Part shown: piece by piece, positions 1 to 64,000 of the stretch
How positions within the stretch are numbered: the first letter of the stretch is position 1
Layout of the letters: each line of letters begins with the position of its first letter
Assembly (NCBI GenBank): GCA_048882045.1
Contig: JBHLRZ010000017.1
Coordinates: forward strand, 10,346 to 74,345
Length of the DNA stretch: 64,000 nucleotides
Direction of reading: 5' to 3'
Origin: Candidatus Thorarchaeota archaeon
GTDB lineage: Archaea; Asgardarchaeota; Thorarchaeia; Thorarchaeales; Thorarchaeaceae
Program-made: the position numbers and the translations under genes
Notes under the pieces: generated by a model
The model's database searches: none
What the model saw: only the letters and a program-made list of their open reading frames with translations
Told to the model about the DNA's origin: nothing

Positions 1-676
1 CTATCTCATATTCTACCAGAAAATTATCGTAAGCCTCCAATAGTGGAGCAATGCGAGGATCATTTCCTGGAAGTTCATTTTCCATGACCATTTGCTCCCT
101 AAGGAATTTACAGCCCATTCGAACCTTCTGAAGTGGAGCTAGGTCAAGTACTTTCTTTTTCTTTCCAGCTTTTTTTAGCTCGGGTTTCGCTTTCTTGAAT
201 AGAGCCATTTCTACCTCTTCTACCTCGTCGATCAGAAACCCAAAACCATCACGTTTCAGCGCTGATGGTACAAGAAGTCTAGTCTTTTTCTTTTTCAGTA
301 GTCCTTCAACAAGCTCGATGCATCTGTTTCTAACGCTCCTTCGTCCCTCCTTCCATGTCTTTTCTTTGACAAAGAGAGAGAGAAGGTCTGAGGTTGATAT
401 ATTGAGTGCGATACTTAGAGAAAGAATATCCAATGCTCCAAAAATCGCATCTCGAAGTAGAATCAAGGTTTCTGTTGCTGATATCTTAGAGTTTTCCCGA
501 TTCCAGTAAGTTTCAATGTCTTTGTACATCCTATCCCATGGAAGGGACTTCTTGTTGGAGAAATAGCCCTTCATTAGTTCAGCGACTGCATCAATATCTC
601 CACGTCTGCTGAGCTCAGCAATCTTGTGGACATATGCTAACCTCTTCGGTTTCGCAGTAGTTCGCTTCTTACTCAG
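1..676 (-). CDS. Hypothetical protein, partial (runs off the window start); probable CTG start
   Basis: Absent from the ORF track because it has no stop in the window. Translated by hand it is open from CTG at 676 (GGAGG at 690-686) to position 1: LSKKRTTAKPKRLAYVHKIAELSRRGDIDAVAELMKGYF...PLLEAYDNFLVEYEI. Confidence 0.75.
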   Translation of the reverse strand, partial: MSKKRTTAKPKRLAYVHKIAELSRRGDIDAVAELMKGYFSNKKSLPWDRMYKDIETYWNRENSKISATETLILLRDAIFGALDILSLSIALNISTSDLLSLFVKEKTWKEGRRSVRNRCIELVEGLLKKKKTRLLVPSALKRDGFGFLIDEVEEVEMALFKKAKPELKKAGKKKKVLDLAPLQKVRMGCKFLREQMVMENELPGNDPRIAPLLEAYDNFLVEYEI

Positions 677-788
677 GAGATACAACCTCCGGACTCATTC
701 ATCTGAACCTTTGAGGTCTATATGCCTTTTTTGATGCTGTATTCCTTGATAATAAAAAGAGATAGTATGAATCTTGCCGGTTTGGACC

Positions 789-1310
789 TTATCTCGATTT
801 CAACCTATCCATCTCTTTCTCTACTCTCTCTTTATCGACCAACAATTTTCGACCTTCAGCAACTAGCGCGGCCATCTCCTGTTGGTACTTTTCCTTTGTG
901 ATGAACTTACTTCGTAGCTGAGCTTCCAACGTTTCTCGACGCTTCTTGATATCCTTCAGGGCACTCTCTATGGAACGTTTCCTTACTCTGAGCATCAGAA
1001 GATTTCGACCGTCTATCTCCTTTATCTTAGAATCACCCATTGTCTTCGTTGACTTTCTAACTGTAGCGATAGACTCTCTAAGTTCTTTCTTTGAAGGACT
1101 CTCAGTTATCTGCGGCGGTCTTGGTTTTCCAACCTTTCTAACATCTTTTTCAACTGTAGTCTTCTGAGTCTTTTGACTTTTGAATGACTGCTCTGGACTC
1201 TTCTTCGTGTGATTAGTAGTCTTTAGGTTTCTCCCCTCTGCCTTTGCCATCTTCTCCAGACTAGCCTTGTAACGTTTTAGCCTTTCTTCAGGAGAATGTT
1301 CGTATGGCAA
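789..1310 (-). CDS. Lys-rich hypothetical protein with C-terminal coiled coil
   Basis: 173-aa ORF with TTG start, K/E-rich heptad C-terminus and no recognisable motif. Confidence 0.7.
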   Translation of the reverse strand: MPYEHSPEERLKRYKASLEKMAKAEGRNLKTTNHTKKSPEQSFKSQKTQKTTVEKDVRKVGKPRPPQITESPSKKELRESIATVRKSTKTMGDSKIKEIDGRNLLMLRVRKRSIESALKDIKKRRETLEAQLRSKFITKEKYQQEMAALVAEGRKLLVDKERVEKEMDRLKSR

Positions 1311-1413
1311 TTTTCAATCACTCTGACTAAATCTGTCTGCAAATATGCAGGTCCCACTACTACCTTGAGAGCGAGTCTTTTAATCATTATTTGGGCAGAG
1401 TCAATTTGATGTC

Positions 1414-2607
1414 CTAGAAGAATGATCCGGGTGGTTCTGTCACCGTGCTTGGACCCTTCTTCTTGGATGTCTGCTTCAGTGACAGCACCTCAACGAGCTT
1501 GTATTCTTTGGAGCCCATTCCCAATTTCTCTGCATAGTCGACAGTAATGTACGGATCTTTCAAAGGACCATTGATCCTCTGGAATGGATGGAGTCCAGGT
1601 TCATTGTGCAATCGTATAAACGGAGGAACCATACTCTCTATCAGTTCCTGCTGCCCGATCAAGTCGAGACTCGCTTGCTCAATAGCTACAATATCTCTGC
1701 TTCCAAGAACACCGATGTCATTCAGAATATTAGGTTGACCCATGCCCCAACAGTCACAAAATGGTGTAATATCCATCAGAAAGCTGAGGAAGAATCGTTT
1801 GTTCTTATCGAATGTCTTGAGGATCTCATTTGCTCCGATTGCCATGAGTTCTTGGAAGAGAGAGAAGTTCGCTTGTTTTATCTGGAGACATCCCACATCT
1901 TTGTCTGCTTCAATACAGTCCATGCACTGAATACACATACCGAATGCTACAGTCAATTTGTGTTTCTCTTCATCGTACTTGATGACTTCCTCTTTACATG
2001 CCTTGACCAGTTTCTTTGCATGTTCAGGTGTGCATTTGTCAGCGTCCCAATACGGGATTGACTGCTCAATCCCATGGATTTTATTCCATCGCGAAGGTCC
2101 GTGATAACCTCCCAGTGCAATGTTCTTGATGGCTCCTCCGAATCCACAGGAATTGTGACCCTTGACATGCGTGAGGTCTATCAAAACATCAGCGTCATAG
2201 AGCACTCCTCCTATCTTCAGAGTGTCGACATTGTGGAAATTCACATTGAAGTCATAGGTGTATCCATCCTTTACACCAGCCACTGGGATGATAGGACATC
2301 CACAAGTTTCCTGAGTGTAACCTCGTTCTACAGCATTGTAAACTGCTGTGGGATTATCTGTTATGAATGGATAACCACCCACCTTCTTCACAGCCTGAAC
2401 GATCCTTCTGACAAAGAAGACAGGTACTGTCTGATAACCGTCATTGAAACCAAGGTGCATCTTGATAGCGACCTTGTCCTTCTTTTCAATCGTCTTGAAA
2501 TCCAGTTTCTTAACGACTTCGTCAACCTTGGCTGCAAAGGCAGCCCACCTGCTAGTGTTGCCTTGGATGACTGATCCATAGTATACTTTCGGGGGTCCTG
2601 CGCTCAT
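1414..2607 (-). CDS. DUF362 family iron-sulfur protein (COG2768-like)
   Basis: KVAIKMHLG, THVKGH-x3-GFGGAIKN, CIQCMDC ferredoxin-like motif, DITPFCDC, DIGVLGSRDIVAIEQASLDL. Confidence 0.9.
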   Translation of the reverse strand: MSAGPPKVYYGSVIQGNTSRWAAFAAKVDEVVKKLDFKTIEKKDKVAIKMHLGFNDGYQTVPVFFVRRIVQAVKKVGGYPFITDNPTAVYNAVERGYTQETCGCPIIPVAGVKDGYTYDFNVNFHNVDTLKIGGVLYDADVLIDLTHVKGHNSCGFGGAIKNIALGGYHGPSRWNKIHGIEQSIPYWDADKCTPEHAKKLVKACKEEVIKYDEEKHKLTVAFGMCIQCMDCIEADKDVGCLQIKQANFSLFQELMAIGANEILKTFDKNKRFFLSFLMDITPFCDCWGMGQPNILNDIGVLGSRDIVAIEQASLDLIGQQELIESMVPPFIRLHNEPGLHPFQRINGPLKDPYITVDYAEKLGMGSKEYKLVEVLSLKQTSKKKGPSTVTEPPGSFF

Positions 2608-2659
2608 ATTGTGACAGTCAGGTTTCCCTAGTTAAAATCGTTACTGAGCAAGTAAATTG

Positions 2660-2785
2660 CAGAGAAAGGATGCAACAATAAAGAAAGACCATTAGGGATG
2701 ATGCGTTGAACATTAGTTGCATCCCTTCTCATGTCCACCACACAATCGATATCCGACCGACTGCCCCGTGGGGGAACTACATCTA
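2660..2785 (-). ncRNA. Candidate structured RNA or 3'UTR element
   Basis: 15-bp stem 2662-2676/2716-2730 with one G-U on the minus strand; competing helix 2694-2700/2720-2726; TATA-like CCTTTTATT upstream on the minus strand (2811-2803). Confidence 0.3.
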
Positions 2786-2869
2786 TCAAGACTCTCCAAT
2801 TGAATAAAAGGAGGCTGAACAACGTAAGCATTGTGTCAATGTTGGCACAACAACGCGTGCATCGAAAGA

Positions 2870-3403
2870 CTATGTCATCATATCCATACCGAACTGTCTC
2901 CGGATGAGACTCCCTAATCCAAGTCCAACCAGGAAATAAAACCCATAGAAACTGAGTCCGAAGCCACCTGCAGTTGGAGTTCCTATCATCCCAGTCAGAA
3001 ATGGTAGTACATCCTGGATGTTGAATGGAATTACTGCAACAATGCTATTACCATAAATTGCATTCATCAATCCCCAGAATAGGATGAGTGGAATGTAGAA
3101 GTAACACATTGGCTTGCATCTGGCTGTCATCATTGAGCTCTGGAGTCTCATGATCCGACCTTGGTCCTCTTGGACCTGCTGCAGCAGGATGGGATCCATT
3201 GACTTTCTTGCTTCATTGAATCTTGCTTGCCATTCCTTGACTGCTGCCATGTCTTCCTTCATCTTCTCCATGTCTGAGAATCGTCTGGTCATCCAGATGG
3301 ACACTAATACGATTCCTAAGGCGACGAGTGCAACAAATACGGTTGACCATGGCATGACAGAAACAGGTGCAAAGATAGCTATGAAATCGCTCCAGATGTC
3401 CAT
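2870..3403 (-). CDS. EMC3/TMCO1 (DUF106, Oxa1 superfamily) membrane insertase
   Basis: TM, then a coiled coil (DMEKMKEDMAAVKEWQARFNEAR), then KPM-x4-IP, TM and a final WY-like TM (FYGFYFLVG). Start refined to ATG 3403 with GGAGA RBS. Confidence 0.85.
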   Translation of the reverse strand: MDIWSDFIAIFAPVSVMPWSTVFVALVALGIVLVSIWMTRRFSDMEKMKEDMAAVKEWQARFNEARKSMDPILLQQVQEDQGRIMRLQSSMMTARCKPMCYFYIPLILFWGLMNAIYGNSIVAVIPFNIQDVLPFLTGMIGTPTAGGFGLSFYGFYFLVGLGLGSLIRRQFGMDMMT

Positions 3404-3678
3404 ATGTTTTCTCCAATCTGTCGAAACAACCTGTGTGCATTTTAAGGGTTGTCTTTCACTCCCTGGTCTGACAGTATAACAACAGCCTATAACTGTCACA
3501 AACATAGTCGCCCAGGGCAATACTCAACATGCGGCGTATACGCCATAGGTGTTAGAAGTCACCAATGTAAACATGCTTCTGTAAGGCTCATGTGCACAAA
3601 TAATTGCAACATCACTGTAATGCAAATGGTCTCGGAAGGGGCTTATATTGGCTAAACCAATACCCAGTAAACGCATGC

Positions 3679-3750
3679 ATTTATGTAATGTACACGTTGG
3701 TTTTGTTTCGAATGATTTCGATATCATCGTATTGTAAACGTTACATAAAT
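3679..3750. repeat. Inverted repeat ATTTATGTAA ... TTACATAAAT (face-to-face TATA-like boxes)
   Basis: Exact 10-bp inverted repeat at 3679-3688 and 3741-3750, extendable inward with mismatches. Confidence 0.6.
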
Positions 3751-3997
3751 TCGCGCCAATCATAGCTCCAATAATACAAGTTTAGAAATCTCTCATTCTA
3801 AAGTGTCTTTGTATGAGCCCCTAATACTCTCTAATGCAATAGAAGCTGCCAAAATGCATGATTTACCGCATTTTGGAAGTATTCTCAAAAAGGAAAAACG
3901 CGCGAAAAGCATGGGTGTACATATACAAACCCTATGTGCTTATATATTGGATAACGTGTACTTTCTCTGTCGAGACCGCCGGGAGGGTACGACGCAC

Positions 3998-4267
3998 ATG
4001 ATGATGTTTAGCCGAATGCTTAGACGACAAGGATTCTATCGAGTTAAAAACCAGACCGATCCTGTCTACATGAAACACGGTGTTGGTCTTGGTGGAATAT
4101 ACGTGCGAATTGAACATAAGAAAGCCCTGATACAAGTTCGGGACCTCGGAATTGAAGAAGAGTTCACCAAGGTCAAGAAGCTTGAGAATTTTATCAATGA
4201 ACTTGAAGACACGGCATATCGTGAGAAGTGCTTTATTGTCCACCGAATGCGTGGGACCGGTTCATAG
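3998..4267 (+). CDS. Small hypothetical protein (89 aa)
   Basis: 3' part of ORF 3803..4267. GGGAGG RBS precedes ATG 3998 and a CTTATATA TATA-like box lies at about 3939. Confidence 0.7.
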   Translation: MMMFSRMLRRQGFYRVKNQTDPVYMKHGVGLGGIYVRIEHKKALIQVRDLGIEEEFTKVKKLENFINELEDTAYREKCFIVHRMRGTGS

Positions 4268-4299
4268 TTAATCTCCTTTCTTCTCCTCTTGCGAATCTT

Positions 4300-4323
4300 A
4301 AAGCCCAGCTCTGCTGGGCTTTT
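4300..4323 (+). terminator. Hairpin terminator-like element
   Basis: Perfect AAAGCCCAGC-TCT-GCTGGGCTTT stem downstream of the stop codon. Confidence 0.45.
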
Positions 4324-4383
4324 CCCCATATCCTAGTAAGCTATCTTGATAAGTCATCCAGAAGATAATCATGCTGAGCTGAA

Positions 4384-5763
4384 TTGACAGATATTGCTCT
4401 CAGTCTACAGAATGCCATATCTGAAGGAGACTATGCAACAAGTTCGCGTTTCATTGATTGGACGATGAAAAAGGGTGCACTCATCGATCTTGTATCTGGG
4501 CTTGAAGCATTAGAAGAAGCTACATCACACACAACTCTAGAACTGAGAGACCATGTTTTCTACTTCCTTGGAATGTGGGATGTCTATTTCGCAGTACAGA
4601 TGTCATCAACTGATGTGCTGAAGCTCTTGAGCATAAATGGTGTCCAAGAACGAGCTCAGGATTTCATGGTCCACTATATCAATAACCTTCTTGACCGCAA
4701 AGACCCTAGGTTTGACCAATTTTGCGTAAATATCCAGACAGTAAGCAGAGGACATTATGCCATTCTTGTCCCCTCGATATTGGAACAAAGGACAGAAGAA
4801 CTTCTCAACTGTGAAATCCAGTATCTTGATGAACCACCCCGGTTATACTGTACAGCGGACTTATTGAACACATATTATGGGCAGAAAATTGTAGCTGCGA
4901 CTCATGGACAAAGGTCTTTTGATATAGTGGTCGATGAAAAGCAATTTCGGATTATACGAGAGAGTCTTGAATCTACAGGACTTGACATTGAAACAATGCT
5001 TGAGGAAATTGATTCAGATAATTGGGATGAATATGTAAGAAGCAGAAGAAATACTAGAATCAAGAAATATACGAGGGATGAAAAGGAGTCTCATCATGAG
5101 TTAGCAAGTGAACTGGCTGAGCTTCACAGGGTGAAATCTGCTCGCTCCAACATCTATTCTGATGACTTCAATCAGCAAATCGCTGCTCTTCAAACAATAG
5201 ATTCATCGAAGACTCAGCTATGCAATGATGTTCTATCTGACATAGCTATGAATCCTTCGCACTCACTAAGAAAACGGGCTTTGAATCAGCTAGGCAAGTC
5301 AGGTGACTTACTCACGCTTGATTTGCTTGGTGACCTTATGAAAAATGACGCATCGTCTGCAATAAGAAGGGAGGCAGCCCGTGCGTTTTCCACTCTAAGT
5401 TCGAGAGCTGCAGGACTGAAGCAGCTTGCTCCTCTGCCTTCCTCCAAACCACCATCCGTTGATGTTTCCAGGATCAATATTGTACTCAACAATCTGATTA
5501 GTAGGAGAATGCCCGCGACAATGATCGACGAAGCTCTTCATTCGTTCGCTCTCCAAGGTGGTCAAGGATCAGGTGAGCTTCTACTGAGGCTGTTTTCGCA
5601 TCCAGATGAGCGAATACGAGGAAGCATTGTGAGGACTACAAGAACTTTGGATAGAGAGAGTGCGGCTCCAATAGTCCGTGCAGCACTCCAAGACGAGTCA
5701 GTTGAAATTGTCAAGTTGGCTGAGAATGAGCTGGATTCAAGATGGCCTGATGAAGTCTGGTGA
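4384..5763 (+). CDS. HEAT/PBS-lyase repeat-containing protein
   Basis: C-terminal HEAT-like repeats (LRKRALNQLG, DASSAIRREAARAF, HPDERIRGSIV, ALQDESVEIVKLA). Confidence 0.8.
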   Translation: MTDIALSLQNAISEGDYATSSRFIDWTMKKGALIDLVSGLEALEEATSHTTLELRDHVFYFLGMWDVYFAVQMSSTDVLKLLSINGVQERAQDFMVHYINNLLDRKDPRFDQFCVNIQTVSRGHYAILVPSILEQRTEELLNCEIQYLDEPPRLYCTADLLNTYYGQKIVAATHGQRSFDIVVDEKQFRIIRESLESTGLDIETMLEEIDSDNWDEYVRSRRNTRIKKYTRDEKESHHELASELAELHRVKSARSNIYSDDFNQQIAALQTIDSSKTQLCNDVLSDIAMNPSHSLRKRALNQLGKSGDLLTLDLLGDLMKNDASSAIRREAARAFSTLSSRAAGLKQLAPLPSSKPPSVDVSRINIVLNNLISRRMPATMIDEALHSFALQGGQGSGELLLRLFSHPDERIRGSIVRTTRTLDRESAAPIVRAALQDESVEIVKLAENELDSRWPDEVW

Positions 5764-5764
5764 A

Positions 5765-6075
5765 AAGCAAAGGGTGACGAAACCGCCAGTCGCTGTCACT
5801 GTCGTCAATGCATCAATAGAGGTCTTGGGATTGTCATTACGCAGCCAAGTTGGTTTTTTAAACCAGCTGCGTTGTATCGTTGAGATTTCTGATTCTGTGA
5901 TGTCTATTTAGGTCGCTGATGTTCCAGCGATCTCGTCTCTGTTACAAGAGGGCCCTCCGAACACTGTCCCTTCTGTCCGGAGAGCTCGCTCCACGGTCTT
6001 GCGGAAAGGTTGCATTCTACTCTGGAAGTTGACTGTTCGCGGTAGTTGTCTGAAACGCGTGAGGAGGAGGAGAAT
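5765..6075 (-). ncRNA. Candidate ~300-nt structured ncRNA with 5' CUCCUCCUCCUC tract
   Basis: Several stems: 5952-5963/5974-5985 (12 bp, two G-U pairs on the minus strand only), 5839-5845/5866-5872, 5913-5918/5925-5930 and 5774-5778/5795-5799, the last followed by a U-rich tract. No credible ORF. Confidence 0.5.
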
Positions 6076-6101
6076 TTTGGTTGCCAACCATATGGTAAGT
6101 T

Positions 6102-6178
6102 CCGCGAATTTCGCAACATATCAGATATTGATTGCGTATATCGCAATTCCGATATTAAAATATTTGCGATATTCGCAT
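6102..6178. promoter_or_regulatory. Three phased 15-bp palindromic operator boxes TTGCG-W5-CGCAA (Lrp/AsnC-like)
   Basis: CCGCGAATTTCGCAA 6102-6116, TTGCGTATATCGCAA 6132-6146, TTGCGATATTCGCAT 6164-6178; centre-to-centre spacing 30 and 32 bp. Confidence 0.7.
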
Positions 6179-6235
6179 ATAAAGGAAATGGTATAACCGT
6201 CCAAGGAATAGTTCCTAATAGTCTTCATCCCTCAA

Positions 6236-7435
6236 TCATCGACGAATTTTCGATACCAAATAGCCGGGTGCGGCTGCCAAAATTGCACTCCTGACTCCTC
6301 TGAGACCTGCAAGCATCTCTGCAATAACTCTAGATGACTTATCAGAGTTCATGAATGTAGATCCCACAGAGCTAGAACCTGATTCCAAGAACCTCTTCTG
6401 TAGCCACAATCCCCACTTGAGGTCTGAACCAAATGCTTTGGTCCACTCTTTCTCATACTCGGAGAGGGTCTTAGTTGAGAAGTCACTATCTTTGATACAT
6501 CTTGCAGCTGTTTCTGCAGCCTTGAGTCCTCCCATCATCGAATAATGAATTCCTTCCCCTGAGATTGGTGAACAGTGGCATGCGGCATCTCCAGCTAGAA
6601 GAATTCGATTTCCGAACGATGGGCTTACAATTCCTGCTAGTGGCATGAGTGCTGCCTCTTTCTTCGTAATCTCTGCACCTGCGTCCTTTAACTCAGTACT
6701 GATTGGTTGAACATCACTGATAAGATAGTCCAGATAATCGAATGTTCTACGACTGCTCTCTCGGACCTTGTTCACCAGTCCACCTGTACCTACGACCGTT
6801 TCTCGGTCTCTTGGGAAATTCCAGGCGTATCCTCTCGGAGAGAACTCGCTCCCATAGAAGAAATCGTTAGCGCCAGGTAGGGTATCTTTACACTTCATTT
6901 GATACTGAACCGCATACCCTAACTGATTGTTTGGAGGTCTCGGTCGCACAATAGATGACCTCTGGCTTGCTGGATTTGTACCACTAGCATCAATGATGAG
7001 CTCACTTGAGAGGCTGTCACTCGCATTGTCTTTTGTGAAACGAATAGTACACGATTCCTTTGTTGATTCTACCCAGTTGCACTCCGTACTCAGCCATATC
7101 TCTCCTGAATCTTGGGACACCTTCTCTAGTAATGCTTTACCGAAGTCCTCCCTGCTAACGTTTACTCCTACTGGAACTTCGAAATGAACCTCCCTGATGT
7201 TGAGGCTTGGAAACTTCATCCGAATAGTCTCAATGGGATATGCACCTGACATACCTTGAAGGTCGAATTCTTTCAGTGCACGACTTGGAACGTAACCTCC
7301 GCATGCTTTGTTGATTCCCGGAGAGGAGTCTCTGCTTACTAACGTGTAGGAGATCTCCAACTCTTCTAGTCGACGGGCTGCAATGAGACCAGCAGGTCCA
7401 GCACCTATAATGATAACTTCAGTATCAACGGTCAT
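6236..7435 (-). CDS. Geranylgeranyl reductase family FAD-dependent oxidoreductase
   Basis: IIGAGPAG FAD motif, KACGG, PRGYAWNFP, LLAGDAA-x5-ISGEGI. Confidence 0.9.
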   Translation of the reverse strand: MTVDTEVIIIGAGPAGLIAARRLEELEISYTLVSRDSSPGINKACGGYVPSRALKEFDLQGMSGAYPIETIRMKFPSLNIREVHFEVPVGVNVSREDFGKALLEKVSQDSGEIWLSTECNWVESTKESCTIRFTKDNASDSLSSELIIDASGTNPASQRSSIVRPRPPNNQLGYAVQYQMKCKDTLPGANDFFYGSEFSPRGYAWNFPRDRETVVGTGGLVNKVRESSRRTFDYLDYLISDVQPISTELKDAGAEITKKEAALMPLAGIVSPSFGNRILLAGDAACHCSPISGEGIHYSMMGGLKAAETAARCIKDSDFSTKTLSEYEKEWTKAFGSDLKWGLWLQKRFLESGSSSVGSTFMNSDKSSRVIAEMLAGLRGVRSAILAAAPGYLVSKIRR

Positions 7436-7498
7436 TGGAATACTTCTATGGTTACATGACGTACTAATAATCTTGGTTAGAAATGTGATTAATGATGT

Positions 7499-8047
7499 CT
7501 ATGTCTCATCATTACGTGGTTCAACAGGTATCGAGTAACCACTTAGTTTTCTCACATTCATCATTTCTTTAGCAAGCCACTCAAAATTCTCCATGAAATC
7601 TAATCCTGGTCCATAATCTGGTCCTGTTCCAACATCCTTCTTCCGCAGTTCTTTGATAATGGTTTCGAACTTTAGCCACATCATGATAATTCTGAGCCCT
7701 AGCATTCGTTGAACCATTTTTACATCCACTATATTCTCCTTCACAAGTATCCCTAAACCGTCATAGATACTCCATAAGGACATTCTTTTTGCTGCTTCAT
7801 CCGGATTTGTCCAGGGCCCGTATTTTTGCATATAGTCTTCCATATCTTCCCATTGAGTCGACATTAGATCCCAGAATCTTTTGTAGCTCTCAGAATCGAC
7901 GCTCGTTTGATAGAGATTCATGAACATTTCTGTTTGTCTTGATTTTCGATTTCCTCTCACCGTAATCACATAGTATGAGAATCCTGCTAGAACTCCAAAG
8001 ACAGTCACAATGTCTCCCAACAGTTGAAGGATTTCTAAATCTTGCAT
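7499..8047 (-). CDS. Hypothetical membrane-anchored protein (DUF4760-like)
   Basis: N-terminal TM, YDGLGILVKENIVD, ENFEWLA. Start refined to ATG 8047 with GGAGA RBS. Confidence 0.7.
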   Translation of the reverse strand: MQDLEILQLLGDIVTVFGVLAGFSYYVITVRGNRKSRQTEMFMNLYQTSVDSESYKRFWDLMSTQWEDMEDYMQKYGPWTNPDEAAKRMSLWSIYDGLGILVKENIVDVKMVQRMLGLRIIMMWLKFETIIKELRKKDVGTGPDYGPGLDFMENFEWLAKEMMNVRKLSGYSIPVEPRNDET

Positions 8048-8214
8048 TTCGAGTCTCCAGAATAGAATTCGCTCCATTTGTTATAAGTGTCAAGAAATGG
8101 GTTAAATCTCAACAATTCATAGAGGAAGCTTCGAACTAGGGAAACTTCCCATAATTCGATTTGATGCAATACTAAATGTACGTTTTCACAATTTGGATGC
8201 TCACAAATAGAACT

Positions 8215-8430
8215 GAAAAATGTACGTGTACCAGTCCGCGTCGCCACGCACTCAAGGTTTACTCCGGGCCAGCTCGGAGTCCTTCACTGGACCGGTACAC
8301 GCTTAATCGCGATTTCCGATTGAGTAAACGCTTAATCCCGTGGAGTACACCTTTGCGAAGGAGGAGAGAGGATGAACAGAGAGAGACGCATCCTCAATCG
8401 GATTTCGAGAAACCCTAACTCCGGCCAGTG
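8215..8430 (-). ncRNA. Candidate ~215-nt structured ncRNA with CUCCUCC tract
   Basis: 13-bp stem 8225-8237/8289-8301 (G-U on the minus strand) closing a three-way junction, followed by ACAUUUUU; perfect 10-bp stem 8315-8324/8393-8402; TTTCATA TATA-like box at 8458-8452. Confidence 0.5.
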
Positions 8431-8610
8431 TCTTTCTTCTGTTTCTGGACCTATGAAACAGAACGTTTACTGTACATCCATACTGTACACTCTTGTATAT
8501 TGGACCTTGTAATATCCAGAGTAGTATATTCTAACCACTCTTCTCGGAAGTTTAATTACCTACATCTAGATTTAGTTTCTATTAGATCGCGTTGTAGGAG
8601 GCCAATATAC

Positions 8611-8811
8611 ATGATTAGAATATTGAAACTAGCCATCGCAATAGCAACCATTGCACTAGGCTTGGTGGTTCTTTCTGTCACGCTTCCCTCCTCACCATTT
8701 TCAGCAACTGCTACTGGCATTCCAAGCATTGCAATAATTGCCATGGTGGGCCTTGGAGTATTCATATTCGTGAGTATAGTTTATGTTTATACTTTCAAAT
8801 CAAAGCGTTGA
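8611..8811 (+). CDS. Small two-TM membrane protein
   Basis: AGGAGG RBS before ATG 8611; two hydrophobic helices and a basic tail (KSKR). Confidence 0.7.
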   Translation: MIRILKLAIAIATIALGLVVLSVTLPSSPFSATATGIPSIAIIAMVGLGVFIFVSIVYVYTFKSKR

Positions 8812-8867
8812 GCGCCATCAGTAACTGCTTTCCAGTATGAAGATCTTCTTAGTCTGAGCTCGGTGTA

Positions 8868-9479
8868 TTATTCGATTATCTGTTCTCCTCCAGAGTCATC
8901 AGGCTGCGGCGAAAAAATGAAAACTTTCTCGCTGTATAGTAACGCGTTCGCATAACACAATAGAACTAGTACATTCAGCAATGTGAGTATGTTTGGAGAA
9001 CTATATAGGACTGTGGGCATGATCATTAATGACAAACCCCCTAGGAGTCCGAAAATACCAAGGGTTGCGAATGTGTTTCCTGACCGAGATGTTTCTTCGG
9101 GACGGATACTGTAGCCCCACCCGTTGCCAAGCAATGAACCAAACAACGCAAATCCAATAGCATGAAACTGATATTGTGTAAAAATGCTGGAGGTGAAGTT
9201 GTTCCACTCAATTAGGTCTACTCCTGATAATCCATGGAATGGCGAACCTGAAAATGCAACAAAATACCCGACAATATTCATGCAAATGTATCCAGTCAGA
9301 GTTCCCAGGATAGCACCAGCTATCCCATAGGATTTGAAAAGGTTCCGAAAGGTGATGTTTCTTTGTCTTGCTTTCATCCCAAGGTAAGCGGCAACGAGCA
9401 GTCCAGCACCAGCCCCTAGTACAATTGCATCCATCAAGGTGATTCTGATAATGGCCGTGTAGTATCCGCTAAGATTCAT
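8868..9479 (-). CDS. Hypothetical multi-pass membrane protein
   Basis: About 5-6 Gly-rich TM segments; GGGGG RBS-like tract before ATG 9479. Confidence 0.75.
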   Translation of the reverse strand: MNLSGYYTAIIRITLMDAIVLGAGAGLLVAAYLGMKARQRNITFRNLFKSYGIAGAILGTLTGYICMNIVGYFVAFSGSPFHGLSGVDLIEWNNFTSSIFTQYQFHAIGFALFGSLLGNGWGYSIRPEETSRSGNTFATLGIFGLLGGLSLMIMPTVLYSSPNILTLLNVLVLLCYANALLYSEKVFIFSPQPDDSGGEQIIE

Positions 9480-10591
9480 AATGTCCCCCAATAAGGATGC
9501 ATACACGTTGTCTAATAAGCAGTCTTATTCTTGCTCTATAAAAGAGATTGAGAATTAGTATGGCTCGAGATTGCCTGTTTAATGATCAATTGATGCATTT
9601 TTCAAGATTTTTTCCATCAATGAAGTAATTAACTATAGTTATTATATACTTATTTTATCCCTCAATACTTGACGATTTTTCGAAAGGATTACTTCAAATA
9701 ATTTTCTATTATATCTGACATTCGTTTATATTTATATTTACCTCTTATTGGTACAATTTGTACCTGATTGAGGAATTATAAGTCACTAATTTTCTATAGA
9801 TAGGTGTCTAATGTTTTCAACTTGTGTAGATGGTTTCATATGACAGATCCCCTGATGCAGGTTTTTTTTGAAACAGGAAATTTCTCTCATACCCGTTTTC
9901 TGTATCATGAAGTCTATCGACTAAAAAATATACTAAAGAAGCAGGGTTTATCACGCGAAAAGGTAGCAGTACACACATTTTGAGTATGAATGTAGGCCAT
10001 AACCAGATCTGAAGAAACTATTTATATTTAGAAACCGAATACAGCGATTTAGACGATTTCTACTATAGTAGTAGTACATGGTAATAGGAGGAACTATTGG
10101 ATCGTCTATCAAAGTTATTGGCGACAGTAAGATTCATTCATAACTTCCTCTGAGAAAGAGAAACTACTCAAAGATAGAGGAAGTTGAGGGGAAATATAGC
10201 AATTTGTCTATAATATTAAGTATATGTTAAACCTTTCGAAAAATGGACACTCAGGTTTTTCAACCTGTCGATTTTTCGAATAGCTGGAAAACTAAAACAG
10301 ATCATTTGGAAACCTGTGAGCATCGCAAGTAGTTCCAGTCTTTTCTTTGATGCGAAAAACAGATTCTTACCCTGTTAATAATCCATTCGACGAAAGCTTG
10401 TAAGGGCTAAATAGATACCATTAACCTAGTCTATAAGATACAACATGGTAAGGCCTAGAATTCCGAAAGAGCCCAATCACATATCATTTATATCCCGAGT
10501 CTCAGTATCGACATGTACACATTGCATCGAACGGGACTGAGAGCAGTTGCTATCGCCCCGAAACAGACACGAAACAAGGTAGGCAACACAG
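9480..10591. other. 1.1-kb AT-rich divergent intergenic region with repeated motifs and hairpins
   Basis: No ORF of 60 aa or more except a shadow ORF at its right edge; ATTTTTCGAA x3, TATTTATATTTA x2, hairpins 10142-10185 and 10235-10280. Confidence 0.6.
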
Positions 10592-10954
10592 ATGGTCACG
10601 ATCTTCATAGTTGATGATGAGGTAATCCTGCATCGATTGTATAAAGACGTGTTCTCCATCAAAGGCCATGAGGTCGTTGCTGACGCGTATGACGGAGCAG
10701 AGGCTATAGAAAAATTCTCAGCCTTTGATGTGAAACCTGAAGTCATCATTCTCGATCATCGCATGCCAAACAAAGATGGGATGCAGACCATGCGAGAGAT
10801 TCTAGATATTGATTCTTCAGCCAAGATAGTTTTCATCAGCGCAGATGCCAATGTGAGGGAGCAAGCAATGAGCAATGGCGCTGCGAGCTTTGGTTTGAAA
10901 CCAGTCACGATTCGTCACATGCTTGACCTTGTTGAGAGCGCAGTTTCGGACTAA
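10592..10954 (+). CDS. Stand-alone response regulator receiver (CheY-like)
   Basis: IVDDE, ILDHRMP phospho-acceptor Asp, ISA, KP. Confidence 0.92.
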   Translation: MVTIFIVDDEVILHRLYKDVFSIKGHEVVADAYDGAEAIEKFSAFDVKPEVIILDHRMPNKDGMQTMREILDIDSSAKIVFISADANVREQAMSNGAASFGLKPVTIRHMLDLVESAVSD

Positions 10955-10978
10955 AGATGCTCGGACCTTTCGATAAGA

Positions 10979-11377
10979 TTGTCTAGGGGGCTCTTCTACC
11001 TGAGTGATATTCCACATTCCGGCATATTGGTCGCTGGAGAGGTGCCTCTACTGAGGGTATTGTTGAAAATGTCCCTAGAAGATGGTGGGTTGGAGGTGAT
11101 TGGGGAGGCTGATGACTCACAGGATACACTTGTGCAGTGCCAGAGCATGAAACCATCTGTTGTCATCATCGATTTCAACCTACAGCAGAATGATCTAGTG
11201 AGGTTGATAGAAGACATTCTAGATATCGATCCTATCATCGCAGTCATAGTGATATCAGATCCAATTGAGGAACAGGGTGAGAAGGTGCTAGCTGCAGGGG
11301 CAAGAGCATACCTCCAGAAACCCTTCAGTATGTATGACATGACTGATGTCGTTCGGAAAGTGAAACCAGTATTCTGA
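10979..11377 (+). CDS. Stand-alone atypical receiver domain protein
   Basis: IIDFNL, VIS and AGARAYLQKPF are present, but the acidic DD pocket is replaced by AGE. Possible CTG start at 11000. Confidence 0.85.
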   Translation: MSRGLFYLSDIPHSGILVAGEVPLLRVLLKMSLEDGGLEVIGEADDSQDTLVQCQSMKPSVVIIDFNLQQNDLVRLIEDILDIDPIIAVIVISDPIEEQGEKVLAAGARAYLQKPFSMYDMTDVVRKVKPVF

Positions 11378-11379
11378 AT

Positions 11380-12135
11380 CTAGTCTGGTAAACGGGTGTC
11401 TGGAAAAACTGTTATTCCATCAGAGGAGATCTTGAACATCACTGGCCTCATGACATGACTGGCACCCCTCAGTTTCACGATGCGTAGAGTACGAAGATAG
11501 TCTCCTCCTGAGTAGAGAGTGTCTAGTCTGACAACGCCATCACAGATGAAGAATGGCATCTCGTCGTTAACAGCATTCGTACTGGCCTTCAGTTCGTGAG
11601 TAAGAATTATCGTTGAGTCCCAGTCAACTATTTCCCTCACAAATCCATAGACCAACTGTCGAATCTCAGACATGTTTCCAGCAAGTTCTAGTAATGGCCC
11701 TAAGCCGTCTATGACAATCCGTTTTGCTTTGGCTTCGGTCGCTTTCTTTCTAATGAGTTCAGCTAATCGAGGAACAGTGAATGGTTGCTCTCTAAGGAGT
11801 GGATGGTCAAAGCCAATGACATATTCGTAGCTGGTTTCTGTAGGAATGAGTTTGAGTGTTCCACTTAGAATTGTGAGTGCACCTGATTCTATTGCCTTTT
11901 TGGTATCCCATCCGAAATCAGACATGTCCTCTGTAAGCATATCAGATGTCTGGTCGAGAGACACTAGGAGTCCGTTCTCTCCCTTTTCAATCCCATCGAA
12001 CAAGAAGTGCCAGGTCAAAATACTCTTGCCTGTTCCAGGACCACCAGCAATCAATGTGGAACGGCCCTTGACATATCCACCCTCCATAAGTGAATTCAAA
12101 CCAGAAACACCTGTACTAACACGAGTTTTTGTCAT
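11380..12135 (-). CDS. KaiC/RAD55-like RecA-superfamily ATPase (single domain, COG0467)
   Basis: RVSTG-x3-L, Walker A GGPGTGKS, Walker B RIVIDG, DGVVRL, RIVKLRG. Confidence 0.92.
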   Translation of the reverse strand: MTKTRVSTGVSGLNSLMEGGYVKGRSTLIAGGPGTGKSILTWHFLFDGIEKGENGLLVSLDQTSDMLTEDMSDFGWDTKKAIESGALTILSGTLKLIPTETSYEYVIGFDHPLLREQPFTVPRLAELIRKKATEAKAKRIVIDGLGPLLELAGNMSEIRQLVYGFVREIVDWDSTIILTHELKASTNAVNDEMPFFICDGVVRLDTLYSGGDYLRTLRIVKLRGASHVMRPVMFKISSDGITVFPDTRLPD

Positions 12136-12286
12136 GTGAACCACTGCCCAGTCAATTCTCATATCTGTTTTAATCTTTCAGAAACGACTCTCTACATGAA
12201 TGTGTGTGGTATACATCCTCGAAACCTATATACCTCGTTTTCAAACATTATGCGGACAGAAGCACTAGAAGCCTTTTGATATCAGG

Positions 12287-13927
12287 TTGCGCGAAAACCG
12301 CGGAGAGAAGGAACCAGTAAGGCTTGCGAAGCAGTGGTTGATTCACGTGACAGATGAAGTGATAATACCAGAGTTCATGATGTACAAGACTGACCTAGAG
12401 CAGTCTGAGATTATAGAACTCGGGAATCGTCTTGCTGTTAACTCTCGTTCAAACAAGGATCGTTTCATGCTCTTCACTGATGTTCTTGTCGAATATGTTG
12501 GGAGTGGGGAGTGGAAAAACAGAAGTCAGGGATTTCTGGCAATGTGTGCCAAGGCCAGTTTCTTGAGGGGAATGTATGGCTACAATCAGATTCTTGCAAA
12601 GGATTCACAGAATATTTCATGCAGAGGATATGCCGCTGCAGCTTATTGCAGACAGAGTCTTGATCCTCGATGGCTCAACAATCTTCGAAACATTACAAAC
12701 CAAGCTTGGCAAGCTAAAGACTACATTGCATTTGCTGAGCTATCAGGCCAATTAGCTTCTATTCTCATCGACCTTGGATACACAGACCATGCCAGAGAGG
12801 TAGCTTCGGAAAGCATTGAAAAGGTCACTATCGATACAACAAAGGATCCTGATATTCGAAACGCAGTTCAGGCTGCTCTCCTGCGTCCTAGGATTATTCT
12901 AGCATTCATAGCTGTGTCTTCAGAATCGCGAGAAGAAGCTCTGATACGACTTGACTCCGCTCAAGACACTGCAACACACCTTGACCATCAGTTGGCTCTG
13001 AATGATATCAAGTTCTATCGAGGTCGGGCTTTGGAAGATTTTTTTGAACATCAGAGGGCTCTTGGTCTTGTAACCTCTGCTCTACGAAACTATGAGAAAA
13101 TGGGATATTCGCACGGTGTTGCTCTTGCACGTAACCTCCGAGGAGTCATTCATCTAAACATGGGTGAACTTCAAGAAGCAAGAGACGAATTTGAGGAACT
13201 CCTCATCATACAACAGCAGCTGAACAATCAGGTTGGACTAGCCAAGACTCTGATCAATGTTGGTGAGATAGACCGAGCACTTGATCAGATTGCCCAGATG
13301 GAGACCTACAACCGAAGAGCTCTTGAAATCAGTCAAGAGGCTGAATACATGAGAGGCATAGTTGTCGCTACAGTAAATCTGGGTGATGTGGCTATCAGAA
13401 AGGGTGACCCTGGTAAGGCCATTCGCCTATACAATGAAGGGATTTCCATGGCTGAAGGTGCTGGTATGAAAAACACACTGGCTCTCACTCTGTTTCAAGC
13501 TGGTGATGCAAACTTCATCATTCAGAACAACAAAGAGGCATTCTCCTGTTACAATCGAGCTGAGAGGGTTTCAAGAGAAATGGCTCATCTTCTCTATGCG
13601 TTCAATGCGAAAGCGAGTTCTCTAGTGACTCTATGGGAAGAAGAAATTGAACCAAAAGATGAGCTAGAAAACTACATTCGTTCTATCATGGGCAAGTTAG
13701 ACGATTGGAGTGAAACTCCTGAGTCTGATATGATGAGAAATGTAAGGAGAGCTGTTCTAGAGGATCCTGAATGTGACACAGACCTATGCGTCTTCTTCGA
13801 TGGTGAGAAGAGTTTTGAGTGTCGAGTCGAGAGGACAGGTCTCAGAAAGGAGTGCTTTGGCAAACTCTATTGGAAAGGTAGCCTTTGTCCATATTTCAAG
13901 GAGTTCATGACTCGACTAGAAGAGTAA
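12287..13927 (+). CDS. Tetratricopeptide repeat protein with Cys-rich C-terminal domain
   Basis: TPR_12-type repeats (GVALARNLRGVIH, GLAKTLINVGEI, GIVVATVNLGDVA); five Cys in the last ~50 aa. Confidence 0.85.
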   Translation: MRENRGEKEPVRLAKQWLIHVTDEVIIPEFMMYKTDLEQSEIIELGNRLAVNSRSNKDRFMLFTDVLVEYVGSGEWKNRSQGFLAMCAKASFLRGMYGYNQILAKDSQNISCRGYAAAAYCRQSLDPRWLNNLRNITNQAWQAKDYIAFAELSGQLASILIDLGYTDHAREVASESIEKVTIDTTKDPDIRNAVQAALLRPRIILAFIAVSSESREEALIRLDSAQDTATHLDHQLALNDIKFYRGRALEDFFEHQRALGLVTSALRNYEKMGYSHGVALARNLRGVIHLNMGELQEARDEFEELLIIQQQLNNQVGLAKTLINVGEIDRALDQIAQMETYNRRALEISQEAEYMRGIVVATVNLGDVAIRKGDPGKAIRLYNEGISMAEGAGMKNTLALTLFQAGDANFIIQNNKEAFSCYNRAERVSREMAHLLYAFNAKASSLVTLWEEEIEPKDELENYIRSIMGKLDDWSETPESDMMRNVRRAVLEDPECDTDLCVFFDGEKSFECRVERTGLRKECFGKLYWKGSLCPYFKEFMTRLEE

Positions 13928-14039
13928 GTTCTTATCTAGGTCTGTCAGAATATTTTTAGTGCGACAGTTTGAAGGACCAAAATATCCTTTTAAATCCAAG
14001 AATAGGAACTTCTTCTGCGCAAGCAAGGGGACATCAGAA

Positions 14040-15419
14040 ATGAGCGCTGAAGGCGCAATTCCACCCCGAATTAGGGATGCATTAGACACAGCCGAAGGCT
14101 ATGTATTGGTAGTGGCAGGAAGACCTGGTACTGGAAAGACCCTCTTCGTTCACGAAGTTTTCAGAGAGTTCGAAGATTCCTTCTTGATACTCTCGAATGC
14201 AGAAGCAACATCATCTTCTGAAGAGAAGTTTTCATCAATGCCTCAATGGGCTAATAGACATGTCATAGCGCAATACTGGCGACCAATTGACACTAGTTCT
14301 CTTCATGAGTCCACTCTCAGCGAGCAAATATCATCATTGCTGGGAAATGTATCTATCAAAGATCAACACAACATCGTGATCATTGATTCTTGGACAGATT
14401 TCCTTATGCCAATAGACACCAAGGATCGCTATAGAGTTCAACAAGCCATGATATACGCAGCTAGAAAAGAGGGAAAGAAACTCATCCTAGTCACTGAGGG
14501 TGAATGGACAGATGGATCCAGACCACAATTGCATCATTCAGCTGATGCTATTGTACAACTCAGAAAACTGCGAAAAGACCAGAGATTGTACAGACAACTA
14601 ACTATTGACAAAATGCGGAATATGTCAATAGAACAGGACTCATTCCTTTTTACACTGAACAACGGTCGATTCACCTACATTCCTTGGTATGTTCATCAGT
14701 TTCCGCCTATCATGGTTGGTCGTGATTCAATTCCAGACCCTACTGACTCACGTGTTTCAACTGGAAATCGAAGTCTCGATCTGATTCTAAATGGAGGCTT
14801 TGAGAAGAGCTCATTAAGTCTAATAGAAGTGGAAAATCTTGCAGCACCTTATCTAGAAACTATATATATTCCATTTCTGTCAAATCAACTTCAACTTGGT
14901 CGACCAGCTGTAATTCTTCTACCAGAAGGCTGGTCTCCAGATCGCTTCATTGAAGGTCTTAGTCATTTTGTTGATCCTAATGTTATTCTCAAACAGGTAA
15001 TCTTCTTTGGTAGACATGCATTAGGCCATGAGAATGCAAGGGAAATTGATGATGATCCATGGAAGACACTTCAAGAAATCCGTTATGAGTCAACACAGCT
15101 CGAGCGAAAGTTCTATACTCAGACTACTGAACTCTTCGCCTTGGATACACTTGAAAACAAGTATGGAGTGAATGATGTCAAGGGAATGATGGCTGAGATA
15201 ACAGCATCATTACCAACAAATGAAAGAACTATCGTTACAATACTAAGTCAAGAACAGGCATTGAGGAGCAGTTCAATAGCATATAGTGTGCATCTAAGAG
15301 TTCAAGAACTTAGTGGAGTATTGAGTGTGTGCGGAGTGAATCCCAAGACGAACTACCTCGCTGTTCGACCATTACTCTCCAAGGGATTCTTGGACTATGA
15401 TCTAGTACCAATAGTTTGA
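14040..15419 (+). CDS. GvpD-like double-domain KaiC/RecA ATPase (active N-domain, degenerate C-domain)
   Basis: GRPGTGKT, IVIIDSW, DKMRN, FTLNNGRF; the second domain starts RVSTGNRSLDLILNGGF but has no Walker A lysine. Confidence 0.85.
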   Translation: MSAEGAIPPRIRDALDTAEGYVLVVAGRPGTGKTLFVHEVFREFEDSFLILSNAEATSSSEEKFSSMPQWANRHVIAQYWRPIDTSSLHESTLSEQISSLLGNVSIKDQHNIVIIDSWTDFLMPIDTKDRYRVQQAMIYAARKEGKKLILVTEGEWTDGSRPQLHHSADAIVQLRKLRKDQRLYRQLTIDKMRNMSIEQDSFLFTLNNGRFTYIPWYVHQFPPIMVGRDSIPDPTDSRVSTGNRSLDLILNGGFEKSSLSLIEVENLAAPYLETIYIPFLSNQLQLGRPAVILLPEGWSPDRFIEGLSHFVDPNVILKQVIFFGRHALGHENAREIDDDPWKTLQEIRYESTQLERKFYTQTTELFALDTLENKYGVNDVKGMMAEITASLPTNERTIVTILSQEQALRSSSIAYSVHLRVQELSGVLSVCGVNPKTNYLAVRPLLSKGFLDYDLVPIV

Positions 15420-15425
15420 CCACCG

Positions 15426-15818
15426 GTGAGTGATATGAACACTGACATACAGAAAATTCTGGTCGTCGATGATGACGAGATGACCACTGAACTAGCAAAG
15501 ACTTTCCTTGAGAAACATGATTTTACGGTGGTGATAGCGAAGGACGGAGAAGAAGCTATCCATCTAGCACAATCCGAAATACCAGACCTCATTCTGCTAG
15601 ATGTAATGCTTCCAACTGTTGATGGTTTTGAGGTCTGCAAACAGCTGCGGAGTCTTGATCAGTTCAAGAAGACTCCAATTCTCATGTTCACTGCGAGAGG
15701 TTTCAGTAGTGATGTTGAACAGGGTCAGGCTGCTGGAGCAGACGAATACATCGTCAAACCTTTCTCCGGGAAAGCCCTTGTAGCAACCATAAGAAAACAT
15801 CTTGGAATCAAAGAGTGA
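15426..15818 (+). CDS. Stand-alone response regulator receiver
   Basis: KILVVDDD, PDLILLDVMLP, FTA, AGADEYIVKPF. Confidence 0.93.
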   Translation: MSDMNTDIQKILVVDDDEMTTELAKTFLEKHDFTVVIAKDGEEAIHLAQSEIPDLILLDVMLPTVDGFEVCKQLRSLDQFKKTPILMFTARGFSSDVEQGQAAGADEYIVKPFSGKALVATIRKHLGIKE

Positions 15819-15831
15819 GAGAGTGATCGAT

Positions 15832-16515
15832 ATGTCTGATAAGCCAACTGAGCAGAATGGTTCTCAGTTCAGCATAGTCGATAATCTACTCACAAAACCC
15901 CCGAGCGGATATGTCTTCTTGGTGATGGCATCTCAAGATAGTCACTATGACCTCTTCATGCTCACACTAATCAAACGAGCACTGGAGATGGGATTAAACA
16001 CTCTCGAGGTCATCACAGAAGCAAGAAATCGTTCTCTCATGTCTGAGCTTTCTGAGATGCAAGGGAATGGATTTTCAATCATGGAAGTTGGATATGGTCA
16101 GGAGACATTGGGTGAATTCACATGTTCCCCACATCTTCACGAAATAAACATTCAACTCAGGAGTCTGAGGAAAGACCTGACTCCGAAACTGATAACATTC
16201 GAGGGACTTACTCCTCTTTTGATAGACTTCTCTGCAAGAGATGTTGTGCAGTTCTTCAAAGAATGCGTGGAGGAGAGCATCAAGATTGGTTCGAATGAAT
16301 TCTATTTGGTGCACGCTGAAACCGCTGATCCTGTTACTATAAACCAACTCTTCTCTCTCGCCCAGGGTATTATCACTCTGACTACTTCTCGCGGAAAACA
16401 TTACCTCACAGTGAAGAAGTCAAAAGGTGTTGAACTCCCATATAATCCAATAGAATACGTTCCTGTGATGTCTAGTCCAAAACGCTCTGATTGGAGAATT
16501 ATCTGGAACTGGTAA
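15832..16515 (+). CDS. Inactivated KaiC/RecA-fold protein
   Basis: RecA-like topology (LITFEGLTPLL Walker-B-like strand, LAQGIITL, LTVKKSKG) without a Walker A GKT/S. Confidence 0.7.
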   Translation: MSDKPTEQNGSQFSIVDNLLTKPPSGYVFLVMASQDSHYDLFMLTLIKRALEMGLNTLEVITEARNRSLMSELSEMQGNGFSIMEVGYGQETLGEFTCSPHLHEINIQLRSLRKDLTPKLITFEGLTPLLIDFSARDVVQFFKECVEESIKIGSNEFYLVHAETADPVTINQLFSLAQGIITLTTSRGKHYLTVKKSKGVELPYNPIEYVPVMSSPKRSDWRIIWNW

Positions 16516-17226
16516 TCATTCTAAGTCCAGCACTATCTCATTATCATCTTCTTCTTCAGACTTCTTCTTTTCCTGAGGTTGTCCGGTGAGCATTCTCTCA
16601 AAGAGTCGTAGTGCTTCCTGTACTGTACTGGTCCAAGCATCTGCCTCTACAGATTCGTCCATCTGTTGACGAACTGGGTCTAGAAGAGACCGTACTTTCT
16701 GACAACTCTCCTCATCCCAATGGGCTTGATCCATTATTGTTTCTATCTGGCGAATGATTTGTCCTCTGAGCGATATGAACCTCAACTTTTCTTGGTCTAA
16801 TGAAGTAAGTCGCTTATTTACTCGACCAAGTTCTCTGAGGAGTCTTCTCACAGCAGCGACATCAGGTCTTGCCTCTGGTATTATGAATCCATGAGGTATC
16901 ATAATTCTCCCAGTCTGCCCGTGTCTGGTCACTCTAACTGCAAAGGCACCAGGAAGAATTGTCGTCGACAGACCAAAACGAATATTCAATCTATAATATA
17001 CACGGTCTGGTCCTAGTTCGCTTTCGCCATGCTCTCGCTCAACTAGACCTGCTTTTTGGAGGGCTTCTAGATGTTTGAATACGCCTCTAGGAGTCAGTCC
17101 AAGCATTGTGCTCAGTTCATAGGGATAGTGTGCTCTCTGTGCTAGAAGTCTAAGAATTCTCCTTCTAGTTTCATTTCCTAGAGCTTTGAATACTCTGTCT
17201 AGATCTCCTGGTCCTTCTTGTGACAT
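16516..17226 (-). CDS. ArsR-like wHTH regulator of the Phr/HSR1 heat-shock repressor type (COG1777)
   Basis: FKALGNETRRRILRLL-x4-YPYELS, KHLEALQKAGLV, GPDRVYY-x10-I-x-P-x2-F, then a coiled coil. Confidence 0.8.
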   Translation of the reverse strand: MSQEGPGDLDRVFKALGNETRRRILRLLAQRAHYPYELSTMLGLTPRGVFKHLEALQKAGLVEREHGESELGPDRVYYRLNIRFGLSTTILPGAFAVRVTRHGQTGRIMIPHGFIIPEARPDVAAVRRLLRELGRVNKRLTSLDQEKLRFISLRGQIIRQIETIMDQAHWDEESCQKVRSLLDPVRQQMDESVEADAWTSTVQEALRLFERMLTGQPQEKKKSEEEDDNEIVLDLE

Positions 17227-17248
17227 CTATCCCAGTCCCTCAACAACA

Positions 17249-17386
17249 TTACAAATACTCGACTCTTTCCCACATTCCATCGAGGAAGCGTAGCCACTCC
17301 ATATAGAGTTCATCAGGCTCCCAAAAATCTATTCCCGAGCTGGTTGTCCAATCTGGAAATATCTGGTCTTGTTGACTTATATCCAT
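17249..17386 (-). CDS. Small acidic Trp-rich protein (45 aa), below the ORF-track cutoff
   Basis: GGAGA RBS, then ATG 17386; MDISQQDQIFPDWTTSSGIDFWEPDELYMEWLRFLDGMWERVEYL; fills the gap upstream of the regulator. Confidence 0.55.
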   Translation of the reverse strand: MDISQQDQIFPDWTTSSGIDFWEPDELYMEWLRFLDGMWERVEYL

Positions 17387-17410
17387 TGTATCTTCTCCAA
17401 AATTTGTACA

Positions 17411-17436
17411 TCTAAGATACCTTTTGGTATCTTAGA
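17411..17436. promoter_or_regulatory. Perfect palindromic operator adjacent to a minus-strand TATA box
   Basis: TCTAAGATACC-TTTT-GGTATCTTAGA (11-bp arms); CCTTTTATT on the minus strand at about 17444-17436. Confidence 0.7.
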
Positions 17437-17462
17437 ATAAAAGGATTGTCACATGACCCTTT

Positions 17463-17771
17463 CTATAGAGTCGGCTTGGTCGGTTTTTTTGATATTCGTT
17501 CTATATTCCCTGTCGCTACTTGACTTCGGTACTTGTCCAAGGTCGTTTCTCCTTTCTCGTAAATCGGACCTTGTCCTGTCAGGAATCCTGTTGATACACC
17601 CTCTTTCGTTTGTATAACAGGTCGAGAAGCTTTCATCATTAAATAGCGGAGAAACTCAAGATCTGTTACTTTTCTACCCATTTTTCGCTGATATCGCATC
17701 TTTTCTTCCTCCCAAGTCAAAATATCATGCTCTGTGAGCCCTTTGAAGAGTTTATTCTTGAGTTTGCTCAT
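17463..17771 (-). CDS. Small basic hypothetical protein
   Basis: GGAGA RBS before ATG 17771; 102 aa with no recognised family. Confidence 0.7.
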   Translation of the reverse strand: MSKLKNKLFKGLTEHDILTWEEEKMRYQRKMGRKVTDLEFLRYLMMKASRPVIQTKEGVSTGFLTGQGPIYEKGETTLDKYRSQVATGNIERISKKPTKPTL

Positions 17772-17890
17772 AATTTCGTCTCCATGAGAGTTAACCATTC
17801 TAACCAAAAGGTCTGCTTTATCCCCTTGTAATACCTAGGGGATATGAGTAGGGAAAGTATATGATTCGCTAGTTTCGTAAAGCCTTCTTC

Positions 17891-19039
17891 TCAGCTCTTC
17901 ATATTCTCTTCTTTGGATTCTGAAACTTCCTTTTCTGTTTCAGTTTCTGTCGTAACTGCTCCACCCTCAGCTACTGGTGCTGGAGTAAAAGTAGCTGCTT
18001 CCGAGGTTTCAGGTCTCGGTGTGTGATAGAGGCTCTCTGACCTAGTCTTGGTGAACTGAGTGACTGCGGTCCATGTGGCTGACCTGTTCGCTAATGGCGT
18101 CAGTTTCTTTATTCGAAACATGACAATGGCCGAAAGGTCAATGAGGATGATGTTCATTCCAAGAAGTAGAAATGAGCCAAATCCAATCTGAATGAGAGCA
18201 CCATTCGCATGCATCGCTCCCAGTGCAAACATCAGAGCCGCATTGACAGCTGGTGGCATAAGAGCAGCAGATATTGCGACACCGACAAGACTCGACATAT
18301 CCCCCTTAGTTACCGATACTGCTACTGCAGGTCCTGAGATAATAGCTACACCTACATCAATCCAATTGAATCCCGCACGTCGGGTTATTTCTGTAATATT
18401 GACTGGAATCGGACCTGGTCCCATATCATTCGTGATCGTGGTCACAAAGCCAGCTGAACCTCCTGCATAGAGCATTAGTGCAATCACTATTCCAACAGCA
18501 AAGGATAATCCCAAAGAGATCAGCTCATTCATAGTTCCCTTGGTAAACAGTTGCCTATCCCTGACAACATAACCTAGGGCAACACCCAGCATTGGTCCCA
18601 TCAAAGGAGAAAGAAGCATTGAAGCAACAATCACAGTGACGTTGTTTTGAAGCAAACCAAAACCTGCCATTGCAGCAGCAAGAATCGTGAAAGCAATGAA
18701 ATCAAAGCTCAAAGAGGACTGCTTCTGTACATTTTCATAGATCTCTTCCACAGCAAGAGTCGCATCTCGCTGGATCTTCGTATCACTGACTTCTTCAACT
18801 TCTCTCGGTAGTGAAGCTGTCAAATCTAGGATGTCAATGAATCCATATTCTACTCCCACTCCCCTACTCTTTAGCTTCTCAATTGTTTCACTGACATGAC
18901 CATCAGGAATCCTGAATTGAAGTATGTGAGCATTGTCAGTGTTGAATTTGTTGACATTGTTAAAACCAAGACTGTCAACAATATAATCAAACACTGCTTC
19001 TGTCTTTTCAAATGGTACAGTTATTTGCACCTGCTTCAC
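17891..19039 (-). CDS. DUF389/TIGR00341 family membrane protein
   Basis: IVASMLLSPLMGP, LVGVAISAALMPP, N-terminal soluble domain. Confidence 0.9.
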   Translation of the reverse strand: MKQVQITVPFEKTEAVFDYIVDSLGFNNVNKFNTDNAHILQFRIPDGHVSETIEKLKSRGVGVEYGFIDILDLTASLPREVEEVSDTKIQRDATLAVEEIYENVQKQSSLSFDFIAFTILAAAMAGFGLLQNNVTVIVASMLLSPLMGPMLGVALGYVVRDRQLFTKGTMNELISLGLSFAVGIVIALMLYAGGSAGFVTTITNDMGPGPIPVNITEITRRAGFNWIDVGVAIISGPAVAVSVTKGDMSSLVGVAISAALMPPAVNAALMFALGAMHANGALIQIGFGSFLLLGMNIILIDLSAIVMFRIKKLTPLANRSATWTAVTQFTKTRSESLYHTPRPETSEAATFTPAPVAEGGAVTTETETEKEVSESKEENMKS

Positions 19040-19202
19040 AGACGCACCTCTCCGTGTTGACTCGTGTGCTTCTTTAGAATGGTATTAAGGATTACTAGAG
19101 GAGCACTTTTGTAATACAAATAATACCAGTTGTGAGTGTTTGCGCATTAAACACCAAGCTTTTCTATAATTCCATTCATCAAACCGAGAGAGGAAAGGAA
19201 GA

Positions 19203-19898
19203 ATGGCTGTGTTTGATGTCATATTTGTCCTTGCTGGGTGGTTTGTTCTCTCACTCACAGGGGCACTAGCACCGGGACCATTATCTGCAGCAGTCATTCA
19301 ACAAGCTAGCAAACGTGGCCGACTTCATGGGATTCTTCCGATGGTCGGACATGCTCTAGTTGAGTTAGTGATAATCACTGCCATAATCCTTGGTGTAAGT
19401 TCTGCGTTTCTTACTCCCTACACTGATCTACTCATGGGATTTGGTGGAGTGATAATCATCCTTTTTGGTGTTCTAGCTTTGCGAGACTACAAACAGGAGG
19501 ATTCTGATGCATCGGGTGAAACTAAACAAGAATTGACAAAGTCCTCAGCTTTAGGAGCCACAACACAAGGCATCTTGGTCAGCATATTCTCACCCTATTT
19601 CATCCTCTGGTGGTTGGCAGCTGGATTCACTGCAATAACTTATCTTCTGGAAAATGTTCAGTGGAGTGTTGGAGCTGTTTTCATAGCGGGAATCCTCATC
19701 TACTTTACACACATTTCGACAGACCTAATCTTTGGAGCATTTCTTTCTGTAGGAGCAACCTATGGAAGTGGGAAAGCACAGGTGAACTCCAATGCTGGTC
19801 GGTTGAACTTGGTCAACATTGGGATTGGTCTTTTTCAGATAGTTCTTGGATTGTACTTTATCGTTCTAGCAATTCCAGGTCTTCTCTTTGCCTCTTAG
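19203..19898 (+). CDS. LysE family translocator
   Basis: SLTGALAPGP, GHALVE, GILVS-x2-SPYFILWW. Confidence 0.88.
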   Translation: MAVFDVIFVLAGWFVLSLTGALAPGPLSAAVIQQASKRGRLHGILPMVGHALVELVIITAIILGVSSAFLTPYTDLLMGFGGVIIILFGVLALRDYKQEDSDASGETKQELTKSSALGATTQGILVSIFSPYFILWWLAAGFTAITYLLENVQWSVGAVFIAGILIYFTHISTDLIFGAFLSVGATYGSGKAQVNSNAGRLNLVNIGIGLFQIVLGLYFIVLAIPGLLFAS

Positions 19899-19933
19899 TT
19901 AATGGAAAGACATGATTGTCAATTGGCACACAG

Positions 19934-20686
19934 CTAGCCACCGATTTCTTCGCCAAAGACCTTTAGAATAATGAATCCGAGTAGGGCACCCAATAGTGTG
20001 GCTATAGTTCGCTCTACCAGCATTGCTGGAAAGATTGCATAACCAAAGACTACTGCAGGTATCTCTAACAAATATACTGAACCCATAGCCATGACTGAGT
20101 GGTCCAACATCGCACCCAAGAAGGTGAATGGTATCAATTGCAAGTATGATTTCTTTGGGTCGAACTCGAACATCTTGACCTGAAACACAATCGCCAATAT
20201 AGCTGCAAGCATGTATGGAAGCATGAACCACCATGCTTCGAAGACAGCGATTTCGTAAAGGATTATGATGATCACTAGATAGATCGCTGTTACAAGTGGT
20301 CCTGGGATGGTTGTGTTTGCTACCTTGGTAGTCCGCTTCAGAGAGAGTCCTGTGAACAATGCAGCCACTGCTGGTCCAACTATTGTTGTTGGAATGTAGA
20401 GGTACACTCCTCCACCAAATGGGAGGCTGACCATTGTCGCAGTCAGACCTGCGATGAGGCCGAAACCAAAACCTCTCCATGGACCAAGAAGAATGCCCAT
20501 AATAGGTGCTACACAGATGGCAAAGCTTAGAATGCTACTGAAACCTGCAGGTCCAATGAAGCCGCTCATTGGCAGAAGGGCGAGTACTGCATAAAGTGCG
20601 ATAAGGATAATTCCTACCGTAATCTTCTTCGTTTCGCTGGGTTTACCAATGAGAATCATTTCCTGATCATCAGCATCGAGTGACAT
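19934..20686 (-). CDS. ECF transporter S-component-like membrane protein
   Basis: APIMGILLGPWRG motif, about 7 TMs, ERTIA near the C-terminus. Confidence 0.7.
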   Translation of the reverse strand: MSLDADDQEMILIGKPSETKKITVGIILIALYAVLALLPMSGFIGPAGFSSILSFAICVAPIMGILLGPWRGFGFGLIAGLTATMVSLPFGGGVYLYIPTTIVGPAVAALFTGLSLKRTTKVANTTIPGPLVTAIYLVIIIILYEIAVFEAWWFMLPYMLAAILAIVFQVKMFEFDPKKSYLQLIPFTFLGAMLDHSVMAMGSVYLLEIPAVVFGYAIFPAMLVERTIATLLGALLGFIILKVFGEEIGG

Positions 20687-20763
20687 TGTCTACCCACTCC
20701 AGTTCGCGATTGCGATTGATTCGCCTTATGATGATTGCGGTAGGTTGGAAAGCCTCTAACGTT

Positions 20764-21855
20764 TTACTTCCTGACTTTCCGTAATCCAAAGATAACTGCA
20801 GCAATACTGGCAATAGATAGTGTGCCTGCTATTGGAATCAAGATTCCCCAATCTCCATCTGTCGGGGTGATAGTCGTTGTTGTGTTTGAATACGGTGTCT
20901 GAAGGAAAATACTCACAGATTTACTAGTTGCCAAACCATAGCCATCAAGAACAACGAGACTCGTAGGGAATGGATGGTTTGTATCTATATCAGCAGGACC
21001 AGCTGCATCTGGGTAGACCTTTTCAGTGATAAGAGATGGCACATAGTACCAGCCATTGATGGGTTCCACTCCTTCATCAAGCTTAATGGGCCAGATAGCG
21101 ACTTCATCATATTCAGCAGTTGTCTGATTGAGAAAAGTGATAACAACTTTCACATATCTGATATAACTCATACCTGAGATTTCTATCTGAAAGCTTGTAT
21201 TTGACCAATCAAGAAGCAGCTTGTTCTCTAATTCATCATAATTCGGATGTATAATCTTAATTATCGGTCCAATTATGTCCCTGTTTATTGTATACTCATA
21301 GATAGGGAAGTATGTGAAGTGTTGAATCCCAACAGTCAGGTTCAAGCTCCCCTCATCAATGAACTCATTTCCGAATGAGGCCCATGTTTCATTCATGAAG
21401 AAATACGTTGAATTCATCCAAACAGCATAGTGGATGAAATCACCTTCTGGTGTTTCTAATATCTTCTCGTACGGCATCAGGGTTTCGAAGTATGAAGTTG
21501 AATTGGCTTCGCCCTCATTCTCTGAAAGGTCTACTACAATCACAATGTCAGGGTCGGGAGTTTCCCACCAAATCTCGAATGAAAACCTGAAATTCTTCGG
21601 TTGCATCTCCGTTGTATTTGGATAGAAATACCTCCAGAATATTTCTTGTCCATTTATGAAGAGAGATCCCGATTCCAATGTATTCGCGTTATATGCTGGA
21701 GGTTCAAAAGGCGGATATTCAGAAGTCTGTGAGATTAGATAGTCATTTCGAGGACCTTGAAAGATTTCTCCATCTATTGTATGGATGATTTGTGGCAGAC
21801 TTCCTAACAGAATCACAAGGCTGAGTACAAATACTTGCTTACTCACGTCTTCCAT
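20764..21855 (-). CDS. Secreted/cell-surface protein with C-terminal TM anchor
   Basis: Signal peptide, many N-x-S/T sequons, Thr-rich linker, TM followed by RKVRK. Confidence 0.75.
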   Translation of the reverse strand: MEDVSKQVFVLSLVILLGSLPQIIHTIDGEIFQGPRNDYLISQTSEYPPFEPPAYNANTLESGSLFINGQEIFWRYFYPNTTEMQPKNFRFSFEIWWETPDPDIVIVVDLSENEGEANSTSYFETLMPYEKILETPEGDFIHYAVWMNSTYFFMNETWASFGNEFIDEGSLNLTVGIQHFTYFPIYEYTINRDIIGPIIKIIHPNYDELENKLLLDWSNTSFQIEISGMSYIRYVKVVITFLNQTTAEYDEVAIWPIKLDEGVEPINGWYYVPSLITEKVYPDAAGPADIDTNHPFPTSLVVLDGYGLATSKSVSIFLQTPYSNTTTTITPTDGDWGILIPIAGTLSIASIAAVIFGLRKVRK

Positions 21856-21906
21856 TCTTCACCTAGAGAAATTTGATTTTAAAAATCAACTTAGGCTCTT
21901 TATCCG

Positions 21907-22875
21907 TCATACTGGATAGAAGTCCCAGAAGTGTGACACCTTCCAGTCATTACCTACCTGTCTGTCTCCTCTAAGGTCCACCAATTCTTGCCCTTCAAAT
22001 GGGTAGAACTGGAGATCATTACTACCATTGACAACGATGAGGTCAGGACGCCCTAGAGTTCTCCAATGTCCTACCAAATAGGTCCAGTCATCTCTGAAGT
22101 CCTTGTCTGACCTGTACAGATACTCTTTGGTGGAGAAATCATCTTTCCCATCGTAACTGAAGAGGTAGAGTCTCTTGTCTCTGTAAGCCAGGATATCAGG
22201 AGTCGGTTTGCTTAACCAGTGTCCAACGAGTAGATGTGGATAGTCTTTTTCTTTGAAACCATGGCCAATCTTGTAGTCCTTTCCTCCATAGAATGATTCG
22301 CCATCGAAAGGAAAGACTATGAGGTCTCCATTGTCTTTTCGAATCATGATGTCTGGGTGGGTTCCTCCTGTCCAATATCCGGGGTAGATGTTAGGTACCT
22401 TGTTCTTCTTGAACCCATTCCCAACCTTTTCCTTGCGTCCCAAGTCCCTGAACTCCCTACCGTCCCATAGAAACAACTTGAGGTCTCCATCCTCATCTCT
22501 GATGAGTAGGTCTGAAGTACCGTTGTTCAGCCATTCTGCAGGGTAGAAGTCAAGTTCGGCATAGAATCCACGGCCCACACGATCACCAGTTCCTCTGAAC
22601 ATGAAGGTTTCATCCCGAAATGGATAGTGTCGAAGATTACCATCCTCGTCCAGTGTGATGAGTGATGACCCTCCACCAATCCTCCTTCGATGAGTTGGCT
22701 GTTCTGAAGGCATCCAATAACCTGGGATGTAAGCTAGAAATTCCCATTCCCGCCCAACATCGCGGCCAGTTTTCTTACCTTTTGGTGCATAGAACCTATA
22801 TCTACCATCTTCCCAGTGGAAGAATGGGAACCATTTCATATCTCCATTGTCTTTTCTGATTACTAAACCAGGCAT
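21907..22875 (-). CDS. FG-GAP/VCBS-like six-repeat beta-propeller protein without signal peptide
   Basis: Six ~50-aa repeats, PD(I/L)(I/L)-R-D-GDL-x-(F/Y)PFDG...(V/I)G-GF...G(Y/H)W; GGAGG before ATG 22875. Confidence 0.75.
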   Translation of the reverse strand: MPGLVIRKDNGDMKWFPFFHWEDGRYRFYAPKGKKTGRDVGREWEFLAYIPGYWMPSEQPTHRRRIGGGSSLITLDEDGNLRHYPFRDETFMFRGTGDRVGRGFYAELDFYPAEWLNNGTSDLLIRDEDGDLKLFLWDGREFRDLGRKEKVGNGFKKNKVPNIYPGYWTGGTHPDIMIRKDNGDLIVFPFDGESFYGGKDYKIGHGFKEKDYPHLLVGHWLSKPTPDILAYRDKRLYLFSYDGKDDFSTKEYLYRSDKDFRDDWTYLVGHWRTLGRPDLIVVNGSNDLQFYPFEGQELVDLRGDRQVGNDWKVSHFWDFYPV

Positions 22876-22996
22876 GCATGCTCCTCCATTGCCATCTCTA
22901 TGTAAAAGGTTCACGCATATTTGTTTGGCGGTATCTGAAAATGGTAAACATTTTAGGGGGCTTGTTTAACGCGGCACTCAGCCGGAGGCATTCATT

Positions 22997-24310
22997 GTGA
23001 GTGAAGAAACTTTTGATGTCATTGTTGTTGGTGCTGGGGTTCTTGGTGTTGCTACTGCATATTATCTTCAGAAGAACAGCCCTGACAAGAAGATCCTTCT
23101 CGTTGAGAGAACACTCGCTGCTGGTCAAGCAAACACTGCTATGAGTGCCGCTGCTGTTCGGAATATGTTTGCTTCTTCGACAAACCAGATTCTCACTGAC
23201 ACTTCCATCAAGTACTTTGAACATGTACAAGAGGAGATTGGGTTTGACCTATTCTTTGAAAAGACTGGTTACCTCTGGCTCCTAGGTGAAGAACAGTTCA
23301 ACCATGCCAGTGTCAAGGTCTGGATGGAGCGTATGGAGAAATCAGGTATCAGCTACAAGGTCTACAGCAAAAATGAGCTCAAGAAACTGATTCCTGGACT
23401 TAATGTCGATTTCTCTGGTGATGAAGAGGCAGAGCTCATGAATCTCCATGAAGTCGCTTACGGACTCTTTGGAGCTGATTGCGGTGTCCTTGATCCGACA
23501 AGACTTGTCGAGTACTACTTTGGGGAGTTCAAAAAACTCTCACATGTCAAACCAAGGTTTGGAGTTGAAGTTGAGAAACTTCTCCTTGAAGCTGATCCAA
23601 AGCTGGACTTACCAGGAGAACCCTATGTCTGGCAGAAGAAGAAAGTGAATGGAGTCGTCACTGATAAAGGAATTTTCAAAGCTGATGTTGTTGTACTAGC
23701 CACAGGATCTTGGACAAACGAGTTACTCGACCCAATCGGAATGGACAGCATGACCAAAGGAAAGAAACGTCAGCTCTTCGTCATCCATGCTGAGGACAAA
23801 CAGGACCTCCACAATCTACTTGATACCGATGGTTTCAATGAACTCGGATGTATCCCCTTCACAATATTGCCCTCTGCTGGAGTATACTTCCGACCACAAC
23901 TTCAGGAGAGAGGGTTCTGGATTGGGTGCGGTGACAAACTCGGTCGGGAGTACAAGTATGTCCAGACTGACGAAGACATGGTTCCTGAGAGTGCTTATTA
24001 CGAAAACAGTATGTACCCAGTGCTATCCAAATACTTCCCTGCCTTCGCTGGAGTAAGACCTGTGAACAGTTGGGCTGGTGGTTACAACTACAGTCCGGAT
24101 AGAATTCCCTTTGTCTACCTTGATTGCGGAGTCCTCGTTGTTAATGGGGCTAGTGGCTCTGGAATCATGAAGGCCGATGCCATGGGCCGTATTGCTGATG
24201 CTCTCTACCGAGGTGAGCCAGATGCTGAGCTGTTCGGTGGGAAGAAGATTCCTTCAAACACTCTCAGCATCAAAGACAGAGATGTCGAGGTAGAGAGTGT
24301 AATCATCTAG
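22997..24310 (+). CDS. FAD-dependent oxidoreductase (DAO/sarcosine oxidase beta-like)
   Basis: VVGAGVLG, VVLATGSW, SWAGGY, GASGSGIMKA. Confidence 0.9.
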   Translation: MSEETFDVIVVGAGVLGVATAYYLQKNSPDKKILLVERTLAAGQANTAMSAAAVRNMFASSTNQILTDTSIKYFEHVQEEIGFDLFFEKTGYLWLLGEEQFNHASVKVWMERMEKSGISYKVYSKNELKKLIPGLNVDFSGDEEAELMNLHEVAYGLFGADCGVLDPTRLVEYYFGEFKKLSHVKPRFGVEVEKLLLEADPKLDLPGEPYVWQKKKVNGVVTDKGIFKADVVVLATGSWTNELLDPIGMDSMTKGKKRQLFVIHAEDKQDLHNLLDTDGFNELGCIPFTILPSAGVYFRPQLQERGFWIGCGDKLGREYKYVQTDEDMVPESAYYENSMYPVLSKYFPAFAGVRPVNSWAGGYNYSPDRIPFVYLDCGVLVVNGASGSGIMKADAMGRIADALYRGEPDAELFGGKKIPSNTLSIKDRDVEVESVII

Positions 24311-26438
24311 TGACTACTTGCACACCCGGTTCTCTCTCAATTATTGGTTTGGGCTCAATAATCTGTCTTATTATCACTATCATACCAGTAACCAGAAACG
24401 GTATCATAAATCCGAAAATTGGTGTAACTTGATACATTGATACTTGGACTGTAACAATGACAGTGTCTTTTTCCAATCCATGATAGGGTGATTCAATTAC
24501 TATGGTGAAGTTATGTGTTCCTTGCGTTAGGTATGGATCATTGACATTGACATAGATTGTTTCATCAAAGTAGTAATAATCAAACGTCCATTGACCTGAA
24601 TGAAAGTGTTCTCCATCTAGGAGAATCGAGTATGTCATTCCAAAAGGGTATTGGTCAGAGTATTCAGGTTCAGGGACAAATTCCAAGTCCCATTTCAGTT
24701 GGAAGAACGGGAGCATCGTGCTGAAATCCTGAGCGGGAATGATATAGACGTCACTTATAGCACGATTGACTACTTCATACTTATACCAGTCGGGGTTTAT
24801 AGAAAGCTCATAGAAGTCATTCTCCTTATAATCGACTAACATGAAAGGACCGCTACTGATACTTTGAATGTCAGGGAGTTCTCCTGAGACCAGGTTCCAA
24901 CTATACCACTCATCATATCCATATTTCTCAATGACATGCTTTGGTAGAATGTATGTGTAAGCGATTTTTTCGAAGTTCCAATAGGATTCCGAACTGAATT
25001 CAAAGACCACCTGATATGGTGATGGAGCATAAACAGTAAAAAGATCAGTCAATTTTTCAGCCATTGGATTTCCGTACATACCACTTTCCTTGATGTAGTT
25101 AAAGGTGAAAGCGACATCATATGCTGTAATATTCACACCATCGGTCCACCGTAAGTTAGTATTCACATCGAAGGTGAACCTCGTATTACCCTTTGGAATC
25201 TGAGTATTGTTCTGATGCCTTTCAACTGTCATGGCCTTAGCAATTTGAGGAGTTGGTTCCAAAGTTGGTGTTCTTGCATATAGACCTAGTAACATTCCAT
25301 CAAATATAGCCTTGGAAACTTCAGATTGTCCTGTAAAGGGATTTAGACTGTCTGGATTCGTTTCAACTCCTATCGCAAGAACTCCTCCCCCATAACCATC
25401 TACTCTCTTCACATTCATGGTTGTCCATAGACCGGTCATGTATCGATCAATATCTTCTACATAATCCATGAAGCGGTAACTACTGTATGCCTGATGGTAG
25501 ATATTCTGATACGCGATTAAGGAAGGCACCTCATTGTGAAGTATCTTCTGCATCTCCGATGCTGCATGAAACACATCTTCATAGCTTGAACTTGTTAGAA
25601 GCTGTCGTCCCCAAAAGTCGAATGTAGAATTTGAGAAGCCTGAAAGGTTAATCATCGTATTATTAGTATATTCTGATCCATATTCTGAAACCATCCAAGT
25701 GATATCAAAATCATCGAAGTCGCGTTCATGTAAGTGCACCTCTGGGAGAAAGTAAACACTAGGATCATTAACTACGACCGCGATATTTAGCGCCTCAAAT
25801 GCTTCTTTGGTTATCTGGGCAATCTCGTCATTATTGATGGGATTGAATGTCTTTATGTGAACACCAAAACGTTCTCCATTCGGAGCAACTCTGAATCCGG
25901 TTACAGGGTCTACTGTGAAATTCAGATCGTCAAGAATTGCATTTCCAGTGTCTGAATCTTTTGAATACCAATGCCAGTCAAGTCCATCTTCGATACAGAA
26001 TGGATTCACCGCAGGAACAAGCGAATCATGTTCCTGTGCCCAATTATGAAGTTCATCTACTACAAGCATTTTGTCAAAGGCATAGGCAAACGCCCGTCGG
26101 AATCCACTGATATTAAGAGGATACTCTCGACAATTGAAGGTAATCTGTCCATAACCATTTCTCAAAAAATCGCTAAGTTCGATGTCAGCTTCCATTCCCC
26201 ACTCTAGAGCTTGTGAATACATTTCACTAGTATTGAGAAAAGGCATGACCATATCCACACGACTTGACAGAAGTCCGTTGAGTCTTTCAGTTCGATCCGG
26301 TATGACAATGTACACCACCTTGTCAATATGTGGTCCGGACTCATAGAAGTTGTATTCTTGTGAGGATGCGGGATATACTAGGAGGAGAGATGAGATTATA
26401 CCGATAACCAATGAGATAGCAATCCATCTTGTCCTCAA
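24303..26438 (-). CDS. ABC peptide-binding protein (SBP family 5), circularly permuted, with C-terminal anchor
   Basis: Begins GPHIDKVVY / FRRAFAYAFD. The usual N-terminal motifs (GGVLAIG-x4-PDSLNP, WTDGVNITAYDVAFT, SSGPF) come later. C-terminal TM. Confidence 0.85.
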   Translation of the reverse strand: MRTRWIAISLVIGIISSLLLVYPASSQEYNFYESGPHIDKVVYIVIPDRTERLNGLLSSRVDMVMPFLNTSEMYSQALEWGMEADIELSDFLRNGYGQITFNCREYPLNISGFRRAFAYAFDKMLVVDELHNWAQEHDSLVPAVNPFCIEDGLDWHWYSKDSDTGNAILDDLNFTVDPVTGFRVAPNGERFGVHIKTFNPINNDEIAQITKEAFEALNIAVVVNDPSVYFLPEVHLHERDFDDFDITWMVSEYGSEYTNNTMINLSGFSNSTFDFWGRQLLTSSSYEDVFHAASEMQKILHNEVPSLIAYQNIYHQAYSSYRFMDYVEDIDRYMTGLWTTMNVKRVDGYGGGVLAIGVETNPDSLNPFTGQSEVSKAIFDGMLLGLYARTPTLEPTPQIAKAMTVERHQNNTQIPKGNTRFTFDVNTNLRWTDGVNITAYDVAFTFNYIKESGMYGNPMAEKLTDLFTVYAPSPYQVVFEFSSESYWNFEKIAYTYILPKHVIEKYGYDEWYSWNLVSGELPDIQSISSGPFMLVDYKENDFYELSINPDWYKYEVVNRAISDVYIIPAQDFSTMLPFFQLKWDLEFVPEPEYSDQYPFGMTYSILLDGEHFHSGQWTFDYYYFDETIYVNVNDPYLTQGTHNFTIVIESPYHGLEKDTVIVTVQVSMYQVTPIFGFMIPFLVTGMIVIIRQIIEPKPIIEREPGVQVVTR

Positions 26439-26559
26439 TCAGATACCTCCGTTTCTTAACTATACATTTGAGGACCTTTATTGTTTTGGTGTGAAAAGCA
26501 GCACAATGATTTAACGTTATTACATAAACCTAAAAGGCAACTGAGGTCTTTTCAATTGA

Positions 26560-26665
26560 GACCTATAGGGGTTCAACTTCTGACATAGTCAGGTCTAGTA
26601 AGAACCCAATCCAGGCAGGCTATCATCGATGGACGAAGACAATCCCCCTGACCGAGGTGGATCAT
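26560..26665 (+). promoter_or_regulatory. Structured, switch-like 5' leader of corA
   Basis: The 26567-26574 G-tract can pair with either GAACCC 26602-26607 or AATCCCCCT 26641-26649; the latter can alternatively pair with the SD GAGGTGG 26654-26660. Confidence 0.35.
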
Positions 26666-27619
26666 ATGAGCGACAGAGTAGAGAATGGAAGTATCTCCAT
26701 TATGGCGTTGGAGAGTGGAATACATTATGCCAGCTTGGAAGAAGCCCCTGAAGAACCACTGCTCATAGAAATCATCGGTATTCGACCTGACGACCTTGCT
26801 AAAATCTCCCAACGATTTGAAATTGACCTAGAAGACCTTCAGGACGTTCAAGACTTGGATGAGCGTCCCCGTTTACAGATTGAGGACAAATTCACAATGA
26901 TGGTACTTCGAGTACCAGTCGACCTTCGAGTTGAAGATCGTGAGTACTCGACAAATCCTATTGGAATGTTCACAAATGGTCGAGATATCATTGTGATTCA
27001 GAATGATGAAGTCCCTAGAAGAAAGAAGCGGCTACGTGAGAAGGTACGTTATAGCACCACTGCGAATGAGGTCATCTATAGATGGTGGGAGCTTGTTATC
27101 CACTCCTTTGAAACTACGCTGGATCTTATTGAAGCAACAATCAATCAGACAGAAGATGTCATCATGCGAGAAATTTACCCGTCGCATCTTGAATGGTTTT
27201 TCCAGCTCTCACGTGACGCTATCTTTATGGAAACCGCTCTAAAGGCTAACATCAAGGTCCTTCGCCGGTTGAAGCGGTTCAATGTTGTCGGAAGGATGAT
27301 TCTCGATGTAGACCGACTTGAAGAGCTTGAAGTAGACCTTCAACAGCAAGTGGAATTGAGTGCCATATATCGGGAGTTGATTGACAACGCAATGAATGCA
27401 TATGACAGCATCGTCAGTCATAATCTAAACAGAGTCATTAAGACCCTGACCTCGATCTCATTGCTTGTCAGTGTCCCTACTCTGATAGCTAGTATTTATG
27501 GTATGAATGTTGGCTTGCCGCTGCAGAACGATTCATTGGCTTTTGCCCTTGTGATGCTTGCTAGCTTGGTTATAACAGTACCATTGCTTCTGTTTCTAAG
27601 AACCAAGAGTCTTGTCTAG
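26666..27619 (+). CDS. corA: CorA family Mg2+/Co2+ transporter
   Basis: DERPR, N-x-V-I-K-x-LT, PTLIASIYGMNV (GMN signature), two C-terminal TMs. Confidence 0.93.
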   Translation: MSDRVENGSISIMALESGIHYASLEEAPEEPLLIEIIGIRPDDLAKISQRFEIDLEDLQDVQDLDERPRLQIEDKFTMMVLRVPVDLRVEDREYSTNPIGMFTNGRDIIVIQNDEVPRRKKRLREKVRYSTTANEVIYRWWELVIHSFETTLDLIEATINQTEDVIMREIYPSHLEWFFQLSRDAIFMETALKANIKVLRRLKRFNVVGRMILDVDRLEELEVDLQQQVELSAIYRELIDNAMNAYDSIVSHNLNRVIKTLTSISLLVSVPTLIASIYGMNVGLPLQNDSLAFALVMLASLVITVPLLLFLRTKSLV

Positions 27620-28248
27620 GGTTTTCTTGCAAGAATCCAATATGGTTTTTCATCGTTAGATGGCACAATTCTTTCGAAGAGAATCTCGAATCCTGAATTC
27701 TTGACCATCTCAAGACTTACTTCGGGCCCTGGATGACTCCAGGCCATATCCACTCCATAAAACTCCGCAATTTCCTCCCAGTCTGAATGTGCAGTACAGA
27801 CAAGCATCACTCCTCCGGGTTTCAACCATTTGTACATTCGAGTATACATCATTGGATGGAGACTCTTGTGAATGTGGATGATGGCATAAGTGGAAATAAT
27901 ACCATCGAATGAATTTTCATCAAACTCTGTTTTAGTTGCATCACCATGAATCAAGGTTGCTTCCGGAACATTCCTTCTTGCTACTTCTAGCATGCCAGTG
28001 GAGAAATCGATGCCAGTAGCATCATAACCCTCGGCGATCATTCTCTTAAGAATGGGAACTCCTCCTCCACATCCGATATCCAATACTGATGCTCCTTTAG
28101 GAAGGATATCGATGAATTCTTGGATTTCCTTACTATTGTCAGAATCTTCTCTATCTCGACTGTACTCCTCAGCTATCTTGTCATATCCATCACGAACAAT
28201 CCTCCCTTGTTCATCTGGACTTTTTCCATGAGTTCTCTCAGGTCCCAT
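27616..28248 (-). CDS. Class I SAM-dependent methyltransferase (paralog 2)
   Basis: VLDIGCGGG, GIDFS, FDGIISTYAIIH, LKPGG. Confidence 0.9.
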   Translation of the reverse strand: MGPERTHGKSPDEQGRIVRDGYDKIAEEYSRDREDSDNSKEIQEFIDILPKGASVLDIGCGGGVPILKRMIAEGYDATGIDFSTGMLEVARRNVPEATLIHGDATKTEFDENSFDGIISTYAIIHIHKSLHPMMYTRMYKWLKPGGVMLVCTAHSDWEEIAEFYGVDMAWSHPGPEVSLEMVKNSGFEILFERIVPSNDEKPYWILARKP

Positions 28249-28271
28249 CCTTGTCATCTCCACGATAATAT

Positions 28272-28901
28272 CTAGGGTTTCTTTGCAAGGATCCAATAAG
28301 ATGTTTCATCCTCTGCTGTCACCAGTCTCTCAAAGATGACCTCAAATCCTGTATTGATAATCATCTGAAGGCTTTCACGTGCCTCAGGATGACTCCAAGC
28401 CATTTGAACACCATAGTAATCACTCACTTCCTCCCATGCTGTTCTTGCAGTACTCACGAGCATGACTCCCCCAGGTTTCAGCCAATTGAAGATCTTGAGG
28501 TAGAGTGCAGGATGGTAGCTCTTGTGAATGTGAATTATTGAGTAGGTAGATATGATGCCATCAAAAGACTCCGATTCGATTTCATGCTTCATAACATCTC
28601 CAAGAATGAGCTCGGCCTCAGGGACATTCTGCTTAGCTAGTTCTAGCATTCCCTTAGAGAAATCAATGCCCTTAGCAGAAAAGCCCTTCTCAATCATGGT
28701 CTTCAGAACTGGAATTCCTCCACCACAACCTATGTCCAGAACGACAGCACCTTCAGGCAAGTGTTCGATGAACTCATCGATCTCCTTTGTAATTTCGAGG
28801 TTTCGTTCTTGATTGTACTTTCCAGCTATGACATTGTACCCCTTCCTCACAATCTCGCCGTGCTCGTCTGGCTTCAGACCTGTGTCCACTTTAGGTGACA
28901 T
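28272..28901 (-). CDS. Class I SAM-dependent methyltransferase (paralog 1)
   Basis: VLDIGCGGG, GIDFS, FDGIISTYSIIH, LKPGG; closely similar to its neighbour. Confidence 0.9.
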   Translation of the reverse strand: MSPKVDTGLKPDEHGEIVRKGYNVIAGKYNQERNLEITKEIDEFIEHLPEGAVVLDIGCGGGIPVLKTMIEKGFSAKGIDFSKGMLELAKQNVPEAELILGDVMKHEIESESFDGIISTYSIIHIHKSYHPALYLKIFNWLKPGGVMLVSTARTAWEEVSDYYGVQMAWSHPEARESLQMIINTGFEVIFERLVTAEDETSYWILAKKP

Positions 28902-28946
28902 AAATAGTCCCTCGTATTAGAAAATCATTGTAAGTCTCACTTATTT

Positions 28947-29936
28947 ATGTCTACGTTCCAAAGAAAAACTATGAGAGTTGCAGTTCTGACAAGCGGCGGA
29001 GACAGTCCTGCAATGAACGCCGCTATCCGAGCAATCACACGTGTTGGTATACACCGCACCTGTGAGATCTATGGTGTCTATGGAGGTCTACAAGGCATCC
29101 TTGACCAGAAAATGCATGAGTTGAACTCACGGTCGGTTTCTAGGATTCTCCACAGAGGTGGAACTATCCTGACCACTGGACGTTCTGAGGAGTTTCGGAC
29201 AGAAGAGGGTCAAAAGAAGGCTTCTAAGATTCTCACTGAAAGAGGATTTGATGCATTGATCGCTATTGGCGGAGATGGAACGATGCATGCCCTTCTTGCA
29301 CTAAGCAAACACTGGAATGGACGGTTGATTGGACTGCCTGGAACCATCGATAATGATCTCAGTGGCACAGATTACACAATAGGTTTTGATACTGCTGTAA
29401 ACAACGCGCTCGAAGCACTCGACAAGATTCGAGACACTGCGCAGTCCTTCCAGCGTGTGTTCCTAGTCGAGGTCATGGGTCGTAATGCTGGTCACATCGC
29501 GTTCCATGTAGGATTTGCTACAGGAGCTTCTGCCATACTCATGCCAGAAACCGAAACATCGATGGAAGAACTTGCACAGAAAGTAATTCAAGCAAAGAAA
29601 AAGGCAAAATCTAGTGTTTTGGTGGTTGTTGCAGAGGGAGATGAGCTTGGCAACGCCCACAAGATTGGAAACGAACTGTCAAAGAGAATCGGTGAAAATT
29701 GCAGGGTGTCAGTTCTAGGATACATTCAGAGAGGCGGCAACCCCACGCACTTTGATAGGATTCTCGCAACACGGCTAGGAGCATTTGCTATCGAGTGTCT
29801 CTTAAGTGGAAAACATGGTGGGATGGTTGGAGAGGTCAATGGTGAGCTAATCATGACGCCATTTGAGGACACCTGGACAAACAAAAAGCCGATCGACAAG
29901 TGGATGCTCGGTCTTCTCGACGAGCTCTCCGGATAG
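28947..29936 (+). CDS. pfkA: ATP-dependent 6-phosphofructokinase (PfkA type)
   Basis: TSGGDSPAMN, GGTIL-T-R, IGGDGT, PGTIDND, EVMGR, LGYIQRGG. Confidence 0.95.
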   Translation: MSTFQRKTMRVAVLTSGGDSPAMNAAIRAITRVGIHRTCEIYGVYGGLQGILDQKMHELNSRSVSRILHRGGTILTTGRSEEFRTEEGQKKASKILTERGFDALIAIGGDGTMHALLALSKHWNGRLIGLPGTIDNDLSGTDYTIGFDTAVNNALEALDKIRDTAQSFQRVFLVEVMGRNAGHIAFHVGFATGASAILMPETETSMEELAQKVIQAKKKAKSSVLVVVAEGDELGNAHKIGNELSKRIGENCRVSVLGYIQRGGNPTHFDRILATRLGAFAIECLLSGKHGGMVGEVNGELIMTPFEDTWTNKKPIDKWMLGLLDELSG

Positions 29937-29979
29937 CCTTCGGTAGACTAATACGGTAGATTGTTACCAGATATGGTAG

Positions 29980-30456
29980 TTGAGAGAGATGGTTTTCAAG
30001 AACCTCGCTGACTATCATCTTTGGGCTGGTTGGAAGATGAGAGAGGTTCTTAGTGACTTTGACTCTGATATGTTTAATCAGGAAGTGAACGGGAGGAGTC
30101 CTAGAGATATTGTACAGCATATCGTACTCGCTCTTGAAACATGTTTCTACTTCATTGAAAATGAGAAGGACAAGTCTGTATTCGATCGTGTGAAACACCT
30201 ACCAAGACAAGAACTCCTCAAGCGATGGGAGGTTCTTGACACACGGCTCAGTTCAGCAATCGAGGAGATTCCTCAAGATAAGATTGAGGTGAAGCACATC
30301 AAGGATGAGCCTTTCCAGATTGATGTAGTCGATTTCTTTCTGCAGTACTTGATTCACACCACTCACCATAGAGGTCAACTAGCTTCCGTGCTGAGTGACA
30401 TGGGAATAGATGTTCCTGGGACTGACTATCTGATGTTCCTTGGAGAGAAGGCATAA
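29980..30456 (+). CDS. DinB family protein
   Basis: SPRDIVQHI, H-x2-HHRGQ, PGTDY. Confidence 0.88.
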   Translation: MREMVFKNLADYHLWAGWKMREVLSDFDSDMFNQEVNGRSPRDIVQHIVLALETCFYFIENEKDKSVFDRVKHLPRQELLKRWEVLDTRLSSAIEEIPQDKIEVKHIKDEPFQIDVVDFFLQYLIHTTHHRGQLASVLSDMGIDVPGTDYLMFLGEKA

Positions 30457-30550
30457 TCGCTTTTGCAATGTCTTCAGTCCTTTCTACACAAGTTGAATTT
30501 TCTAGATACATCTCGAAAGCATTATAAGTAAATTAACAATTGTTAATTTA

Positions 30551-30859
30551 GTGATTATTATGGCTTTGTACATGCTATATCGATCAAAATCAAAGTCCGG
30601 CAAAGAAATGGATGAATTGCGGGAGAAATTCCAGAAGATCTACGATAAGTACGATGTAGATATCGTAGGATTTTGGGTAAATGCTGAGGATGAGGACGAA
30701 GTCTTCTACCTCTCGAAGTATAAGGATGAGAACGATTACAAGAAGAAAGTCGAGAGTCTCCGAAATGATGAGGAGTACATTCGACTTGGTAAACACCTTG
30801 AAGAAGTTCGTACTTCCTTTGAATCAACAAAGCTTCTACCTATGATGGCTGAAGCATAA
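30551..30859 (+). CDS. NIPSNAP family protein
   Basis: KYDVDIVGFW...VFYLSKY ferredoxin-like pattern; the start may be ATG 30560. Confidence 0.75.
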   Translation: MIIMALYMLYRSKSKSGKEMDELREKFQKIYDKYDVDIVGFWVNAEDEDEVFYLSKYKDENDYKKKVESLRNDEEYIRLGKHLEEVRTSFESTKLLPMMAEA

Positions 30860-30881
30860 GAGTAACTCGATCAAACAAGGA

Positions 30882-30918
30882 GAGGGTCAATAAAAGACCC
30901 TCACCTTCCTAGTTTTTT
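30882..30918 (+). terminator. Hairpin plus T-tract terminator
   Basis: GAGGGTC-AATAAAA-GACCCTC, then T6 at 30913-30918. Confidence 0.5.
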
Positions 30919-30954
30919 CCTCCAGAAGTCTGTAATATCGGAGTCTGTCAATTT

Positions 30955-30972
30955 GACTAACACCTGTTAGTC
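30955..30972. promoter_or_regulatory. Palindrome GACTAACA-CC-TGTTAGTC (candidate operator)
   Basis: Perfect 8-bp arms upstream of the 31151 operon. Confidence 0.35.
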
Positions 30973-31150
30973 TCATGAGTCCAAACAACCTTACTCATAG
31001 TGTTTTTTCAACCAGCGCGATAGTTGACTTAAGACACCAATGTCTAATATAAGTGTGCCTTTTCAAGCATTATTTGAAAAAGGTTTATTACCCAAACCAT
31101 TGTGTCATGTATAAAGATTGCTTTTGCAAATCAACATGGAGGAATAATGC

Positions 31151-32089
31151 ATGAACATAGTATACAAGAAATGGAATCCAGATGATGGATTAGAAGAAGT
31201 TCAAGCAAAAATCTACACTGAGGTCTCTGGGCTCCCTGCGAGAGCTGAAGAAATCAAACCAAGAAACATCCAGAGAGGTGAAGATTCAACACGCTATGCA
31301 CTCACAAAAGATGGAGAACCCCTAGCTTATGTCACATCTTGGATAGATGATGAGAATCCTACTGAAGGTGGCATCGGGTATCCATGGTCAATGAAGGGTT
31401 GTCCTGAAGATGCCAAGTTGAAGATTTTCGACGAGCTGTTTACACACCTCAAGAAGGAGAAGAAGCTTAAGGAGATTAACACTGGAATCGTACTCGGATC
31501 CAAGATGGCAAAAGATCAGTACAAGTTCTTCAAGGAGAGAGGTTTCGAAGAGTATGAACGTGCGTATCGTTACACCAAGGACCTCGATGTAGAGAAATTG
31601 GCATCAACGAAGTTGGAAGGAAAAGAAGCCAAATTGAAGAGTAAAATTGCGACCAAAGATGATGTTGATGCTCTGATAGAGGTGTCCAAGTCTGATCCTC
31701 AGCTCAGTAGAGCATTTCCAGACGAAGAACAATGGAGGAACTACTTCGAGAATCGGGTCATGGCTCAAGGCAATGCCATTATGCTACTAGATGGTGACAA
31801 GGTGGTTGCAGCAAGCGCTGCTCTAAAACTCAAACCTGATGGAGTCTTTCTTTTCGGAGAAGATGAGCGAATCCTCATGCGGTTCACAGCAATCCGACCT
31901 GGATACAGGTATGCTTGGAAGAGACTAGCTGTCGAGATTGCTAAAGATGTAAAGAAATCAGGCATGCAGGACACACCAATGAGGGTTGGATTCGGTTTCA
32001 CGTCTGATGCTGCTATAGCAACTGGCGTCGCTGGATTCGATTCAGACCTGGAAGAGTTTGAGGTCTTCATGAAGTACAAGGTGAAATAG
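31151..32089 (+). CDS. Hypothetical protein with tandem GNAT-like fold (paralog 1)
   Basis: RYALTKDGEPLAYVT, FFKERGFEE GNAT-like motif, second repeat LLDGDKVVA; GGAGG RBS. Confidence 0.75.
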   Translation: MNIVYKKWNPDDGLEEVQAKIYTEVSGLPARAEEIKPRNIQRGEDSTRYALTKDGEPLAYVTSWIDDENPTEGGIGYPWSMKGCPEDAKLKIFDELFTHLKKEKKLKEINTGIVLGSKMAKDQYKFFKERGFEEYERAYRYTKDLDVEKLASTKLEGKEAKLKSKIATKDDVDALIEVSKSDPQLSRAFPDEEQWRNYFENRVMAQGNAIMLLDGDKVVAASAALKLKPDGVFLFGEDERILMRFTAIRPGYRYAWKRLAVEIAKDVKKSGMQDTPMRVGFGFTSDAAIATGVAGFDSDLEEFEVFMKYKVK

Positions 32090-32111
32090 TAACCAGAGGA
32101 GGTTTCCAAGA

Positions 32112-33047
32112 ATGGAAGTTGTATACAAGGTATGGGAACCTGACCAGGGACTTGAGGATATCCAAGCAAGGATATTCTCAGAAGCTTCAGGAATCCCTGA
32201 ACGTGCGGAAGTTATTCGTCAACGGAATCTCCAACGTGCTCCTGAGATGACTCGGTATGCTCTCACTAAGGATGGCGAACCTCTGGCATACGTTACAGCA
32301 CGAGACTCATCATCTGGCGAGGGTCGAACATACATTGGATATCCATGGAAGATGCCGGAGTGTCCCGAAGAAGTACAGCTGAAGATATTTGATGAACTCC
32401 TTAGCTACCTAGAAAAGAGGGAGGATACGAAAGAGATTGGAACCACGATAATCACGAGGTCCCAGCTTCGAGAAGTGCAAGAGGAATTCTTCAAGCAGCG
32501 TGGCTTTGAGGAAAACGAGCGTATCTTTACATACATCCTACCAATGAATGTGACTGAAACAACCAAACTGGAGGTTTCAGAGAAGGGAAAAGCACTGAGG
32601 AGTAAACTTGCTACTGAAGATGACATTGATGATCTTACAGAGATCTTCATGGCTGATGCAGGTTTGCGTAGCCAGGTGGTTAATGTAGACGCGGCAAAAT
32701 CCTACTTCATGGATAGAGTACTACCCACAGGACATGCTGTACTCCTCTATGATGGCGACAAAGTAGTTGCTTCTACAGCTCCCCTTCGTTTCCAGCCGGA
32801 CGGAAACAGAGTTCGTGGTGATGAGGAAAGAATCATCATGCGTTTCACTGCCATACGACCTGGTTACGAATATGCCTGGTCTCGTTTGCTTGTTGAAATG
32901 GCAAAGGCATGCAAGAAAGCTGGTTGGACAGATATACTCATTCAGGTTGAAAGTTGGGTTACTGGAGAAGGTGCTGCAATCGCTGGACTGGCAGAGATTC
33001 GCCCAGAGCTCACAGACTTTGAGGCAGTACTACTGAAAAAGGAGTGA
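32112..33047 (+). CDS. Hypothetical protein with tandem GNAT-like fold (paralog 2)
   Basis: Shares RYALTKDGEPLAYVT, IGYPW, ERI-MRFTAIRPGY with its neighbour. Confidence 0.75.
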   Translation: MEVVYKVWEPDQGLEDIQARIFSEASGIPERAEVIRQRNLQRAPEMTRYALTKDGEPLAYVTARDSSSGEGRTYIGYPWKMPECPEEVQLKIFDELLSYLEKREDTKEIGTTIITRSQLREVQEEFFKQRGFEENERIFTYILPMNVTETTKLEVSEKGKALRSKLATEDDIDDLTEIFMADAGLRSQVVNVDAAKSYFMDRVLPTGHAVLLYDGDKVVASTAPLRFQPDGNRVRGDEERIIMRFTAIRPGYEYAWSRLLVEMAKACKKAGWTDILIQVESWVTGEGAAIAGLAEIRPELTDFEAVLLKKE

Positions 33048-33051
33048 GAAG

Positions 33052-33648
33052 ATGCAATCAATTAAACAGCAGAAAGGATTTGACCAGATACACTCCAGGG
33101 ACAAGACGATTCTAGGCATAGTTGGGAGTCCTCGAAGAGGTGCTAATACTGAGACCCTCGTGGATGCTGTGATCGCAGGGGCTACCGAACATGGGGCGGC
33201 CTCTACAAAGGTCATCCTTCAGGATATGTCCATTGGACCCTGCAAAGCCTGCAACACTTGCCAGAAAACTGGAAAATGTGTCCAAAACGATGATATGGAC
33301 TCACTAGTCGAGCTTATGGTGAGGAGTGACATCTGGGTCTTCGGAACGCCAATCTATTGGTGGGGCCCATCAGCTCAGTTCAAAGCTTTCATTGATAGAT
33401 GGTATGGCTTAGATCAACGAATCTTCCAAGGGAAGCAGGTCATCCTAGCAATTCCGATGGGAGGAGGAAACGACCATTATGCACGTCACACGATTGGGAT
33501 GTTCAAAGAGATCTGCAACTACCTTGGGATGACATGCATTGAAACCGTTGTCGCTCCAGGAATGAATGGAAGGAATTCCGTTCGCGAGAACAGTCGCATC
33601 CTCGAGTCTGCAAGAACAGCTGGTATCAAAGCAATAAAGGAATTATAG
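33052..33648 (+). CDS. Flavodoxin-like iron-sulfur flavoprotein (Isf/FMN reductase family)
   Basis: GSPRRGANT, CKACNTC-x5-C, GTPIYW, KAFIDR. Confidence 0.9.
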   Translation: MQSIKQQKGFDQIHSRDKTILGIVGSPRRGANTETLVDAVIAGATEHGAASTKVILQDMSIGPCKACNTCQKTGKCVQNDDMDSLVELMVRSDIWVFGTPIYWWGPSAQFKAFIDRWYGLDQRIFQGKQVILAIPMGGGNDHYARHTIGMFKEICNYLGMTCIETVVAPGMNGRNSVRENSRILESARTAGIKAIKEL

Positions 33649-33669
33649 CAGGGACTCGTCATCCCTGCT
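33647..33669. terminator. Hairpin between convergent genes
   Basis: AGCAGGGA-N7-TCCCTGCT. Confidence 0.4.
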
Positions 33670-33713
33670 TCACTCTATTCGTTTGCAAATCAATCCAGTA
33701 GACATTAACGATT

Positions 33714-35591
33714 CTAGAAACTTGGTTTCTCATCTTCGGAAAGCGGTGGGAGAAATACTGCTTCTTTCAACTGTACCCCTGAACTCGTAGTGTATAGTCT
33801 CCCTGTATAATAGAGACCATCGTGCTCTCGAGCCAATACAAATCTCAGAGGACTGGTGTACTCCTTCTCAAGTATCTGCAGAATATTGGTGACTCTATTC
33901 TCATCCTGAAACGTCCCTGCTACCAAATCAGCATAATTCCTCAATTTCCATGATATCCATACTGCATAGGTCAGTATAGCAAGATCAAGTAAGGCAAACA
34001 AGAAAATAACCAAAATCCAAAAGGGATCTAAAGGGGACGCCAATAGTTGCGCTGATAACACAATTACCGCAGTCACAATCAACAACACAACTGCAGAGGG
34101 ACGTATCAACCGATTGTTTCGTTCTAATACTTCTTTTTCTATCATCGGATCAGTGCTGATGGATGTTTCTTTGGATAGACGGTCTAACATATATTTCACA
34201 GCGGATGGTCCTGCAAGCGTCATTAGCAGAAAGTGACCGGGTGGTCGTGGATATATGATATCCCCCACATCTTCAATACCAGCCTCCTTTATGTCAAGGT
34301 AAGAGATAGCGGTTGATAGAACTCTACTTGATAAACCATATAATCTCGTGTCCTCCATTAGAAAAGAATCATCTTTTCTTTTGGCTACTCTCTCTAGAAA
34401 TTTAGCATACTTCAATGATATTTCTTCAGGAATTTCTTTGGACTTTGAATGAACGGTGTCTTGTTCCTCAAAGACCATGTCACCAGAAGGAATCACATCA
34501 AGCTGCAAATCATCCAAAATCAGCTTTGATTCCACTCCTTCCAGAGGACGAAGTATTGCTTTGATTCCTTCATCAGCACTCATTCTCCTATTTGTGAAAA
34601 TACTGTCAGAATATGCGATAGGAAGGGAGAAGATTATGATTCCACCGAGAATGAGAATTGTCCATTGGTTCGCTTGAAGACCTAGATCAGTGAGTGAAAA
34701 AGAAAGAATGACAAGTAATGGGACAAGAAAAATGCAGTACATTATACGAAAACGTCGGACTCTATTTTTAAATTGGTATTCAGTTAAAGTCCAAGAACCT
34801 TTTGGCTTAAATGCAGTCTCTGTCAATGAGAATCTCGAAGGTTGAACTATTTCACTTGGTTCCAACGATCTCAAGCTTTGAGGGATTCCATCCCCCAGAA
34901 CCCTCCGAATGAACTCTCCAAGGATTCCATCTGTTGTTTGAAAACGATGAAGTATTTCTTGAGCAACCATGTCTGAATTCTTCTCAATTCTAAACTTCAA
35001 TTTCTTCTCTGTTTCAAGAACATACTCTGCTATCAATCTCTGATAGATTATCGACAATGCCTTTTCATTTGGTTGCTTTATTCCCATAATCCTTGACTGA
35101 GGATTGAAACCGCAGAAGGCAAATATCAATATCATAATCAAAAATGAATCAATAACATCCATACCAACGATAATCCAAGATGAGGTCTGACCTGTATAAA
35201 TTGCATAGAGAGGAATGATGCTTAGTAACTCTGCACTGAGAATGTATCCCGCTACTCCCAGTACTTCAAAAGCACCCGCGATTATTAGTCCTGCAAGAAA
35301 TCCAATTCCAATTGAAGCTGCTATCTGAAATACAAGTAGAATTATCGTGAACTGAAATTCTAATAGATCTGTTGCGAATAATAACGATATAATTGCAATC
35401 CCCATCATCAAGACATATAGAGTAACAAATGGACCTATCAGGACCAATCGAATTCGGTTGATATTCATAGATCCGTCAGTCTGAGATGGTTCTCGTCGTT
35501 TTAGTACATTCAATCCTATGAAAGTCAGAATTAATGGTATGACAACAAGAACGGAAAACCATTCGACCACCAATGGATGAGCTGCAAACAT
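33714..35591 (-). CDS. Hypothetical multi-pass membrane protein
   Basis: 625 aa with TM clusters separated by soluble segments; no recognised family. Confidence 0.75.
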   Translation of the reverse strand: MFAAHPLVVEWFSVLVVIPLILTFIGLNVLKRREPSQTDGSMNINRIRLVLIGPFVTLYVLMMGIAIISLLFATDLLEFQFTIILLVFQIAASIGIGFLAGLIIAGAFEVLGVAGYILSAELLSIIPLYAIYTGQTSSWIIVGMDVIDSFLIMILIFAFCGFNPQSRIMGIKQPNEKALSIIYQRLIAEYVLETEKKLKFRIEKNSDMVAQEILHRFQTTDGILGEFIRRVLGDGIPQSLRSLEPSEIVQPSRFSLTETAFKPKGSWTLTEYQFKNRVRRFRIMYCIFLVPLLVILSFSLTDLGLQANQWTILILGGIIIFSLPIAYSDSIFTNRRMSADEGIKAILRPLEGVESKLILDDLQLDVIPSGDMVFEEQDTVHSKSKEIPEEISLKYAKFLERVAKRKDDSFLMEDTRLYGLSSRVLSTAISYLDIKEAGIEDVGDIIYPRPPGHFLLMTLAGPSAVKYMLDRLSKETSISTDPMIEKEVLERNNRLIRPSAVVLLIVTAVIVLSAQLLASPLDPFWILVIFLFALLDLAILTYAVWISWKLRNYADLVAGTFQDENRVTNILQILEKEYTSPLRFVLAREHDGLYYTGRLYTTSSGVQLKEAVFLPPLSEDEKPSF

Positions 35592-35673
35592 CCTGCTCCA
35601 TCTTCCTCCTTATAGAATAGTAGCTCAAAGCCAAAATGAAAATCTTTCGCTCAGGTGAAAGACTAGAAACTTG

Positions 35674-35707
35674 AAAAAAGAAGGATTGCCCAGTGGTTCC
35701 ACTGGGC
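35674..35707 (-). terminator. Hairpin plus T-tract terminator
   Basis: GCCCAGTGG-TT-CCACTGGGC 35688-35707; the A6 at 35674-35679 reads as a U-tract on the minus strand. Confidence 0.6.
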
Positions 35708-35716
35708 GGGATGATT

Positions 35717-37957
35717 CTATTTCTTCTTGTAAATGACGAAGTACCAAACTATAACGACACCAACAACAGCTATGACTACTACAGCAATAATAGGTATTAG
35801 AGGAAGTCCTGGAGGTGGAGCTGTCACTCCAACAATGAATGAGAAGTACTCCGTACCATCAAGACCATCTGTCGTCTTGCCAAATGCATCTGTTGCAGTT
35901 ATGTAATATTCGTACTCCGCACCTTCGATGACATCTGAGAGATTTCCTTCATAGGTGTTGGATACTACTAGTTCCATATCTTGTTGTAACCAAGAACCAC
36001 CATCTACTCTATAGTTGAGGACAACAGAGTCGAGAGTTGCATCTATGACAGTTGCAGATATTATGATATCTCCTCCTGGAGCAATAGCGCCAGCTGTTCT
36101 ATCGATATCTGTGATATCGGGTGCTGGATCGTAGTAGATATACATGTCATCCAGAAATGCAACAAGTCTACTACTCGCGGATGCCCATGAGATCATATGA
36201 AACCTCATTAGTTTGGTGTCAGGTAGGCTTCCGACAACGGTTTCATAGTCATGAACCAAGTCCAGCTGGAAGTTCATCCATTGCCCAGTACTAACCTCAT
36301 CGTTTAGGAAGATGACATTGGAACTTTCGCTTATCCAGCCCTCAAAATCGGAACTTGCATTTGCTAGAACATAGGTAAGACTTTCACCATCCTCAAACTC
36401 AAAATCATAGACGAAGAAGTCGTCAGCTGAGCTCTGATTGAAGGTGTCCATATAGAGATTGAAATCAAATATGATCTCTGTAGTTTCATCGAACTGAAGA
36501 TTGCCAGCGTACTGCTGTGCATTGAATTCCTGATTTTCCTGAAGAGTCAGGTTACCTGCCTTAGTACCAGTCATGGAGAAGTCTGTTACTGTATAAGTGT
36601 CGTAACCTGTTGGCTCAGTCCATCCTTCAATAGGAGTTCCTACAGCTCCTTGTGTTTCATAGCTCATATCATTCAAGATTGAAGTTGTTAACGATATATC
36701 ATCTATCAAGACTGACAATCTACTTGGTGCATTGTTTGCAACAACGTAGAATGCTATACTATCCAGGTACAAGAAATCTGTGTTACTGTTGAGATGATAG
36801 TCCTCCCATAAGTTCCGGTCAAAATGGAGCCAAGAGTCAGTGACATTAAATCCGCTGACCTGGAATTTCATATCATTTCCGAAAATGACTGGCGGAGTCG
36901 TTCCAGCACCACCAACACCGAGATAGTAGTACATATTGGAAGAAGCAGTTGCATTTGCCACACTCACTCTAACATATGCTAATGTATTCAAGGATGAGTT
37001 GATCCATTCAGACACTCTCCAATAAAATCCGAACTCTCCCTGGTTAATTTCAGATAATCTCTTTCCAGGATATATTTGAGCACTTGCCTGAGCAAAGTAA
37101 CCATAGGAGATTGCTGTCATGTTCATGCTCCAGCTCCCGGAATTGCTTACTGAACTCTGGGAGATATCCGCGGGATTTCTGTTGCTTTGAAAAGTCCATC
37201 CTCCTGAACCCTCGAAATTGCCATTGAGGGTGGAACCTCCAACGTGGACATAGGTACCATTGACAAGTTGAACATCATCAAGATAGATCCTTGTATATTC
37301 ATTAGTGAAACTATGGATCCAAATGTAGACCAATTCAAACTGAGCTGGCATCAAACTAAATACTTCAAAGAAATCGCTGGTCAGGTTCCTATGGAAATGA
37401 TTCCAGGTCTTTGTAGGTCCGTCTATCAGATAGTATGCTGTGCTAGTAATATTGGTAGAACTGGTTGTACATCCTAAATAGTAAAACATAGTTCGACCAC
37501 TCATTCGAACCTGAATTCTGAAGTAGTCTTGATTTATCGGATTACCAATCTCATCCAAGTACCAATCGAAATCGAGTGTTGTATTCAGTGGATTATCCCA
37601 GTAAATCCAAGATTGTTGAGTCAATCGAACCTCTGAACCATGGCTTGGATCCAAAGCTCTTGCATGCATCCCTACTGCTCGTGTTCCCTCGTTTACGATA
37701 GTCGTTTCAAACCAGGTGACCTCTTCAGTTGTCCTGCTTGCATACATGTCTTCAGGACTCTGTGGATTAGTCCAAGATTCCAAATCACCATTAGGTGCAA
37801 TATCTGCTTCCCAAGTGACTCTATCAAGATCAGTTGATGCAAGCTGGCTAGGTTCAGTTGCTCCACTGAGCGTGCTATTCCTTGTTGTTTGAGGAGTCAA
37901 AAAGACAGGTGACACCATCAGAAGAACAAGAACGAGTGTTATTATTTTCTTAACCAT
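35717..37957 (-). CDS. Cell-surface protein with three CBM-like beta-sandwich repeats, an Ig-like domain and a TM anchor
   Basis: Repeats begin NGDLE/NGNFE/DMSYE, contain W-x-HF-x-R-x-L and end in DD(V/I/M); signal peptide; TM followed by KKK. Confidence 0.8.
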   Translation of the reverse strand: MVKKIITLVLVLLMVSPVFLTPQTTRNSTLSGATEPSQLASTDLDRVTWEADIAPNGDLESWTNPQSPEDMYASRTTEEVTWFETTIVNEGTRAVGMHARALDPSHGSEVRLTQQSWIYWDNPLNTTLDFDWYLDEIGNPINQDYFRIQVRMSGRTMFYYLGCTTSSTNITSTAYYLIDGPTKTWNHFHRNLTSDFFEVFSLMPAQFELVYIWIHSFTNEYTRIYLDDVQLVNGTYVHVGGSTLNGNFEGSGGWTFQSNRNPADISQSSVSNSGSWSMNMTAISYGYFAQASAQIYPGKRLSEINQGEFGFYWRVSEWINSSLNTLAYVRVSVANATASSNMYYYLGVGGAGTTPPVIFGNDMKFQVSGFNVTDSWLHFDRNLWEDYHLNSNTDFLYLDSIAFYVVANNAPSRLSVLIDDISLTTSILNDMSYETQGAVGTPIEGWTEPTGYDTYTVTDFSMTGTKAGNLTLQENQEFNAQQYAGNLQFDETTEIIFDFNLYMDTFNQSSADDFFVYDFEFEDGESLTYVLANASSDFEGWISESSNVIFLNDEVSTGQWMNFQLDLVHDYETVVGSLPDTKLMRFHMISWASASSRLVAFLDDMYIYYDPAPDITDIDRTAGAIAPGGDIIISATVIDATLDSVVLNYRVDGGSWLQQDMELVVSNTYEGNLSDVIEGAEYEYYITATDAFGKTTDGLDGTEYFSFIVGVTAPPPGLPLIPIIAVVVIAVVGVVIVWYFVIYKKK

Positions 37958-38095
37958 ACGTTTCCCTCGTGGTAGCGAGTACCATGCTGTAGTCAGAGAT
38001 GCTCAATTGTAGTCTTATGTAGTTTTGTTGTAAGAAGTCGGAGATTGTTTTTTATTATCATTGAGAATTCAATAGAACCGATGAGAGGATGTTGC

Positions 38096-38665
38096 GTGTC
38101 AATTACATTCAAAGAAATTCCACCAGATGATGCACTTGAAGAACTCTACAATACGATGAAGTCTCTCGTGGTGGTAGAGGTGGCTCAATACAAGATCGAG
38201 TCAGATACACCACTTGTTGACTACTCCTTTCATGAAGAATCTAAATTCCGAGAGTTCTTTGATTCTTTCTCATCATATGCAAGTCCCCTCTGGTCCTCAA
38301 GGATTAGTATGCCTTGGGACTTTAGCAAAGTCCCCTTTCGAAAATCCTCCACAAAGTTAGATGGAGTCTACAAGATTCTTCGGACTGGTGGAGCCCATTC
38401 TGAAACCCCCCACAAAGATGATGCATTAACAATTGAAGAAACTCTGAGAGTAGCCTTCCAAAAAGGAGCACCAACTCTGCTCATTTTTGCGGTTGCTCAT
38501 TATAAACTGTCGAGCGAAAACAGTGACTCGGGGTTTGTTGTGTCTCTCGGAAATCTTGGAGAGATATCTCCATTCTTCGAACAGCTTGGATGGGATGATC
38601 TCATGTTTGTCATCAATCCAAAGTACAAGACACTCTATGTCATTGCTTGTACCGACACAGATTGA
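38096..38665 (+). CDS. Hypothetical protein
   Basis: ORF 38045..38665 with likely start GTG 38096 (GAGG upstream); ends WDDLMFVI...IACTDTD. Confidence 0.7.
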   Translation: MSITFKEIPPDDALEELYNTMKSLVVVEVAQYKIESDTPLVDYSFHEESKFREFFDSFSSYASPLWSSRISMPWDFSKVPFRKSSTKLDGVYKILRTGGAHSETPHKDDALTIEETLRVAFQKGAPTLLIFAVAHYKLSSENSDSGFVVSLGNLGEISPFFEQLGWDDLMFVINPKYKTLYVIACTDTD

Positions 38666-38886
38666 ACTGATTCCTATATTCGATTTCTGGGTATATGGGG
38701 GCCATTTTTCCGTGCATTTTTCCAGATTTTTTGTGATTCAGAAATTGGGTATGAGTTCTGTGTGTTAATTCTGATTGGTTCTTGAATACCCCTTGAAATG
38801 AGGGTTAACAAGTTAACCTTGTGATACCACTCCAACAGAGTGAAATACTTGAAAAAGTAGCGACCGTCAGACCTGGAGGCGACACA

Positions 38887-39483
38887 TTGGAAGACAACGA
38901 ACGCTTTTCCAAACAGATTGAATTCATTGTTGAGGTTGACAAGCTCAAGCATGTAGAGAGACAGTCAGCTCTGTGTGATGGTACCCGTCAGGAGAATGAC
39001 ACTGAACATTCATGGCATATCGCCTTGATGTCGATGCTTCTTTTGGAGTATGCAAATGAGAAGGTAGACCAAGTAAAGGTCATGAAGATGCTGTTGATTC
39101 ATGACCTTGTCGAGATCTATGCAGGGGATACTTTTGCATATGATATCGTTGGGAATTCCTCAAAAGAGAAGAGAGAACGAGAAGCTGCAAACAAAATCTT
39201 TCTTCTACTTCCTCAAGATCAGGCTGAAGAGATGTTGGCGCTCTGGAATGAGTTCGAGTCGTTGTCTACTCCTGAAGCTCGATTCGCTTCGGCCTTGGAC
39301 AAGTTGCAGCCACTAATTCTGAGCGTTAACAACAAGGGATGGTCGTGGAAAAAACATGGTATTGTTAGCAGCCAAATCTATGAGAACAAAAAGGAAATGG
39401 CCAAGGGATCTGAAGATCTCTGGGAGTATGCAAAGAAACTCATCCAGGAATCGATCGATGCTGGCTTTCTTGTAGAAGGGTAA
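38887..39483 (+). CDS. HD domain phosphohydrolase (YfbR/HDDC2-like)
   Basis: DKLK-x2-R, END-x-EHSWH, IHDLVEIYAGD, EARFA-x-ALDKLQP; GGAGG before TTG 38887. Confidence 0.92.
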   Translation: MEDNERFSKQIEFIVEVDKLKHVERQSALCDGTRQENDTEHSWHIALMSMLLLEYANEKVDQVKVMKMLLIHDLVEIYAGDTFAYDIVGNSSKEKREREAANKIFLLLPQDQAEEMLALWNEFESLSTPEARFASALDKLQPLILSVNNKGWSWKKHGIVSSQIYENKKEMAKGSEDLWEYAKKLIQESIDAGFLVEG

Positions 39484-39538
39484 TACCAAAGAAAATCAAG
39501 AGAGGTAGAATGATTCCACCTCTCATTTCATTCGATAT

Positions 39539-41746
39539 TCATTTTGTAGGAGTCCTTCTCCGTCCCATCGCACACACTAATGCTACGACAGCAATGGTGA
39601 CCCCGACTCCCGCTACAAATGGAAGTGCGCTATCAAAAATGCCTGGTGTAACTTGTCCACCGGTCGTTGTTGTTTGCGTTGTCGCGGCTGGGCGATCTCC
39701 TACAGTCACAGTAAACTCTCCCTGCAGAATATTCCCATTGACATCTGTTACTGAAACAGTCACTGCATGTAATCCGGGTGCGAGTGTGATTAGATTTCGA
39801 ACCCTTCCTTCGCTGTCAACTGAAAATTCTGTATTGTCAACTGACCATGATGCTAGTCCGGCTAAATCTGAGGCATCAAGATCATAGACAAAATCTTCAC
39901 CATAGTCAATAGACTGGTCCTGCAAAGCTGTGTCCCATGTTGGAGCTGTTGTGTCTTGGACAATAATCTGCAAACTATCAAACAGTGCATTGTGATACAT
40001 ATCATTGACTTGTATTTCCAGATTGTATTCCCCAACTGGTGGTGTTCCAACATTTGTGATTTGGCCGTTGCCAATATCGATTGTGAAGTAGGATGACCCA
40101 GTGAGAAACCAGTCATCCAATAATGACAGGTCATATGCATTTGGTCTATACTGGAATTGGTCACCAAACTCCAAGAAGTGCTCTGCAGTGTAATCCGACC
40201 ATGAAGGTGCAGTAGTATCATCGACATAGATCCAGAAGATGTATTCTGTTTCGTGTCCTGCTGTGTTGTTCACATGGACCCATATCTCATACATTCCAAC
40301 GTTTGGTGGTGCTATTCGATAAACCGTCCCTTCATTATCTCCGATTTTTGCTACATCAAAGACAGAGGTGTCTTCGAGCCACCACATATGAATTGGCGCT
40401 GTAGATTCCGCCCATAGAGAAACTCCTACGGATTCTCCAAACTCAATAAACTGGTCCAAAGGAGAACTAATCAACCGTGGCTCACCTGGGACAAGGAACA
40501 TCCATCCGTCAAAATCGCCTGAGCCGTAGGTTCTACTAGTTCCCCCGACTACATACTCTTCAGGATAGACTTCCACAAGCTCATATCCGTAATCAACATC
40601 AGAACCACCATACCAATGACTCCAGACTTCGGTATTATTTGGTTGAATACGAGTTATTCTGGTTTGAGGATTTAATCCAATATAATCGGAAATTCCGACA
40701 ATTGTAAATCCGCCTCGAGATGCTTCTATGATTCCTGTAGCAAAGTCCTCTCCTGAACCTACGTAGTATTGGTCCCAGACAAGACTACCATCTGAATCAG
40801 ATCTTACGACATAGAGGTCTCCTTGCGCGTCTCCGAAGCTACGTGTTTGACCAGCCATCACAAACCCACCTGGATAGTACTCTATAATATCATACCCGCT
40901 GTCGCTTAATCCTCCGCCAAACGTGCTGTTCCACAATGAGTTTCCATTTTCGTCAATTCTCACTAGCCAGAAATCAGAACTGCCAGCACCATAGCTAAAG
41001 GTATTTGCTAGGAAAGCGTATCCTCCTTCTCTACTTTCAACAATAGACCTTCCAAGATCATTATTCCCTCCTCCATATGTTCGTGTCCATACGGGGGAAC
41101 CAATGGGACTAAGCGATACCACAACCACATCATCAAAACCAGCACCCCAAGATTCGGTCGTGCCTATAGCAATGATTGCCCCGTTACTTGATTCAATTAC
41201 TTCAGTAAAACTGTCCGCTAAAGCATCAGTCCCAAGTTCATATGTCCAAAGCAACTCTCCATCGATGCCGCTGATACGAGTCACAAATCCATTTATGCCT
41301 CCAATTGTTTCGAAATATCCTGCAATGACAAAGTCACCATTCTCACATTGATAGATTGAATTTCCTTGGTCATTGGAACTATTATAGCCCAAATTCTGAG
41401 TCCACTCAACATCACCGGTGTCATCTGTACGGATAACCCATGTATCTCTGTCCGTAGAGTCGAAGCTATTAGTATATCCAACTAATGCATATCCACCATC
41501 ATCACAAAGAACAAGATCGTAGAGGCGATCACTATCAAAACCACCATACGTTCTATTCCAAAGAGATGAATGGTCAATATCACTCAAACTGTAACTTTGC
41601 TTGATTTTATTTAATGAATAACCATCCAAATTGATGACACTTGTAAGAGGTGTTATTGCAGAGAATCCTATTATCCATACAAGACACAGCATAACAAGAA
41701 TCCTACATCCCTTTTTTCTAAAACTGCCTTGAAACATGCATCTCAC
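39539..41746 (-). CDS. Cell-surface protein: beta-propeller repeats, Ig/cadherin-like repeats and TM anchor
   Basis: W-x-RTYGG...D-G-SI...GG(Y/F) repeats, DTTAP-x-W domains, Thr-rich linker, TM followed by RRR. Confidence 0.82.
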   Translation of the reverse strand: MRCMFQGSFRKKGCRILVMLCLVWIIGFSAITPLTSVINLDGYSLNKIKQSYSLSDIDHSSLWNRTYGGFDSDRLYDLVLCDDGGYALVGYTNSFDSTDRDTWVIRTDDTGDVEWTQNLGYNSSNDQGNSIYQCENGDFVIAGYFETIGGINGFVTRISGIDGELLWTYELGTDALADSFTEVIESSNGAIIAIGTTESWGAGFDDVVVVSLSPIGSPVWTRTYGGGNNDLGRSIVESREGGYAFLANTFSYGAGSSDFWLVRIDENGNSLWNSTFGGGLSDSGYDIIEYYPGGFVMAGQTRSFGDAQGDLYVVRSDSDGSLVWDQYYVGSGEDFATGIIEASRGGFTIVGISDYIGLNPQTRITRIQPNNTEVWSHWYGGSDVDYGYELVEVYPEEYVVGGTSRTYGSGDFDGWMFLVPGEPRLISSPLDQFIEFGESVGVSLWAESTAPIHMWWLEDTSVFDVAKIGDNEGTVYRIAPPNVGMYEIWVHVNNTAGHETEYIFWIYVDDTTAPSWSDYTAEHFLEFGDQFQYRPNAYDLSLLDDWFLTGSSYFTIDIGNGQITNVGTPPVGEYNLEIQVNDMYHNALFDSLQIIVQDTTAPTWDTALQDQSIDYGEDFVYDLDASDLAGLASWSVDNTEFSVDSEGRVRNLITLAPGLHAVTVSVTDVNGNILQGEFTVTVGDRPAATTQTTTTGGQVTPGIFDSALPFVAGVGVTIAVVALVCAMGRRRTPTK

Positions 41747-41929
41747 TTCCCACGTGATTCGAACACCGGCTTCTGTTGCAAATCACTCGAAGGCGTTGAA
41801 GCTATCTTTGGTTTCCTCTGACCACGCTACAAAACCCAGATTATGCGCATCAGAAAAGCTTTGTGATTAATTTGAAAGAGATGTTTACTTCAATATTAAA
41901 AACTAACAAACGGCAATCTACCAGAGTTT

Positions 41930-42409
41930 CTATTCTCCAAGATCAGTCTTTATCACTTTGATACCCAACTCGAAAAAGGCTGGTTCGATTGCAGATTCAA
42001 TCTGTGATGATAGCTCATCCGAATCTGTGAATCGCAAATCACTGGTCATTGACTCAGTAGCGTACATAATACTCTGCTGAATAGTTCTATCTGGAGTGCC
42101 TTGGTGGACCTTCATACCTTGTACATGCTTTTCAACATCTATGACTTGCCATTGGATATGTCCTTTCAGCTCTCCTGTGTCGAATTCTGTTGTTTGCACT
42201 TGAAGGGAAATCCTCATTGCTATCTTATCGATAATCGGTATTGTCCAAATCAATCCTGGTCCTTTTACACCCTTGTAGATACCAAGACGTAGAATGACAG
42301 CTCTCTCATATTCCTTCACTACTTTTATTCCAGATAGAATGAAAGCAAACGTGAACAATGTAATAGTCCCAATCAGAACTATGAAGAAATAGAATTCCAA
42401 AGTTTGCAT
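41930..42409 (-). CDS. Short SPFH/stomatin (Band 7) domain protein
   Basis: TM, then IKVVKEYERAVILRLG-x5-GPGL-x3-IPIID; ends at LGIKVIKTDL with no coiled-coil tail. Confidence 0.8.
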   Translation of the reverse strand: MQTLEFYFFIVLIGTITLFTFAFILSGIKVVKEYERAVILRLGIYKGVKGPGLIWTIPIIDKIAMRISLQVQTTEFDTGELKGHIQWQVIDVEKHVQGMKVHQGTPDRTIQQSIMYATESMTSDLRFTDSDELSSQIESAIEPAFFELGIKVIKTDLGE

Positions 42410-42499
42410 AGCGGACCCTATGATAGTCACTTTTATCCCCCAAAAAAGATTGTGTTGAAATCGTAGGAGTTTATCTGACACACAATAGTACAGACTAGC

Positions 42500-43030
42500 A
42501 TGACGCGGAGCTCCCAGACTAAGTTGTCCGACTTTGATGATATCGAAGAAAGGTCACGCGAACCTTCTCACACAGTTGTGACTGAGTTCGGTAAACCGAA
42601 GGAACGAAAGCCAAAGAGAAAGCTCTGGCGAAAGACGACCAAGAAAGACGAGGAATGGGGAGTCTGCAACTTCGATGAGACCGTTCTCCTTGTCCAGATC
42701 ATTGACGGCAGACTCCATGCTCATGGAAGGGAGGCTGTCTGCAAGTGGTGTGATGGTGTATTGGAGATACGTGAAAAGGTAAAGGTGTTCTGCTCAGGCG
42801 AGTGTGGCAGATATCAGGGTGAGTTCTCGTCAGACCTCAATGACTATCTGCGATGGGAAGGTGTCAAGTCATACACACTCCGGAAGATTGTCGCCGAAGC
42901 AGAGGCGCTCGAGTTGGAAGCGAGAGACCTCCAGCCTATCCAGTATGCGCCAAACTGGTCAGTCCTCTTTGAGTATGAAGACGACAGGTATGAGGATGAT
43001 TCTGAATTTTGTGACATCTCGAAAGAATAA
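42500..43030 (+). CDS. Hypothetical protein with zinc-ribbon motif
   Basis: CKWC-x13-CSGEC. Confidence 0.7.
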   Translation: MTRSSQTKLSDFDDIEERSREPSHTVVTEFGKPKERKPKRKLWRKTTKKDEEWGVCNFDETVLLVQIIDGRLHAHGREAVCKWCDGVLEIREKVKVFCSGECGRYQGEFSSDLNDYLRWEGVKSYTLRKIVAEAEALELEARDLQPIQYAPNWSVLFEYEDDRYEDDSEFCDISKE

Positions 43031-43073
43031 TTAATGGTTCCGCACATCTTTCTGAAATCATTGGTGACTAATT

Positions 43074-43436
43074 ATGACAGAAATTCCAATGGCTGAAGCA
43101 GGCCCGTCACGAGGAGCCACGGCACCTGAGGTACGAAATGCTGGTCTTCTTCTACTATTAGCGTCCATCACTGGCTTGGTTGTTGGTGGTCTCGAGTATG
43201 CTATTTGGGAGGAGGACCTTGCACTACTAGGTGTTATTCTCGCGATAATCGGGTTCTGTCTTTATACTCAAGTAATCAAGGCTGACTATTCTGCCTGGAT
43301 GATGACTGTGATATTCAATATCATCGCCATCTTTCTTTACGCCACCGGTTCCAATTGGGGTGGAGTAGCCTTAAGCCTAATCTGTGTGATTTACTACAAT
43401 ATGCCAAACGTGAAAGTTCACTTTGAGCAAAGATGA
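43074..43436 (+). CDS. Small four-TM membrane protein
   Basis: GGTGA RBS, four hydrophobic segments, C-terminal YY-x2-P-x-VK-x2-F. Confidence 0.75.
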   Translation: MTEIPMAEAGPSRGATAPEVRNAGLLLLLASITGLVVGGLEYAIWEEDLALLGVILAIIGFCLYTQVIKADYSAWMMTVIFNIIAIFLYATGSNWGGVALSLICVIYYNMPNVKVHFEQR

Positions 43437-43439
43437 TCT

Positions 43440-43474
43440 AAGGCTGGCAAAACCAGCCTTTCTTCTCTTTTTTT
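43440..43474 (+). terminator. Hairpin plus T-tract terminator
   Basis: AAGGCTGG-CAAAA-CCAGCCTT followed by TCTTCTCTTTTTTT. Confidence 0.6.
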
Positions 43475-44350
43475 CTAAAGATTCTTTTCAAAGAGGAGGA
43501 ACCGTCTACCAGTGAACTCCTCAGAAACATATCCTAAGTCCAGAGCCCATTCGCTAGTGTTTGGTCCTAAGAAAAAGACAGCTCTGTCCACACCCGCTGC
43601 TTCTGATTCATCAATCATTCTCGACACAATGTCCACGAAGACCGACCGATCTGTAGCAAAGACAGTATATGCTGATGTCTTCTCTTCCTGTCTTTCTCGT
43701 TCAGTGACACAATACAGTGCCTTAGGAATCCCAGCTTCATCGATGACTACTCTGTTGATGGCTCGCGAAATGAGTCTAGTCAGTCCATCAAGGGTCTTGT
43801 AGTCGAAATGCCACGCAAGTGGGAACTTGTCTCCCGGCACTAGGTCCGGATTTATTTCTAGGAGTTCGAACATTCTTTCAGGACTTACCTGAACAGGAAC
43901 GATGTTGTTACTTGGTTTCGAGTGAGGAGGAAAGGGGCTGTATAGTCTGAAGTATCCAGTACTGCTTACTTCCTGAAACCCGGTTTTCTCAGCTACGGTT
44001 ATTGATGCAGTGTTTCTGGAACTGGTTGAATACCAGAGAGTCGTGATTCCTTGCTCACGTGCAAGTTCACTGAGTGCCAAGGTAACTGATGTAGCATGCC
44101 CCTTCTGTCTGTGAGTATCTTTTACTCTGAGACCCTGTACCCACGCAATCGTCGTACCCTCAGTCTTCTCGACGTTTCCAATTGCTACGAGCTCATCATT
44201 ATCAAAGAGTCCTAGGGTATGCGAATCGGGAGACGACACCCACCTAGGAAATACTGCAGGAACATAGTCATTTCCTTCCCAGATTGTTTCACAGAGTATG
44301 TTGACTTGTTTTTGGTCTTCAAGCGTTAGCTCCCGAAGGTTACCTGACAT
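43475..44350 (-). CDS. GNAT family acetyltransferase
   Basis: IWEGNDYVP, WVQGLRV-x4-RQKGHA, N-x-AS-x6-GF. Confidence 0.88.
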   Translation of the reverse strand: MSGNLRELTLEDQKQVNILCETIWEGNDYVPAVFPRWVSSPDSHTLGLFDNDELVAIGNVEKTEGTTIAWVQGLRVKDTHRQKGHATSVTLALSELAREQGITTLWYSTSSRNTASITVAEKTGFQEVSSTGYFRLYSPFPPHSKPSNNIVPVQVSPERMFELLEINPDLVPGDKFPLAWHFDYKTLDGLTRLISRAINRVVIDEAGIPKALYCVTERERQEEKTSAYTVFATDRSVFVDIVSRMIDESEAAGVDRAVFFLGPNTSEWALDLGYVSEEFTGRRFLLFEKNL

Positions 44351-44401
44351 GAAGTTCCGGGCGATATTGATACCTTATGAATAGTATGAATTGGATTTGG
44401 T

Positions 44402-44881
44402 TCACCAAGAGTATGTTTTTACAAAACGTCCGCAATTTTGGCACTCGGTTTCTCCTTCTTCGTTTCTCCTCAATACCCTGTTCACATATTGTGCACCACA
44501 GTAGGGGCAGATGAACAATCCAATTGGACTTTCTTTTGCGTCACTTGTTAATGCCACAAGATCTTTCTCCGTCACATCCAATAGAATGTTGCGTATTCTC
44601 TCCTCATACGTTGGGATAATGACACCACCTGAAAATGCACTGACCTCGATGCTTGCTAGTCCGGTTTCTCTCTCATATGAAACGAGTAAGGCTAGCAAAA
44701 TGAGATTCATGTTATAGAGGTAGATTCCAAAGACAGATGATTGACATTCGTAGTGTTTTCGTAAAATGAGATTCATACTTGACTCTAACAAGTTTCTCTC
44801 CCTTTCCCATAGGGATGGTAGGACATCAATGAATGCATAAAGTTCCTCTTCCTTTATCCCCACCAATTGAGCAGTTCTCAT
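44402..44881 (-). CDS. Hypothetical protein with C-terminal zinc ribbon (paralog 2)
   Basis: FICPYCGAQY...ECQNCGR. Confidence 0.75.
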   Translation of the reverse strand: MRTAQLVGIKEEELYAFIDVLPSLWERERNLLESSMNLILRKHYECQSSVFGIYLYNMNLILLALLVSYERETGLASIEVSAFSGGVIIPTYEERIRNILLDVTEKDLVALTSDAKESPIGLFICPYCGAQYVNRVLRRNEEGETECQNCGRFVKTYSW

Positions 44882-44981
44882 TATGCAACACGTTCAGGGT
44901 ATGTTTCGTTCGAATGTTTATCTACTCTTGCTATATATTTCAAATATTGGGCTCATATTTTTCACGAGCTGGATCTGCTCC

Positions 44982-45518
44982 CTAGGGATTAGATGAATCT
45001 CTCCTAGGTGCCATATCCAACTCCATCGGGTCAAATAGTCTTCCACAATTTTGGCACTCGATCCGACCATCAGCTGATACATGGAGTACCCTCATTCTAT
45101 ATTGTGCTCCACATATCGGACACAGGAATAAACGATCATCTTCCAGATGTCGTACAGAAACAGCGAATTCTTTCAACTGTTCATATGTGAGATTCTCCAA
45201 CATAGACTTAATTTTCTCTTCTCCCTTTTCATCATCACATGGGGCGAAAATTCCCACAACTTGTTTTACATTGATTGTAAAGGTGGCTGTTCTTGACTCT
45301 CTCATATACTCCGACAATATTATGACCACTCTGGTTGCATTTCCATGATAAAATACGTTAACTCCAAAGAGAAGGTCCTCGGACTCACCAAATTTATTGA
45401 AGATTGAAAAGAAACCTGCATCAAAGATACTACTGTCCTTTTGCCATATCTTCGGAAAGAAGTAAAGTATACCTTTCACTTCATCCTCATCAACATCACA
45501 AAGTGCTATTGTTTCCAA
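44982..45518 (-). CDS. Hypothetical protein with C-terminal zinc ribbon (paralog 1)
   Basis: FLCPICGAQY...ECQNCGR; shares P-x2-W, FG(V/I) and Y-x-RE motifs with its neighbour. Confidence 0.75.
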   Translation of the reverse strand: METIALCDVDEDEVKGILYFFPKIWQKDSSIFDAGFFSIFNKFGESEDLLFGVNVFYHGNATRVVIILSEYMRESRTATFTINVKQVVGIFAPCDDEKGEEKIKSMLENLTYEQLKEFAVSVRHLEDDRLFLCPICGAQYRMRVLHVSADGRIECQNCGRLFDPMELDMAPRRDSSNP

Positions 45519-45595
45519 TTAGTTCCATACCACCTTCACCTCATATACGTCGTGTAAGAATATAGTGCTAACGGTGAGAACAACTAGTTTCTCAA

Positions 45596-46432
45596 TTACA
45601 ACAGGTTCTGAAGGATAAGGCAGTAGTGATGATGTACATTGGAAACGTATGTTGTTGGATATCCCCAACAACCCAGCTTCTTGTTGTCTTGACACCAGAT
45701 CATCTCCTGGCATAGGTGATACTCATCAGCTAGTCTCTTAGCCAAGTCCCAAGCTAATGTCTTCAACGAACCGTCAACATCTCTCATATTTTGGACAACA
45801 ACTACGAGATATGCTCTGTCGGACAAAAGAGGACGAAGACCACCGATTATTCGACCAATCGATTCAATATAGGCTGGATAATCAGTGATGTTTCCTATGT
45901 CATTGGCTTTATCACTGTAAGCCAATCTGAGGCCTTTTTCTGCACGCTCTTTGTGAACAGAATCATTACCTCCTCTAGATTTGCGAAGCATGTCCCAATA
46001 TGGAGGAGAGGTCATAACGAAGTCAAAACTTGGTGGGTTGAATTCAAAGTGGTTGTTAAGTATCTCCACTATCTTCCTGGAATCTCCCTGAAGAAGATGG
46101 TACTCGCTACCTCCATCTCCTTCATACAAAGCTGTTTCTCCAATATCAACAAATTCGCTTGACAACTCGACTCCGACTGAATTTCGTCCCATCTCTTTAC
46201 TCGCGATGAGTGTACTTCCCACACCAGCAAAGGGATCAAGAATCCAACTTCCGACTTTCGTGAAGAACTTTAAGAACCGCTTGACCAGTTCCTCTGGAAA
46301 TTTCGCTGGGTGCTGAATCTGTGATGAAGTCCTTGACTTTGGATTGATCACAAACCACGACTTAGTCGCTTTGACCCATGACTTGCCATCAAGATTGTTG
46401 AGTCGTTTTTCCGAACTTGTCAAACTAACCAC
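45596..46432 (-). CDS. Orphan N4-C/N6-A DNA methyltransferase family protein (permuted motif order)
   Basis: HPAKFP, LDPFAGVGST (motif I), then TSPPY (motif IV). Confidence 0.85.
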   Translation of the reverse strand: MVSLTSSEKRLNNLDGKSWVKATKSWFVINPKSRTSSQIQHPAKFPEELVKRFLKFFTKVGSWILDPFAGVGSTLIASKEMGRNSVGVELSSEFVDIGETALYEGDGGSEYHLLQGDSRKIVEILNNHFEFNPPSFDFVMTSPPYWDMLRKSRGGNDSVHKERAEKGLRLAYSDKANDIGNITDYPAYIESIGRIIGGLRPLLSDRAYLVVVVQNMRDVDGSLKTLAWDLAKRLADEYHLCQEMIWCQDNKKLGCWGYPTTYVSNVHHHYCLILQNLL

Positions 46433-46434
46433 CA

Positions 46435-46478
46435 GACGCGGGTAATATGGCTTGACTAGTCATAAGTCTACCCGCATC
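46435..46478. promoter_or_regulatory. Nested inverted repeat in the divergent methylase/pstS promoter region
   Basis: GACGCGGGTA...TACCCGCATC (9/10 match) flanking the palindrome TGACTAGTCA. Confidence 0.35.
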
Positions 46479-46542
46479 GATACGATTACCTTATTTTGTG
46501 GGTGTGTCCAAGCTTCAATAGCAGATTTAGAGGAACTTCAGG

Positions 46543-47604
46543 ATGAAGTCAATCTGGAAACATAAAAGCAGTCTATTCGCGGGATTACTAATTGGCATCC
46601 TCTTAGGAGCAGGAGGTCTCATTTTTATCAGTCCTCCACCAGGAGGCGGCACCGAAGGTACAATTACCACAGCAGGTTCCTCAACAGTCTATCCTCTCTC
46701 ACAAATCTGGGCAACTGAATTCCATGCTGTATTTCCAGGTCTCACTGTTAATCCAAGTACGGGTGGTTCGGGTTTAGGTCAGTCTCAAGTGGGTCAAGGA
46801 CTGATTGACATCGGAGCATCAAGTTCTTTCCCACCACAGAATTACATAGATGCCAATCCGCAGGTTGAAATACTTCCAGTATCAGCTGATGCACTTGGAG
46901 TGGTATCCAATCAAGCAGTGAATGGTTCAACTTTGAAGCTGGATTGCGATATGGTTGTTGCTATCTTTCAGAGGAATATTACAACCTGGGATGATTTCGA
47001 AACAATCTTTGGTGTGGCCATTCAACAAACAGGACCTATCAATGTCTTTGTCAGATCTGACGCAAGTGGTACTACAGCAACTTTCGCAAAGTGGCTTGAA
47101 ACAGCTGAGGAGAATACCAATGCTAACGGTGCAGAATACGAATGGATCCTGGGACACGAGGAAGCACTCTCTTTCCCAGCAGGTGTGAATTCTGTTGATG
47201 GCAATCCTGGAGTCGCTTCTGGAGTTGAAGGAGATCAATCTTCTATTGGATATGTAGGTTTGGCTTTTCTCGGGGACCTTGTGGCTGCAGACCTGTACAA
47301 TCCCGGAAATGAAGAGTGGATTTCACCATCAATAACAAATGCAATCAAAGCCATTCCAACTAATCTTACAGCTCCTAGTGATGCTATCATGAACTCCAAT
47401 TTTGAAGGAGCCTACCCCATTGCCCGATTGCTGTTCTATTTGATCAATCGGGACAACCTCAGTGCAAATACAATAACATTCGTAACTTGGTGTCTGGTTC
47501 AAGGTCAGAGATTTGTTAGTACTGTTGGATACGTTCCGATCAATGGGACTTCAGCTCAGAGTTACTCTCTAGCAATAATGAGTTCATTAGCACCATCCTC
47601 ATAG
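46543..47604 (+). CDS. pstS: Phosphate ABC transporter substrate-binding protein
   Basis: AGSSTVYP, GGSG-x-G, DIGASS, RSDASGTT, YPIAR; first gene of the pst operon. Confidence 0.93.
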   Translation: MKSIWKHKSSLFAGLLIGILLGAGGLIFISPPPGGGTEGTITTAGSSTVYPLSQIWATEFHAVFPGLTVNPSTGGSGLGQSQVGQGLIDIGASSSFPPQNYIDANPQVEILPVSADALGVVSNQAVNGSTLKLDCDMVVAIFQRNITTWDDFETIFGVAIQQTGPINVFVRSDASGTTATFAKWLETAEENTNANGAEYEWILGHEEALSFPAGVNSVDGNPGVASGVEGDQSSIGYVGLAFLGDLVAADLYNPGNEEWISPSITNAIKAIPTNLTAPSDAIMNSNFEGAYPIARLLFYLINRDNLSANTITFVTWCLVQGQRFVSTVGYVPINGTSAQSYSLAIMSSLAPSS

Positions 47605-47620
47605 TAGGGAGACGGATTGG

Positions 47621-48667
47621 ATGACAGAAACTGAGAGCAAAGCAATTGAACACCAACCGGTTGAACAAGAACAAGGATTGTTCAAGAGATGGATGTTTTT
47701 GATAAAGAAGGCTCTCTATGATTTCAGATTGGCTGATCGACCTGGGAAGACTGACAAACTAGGAAAACTGTTTCTGTTGATCCCTGCCTTAACAAGCACT
47801 CTGATTATCATCCTAATCCTTGCTTTTCTCTGGGTTGAATCGACACCTATATTGACTAATCCTATAGGTGGTCCAGGAATTATCGTCAGTCCAACTTGGG
47901 ATCCTAGTAGAGACCTCTATGGCATAGCAATCTTCGTTGTAGGTTCATTGCTATGCACAGGTATTGCAATTGGAATTGCTGTACCAGTTGGGCTAGGCGG
48001 TGCTATTTTCCTATCTGAGTTTTGTCCGATGCGACTTCGACAACCAATCAAAATGATTATCGAAATGATGGCGGCAATCCCGTCAATCGTCTATGGTCTC
48101 TGGGCATATATTGTGATGGTGCCCTACATCAAGAACGTCTTGGCTCCGAGTCTTCAAAGCAATCCAATCACATCATGGATGCCATGGTTTCAAGGTGATA
48201 CAAGTGGATTGAGTCTTCTTGCAGGAGGCGTTATTCTTGCGATTATGTTACTCCCCACAGTTGTGACAATCACTCATGATGCACTCCAGACTGTACCAAG
48301 CAGTCTTCGTGAGGCGTCACTTGCTCTTGGTGCTACTCAGAGTGAAACTGCAAGGAGGATTGTCGTTTCAGCGGCATTGCCCGGTGTAGGAGCAGCTGTG
48401 GTTCTATCCCTGGGGCGAGCGGTAGGCGAAACAATGGCTGTCCTCATGGTAACAGGCAATTCCTTACAGATTCCCTACACATTATTTGATCCCACATATG
48501 TGATGACCAGTATCATAACGAATCAGCTAGGGTATGCTTTTGTTTTCCCACTGTGGCGTTCCGCCTTGTTTGCTGTTGGTTTAGTATTGATGATTATGTC
48601 AGTATGTTTCACCATAGTAGCGAAGGTGTTCATACGGTGGGGCATGAAAACAAGGGGGTATATCTAG
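47621..48667 (+). CDS. pstC: Phosphate ABC transporter permease PstC
   Basis: AIPSIVYGLW, EASLALGAT, GRAVGETMAV. Confidence 0.95.
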   Translation: MTETESKAIEHQPVEQEQGLFKRWMFLIKKALYDFRLADRPGKTDKLGKLFLLIPALTSTLIIILILAFLWVESTPILTNPIGGPGIIVSPTWDPSRDLYGIAIFVVGSLLCTGIAIGIAVPVGLGGAIFLSEFCPMRLRQPIKMIIEMMAAIPSIVYGLWAYIVMVPYIKNVLAPSLQSNPITSWMPWFQGDTSGLSLLAGGVILAIMLLPTVVTITHDALQTVPSSLREASLALGATQSETARRIVVSAALPGVGAAVVLSLGRAVGETMAVLMVTGNSLQIPYTLFDPTYVMTSIITNQLGYAFVFPLWRSALFAVGLVLMIMSVCFTIVAKVFIRWGMKTRGYI

Positions 48668-49579
48668 ATGAGCAGGTTAGACTCTCTAAAGACATACTTC
48701 CTGACCATTACTCAGTCAAGGAGACACTTCACTGATTTCCTCTTCAAAGTCATTCTTGCCCTGTTGATTGTCATAATACTCTCACCCTTCTTCCTTGTCC
48801 TGATTCAGGTTGCAAGTATTGGTTTCTTCCAGGTTTTCGGATCAGGACCAGGACAGGGAATTGAGTTCTTTACGACATTTCCCGGAATAGGGCTTGAGGG
48901 TGGAATCAGGAATGCGTTTGTGGGTACTGTGGAGCTGATTGTATTGGCTAGTGCTGTGGGAATTCCTCTTAGTGTATTTGGAGCAGTGTACATCACCGAA
49001 TACACGCAACCTGGTTGGAGTCAATCACTAGTTGAATTCGCATCTGATGTTCTTGCAGGAATACCATCTATTGTCTTTGGTGCATTCAGCTTTGCATTAT
49101 TAGTTGACTTCCTCCACCTCGGGATGGGTATCGTCGCTGGTAGTCTCACATTAGCTTTCATGATGATTCCAACTGTTTTGAGGACGACTCAAGAAGCACT
49201 CAGAGCGGTTCCTATGTCATTGAGAGAAGCTTCACTTGCTCTTGGAGCAACCAAATGGTCAACTACCTGGAATGTGACTCTCCGCGCTGCATTTCCCGGG
49301 TTGATTACTGGTGTACTACTTGCCATTGGTCGAGTAATGGGTGAAACTGCTCCTCTGATTTTCACTGCTGGGAACAGCTTGAGCGTTCCTACTGAACTTA
49401 CAGGTTCTGGTTCTTGGGTCGCATCCATGCCCTATACAATATGGGCGTACATTAGTGATCCTAGAGAGTATCTTCAAGCGAAAGCCCATGGAACTGCTCT
49501 GGCTCTTATGATCATGGTCCTCACAGTGGACTTGGTTGCTAATGTGATTTCTAGGAAGGTCACAAGGAGGCTTGTCTAA
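48668..49579 (+). CDS. pstA: Phosphate ABC transporter permease PstA
   Basis: LAGIPSIVFG, EASLALGATKW, GETAPL. Confidence 0.95.
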   Translation: MSRLDSLKTYFLTITQSRRHFTDFLFKVILALLIVIILSPFFLVLIQVASIGFFQVFGSGPGQGIEFFTTFPGIGLEGGIRNAFVGTVELIVLASAVGIPLSVFGAVYITEYTQPGWSQSLVEFASDVLAGIPSIVFGAFSFALLVDFLHLGMGIVAGSLTLAFMMIPTVLRTTQEALRAVPMSLREASLALGATKWSTTWNVTLRAAFPGLITGVLLAIGRVMGETAPLIFTAGNSLSVPTELTGSGSWVASMPYTIWAYISDPREYLQAKAHGTALALMIMVLTVDLVANVISRKVTRRLV

Positions 49580-50343
49580 TGGCAGAGTTCAAACATCACA
49601 TCGAGGTCAATGATCTATCGACATGGTTCGGAAAGAAAGCCATTCTGAAGAATATCTCATGCTATTTCGAAGATAACTCTGTAACAGCAATCATGGGTCC
49701 GTCTGGTTGTGGGAAGAGTACGCTTCTTCGTACATTAAACCGTCTCAATGATTTGGTTCCTAGTTTTCGTAGGGAGGGCCAAGTGTTTTTCAATGGGGTG
49801 GATATCTACGAAGCAGGTTACAGTGTCTACGATTTGAGGAAACAGATAGGTATGGTCTTTCAACGGCCAAATCCATTCCCAATGAGCATCTATGATAACA
49901 TTGTCTATGGACCAAAGTTGCACGGGGTGAAGGATGAGGACGAGCTTGACAAAATCGTTGAAACCTCATTGAAGAAAGCTGCTTTATGGCAAGAAGTGAA
50001 GGATGATTTAGAGAAACCTGCTCCAAATCTCTCAGGTGGACAACAGCAGAGATTGTGCATTGCTAGAGCTTTGTCTGTCGATCCACCTGTTTTGTTGGCT
50101 GATGAACCTGTATCTGCTTTGGATCCGATCAGTGCAGCCAAGATTGAGGAGCTCATTATCGAGTTAAAGAAAGACTACACAATAATCTTGGTCACTCACA
50201 ATGTTCAGCAAGCTTTCAGAGTGTCAGATAATTCTGCATTCTTGTACTTGGGAGAACTAGTGGAGTTTGATAGAACGAAGAGGATACTAGAAGCACCAGC
50301 TGATGAGAGAACCGAGGCATTCATTACTGGTAGAATAGGATAG
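49579..50343 (+). CDS. pstB: Phosphate ABC transporter ATPase
   Basis: GPSGCGKST, MVFQRPNPFPMSIYDN, LSGGQQQRLCIAR, DEP. Confidence 0.96.
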   Translation: MAEFKHHIEVNDLSTWFGKKAILKNISCYFEDNSVTAIMGPSGCGKSTLLRTLNRLNDLVPSFRREGQVFFNGVDIYEAGYSVYDLRKQIGMVFQRPNPFPMSIYDNIVYGPKLHGVKDEDELDKIVETSLKKAALWQEVKDDLEKPAPNLSGGQQQRLCIARALSVDPPVLLADEPVSALDPISAAKIEELIIELKKDYTIILVTHNVQQAFRVSDNSAFLYLGELVEFDRTKRILEAPADERTEAFITGRIG

Positions 50344-50352
50344 GTGATAATT

Positions 50353-51039
50353 ATGGGTTCAAGATTAGAGTTCTATTTGGAGGAAATCGAGGAGCGACTC
50401 AGGAAGTTATACAAGATGACTGCAAAGTCTCTGATTGACTCCATGGAAGCATTCAAACAACTTGACCAAGACCTGGCACATAAAGTCAAGGAGCTGTCAG
50501 AAGAGATCGAAACTCTTTCGGAGAATATCGAAGAGAATGTGTTTGAGACAATCGGCCGCAGACAACCCGTTGCAAGAGACCTTCGCAGGCTTTCAGTCTA
50601 TCTCCAGATCTCACACAGTCTTTTCCGAATTGGGAGATACTCTTACAAGATAGCTCACATCACTGACCTATGCGAGAAACTGGAGCATTTCAAAGAACTG
50701 CAGTCACTCCCCTACCTTGCTGAGCTAGCAATCAAGACTCTTGACATTGCTATGGCTGGGATACTTGATGAAGATTTGTCGAAGATTGATGAACTGGAAA
50801 AGCTCGAAGCTGCTAGTGACAAGGAAACTTCGGAGATGTTTGAAGAGATTGTTGATTATCTCCGAAAACGGGAAGGCATTGAAGAAATGTCATTATTTTA
50901 TATCATAGTTGGACGATACTGCGAAAGAGCTGCAGACCAAGCGTTCCTGATTGCTGAGAAAGCAGTTTATATGGTGACAGGTAAACGAAAGAAACTTGGC
51001 TTAGCCTACAAAGGAGATGCAAGTCAAGCTCCTCATTGA
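50353..51039 (+). CDS. phoU: Phosphate signalling protein PhoU (paralog 1)
   Basis: QPVARDLR, RIG, ERAADQA-x2-IAE-x2-VY. Confidence 0.9.
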   Translation: MGSRLEFYLEEIEERLRKLYKMTAKSLIDSMEAFKQLDQDLAHKVKELSEEIETLSENIEENVFETIGRRQPVARDLRRLSVYLQISHSLFRIGRYSYKIAHITDLCEKLEHFKELQSLPYLAELAIKTLDIAMAGILDEDLSKIDELEKLEAASDKETSEMFEEIVDYLRKREGIEEMSLFYIIVGRYCERAADQAFLIAEKAVYMVTGKRKKLGLAYKGDASQAPH

Positions 51040-51063
51040 AACTAGGATAGAAGGAGGATAACT

Positions 51064-51750
51064 ATGTCATCTGAATTCGAGAATGTGGTTTCTGAAATTA
51101 AAGAAAATCTGCGTACGCTTCATCGACATGTTACAAACGCTCTAGTTCAATCGATGCAGGCATTCGAAGATCTTGACGAAGAGTGTGCCACCCAGGCTGC
51201 CACTATAACTGAGGACATTGATCAGATTCATGCAAACATAGAAGAAACCATTTTCAGGGCAGTCGCAAAATATCAGCCAACTGATTTTTCTCTCCGGCAG
51301 ATGATTGCTTTCGTGCATACATTGAACTCACTCCATAGAGTCGGACGCTATTCAAACAAGATAGTTGAAATTGTGTATATGAGTCAAGACCTCGAGCATT
51401 TCAAGGATTTGGAATCTCTTCCATACCTCGCAGAACTTGCTGAAACCTCTCTCGACATTGCAATGAGAGCAATTCTAGAGTCAGACCTTACTGAACTTGA
51501 GGAACTTGAGAAACTCGAGACCCAGAGTGACATCGAAACCGCGGACATGTTTGAGGAGATTGCAGACTATTTGGGAAGACGCCACGACATCAGCGAGATT
51601 GCAATGCATTATATCATTGTAGGCAGATATTGTGAACGTGCTGCTGACCATGCATTATCTATAGCCGAGGCTGCCTACTATATGGTAAATGGAAAGCATA
51701 AGAAACTAGGTTTGAAGCACGAGACTGAATCGAAGAGTATGTTGGACTAA
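51064..51750 (+). CDS. phoU: Phosphate signalling protein PhoU (paralog 2)
   Basis: QP-x4-LR, RVG, ERAADHA-x2-IAE. Confidence 0.88.
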   Translation: MSSEFENVVSEIKENLRTLHRHVTNALVQSMQAFEDLDEECATQAATITEDIDQIHANIEETIFRAVAKYQPTDFSLRQMIAFVHTLNSLHRVGRYSNKIVEIVYMSQDLEHFKDLESLPYLAELAETSLDIAMRAILESDLTELEELEKLETQSDIETADMFEEIADYLGRRHDISEIAMHYIIVGRYCERAADHALSIAEAAYYMVNGKHKKLGLKHETESKSMLD

Positions 51751-52265
51751 GCTTTTGTACTTCGGATCTCTCTAACAAGCTCCTCAAAAGCTTCGTTGAC
51801 ATGTTGGTTCTCTAAGGCGCTTGTCCGAATCCACTTCAGACCCCGGGCTTCTAGTACTCCCGTGATCTGTTCATCAGTGATAACAGCTTCTAGATCGATC
51901 TTGTTCTCTACTGCAACAACAGGAATCTGCCCTGTAGCGGAATAGAGGGAATTCAGCCAGTCATCAATGTGCTGTAGGGTTTCCACACGTGTCCTATCGA
52001 AGACAAAGAATGCTCCAGATGCTTGAGCACAATACTGCTCCCTTAACGCTGCAAAGGCCACTTGCCCTCCCAGGTCCCAGACGACCAGCTTATGTTTCAG
52101 TCCTTCAACATCAACTATCTTCACATGAATCATTGCACCAATAGTCCGTCCAATCTCTGGATCAAAGCTATCATACATATAACGTTGGACCAGTGATGTC
52201 TTGCCTACCCCTGTGTCTCCTAGGAAAACGAGCTTGTGAACGAAGTCGACGTCATCTGCAGCCAT
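51747..52265 (-). CDS. Rab-like small GTPase (G3 WDLGGQ)
   Basis: G1 GDTGVGKT, G2 RTIG, G3 WDLGGQ, G4 NKID, G5 TSAL. Confidence 0.92.
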   Translation of the reverse strand: MAADDVDFVHKLVFLGDTGVGKTSLVQRYMYDSFDPEIGRTIGAMIHVKIVDVEGLKHKLVVWDLGGQVAFAALREQYCAQASGAFFVFDRTRVETLQHIDDWLNSLYSATGQIPVVAVENKIDLEAVITDEQITGVLEARGLKWIRTSALENQHVNEAFEELVREIRSTKA

Positions 52266-52278
52266 TTCTTTTCCCCCA

Positions 52279-52827
52279 TTACACAGTCCTCTTTTCACGA
52301 CTCTTCTCAAGAATCTCCCGGGTCATCTTCTGGAATGCTTCTTCTACATTCATGTCTTCCTTAGCACTAGTTTTTATTATCTCCACACCGTGGGCTTCAA
52401 TGACAGCATCACGAGCACCATCGGTGATCTCACTCTCGAGGTCAACCTTATTCTCTAGGAGAACGAGTGGAATCTTACCAGTGACTGTGAAAAGTGCGTT
52501 CAACCAATCATCGACACGTTCGATGGTATCAGGTCTTGTTGTGTCGAAGACAAAGAATGCTCCAGAAGCGTTCTGGTAGTATGCTCGTCTGAGCTGCGCG
52601 AAGTTGTCTTGGCCAGCTATGTCCCAGATTACAAGCTTGACCGTAGTATCACCGACCTTCTGCATCTTGATGTGAATGTCAGTCCCTATGGTTGCGAGAT
52701 AGTCCCCTTCGAAGCTCTCATAGACGAACCTTCCGACAAGGCTTGTCTTTCCAACGGCCCCCTCGCCAAGAAAGACTATCTTCAACAGGTAATCAGCAGT
52801 TTCAGGCAGGTTTCTAACGCTCCGCAT
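52279..52827 (-). CDS. Rab-like small GTPase
   Basis: G1 GEGAVGKT, G2 YLATIG, G3 WDIAGQ, YYQNA, G4 NKVD, G5 TSAK. Confidence 0.94.
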   Translation of the reverse strand: MRSVRNLPETADYLLKIVFLGEGAVGKTSLVGRFVYESFEGDYLATIGTDIHIKMQKVGDTTVKLVIWDIAGQDNFAQLRRAYYQNASGAFFVFDTTRPDTIERVDDWLNALFTVTGKIPLVLLENKVDLESEITDGARDAVIEAHGVEIIKTSAKEDMNVEEAFQKMTREILEKSREKRTV

Positions 52828-52939
52828 CGCTCAGAGGCACTCTTGGTACTTGAGAAGGGCAATCACCTAATAATAATATCGGGCGTAATCAAAAACCAGA
52901 AAAGGGACACAGCTTCCAGCAAGTCCAAGGGCGACTGAT

Positions 52940-53731
52940 ATGGACATAGGAACTTTCGCACGCAATAACGAACAGGTTAGCTCAGCCATTGAGAAAGAGC
53001 CGGACTTTGTCGATCTGAGGATGGATCTGAACCACAGTATCGATTTCGCCGAAGCCAAGAGGGACCTAAACCGTGCTGGAATTCCATGTACACTTCACCT
53101 ACCAAGTAATCCTGATTGGAAACCGATCGAACTATCGCGAGGTATTGTACCCTACATCGACCTTGGTCGCCAGATAGATGCAGAGATAGTCACCTTTCAC
53201 ACTATGCTCTCTACACTCTTCTATGATGACTATGACATTGACGTCTTTCTGCAGGCGATTCCATTAGCCTGCGAAACTGCAACTGAGTCCGGTGTTAAAC
53301 TAGCAATAGAAACTCTCGGACTATACTACACTGAACTGCAGCTTCTCTTTGATGAGTTCTGCGATATGATGCTCGCTCTTGATATTGGGCACGGTCAAAT
53401 ATTAGCAAAACGAAACAGGGCGCTCGACCACATCAGCTCTTTCTATGAGAAGATAGAGATTGTCAATGTGCATGACAACCATGGGTCGAAGATGCTTGAT
53501 GATGTGTTGGAGATGAGGAAGGAAAGAAACGTGACACAGGGTGAGATCAGAGAACTTGCAGTACGATATGACACCCACCTCCCAATTGGAGAAGGAGAAA
53601 TCGACTTTGATCTAATATTCAAGGAGCTCAAACGCCGAGGTTATAATGGCCGATTCTGCATGATGAGTGAGAATCCTGATGCTTTCTCACAGGAACGAGA
53701 GAAGTTCACTGATCTTTGGTTGGCGTCCTAG
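52940..53731 (+). CDS. Xylose isomerase-like TIM barrel (sugar phosphate isomerase/AP endonuclease 2 family)
   Basis: TLHLP, VTFH, LAIE, LDIGH, VHDNHG, DTHLPIGEGEIDF. Confidence 0.88.
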   Translation: MDIGTFARNNEQVSSAIEKEPDFVDLRMDLNHSIDFAEAKRDLNRAGIPCTLHLPSNPDWKPIELSRGIVPYIDLGRQIDAEIVTFHTMLSTLFYDDYDIDVFLQAIPLACETATESGVKLAIETLGLYYTELQLLFDEFCDMMLALDIGHGQILAKRNRALDHISSFYEKIEIVNVHDNHGSKMLDDVLEMRKERNVTQGEIRELAVRYDTHLPIGEGEIDFDLIFKELKRRGYNGRFCMMSENPDAFSQEREKFTDLWLAS

Positions 53732-54765
53732 CCCTTTGCCAAAGATTCTACAAGTTTGAGGACTTCCTTGAGACCTTTCTTATCGTCAGCTTTCTCATAC
53801 ATTGCGCGGGCCATCCTGACCTGTTTCATTGCATCATCATTCTTGCCTTGCACAATGCAGATTCTGGCATGATTGAGTCTAGCAGCACCCATCTTGCTGT
53901 ACACCTCATTCGGATATTCAAACATGTCCACATTAATCACCTTTCCACAGTCCGGACATGCTATGACAAGATCAACTTCTGAATCAGGCAACTGCTTTGT
54001 GGGTGCAGCTGGAGCTGGTGTTGGTGCAGGTGCAACAGGTTCTGGTTGAACAGGCGGAGTTGCAGCTGCAAATCCTGTATCAGAGACCGTTGCTACAGGT
54101 TCCTCAACGGTGACCGCTTCCAACACTGGAGCCTCTCCCTCGGCAAACTCTGCAGAAGATACAAGTGTCACAGGTTCAGGTATTGGCTCTGGTTCTGGCT
54201 CCACAGGCTTTTCTACATAGGCTGATTTTGAACCTAGGATTGATTCTTCGATTTGACTTGCAGTTGGACCTGCTTGCGGCATCATCATGTCAGCTGCCTC
54301 GGGCGGTAGGGGTTCACTGCCATCCATCATTGTTGGCGGAGGGATTTCCTCGCCCCCTGCCATCATTCCTGGTCCCTCAAGTAATTCCTTAACTTCACTT
54401 GCTCGAAGCATTCTTGTTTCAATAACTCCAGATCCGTCCTCTTCATCTATGCCGACTGTTTCTGCTTTTGCGAATGCCTCCATTGCTTTTTCCATCTCAC
54501 TCTTGGGGCGTCCTACATCACCGCCATGTCGGACACGGTCTTTCGAAACCTCACTAGGTTTGACCCAAGTATCATCTGTTGATGTCGAAAGAGTTTCAGC
54601 AGGAGGTGGATTTTCAGCAACTGGAGGTGCGGCTGGTTGGGCGACAGCTGGTTCAGGAACCGGAGCTGCCTTCTTTGGAGGCTTAATTAGAGAAGCTCCA
54701 CAACGAATACAGAACTTACGTGTCGGTTGGTTTGCCTTTCCACACTTCTCACAGTTTCGCACCAT
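53728..54765 (-). CDS. Zinc-ribbon protein with long Pro/Glu/Ala-rich disordered linker
   Basis: N-terminal CEKC-x10-CIRC, low-complexity middle, CPDC and a TPR-like helical C-terminus. Confidence 0.78.
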   Translation of the reverse strand: MVRNCEKCGKANQPTRKFCIRCGASLIKPPKKAAPVPEPAVAQPAAPPVAENPPPAETLSTSTDDTWVKPSEVSKDRVRHGGDVGRPKSEMEKAMEAFAKAETVGIDEEDGSGVIETRMLRASEVKELLEGPGMMAGGEEIPPPTMMDGSEPLPPEAADMMMPQAGPTASQIEESILGSKSAYVEKPVEPEPEPIPEPVTLVSSAEFAEGEAPVLEAVTVEEPVATVSDTGFAAATPPVQPEPVAPAPTPAPAAPTKQLPDSEVDLVIACPDCGKVINVDMFEYPNEVYSKMGAARLNHARICIVQGKNDDAMKQVRMARAMYEKADDKKGLKEVLKLVESLAKG

Positions 54766-54905
54766 AGGCACCTCGAGCAATGGTACTAAGACTTCTATAC
54801 TGATTAAGGTTTGTTATTCCTATATGTTACAGTTGATGATATCGACTGTTCACAAGATTCTTTTGAAACTGTTTCCTATTGCAATCTGGATTGTTCCATT
54901 GGAAG

Positions 54906-56876
54906 ATGGAGATTGTGGATTTGTCAGTTGACACGAGATGGCATGTTTCAATTACACTTGTTATTCTTCTAATTGGTCAACTTCCAACAGCGACTTCAAC
55001 TATATCCATGAATGAATCGAGATATGATCAAATCATCTGGGAAACAATAGCGCTTCCAGAGTATATGGACCCACACAAGAATTACGAAAGGATGGGTGCA
55101 TGGATCCATAGCAATATCTACGAAACTCTTGTCACCTATGATTTTGAATCTGCAGATACATCGCCGTTGAACATGTTGCTAGCTGAGAGCCTCGTAGTTT
55201 CAAGTGATGGCCATAACTACACATTTACCCTGCGACAAGGAATCACATTCCATGATTCTACCGAATTCAACGCCACTGCAGTACAGATGAATTTCTGGAG
55301 AATGTTGGGGCGTGGATGGGATGATGGTTGGGGGCCAGTTTGGATGATTGCTCAACCAATTCTAGGGGGTAAAGCTGTTCAGGATGCAGTCTATGAACAT
55401 GGAGATGGGAGTCCAGAACATATAGACGCATGGAATGATTGGATGGCAAACTCTAAGGCTGTCGTCGTCATTGATGAATTCACAGTTCGTATTCGATTAG
55501 CTTACTCCTATGCTCCATTTCTGTCAGTGCTAGCTTACTCAGTAGGTTCGATGATCAGTCCGACATTCTTCATGGCACATGGAGGTATGTCTCCTGAGAG
55601 TGATAATGACACATTAGATGAGAAGTCGTGCGGGACTGGTCCGTATATTCTGGAAGATTGGATTCAGGATGATAGGATAGAGCTGAGCATCAATCACAAC
55701 TACTGGAGATCCTATGTAGCGGTGTACGCACATCCCTTCGCAGGTTCCATTGAAACAGTTTCGGTCAGACTGAACGCTGATGACCCTTCTAGAATGTTGA
55801 ATCTTCAAGAAGGTCTAACAGATGGATGCTATTGGAGTACGTCTCATGCTCAAGAAGTCTGGAACAATGTTACAGAGATAGGAGATGGAACTCTCCAGAG
55901 TAGCAATCCTTCAATCAAGGTATGGGCTGGCAATCTGAAATTCGATGTGATGTTTTTAGGTTTCAACATGAATCCGTATGTAAATGTTTCAGGCGAGGTG
56001 AGAATGTGTCCATTTACAAACTACGACCTCAGAGCAGCAGTATCATATGCGTTCGATTATCAGGCTGTTATTGACACTCTTCTTGATGGATGGGGAGTGC
56101 AGCTTCAAGGTCCCATTCCACGAGGTCTGTTTGCACATGATGATGAACTGTTTATGTTTGAACGGGATATGACAATGGCTGTTGAGCACTGGAATATAGC
56201 AATGACCAATGGTCTTGATGACATTTGGGCAAACAACTCCTACGAGCTCGTCTTGTATATCGGTGTAGGATCAACGAACCGCAATACAGCAGCTCTTCTA
56301 GTGAAAGAAGCAATCGAGAACATCATTGCTGATCCCATTTCCATTAACCCGTCTCAACCACTTACGATTGAAATTCTCAATGCTGAGTGGCCACATTATT
56401 TGTACTTGGTTCAAAACCACCAGATGCCCATTTTCTTTTTAGGATGGTCACCTGATTATGCGGATCCTGATAATTACATTGAACCAATTGTTAGAAGTAC
56501 AAGTAGTTTCCCAAAAAGGGTTGGTCTAGAAGGTTCAGCTGGTGAGGGCGGAATAGTTTGGGACAACGTGACAATTAATGGATTGATCGATGCAGCTGCT
56601 GCCGAGTCAGATCCGACAACAAGGGAATTACTTTATTCCCAGATTCAGGTAGCGATTGTAGAGCATTGTGCGTACCTCTGGTGCTATCAAACTACTGATT
56701 TCCACACTGAGAGTTTTGATGTACAAGGGTTTGTGTACAATCCAATGCGTCAGCCATACTTCTACCATTACTATAAAGTAAGAGAAATACCAAATCCAAT
56801 AGTTATCCAGATGGCAATATTTGGTGCGATAATCGTGATCACGCTCGTTATCCTGCTGAAATCATTTAAGAAGTAG
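54906..56876 (+). CDS. ABC peptide-binding protein (SBP family 5), canonical order, with C-terminal TM
   Basis: MDPH-x-NY, IYETLV, YTFTLRQGITFHD, GTGPY, LRAAVSYAFD, GWSPDYADP; start codon uncertain. Confidence 0.92.
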   Translation: MEIVDLSVDTRWHVSITLVILLIGQLPTATSTISMNESRYDQIIWETIALPEYMDPHKNYERMGAWIHSNIYETLVTYDFESADTSPLNMLLAESLVVSSDGHNYTFTLRQGITFHDSTEFNATAVQMNFWRMLGRGWDDGWGPVWMIAQPILGGKAVQDAVYEHGDGSPEHIDAWNDWMANSKAVVVIDEFTVRIRLAYSYAPFLSVLAYSVGSMISPTFFMAHGGMSPESDNDTLDEKSCGTGPYILEDWIQDDRIELSINHNYWRSYVAVYAHPFAGSIETVSVRLNADDPSRMLNLQEGLTDGCYWSTSHAQEVWNNVTEIGDGTLQSSNPSIKVWAGNLKFDVMFLGFNMNPYVNVSGEVRMCPFTNYDLRAAVSYAFDYQAVIDTLLDGWGVQLQGPIPRGLFAHDDELFMFERDMTMAVEHWNIAMTNGLDDIWANNSYELVLYIGVGSTNRNTAALLVKEAIENIIADPISINPSQPLTIEILNAEWPHYLYLVQNHQMPIFFLGWSPDYADPDNYIEPIVRSTSSFPKRVGLEGSAGEGGIVWDNVTINGLIDAAAAESDPTTRELLYSQIQVAIVEHCAYLWCYQTTDFHTESFDVQGFVYNPMRQPYFYHYYKVREIPNPIVIQMAIFGAIIVITLVILLKSFKK

Positions 56877-58104
56877 ATTCGTCAGTGATTCCCCTTTGAA
56901 TCTTCAAAGCAGTTTCTGAAACTGTCTTGTAGCACTGTTTCAACGTAGATCCAATTTCAATTACCGTGCAAATAGGGTCTCCAATGTTTACTATTACTCC
57001 TTTTGGACTTCTGTCTACAGTGTTTAGAAATTGAGATAGGTCTGGGACTTGACCATCTCGCCGTGAATAGACAACCATCTTAACTCCAGCCCGTAGTTTA
57101 GGTTTCTTTGAAGGCAATACACCTTTCACTGCACGAACATGCAACTCTGTCACGGAAACTCCTCCCGCCAGTTCGATCAACTCTAAAGAGCCTTGAATCC
57201 TTGGATTGACCTCCATGAGCCATACCTCTTCGTTCTTGTCTACAACGAAGTCTAGACCCACTGATCCCAAAAGACCCAACTTCTTCGAGATGCTCTCAGA
57301 AACATCAATAATCTTGGATTCAACTTCAGAACCCAACACGATTGGAAGATAGTTACCACAGTAGGCAAATCCGCAATTTCTCCCGGCTGTTGGCATACCT
57401 ATGAGTTGTCCTTGTACGGAAAGTGCTAGTGCGAGGTCTCCAGAGGAGAGTACACTGCAGCTTAAGTCGAATCCACTGACATACTCTTGGACCACACGTT
57501 GCGCAGTTTCTTCGGATTCTTCTCTCTCAGGAAATGCGGTCATAACCTGCTTAACACTTCGAACCAATCGTATTCCACTACCTCCACCTGAATGGGTTGG
57601 ACGCATGACAAATGGGAATTCAAATTCATCAGAATTCTCCAAGATCTCCTCGGGTGAGTCAACAATCCTTCGTCTTGGCATTCTGATATCTTGTTTCTTC
57701 AATAGTTTCTCGAGTCTGTGAAAATCGCGTGCTCTGTTGATCTGGGCCGATGAACACCCCACGAGAACACCCAAATCTTCAAGTGGTTCAACTGCTTCGC
57801 TATGGTCATCGAAACCGCTTCCAATTAAGACCATTTCAAGCTCTCTTTCCTTTGAGAGAAACAGAAGATTGTCTACCAGAGCTTCCGGGAGAGGCATGTC
57901 AAGTGGCTGTCGCTGTCTAACCCCAGGTGTAGGAGTCAATAGAGCAATCCATCTGTCACAACAAGCTGATAGATCGTCATCACCCCAATAGTCGGAGACA
58001 ATCACAGATGCGCCAGCTTGTTTAGCTGACCAGGCAATTGGGCGTGCATTAAATCCTATGACTCCGACACGTTTTCCTTTCAGTGGGGAATCGATTGAAT
58101 CCAT
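56866..58104 (-). CDS. ATP-grasp carboligase (COG2232-like)
   Basis: D(Y)WGD-x-D, GSGFD, SGGGSGI, VQEYVSG, Y-x-GN, EVNPRIQGS, GDPICTV. Confidence 0.85.
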   Translation of the reverse strand: MDSIDSPLKGKRVGVIGFNARPIAWSAKQAGASVIVSDYWGDDDLSACCDRWIALLTPTPGVRQRQPLDMPLPEALVDNLLFLSKERELEMVLIGSGFDDHSEAVEPLEDLGVLVGCSSAQINRARDFHRLEKLLKKQDIRMPRRRIVDSPEEILENSDEFEFPFVMRPTHSGGGSGIRLVRSVKQVMTAFPEREESEETAQRVVQEYVSGFDLSCSVLSSGDLALALSVQGQLIGMPTAGRNCGFAYCGNYLPIVLGSEVESKIIDVSESISKKLGLLGSVGLDFVVDKNEEVWLMEVNPRIQGSLELIELAGGVSVTELHVRAVKGVLPSKKPKLRAGVKMVVYSRRDGQVPDLSQFLNTVDRSPKGVIVNIGDPICTVIEIGSTLKQCYKTVSETALKIQRGITDESTS

Positions 58105-58212
58105 ATGAAGCTCGGAGTAGTAGCCCTGATAAGGACTTTCTTGTTTCTATCTATAGTATTTGCAATGAATAGGACGGAGCGCAATCCTGCAAAGCGTGAG
58201 GAGTGAGGAAAC

Positions 58213-58974
58213 TTGGATCCACACTTGTATGGTAAATATCCGATTGCTTGGATAACCAAAAGCAACAAAGTCATAGAATTCATGAAGGAGCAAAAAAACA
58301 AAGAGATTCTTATCGCTGACTTCGCGTCTGGCGAACACGACAGGGTTCCCTCATTTTTTGTAAAAATCATACATGAATTCCTTGATGAAGGTGTTCAAGA
58401 TACACGGACCACTGTTTACAGTATTGATTTACATGCACTCCGCCTTGATAGCCTTCTTGGGAAGTTGGAGGAATCAGACCTTTTGGAAAGGACAAGAGTC
58501 GTACAGTCTAATCTTGAAACAATGGACAGAAGTGCTTCATTTAGACCAGATTTGAAGACACTGTTATTACAGATACCTGAGGAGTTAACTTGGTTAGACA
58601 GGTCTCTATTGGAGGAGGAGAGAATTCCTGATGAGGCGTTCGACATTGGAGTGTTAAACAATGATGTTGTTGGGTACCTGTTTGAATACTATACTGAATA
58701 CAGTGATGCAACAGTTGCCCTGAAACAGGTGCATAGAACAATCAAGAACGGTGGTCTCCTTGTCGTTTCGAACCCATGTTTACAATATATAATCGACAAC
58801 GTGAAGATCTTGGAGGAGATCGGATTTGAATTCGTTGAGGGATATGATATTGATTTTTCAACAAAAAACATCCTGGAAATTAACAGGAGAACTCCACCAA
58901 AATCAATGAGTAGACTGAACCACTATAGTTTCTTGATTTTTTCGAAAAGTAGTCCATCAAGGATAGAATCATAG
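58213..58974 (+). CDS. SAM-dependent methyltransferase-like protein
   Basis: IADFASG, SIDL, FDIGV, IKNGGLLVV. Confidence 0.7.
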   Translation: MDPHLYGKYPIAWITKSNKVIEFMKEQKNKEILIADFASGEHDRVPSFFVKIIHEFLDEGVQDTRTTVYSIDLHALRLDSLLGKLEESDLLERTRVVQSNLETMDRSASFRPDLKTLLLQIPEELTWLDRSLLEEERIPDEAFDIGVLNNDVVGYLFEYYTEYSDATVALKQVHRTIKNGGLLVVSNPCLQYIIDNVKILEEIGFEFVEGYDIDFSTKNILEINRRTPPKSMSRLNHYSFLIFSKSSPSRIES

Positions 58975-59063
58975 GGAGAAAATATCACTCTCTGAGGTAG
59001 GTTCTCACAAACCTTATACAGAGCAACGCGCAGTAATCAACTACAACGGTTGCAGGGGAACTC

Positions 59064-60650
59064 ATGATGCCTCCGGACAAAAAACTCACTGACAAGGAAA
59101 AATCTGCACTTGATGATGCTTTGAAGGGAGCAGTCCTCTCAGACTCAGAATTAGAGAAAATGGCTGAGGGGGTCGATGAATCAGGTGAAGTTGTTATGCC
59201 CGTCGAAAATGGTGAGGATCTTATTTCAGCAGCAGCATTGGCTCTAGACTTTGTAGAACATCTTGAGACCTCCGCACCAAGGGAACTGACAGGTGATGAG
59301 GATGCTGTCGCTGGCTTTGATGCCCTTTTGAAGAAGCTCGAAACACTTCGAGCTGATATATCTTCACTGCAACGTGGTGTTGTTGGAGTTTTCGCAGCAC
59401 AGCTCCTGACCTTTAGGGGTAATGTTGTTGACTTGAAGACCAGAATCTCAGAGGAGATGGTCGAACGTCTGAGAATGAAGTTCTACAAGGAATTCATTGA
59501 AACTATGTTCGTAGACATCGTTGATAGTGAGTTTTCAGCTCTTGAGAAGGACCTTGTTGATAAGATTGTTGAACAGACTCAAGAAAGATTCAAGGAATTC
59601 GCGCTCAGGGTGAGAGAATCAGAAGTCGACCTGAGACGAACAATAGTAGAACAACAGGACATCGTCAGATCGTTCATGACCAGTCTGGAAGAGGAAACTG
59701 CTGCTCAACGAACTGAACTGGCTGAAAAACAAGCTGAAGTCACAAAGCTTGAGGTGGATGTAAGAACTCTTCAATCACAGATAGACACGACCAAAGCAAC
59801 TGGTGTTGAGCGAGGGGAGTTAGAGCGACGTATTGCGAGTTTGGAAGAGGAAGTAAAAGATCTGAGGGATGATCTGCTCCTGAAGGATGCTCTGGTTGAA
59901 ACACGGACTCGAAACATGGAAGATGCCAGAAAAGAGGTTGAGGAAATCAAAATCGAGCTGAGTGAAGCCCAGAGTCAGATTGAGGTGTACAAGGAAGAAG
60001 CTGCTCTGGCAAAACCACAGACTGAGAAGAGTGAAGCTGAGATAGCCGCCCTACAATCTAAAATCGAACTACTCGATAAGACACTAGATGAAAGACGGAA
60101 GGATGAACAACAAATAGCTACGACAATCAAGGATCTTGAAACCAAGATTGCAGATCTCGAGGGAGACAAGGCCGATGCTGAAAAGGTCGCTCAAGAACGG
60201 TTGGATGAACTTCAAAGCCTATCAGACAAGATAGCAGAAGTCAAGACCATGGATGAGAAGATCCACACTTTGGAACGTGAGGTTAATGATGCTAAGGAAG
60301 CACTCAAAGTTTCTGAGATGCAGAAGGAAGCATTTGAGAAGGCAACCAAACTGGTAGAAAAAGAACGAGACATTGCCCTCGAACAAAGAGATCTGTCTGA
60401 CGAACGAACAAAGAGGTACATCAAAGTTCTTGGAATGGAGGGCAACACCAAGGTGTTGTTACTTGTTGATGAGGTCGGCTCTATCACTTTCACAGAACTT
60501 GGAAAATCATTGGGTGTTCCCAAAGGTCAGGCTATGAAGTGGGCTAGGGAACTTCACAAACTCGGTGTACTCGATATTAGGGATGAAACTGTAAAATCCA
60601 CTCTCCGCAAAATGGATATGAAAGAAGGAGAAGTCAAACTAGACAAATAG
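59064..60650 (+). CDS. Long coiled-coil protein with C-terminal winged helix
   Basis: About 300 aa of E/K-rich heptads, then KVLLLVDEVGSITFTELGKSLGV...ARELHKLGVL; no Walker motifs. Confidence 0.8.
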   Translation: MMPPDKKLTDKEKSALDDALKGAVLSDSELEKMAEGVDESGEVVMPVENGEDLISAAALALDFVEHLETSAPRELTGDEDAVAGFDALLKKLETLRADISSLQRGVVGVFAAQLLTFRGNVVDLKTRISEEMVERLRMKFYKEFIETMFVDIVDSEFSALEKDLVDKIVEQTQERFKEFALRVRESEVDLRRTIVEQQDIVRSFMTSLEEETAAQRTELAEKQAEVTKLEVDVRTLQSQIDTTKATGVERGELERRIASLEEEVKDLRDDLLLKDALVETRTRNMEDARKEVEEIKIELSEAQSQIEVYKEEAALAKPQTEKSEAEIAALQSKIELLDKTLDERRKDEQQIATTIKDLETKIADLEGDKADAEKVAQERLDELQSLSDKIAEVKTMDEKIHTLEREVNDAKEALKVSEMQKEAFEKATKLVEKERDIALEQRDLSDERTKRYIKVLGMEGNTKVLLLVDEVGSITFTELGKSLGVPKGQAMKWARELHKLGVLDIRDETVKSTLRKMDMKEGEVKLDK

Positions 60651-60652
60651 AA

Positions 60653-61000
60653 CTAGAATTCTATTGAACGGTCTCCCCCATTATAGGATGCTAGTATATC
60701 AGACCAGTATTTTGAGAGCTTTGAGAGCGCGTTTGAGTAGTCACTGGCAAGACGGAATTCACCCATCCTCTTTTCTACTAGTCCCACATCTCGCAGTTTC
60801 CGCATGACCTTGACATAGAGACCCCTGCTTTTCAGTTTCAATGTTCCCCATTCTGAGTCATTTACGACTCCATCCTTCTTCATAATAGTATTCAGGATTT
60901 TCGCAGCTTGTTCGACCTGCATCTCAGTAAAGAAGATGTAGCGTAGTAAATGCCGTGGAGAAATGAGTGAGGGTCTTCTGACCAGTTCAATCTTAGCCAT
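60653..61000 (-). CDS. Small winged-helix protein
   Basis: SRGLYVKVMRKLRDVGLVEKRMGEFRLA wing motif. Confidence 0.78.
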   Translation of the reverse strand: MAKIELVRRPSLISPRHLLRYIFFTEMQVEQAAKILNTIMKKDGVVNDSEWGTLKLKSRGLYVKVMRKLRDVGLVEKRMGEFRLASDYSNALSKLSKYWSDILASYNGGDRSIEF

Positions 61001-61048
61001 ATCCGGAACCTGAGTATGAGAACTCAGACCCGAATAAGATTCTGGGTA

Positions 61049-62044
61049 TTACCCCTGTACCCTTGTTGAACTCATGAATACGAGTGGAATTGCCAGTATT
61101 ATTAGGACTCCAATGGAGATCAGAGTCTGCATTACTAGTGAGAATGTTGCTAGTATTGATGGTCCCATAGCCCAGAATGCTACTCCAGTCAATAAACATC
61201 CTAGTAGCGGTATCACCCGATACATCGCCTTGACCCTTCCCAAGATTGCAACCAAGATGAAGAAACCATAGCCAACTGCTGCAAAGGCAATCGCGAGAGA
61301 GAATAGAACTGCCAGGGTTTCATAGAGTCCATAGAATATCCATCCTGCTGTTGGAAACACGTATGCTACAATCAACCAGATTACGTTGAACACCATGATG
61401 AATTTTAGTCCACCAGCTGCGTTTCGAATATCCACATCGGATGGAGCATTTGAGAACATGATAGTCATAGCCAAGAATGCAACAATCCAGAAAATCGGAT
61501 TGATCACTGTAAGTTGACCGACTGTATAAAGGAAAGTATAGACAAAGCTACCAATCTGTGTGATAGGATACATCGCATCCGCGAGGAGTAGTGCATCATT
61601 CTTGACATTGATCAGCTCAGTCAGTAGATCAATCGCATTACTTCCCAGTCCGGGCCTTTCAGGAACAAAGAATGTTGCCCCATATGCAAACAAAACGAGA
61701 AGAATGAGTGAAACTGCTACAGGTGCCAGGTTTATCACTGCATTTTTGAAGCTACTCTGAGGTTTTATGTACTTGACATACCCCAGTACAATTTGGTCTC
61801 CATCTCTCTCAACATTGATTGGTTTGAACTCGACAACCTTTGTTCCAGTAAATTTACACCCCAAGAAATGAGATGACTCGTGCAAGGCTACACCCGGTCC
61901 AACGAGTAAATACCATGAACGAGAACCAGGGTCTCTCGTTGTTCGAAGTAGTCGATGTGAAAGCCACTCTAGGAACCAGCCAAGTCCCCATACCACAAAG
62001 AAAAGAACTACTCCTAGCAGTACGATTGTGAAGTATGCGTTAAT
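61049..62044 (-). CDS. Membrane metalloprotease, peptidase M50B-like; probable ATT start
   Basis: PGVALHESSH (HExxH), LGYV, NLAP, PS-x2-D. The frame is open and hydrophobic upstream of GTG 61996 as far as ATT 62044, which lies 8 nt after GGAGG. Confidence 0.8.
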   Translation of the reverse strand: MNAYFTIVLLGVVLFFVVWGLGWFLEWLSHRLLRTTRDPGSRSWYLLVGPGVALHESSHFLGCKFTGTKVVEFKPINVERDGDQIVLGYVKYIKPQSSFKNAVINLAPVAVSLILLVLFAYGATFFVPERPGLGSNAIDLLTELINVKNDALLLADAMYPITQIGSFVYTFLYTVGQLTVINPIFWIVAFLAMTIMFSNAPSDVDIRNAAGGLKFIMVFNVIWLIVAYVFPTAGWIFYGLYETLAVLFSLAIAFAAVGYGFFILVAILGRVKAMYRVIPLLGCLLTGVAFWAMGPSILATFSLVMQTLISIGVLIILAIPLVFMSSTRVQG

Positions 62045-62069
62045 CCATAATCCCTCCTCTCTTGTGAAA

Positions 62070-62549
62070 TTATTTCATTCCAAGCTCTTTGCGTTTATCT
62101 TCTTCTACTTTTTCCATTTCCCTCGCTTTTATTTCCTCCATTTCACGCGCCTTTTCTCTCTTTGCCTTCTCGACAAGTTTCTCCTTTTCTTTGTCCAGTT
62201 CTTTGAAACGTTTCTCCTTTGTCTTTTTTGCATCCTGAATCCTTTTCTGGATACGCTCAACATCTTTCTTCAGATTCGATCGCGTTTTGTCCTTGTTCTT
62301 CAGAGCTGTCTTGTAGTCTTTGTCAGCAGCTTTCCAGTCTTGCTCTACAGACTTCAGCCGACGGTGCATCTCCTCATATGCTGCCTTCTTCGATCGGGCT
62401 ATAGATTTGTGTTTCTCAATCTCGGCGTCCAGTCGAGAATCAAGTCCTTCCAAGTCCATTTTCAATCTCTGAAGATCAGTTTCGAAATTTCTAATATTGG
62501 AATCAATCTTCTGAACCTTCTTATCCTGTAGATACTCCGGATCAACCAT
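62070..62549 (-). CDS. K/E-rich coiled-coil protein
   Basis: Entirely charged helical sequence with KAREME repeats. Confidence 0.75.
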   Translation of the reverse strand: MVDPEYLQDKKVQKIDSNIRNFETDLQRLKMDLEGLDSRLDAEIEKHKSIARSKKAAYEEMHRRLKSVEQDWKAADKDYKTALKNKDKTRSNLKKDVERIQKRIQDAKKTKEKRFKELDKEKEKLVEKAKREKAREMEEIKAREMEKVEEDKRKELGMK

Positions 62550-62601
62550 CGCAATCGCTGTGTTAATGTCACGTATCTATATCACTCTTATCCATAATCA
62601 A

Positions 62602-63243
62602 TCAGAAGTATTCATCAGCAAACTGATCCATGATAGTTCGTTCAGCTCTTCTCAAACGTTCTTGAACAGCTACCCTCTTGATTCCAAGTTTATCTGCAAT
62701 ACTCTCAATGTCACACTTCCGGGGTATTTCATAGTAGCCTGCTCTGATTGCATGTTCAACAGCGGTCATTTGTTTGACTGTCAGTCCAGAGCTCTGAGTT
62801 CCGCTGGGTGATTGACGGACTCTTAGCAATGTGACTTTCTTGAAATTGTTTCTTAGATTGTCAAACGCGAAACGAAAAGCTGTCTGGTCGGGTGCGAGAA
62901 GCTGATGGATCTGCTTTCCTTCCTCAATTATGATGGGGAGTCTTGACATACAACCACTCTCGAGAATTGTTTCGTGAATTGATTTTGATCTCATCTTGTG
63001 GACTACTTCACTCCAATACGCCTTTGGTGTCTTGTGAGTAATTCTCACTTCAGAAATACTGTCTGACTCCTTGAGTGCTTTGACATACTTGATGAGTGGT
63101 TTCTCATCTTCGGACAGACTAGTGATGATTCCGAATCCCTGTGGTCCATTGAGTGAAATCAGATCGACTCTCACTGGAATCATTCGTGTGAGATCACATG
63201 AGTAGTATCCCTCTGCGATAATCTCTATCTTGGCTTCTATCAT
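62602..63243 (-). CDS. HTH_10 (bacterio-opsin activator-type) transcriptional regulator
   Basis: LT-x2-Q-x5-A-x3-GYYEIPR-x5-IA-x2-LGI...ERLRRAE. Confidence 0.9.
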   Translation of the reverse strand: MIEAKIEIIAEGYYSCDLTRMIPVRVDLISLNGPQGFGIITSLSEDEKPLIKYVKALKESDSISEVRITHKTPKAYWSEVVHKMRSKSIHETILESGCMSRLPIIIEEGKQIHQLLAPDQTAFRFAFDNLRNNFKKVTLLRVRQSPSGTQSSGLTVKQMTAVEHAIRAGYYEIPRKCDIESIADKLGIKRVAVQERLRRAERTIMDQFADEYF

Positions 63244-63316
63244 CCTTATATACACCCGTCGTAAGACGGCACAATTTCTAACTATATTTAGCTATCGTTT
63301 CACCTTGGTGTCAAAG

Positions 63317-64000
63317 TTGAGTGAAACGAAAGCTGGCGAATCCGATGATTCGAGAAAGACAACCATTCTATCTATCCTTCAAGCCTTATTTGTCACAGTC
63401 CTATGGTCATCATCATTCATAATCATAAAGTTCGGACTCGCAGAGATTCCACCGCTGATTTATGCTGGCCTGAGGTATTCCATTGCTTCCTTGATTCTCA
63501 TTGCCATGATAGCATCTCAGTCAGAAATGCGGGATGCAACGAGAGGTAGATCTAGAATGTGGTGGAGAAATCTGGTTATATACGGGATAGTCTTCATAAC
63601 AGCTACTCAAGGAACACAATTCATCGGTCTTTACTATCTTCCTGCAACAACGTTTTCTCTCATTCTTAACATGACTCCGATCATTGTTTTGTTGATGGCG
63701 ATTCCTTGGCTCGGGGAGAAACCAACAGCAACTGAATCAAGTCTGATATTACTTGGAATAATGGGAGTCCTGATCTTCTTCTACCCCCTTGACTTCGTTG
63801 GGATTTCTATCATTGGTCTTGTAATTGGGCTCATCAGTCTCATTTCCAATTCATTTGCATCTGTAATTGGAAGAGCCATTAATCGACCGCGAGATACTCC
63901 AGCACTTGTTGTGACAGGAATCATGATGTCAATCGGGTCAATTGGTCTGATGGTCCTTGCGATTTTGACGGAACCACTTACTCCATTATCTCCCTTATCT
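63317..64000 (+). CDS. EamA/DMT family transporter, partial (runs off the window end)
   Basis: Translated by hand: ...ALFVTVLWSSSFIIIKFGLAEIPPLIYAGLRY...LGEKP; divergent from the HTH_10 regulator. Confidence 0.88.
   Translation, partial: MSETKAGESDDSRKTTILSILQALFVTVLWSSSFIIIKFGLAEIPPLIYAGLRYSIASLILIAMIASQSEMRDATRGRSRMWWRNLVIYGIVFITATQGTQFIGLYYLPATTFSLILNMTPIIVLLMAIPWLGEKPTATESSLILLGIMGVLIFFYPLDFVGISIIGLVIGLISLISNSFASVIGRAINRPRDTPALVVTGIMMSIGSIGLMVLAILTEPLTPLSPLS

Follow-up and report, generated by a model that had tools for sequence, protein, structure and literature searches.

What does the gap between two convergent genes of a Thorarchaeota genome hold: a regulatory RNA, a small protein, or the tail of a neighbouring transcript? 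The window (the whole stretch of DNA analysed, 64,000 nt) comes from contig 17 of a 3.6-Mb Thorarchaeota-type assembly, and the gap in question occupies 472 nt of it (5764-6235). A first-pass annotation had placed on its minus strand a structured RNA of about 300 nt with an anti-Shine-Dalgarno sequence at its 5' end, possibly acting in trans on ribosome-binding sites under the control of a transcription factor, and had named a 3'UTR of the neighbouring gene as the alternative. Asgard archaea are the closest prokaryotic relatives of eukaryotes; as far as we are aware, next to nothing is known of regulatory RNAs in this group, and our literature search returned no description of an Asgard archaeal regulatory RNA. 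The gap holds a real, conserved gene, present in a single copy and folded on the minus strand, and its RNA is uncatalogued and specific to one Thorarchaeota genus. Judged from sequence comparison, the locus is very probably a conserved structured RNA gene; promoter use, the transcript ends, control by a transcription factor and the anti-Shine-Dalgarno action are what we infer beyond this.

A minus-strand unit between two convergent genes

The gap contains a self-contained unit on the minus strand, which is also the strand of the gene for the geranylgeranyl-reductase-like (GGR-like) protein. Its parts follow one another in the order TATA box (6183-6177), three TTGCG-W5-CGCAA boxes, CU-rich tract (6074-6059), hairpin H1 (5987-5950), long-range helix H3 and U-run. 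The neighbouring genes and the features of the unit are as follows.

4384-5763, plus strand: HEAT-repeat gene (Pfam HEAT_2)
6236-7435, minus strand: FAD-dependent GGR-like gene, convergent to the HEAT gene
6177-6183, minus strand: conserved archaeal TATA box CTTTATAT (TTTATAT), in the same place in 16 of 16 homologous loci inspected
6164-6178, no strand assigned: box 1 ATGCGAATATCGCAA, abutting the TATA box and kept in relatives; candidate repressor site
6132-6146, no strand assigned: box 2 TTGCGATATACGCAA, a perfect semi-palindrome
6102-6116, no strand assigned: box 3 TTGCGAAATTCGCGG, the 3' half of which in the RNA (6108-6102) is pairable with CCGCGAA at 6042-6036
5904-6119, minus strand: truncated ORF remnant of 71 codons, its ATG just 5' of box 3, with no Shine-Dalgarno motif
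6059-6074, minus strand: CU-rich tract UUCUCCUCCUCCUCAC with the anti-Shine-Dalgarno core CCUCC; candidate seed
5988-5996, minus strand: invariant single-stranded block CCGUGGAGC 5' of H1, made up of invariant alignment columns
5950-5987, minus strand: hairpin H1, 14 pairs (5987-5974/5963-5950), 13 of them formed here, with a 10-nt loop
5970-5966, minus strand: conserved GGGAC of the H1 loop
5924-5937, minus strand: 5' arm of H3 GACGAGAUCGCUGG, the second nearly invariant block; 14 of 14 H3 pairs form here
5910-5933, minus strand: local hairpin (the 5913-5930 stem of the first-pass annotation), competing with H3 and kept in three genomes
5839-5872, minus strand: inner hairpin CGCAGC...GCUGCG with UGGUU/AACCA, common to the WOR8 metagenome contig
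5776-5789, minus strand: 3' arm of H3 CUGGCGGUUUCGUC, 3' of the stop codon in ORF-bearing relatives
5763-5771, minus strand: U-rich run UUUGCUUUU 3' of H3; probable archaeal termination signal

The promoter lies further upstream than first annotated. The TATA-like CTTACCATA that had been proposed is not conserved in the relatives, and its place is taken by CTTTATAT at 6183-6177, which is followed by box 1; all 16 homologous loci inspected carry CTT(T)ATAT(T) at this position, and in the relatives the TATA box leads directly into a TTGCGA-type box at the position of box 1, with two more boxes downstream. The archaeal TATA-to-start distance is usually about 25 nt, and on this distance the start of transcription is predicted about 25 nt 3' of the TATA box. 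Judged from the TATA box at 6183-6177, the probable start is near 6150; this would put the CU tract some 80 nt into the transcript and not, as the first-pass annotation had it, at the 5' end. A scan with the sigma-70 promoter model, which is not applicable to archaea, gave no match.

Sites of the TTGCG-W5-CGCAA motif with at most one mismatch number 11 in the genome, as against two for the reversed control. Only one intergenic site exists besides those of the present locus, on contig 8, and the remaining sites lie inside ORFs. Box 1 is likely to be a repressor site. In this genome UUCGCGG of box 3 (6108-6102) could pair with CCGCGAA (6042-6036), which would close the loop carrying the CU tract; because the boxes are palindromic, the pairing is ambiguous between an RNA helix and a repeated DNA site. 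The TATA box with the operator boxes and the U-run after the last helix occupy the same positions in all loci. At the other end of the unit, the U-run (5763-5771) shares the last base of the HEAT stop codon (5761-5763), and most relatives likewise have a T-rich run 3' of H3.

Conservation of the fold and its distribution

By folding energy the region is ordinary: the minimum free energy of the 336-nt minus strand gives z = -0.98 against shuffles and that of the plus strand is no better (z = 0.15), so it is from comparative data, not from energy, that the evidence for structure comes. The structured RNA of about 300 nt that had been proposed is supported on the comparative side, not by the energy of these 336 nt, and the unit is now put at about 390 nt.

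The covariation counts come from related sequences. From 14 of them RNAalifold predicts H1 together with H3, a long-range helix of 14 bp (5937-5924 with 5789-5776). In this alignment 96% of the cells in H1 and H3 pair, compared with 33-47% when the partners are slid, and the covariation score is 0.24 as against 0.05-0.08 for slid partners. Across the family 94% of the H3 cells pair and three of its pairs have changed on both sides; a fuller model of 65 pairs has 89% of its cells paired (34-45% in the control). In a larger alignment of 19 sequences fitted to the covariance model, changes on both sides affect 12 of the 14 H1 pairs and 26 pairs overall, a total reached by none of 500 shuffles and set against 10-14 in the slid controls. 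When the H1 region of 18 sequences was aligned with MAFFT, blind to structure, RNAalifold recovered 12 H1 pairs, nine of them with double changes. The minus-strand structured RNA of the first-pass annotation is supported. Within H1 and H3, G-U cells outnumber A-C cells by 72 to 16, and the fold therefore belongs to the RNA of the minus strand. A promoter and operator boxes, which had been proposed along with this RNA, are likewise supported, the candidates being the conserved TATA box and the three boxes.

Several stems had been drawn by eye. The stem of 12 bp with two G-U pairs (5985-5974/5963-5952) was exact; it extends to 14 pairs as H1 and has the strongest support of all helices in the family. 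The stem at 5930-5913 is present, and as the 5910-5933 hairpin it is limited to this genome, WOR8 (a metagenome contig) and genome G004; it is mutually exclusive with H3 and may be an alternative fold. The stem at 5872-5839 is also present and is shared with WOR8, in which one G-C pair has become A-U by a double change; the long forms, i.e. the members with an open reading frame discussed below, have inner helices that are analogous to this hairpin but different from it. The terminal hairpin at 5799-5774 with its U-rich tail can form here, but is not conserved as a hairpin, its 3' half being the 3' arm of H3.

The covariance model, for which the 14-sequence alignment and the 65-pair structure served as input, was used together with BLAST to trace the RNA. 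It is single-copy in this genome and has copies in 15 of the 28 genomes of the genus; the model, run with stricter filters, found no copy in the 143 genomes sampled from 51 other genera of the phylum. Within the genus, the matches given by BLAST are collinear and extend over the AT-rich stretch with promoter and boxes, the CU tract and a sharply conserved core around 6004-5916. Five members (G023, G008, G024, G015 and G041) were found by the covariance model only, having been missed by BLAST and by the protein profile. Three of these, for which the alignments were inspected, have a different H1 stem (CUGGGCAA/UUGCCCAG), keep the GGGAC loop and both arms of H3, and retain a second hairpin, GCACC/GGUGC. 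The WOR8 metagenome contig, the closest relative, shares 80% identity along the entire gap, the indels measuring 1, 2, 2, 1, 10, 2, 9 and 1 nt, while the GGR-like genes of the two have a dS of about 1.75 and differ at 50% of third positions; the gap, with its frame-breaking indels, is therefore under purifying selection of a non-coding mode in this clade.

The RNA matches no catalogued family. At gathering score the window matched no Rfam 15 family, the archaeal SRP RNA, RNase P RNA and the C/D and H/ACA sRNAs included; at lax thresholds over 5600-6400 only a chance miRNA match appeared (E = 2.2), and three homologous loci and the locus of the second RNA described below gave no match at E <= 0.1. 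ARAGORN found no tRNA or tmRNA. The remark of the first-pass annotation that SRP and RNase P motifs could not be seen agrees with these searches.

Wherever the flank is readable, the HEAT gene is convergent and downstream of the RNA, which ends within about 10-50 nt of the HEAT stop codon; the GGR-like gene is upstream in most loci with readable flanks, and in two metagenome contigs that carry the RNA the upstream gene is a different one or lies on the opposite strand. Eight genomes have the HEAT orthologue and lack the RNA, and the RNA model run with filters off found no match within 1.5 kb of their HEAT loci. Seven of the eight have the GGR-like and HEAT genes convergent at a distance of only 28-108 nt, and in G017 the spacer is 237 nt; thus the RNA is a cassette of about 430-500 bp with a single fixed site that is either occupied or empty. 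In all, 13 genomes of the genus are without it, and it is therefore dispensable.

These data bear on whether the helices could be part of a neighbour's transcript, either as a structured 3'UTR of the HEAT gene on the plus strand or as a 3' extension of the GGR-like transcript lacking a promoter of its own. The gap does lie directly 3' of the stop codons of both genes and shares its strand with the GGR-like gene. The plus-strand fold is no better than shuffles, the excess of G-U over A-C cells fits the minus strand, a conserved TATA box and operator boxes intervene between the GGR stop codon and the RNA, the upstream gene changes in the two metagenome contigs, and seven of the eight HEAT-only genomes have short spacers (G017 being the exception); such an origin is therefore very improbable. 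The HEAT 3'UTR that the first-pass annotation had kept as its alternative is rejected on the G-U count and on the eight HEAT genomes without the RNA.

A functional tie to the HEAT neighbour is a separate matter. The RNA might interfere with the HEAT gene through the overlap of their 3' ends, or the HEAT-repeat protein might bind the RNA core. The short distance to the HEAT stop codon, kept even in the two loci with another upstream gene, the overlap of the U-run with that stop codon in this genome, and the conservation of the core blocks above that of the CU tract all speak for such a tie; against it stand the eight genomes that have the HEAT gene and do without the RNA. The RNA also accompanies both divergent types of HEAT protein, being itself 60-80% identical where the proteins share only 27-30% identity, and the adjacency may reflect a single old insertion between convergent genes. 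We consider a functional link to the HEAT gene quite unlikely and retain the stand-alone RNA gene as the preferred reading.

The overlapping open reading frame

In about half of the members the RNA carries an open frame of 100-130 codons, which gene callers label a hypothetical protein. The locus might accordingly be, now or until recently, a small protein gene or a dual-function RNA with a product of about 115 residues, the helices being secondary features of the mRNA and the present copy truncated or a pseudogene. We regard this as unlikely. The long-form consensus (..AKPWSELFEPxGPGLKSS..TRSLD..DSSTP..ETTTF..RYIxDIFLLTQxS, about 115 residues) is read from a frame 0 without a stop in 10 long-form sequences, the other two forward frames having 57-60 stops, and none of 2000 column shuffles reached such a stop-free frame. 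Indels in the nucleotide alignments of the long forms are multiples of three, the position of the stop codon is kept, and a GGUGA motif and an ATG stand 5' of the frame. An exhaustive profile search of 1.84 billion protein representatives added five small proteins with an intact frame, one of which (P0013) resembles the N-terminal part of the frame in this genome, where 57 codons of the family frame are retained without a frameshift. A few very long proteins in the same search were low-complexity matches (repeated short matches) and were set aside.

Against a protein product as the main function stands the manner in which the frame evolves. Differences at the three codon positions of the long-form ORF are 0.26/0.26/0.31 and the median dN/dS is 0.67, with dS only 0.2-0.7; in the HEAT gene of the same genome pairs dS is saturated, the ratio is about 0.15 and the position differences are 0.47/0.34/0.63. 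With flat codon positions and a ratio of 0.67 the long-form ORF does not show purifying selection at the protein level. The compensatory changes in H1 impose radical residue changes on the ORF (F/S, K/E, L/S). The block GACGAGAUCGCUGG, the 5' arm of H3, reads TRSLD in the long forms and DEIAG in the short forms and WOR8; since it is read in different frames, its conservation is not due to coding. In WOR8 and the short forms the frame is broken or shifted and the nucleotide blocks are retained, and neither the clade of this genome nor the short forms have a conserved frame. The peptide motif PWSEL is lost in G008 and G024.

In the window the frame stops after TRSLEHQRPK, 45 C-terminal residues and the family start region are missing, and no Shine-Dalgarno motif precedes it; against the profile of the ORF family it scores only 30 bits, in a match that spans a stop codon. 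The small-protein family P0001-P0013 is defined by the full frame of 100-130 codons, which the frame in the window does not have. For the long-form ORF AlphaFold2 returned a poor model (pLDDT 57, pTM 0.21), in which the only folded element is a C-terminal helix that is absent from the present copy. No wider protein family was found for the ORF among the 1.84 billion representatives, and Pfam gave nothing above threshold; a sub-threshold match to BTB_2 (E = 0.039) was dismissed. The frame is truncated here and the same blocks are read in other frames elsewhere, and the RNA is therefore the common denominator of the family. We lean slightly towards the view that the long-form transcript is also translated, as a dual-function RNA; for the truncated frame of this genome, translation or a dual function is doubtful.

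Candidate action, a second RNA and known systems

How the RNA would act is suggested by its CU tract. The first-pass annotation had marked CUCCUCCUCCUC on the minus strand, and it is found there at 6072-6061. Of 20 members, 17 have a tract of the YCUCCUCA type; in the other three (G041, mg28 and mg29) it has degenerated or is missing. When the inferred transcripts are folded by partition function, the mean probability that the tract is unpaired comes to 0.76, as against 0.43 for whole transcripts; in this genome it is 0.87. The short forms place the tract in a loop closed by a 10-13-bp helix, which has compensatory changes and also takes in the GGUGA that is Shine-Dalgarno-like in the long forms; in the long forms the loop is closed by an AUGUAC/GUACAU helix, and the tract lies inside the ORF and is read as serine codons. 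The first reading of GGAGG as the ribosome-binding site of this genome proved sound: it stands 4-18 nt 5' of the start in six of 58 crude ORFs, compared with 0.9% at random positions (about tenfold enrichment). As a separate observation, an exact GGATCACCTCC occurs on contig 2 and may be the 3' end of 16S rRNA.

By computational measures, then, the CU tract is a conserved, predicted-unpaired seed complementary to ribosome-binding sites. That it masks such sites is plausible, and anti-Shine-Dalgarno regulation as the function of the RNA is a proposal that we make tentatively. The core blocks are better conserved than the CU tract, which is why the core, for instance by binding a protein, may have the main function.

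A second RNA gene in the same genome carries the same type of box. The intergenic box site on contig 8 lies between convergent genes; the RNA there, about 110 nt long and with a folding z of -3.77, has two boxes and a TATA box upstream. A helix of about 10 bp with an outer stem closes a loop of about 65 nt that contains CUCCCUCCUG and CCUCUCCUCCUCAAG, and UCCUCCUCA is displayed in this helix-closed loop. The second RNA is single-copy in the genome (covariance model R2) and present in 16 of the 28 genomes, with compensatory changes in its stem. Of the 15 genomes that have the present RNA, 14 also have the second, and 11 genomes are without both. We considered whether the 5' module of the present RNA is a copy of the second RNA and rejected this, as the R2 model does not match the locus: run over the window with filters off, its best E value was at least 0.69, with no match at 5764-6235. 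There are thus two RNA families, which share the operator type and the candidate seed.

What the members of the present family share is an RNA with promoter and boxes, a CU tract predicted to be exposed and kept in 17 of 20, H1 with its GGGAC loop, and H3, and the locus is therefore read as a regulated structured RNA gene. We propose that a stand-alone gene on the minus strand makes a structured RNA of about 390 nt, transcription beginning about 25 nt 3' of the conserved TATA box. A putative dimeric transcription factor would bind the three TTGCG-W5-CGCAA boxes, one of which touches the TATA box and two of which lie in the early transcribed region. Termination would take place where the U-run, following the last helix, meets the HEAT gene's stop codon. 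In the transcript, the 5' module may present the CU-rich tract, with the CCUCC motif of the ribosome, in an unpaired loop, and the 3' core would consist of H1 with its GGGAC loop, a variable hairpin, and the 14-bp long-range helix enclosing an inner domain. The CU tract would pair in trans with the purine-rich Shine-Dalgarno regions of mRNAs, which is the mechanism graded most likely, and the core would confer stability or bind a protein. As a whole, a regulated stand-alone structured RNA gene with anti-Shine-Dalgarno action in trans is the best explanation that we can offer, and we give this combination an even chance of being right.

A more speculative and rather doubtful extension joins the ORF and the second RNA to this scheme. 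The family may descend from an ancestral structured regulatory RNA, in which one lineage holds the open frame of 100-130 codons and others shift or break it, and a small regulon of CCUCC-bearing RNAs may be under one factor that binds TTGCG-W5-CGCAA. If this is so, Asgard archaea would provide at this locus a naturally occurring example of an ORF that either arose from a structured small RNA or is decaying into one. The combination of strong constraint on the RNA with an open and barely constrained ORF makes it useful for the study of dual-function RNAs and of ORF birth and loss, and the calls of a hypothetical protein at this Thorarchaeota locus are at best half the story. As an RNA family the locus is well delimited: its promoter and operators have a defined arrangement, its seed is open to testing and its core covaries, and with the second RNA of the same operator type a circuit from transcription factor to sRNA may be reconstructable from sequence.

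Three kinds of known RNA invite comparison. In the dual-function sRNAs SR1/SR1P, SgrS/SgrT and AzuCR, a structured or base-pairing part is combined with a small ORF, and both functions have been shown in one organism (PMC8501984, PMC8915982, review PMC12612679). The likeness lies in a structured RNA and a small ORF on one predicted transcript; in the thorarchaeal family the ORF is open in only part of the members, evolves nearly neutrally and is truncated here, and its translation is putative. The independently transcribed sRNA162 of Methanosarcina mazei is an archaeal trans-acting sRNA that covers, with a single-stranded region, both the start codon and the ribosome-binding site of its target (review PMC4152357). 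A single-stranded region that would mask ribosome-binding sites and a transcription unit of its own are the points of likeness, both proposed for the present RNA from its sequence, and there is no sequence or structural relation between the two. The thorarchaeal RNA is about twice as long and differs in its covarying two-helix core, its three operator boxes and the ORF of its sister lineages.

Besides the Cuckoo RNAs, C-rich-loop sRNAs include RsaE/RoxS and the streptococcal csRNAs. In Alphaproteobacteria, the Cuckoo RNAs (CcsR) expose motifs of the CCUCC type in unpaired loops with variable closing stems, often as several sibling genes under one regulator (PMC4615179). The present RNA resembles them in its CCUCC loop, and a second local gene with the same box type also shows UCCUCCUCA. 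The C-rich-loop sRNAs, however, are bacterial and consist of two to four short adjacent hairpins, without a large 3' core or a long-range helix, and even the two thorarchaeal RNAs are not of one family, as the R2 model has no match at the present locus. By analogy with sRNA162 and with the bacterial CCUCC-loop RNAs, which it resembles, pairing of the CU tract with Shine-Dalgarno regions would be the most likely action of the thorarchaeal RNA, an assignment that we hold as a possibility somewhat short of an even chance.

Presence and absence of the RNA cassette between its neighbours

Judged by comparison of the loci, the ~450-bp RNA cassette is polymorphic for presence and absence at one fixed position, because where it is missing the GGR-like (geranylgeranyl-reductase-like) and HEAT-repeat genes converge directly on each other across just 28-108 nt. 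Loci of this kind are L046, L048, L056, L057, L063 and L064, from genomes G016, G042, G013, G001, G005 and G014, respectively. At the corresponding locus of G017 (L058) the spacer is 237 nt long and gave no match to the RNA model.

The upstream neighbour of the RNA is not always the GGR-like gene; in two metagenome contigs (L026 and L027) another gene stands there, in one a URO-D family gene on the opposite strand and in the other a gene for a 312-residue protein without a family; both retain the convergent HEAT gene. The HEAT-repeat neighbour (4384-5763 and its orthologues in L045-L070) is of two very divergent types within the one genus, the first sharing 45-65% identity with the protein of G000, the window's own genome, and ending in ..RWPDEVW, the second sharing 27-30% and ending in ..ERWPDSYW; each type is found adjoining the RNA. 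In the closest relative, WOR8 (WOR8_10002921, L015), the stretch homologous to the 3' end of the HEAT gene (about 1835-1970) has an in-frame TAG, and a search further downstream showed no long HEAT frame, so that either a broken HEAT gene or a rearrangement of the locus is possible.

Short frames at the homologous start codon

6018-6092, minus strand: 24-codon frame (MVGNQNSPPPH..), its ATG homologous to the first start of the long forms

The long forms are relatives whose RNA carries an open frame of 100-130 codons. From the homologous ATG in the window (AUGGU, 6092-6090) just 24 codons are open, and the equivalent ATG of WOR8 starts a 33-codon frame unrelated to them.

Box motifs and a second candidate RNA gene

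6164-6178, 6132-6146 and 6102-6116: boxes in the window
G000 contig 8, 109117-109460 (L079:1018-1361), minus strand: second candidate small RNA gene, between convergent genes
About L079:1117-1224, minus strand: its RNA, ~110 nt

With up to one mismatch allowed, the box motif TTGCG-W5-CGCAA has 11 sites genome-wide in G000, versus 2 for the reversed motif as control; the five sites examined outside the two RNA loci all lie within ORFs. At the second locus the boxes TTGCGATTTTCGCAA and TTGTAAATACCACAA are followed by a TATA box and then the ~110-nt RNA (MFE z = -3.77), in which CUCCCUCCUG and CCUCUCCCCUCCUCAAG both lie in a ~65-nt loop that is closed by the helix GAGAGGCACC/GGUGCCUCUC. This RNA has no match in Rfam, and a search with its own model returned one copy only. 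Within the genus, 16 of 28 genomes keep it, and its stem shows compensatory changes among them.
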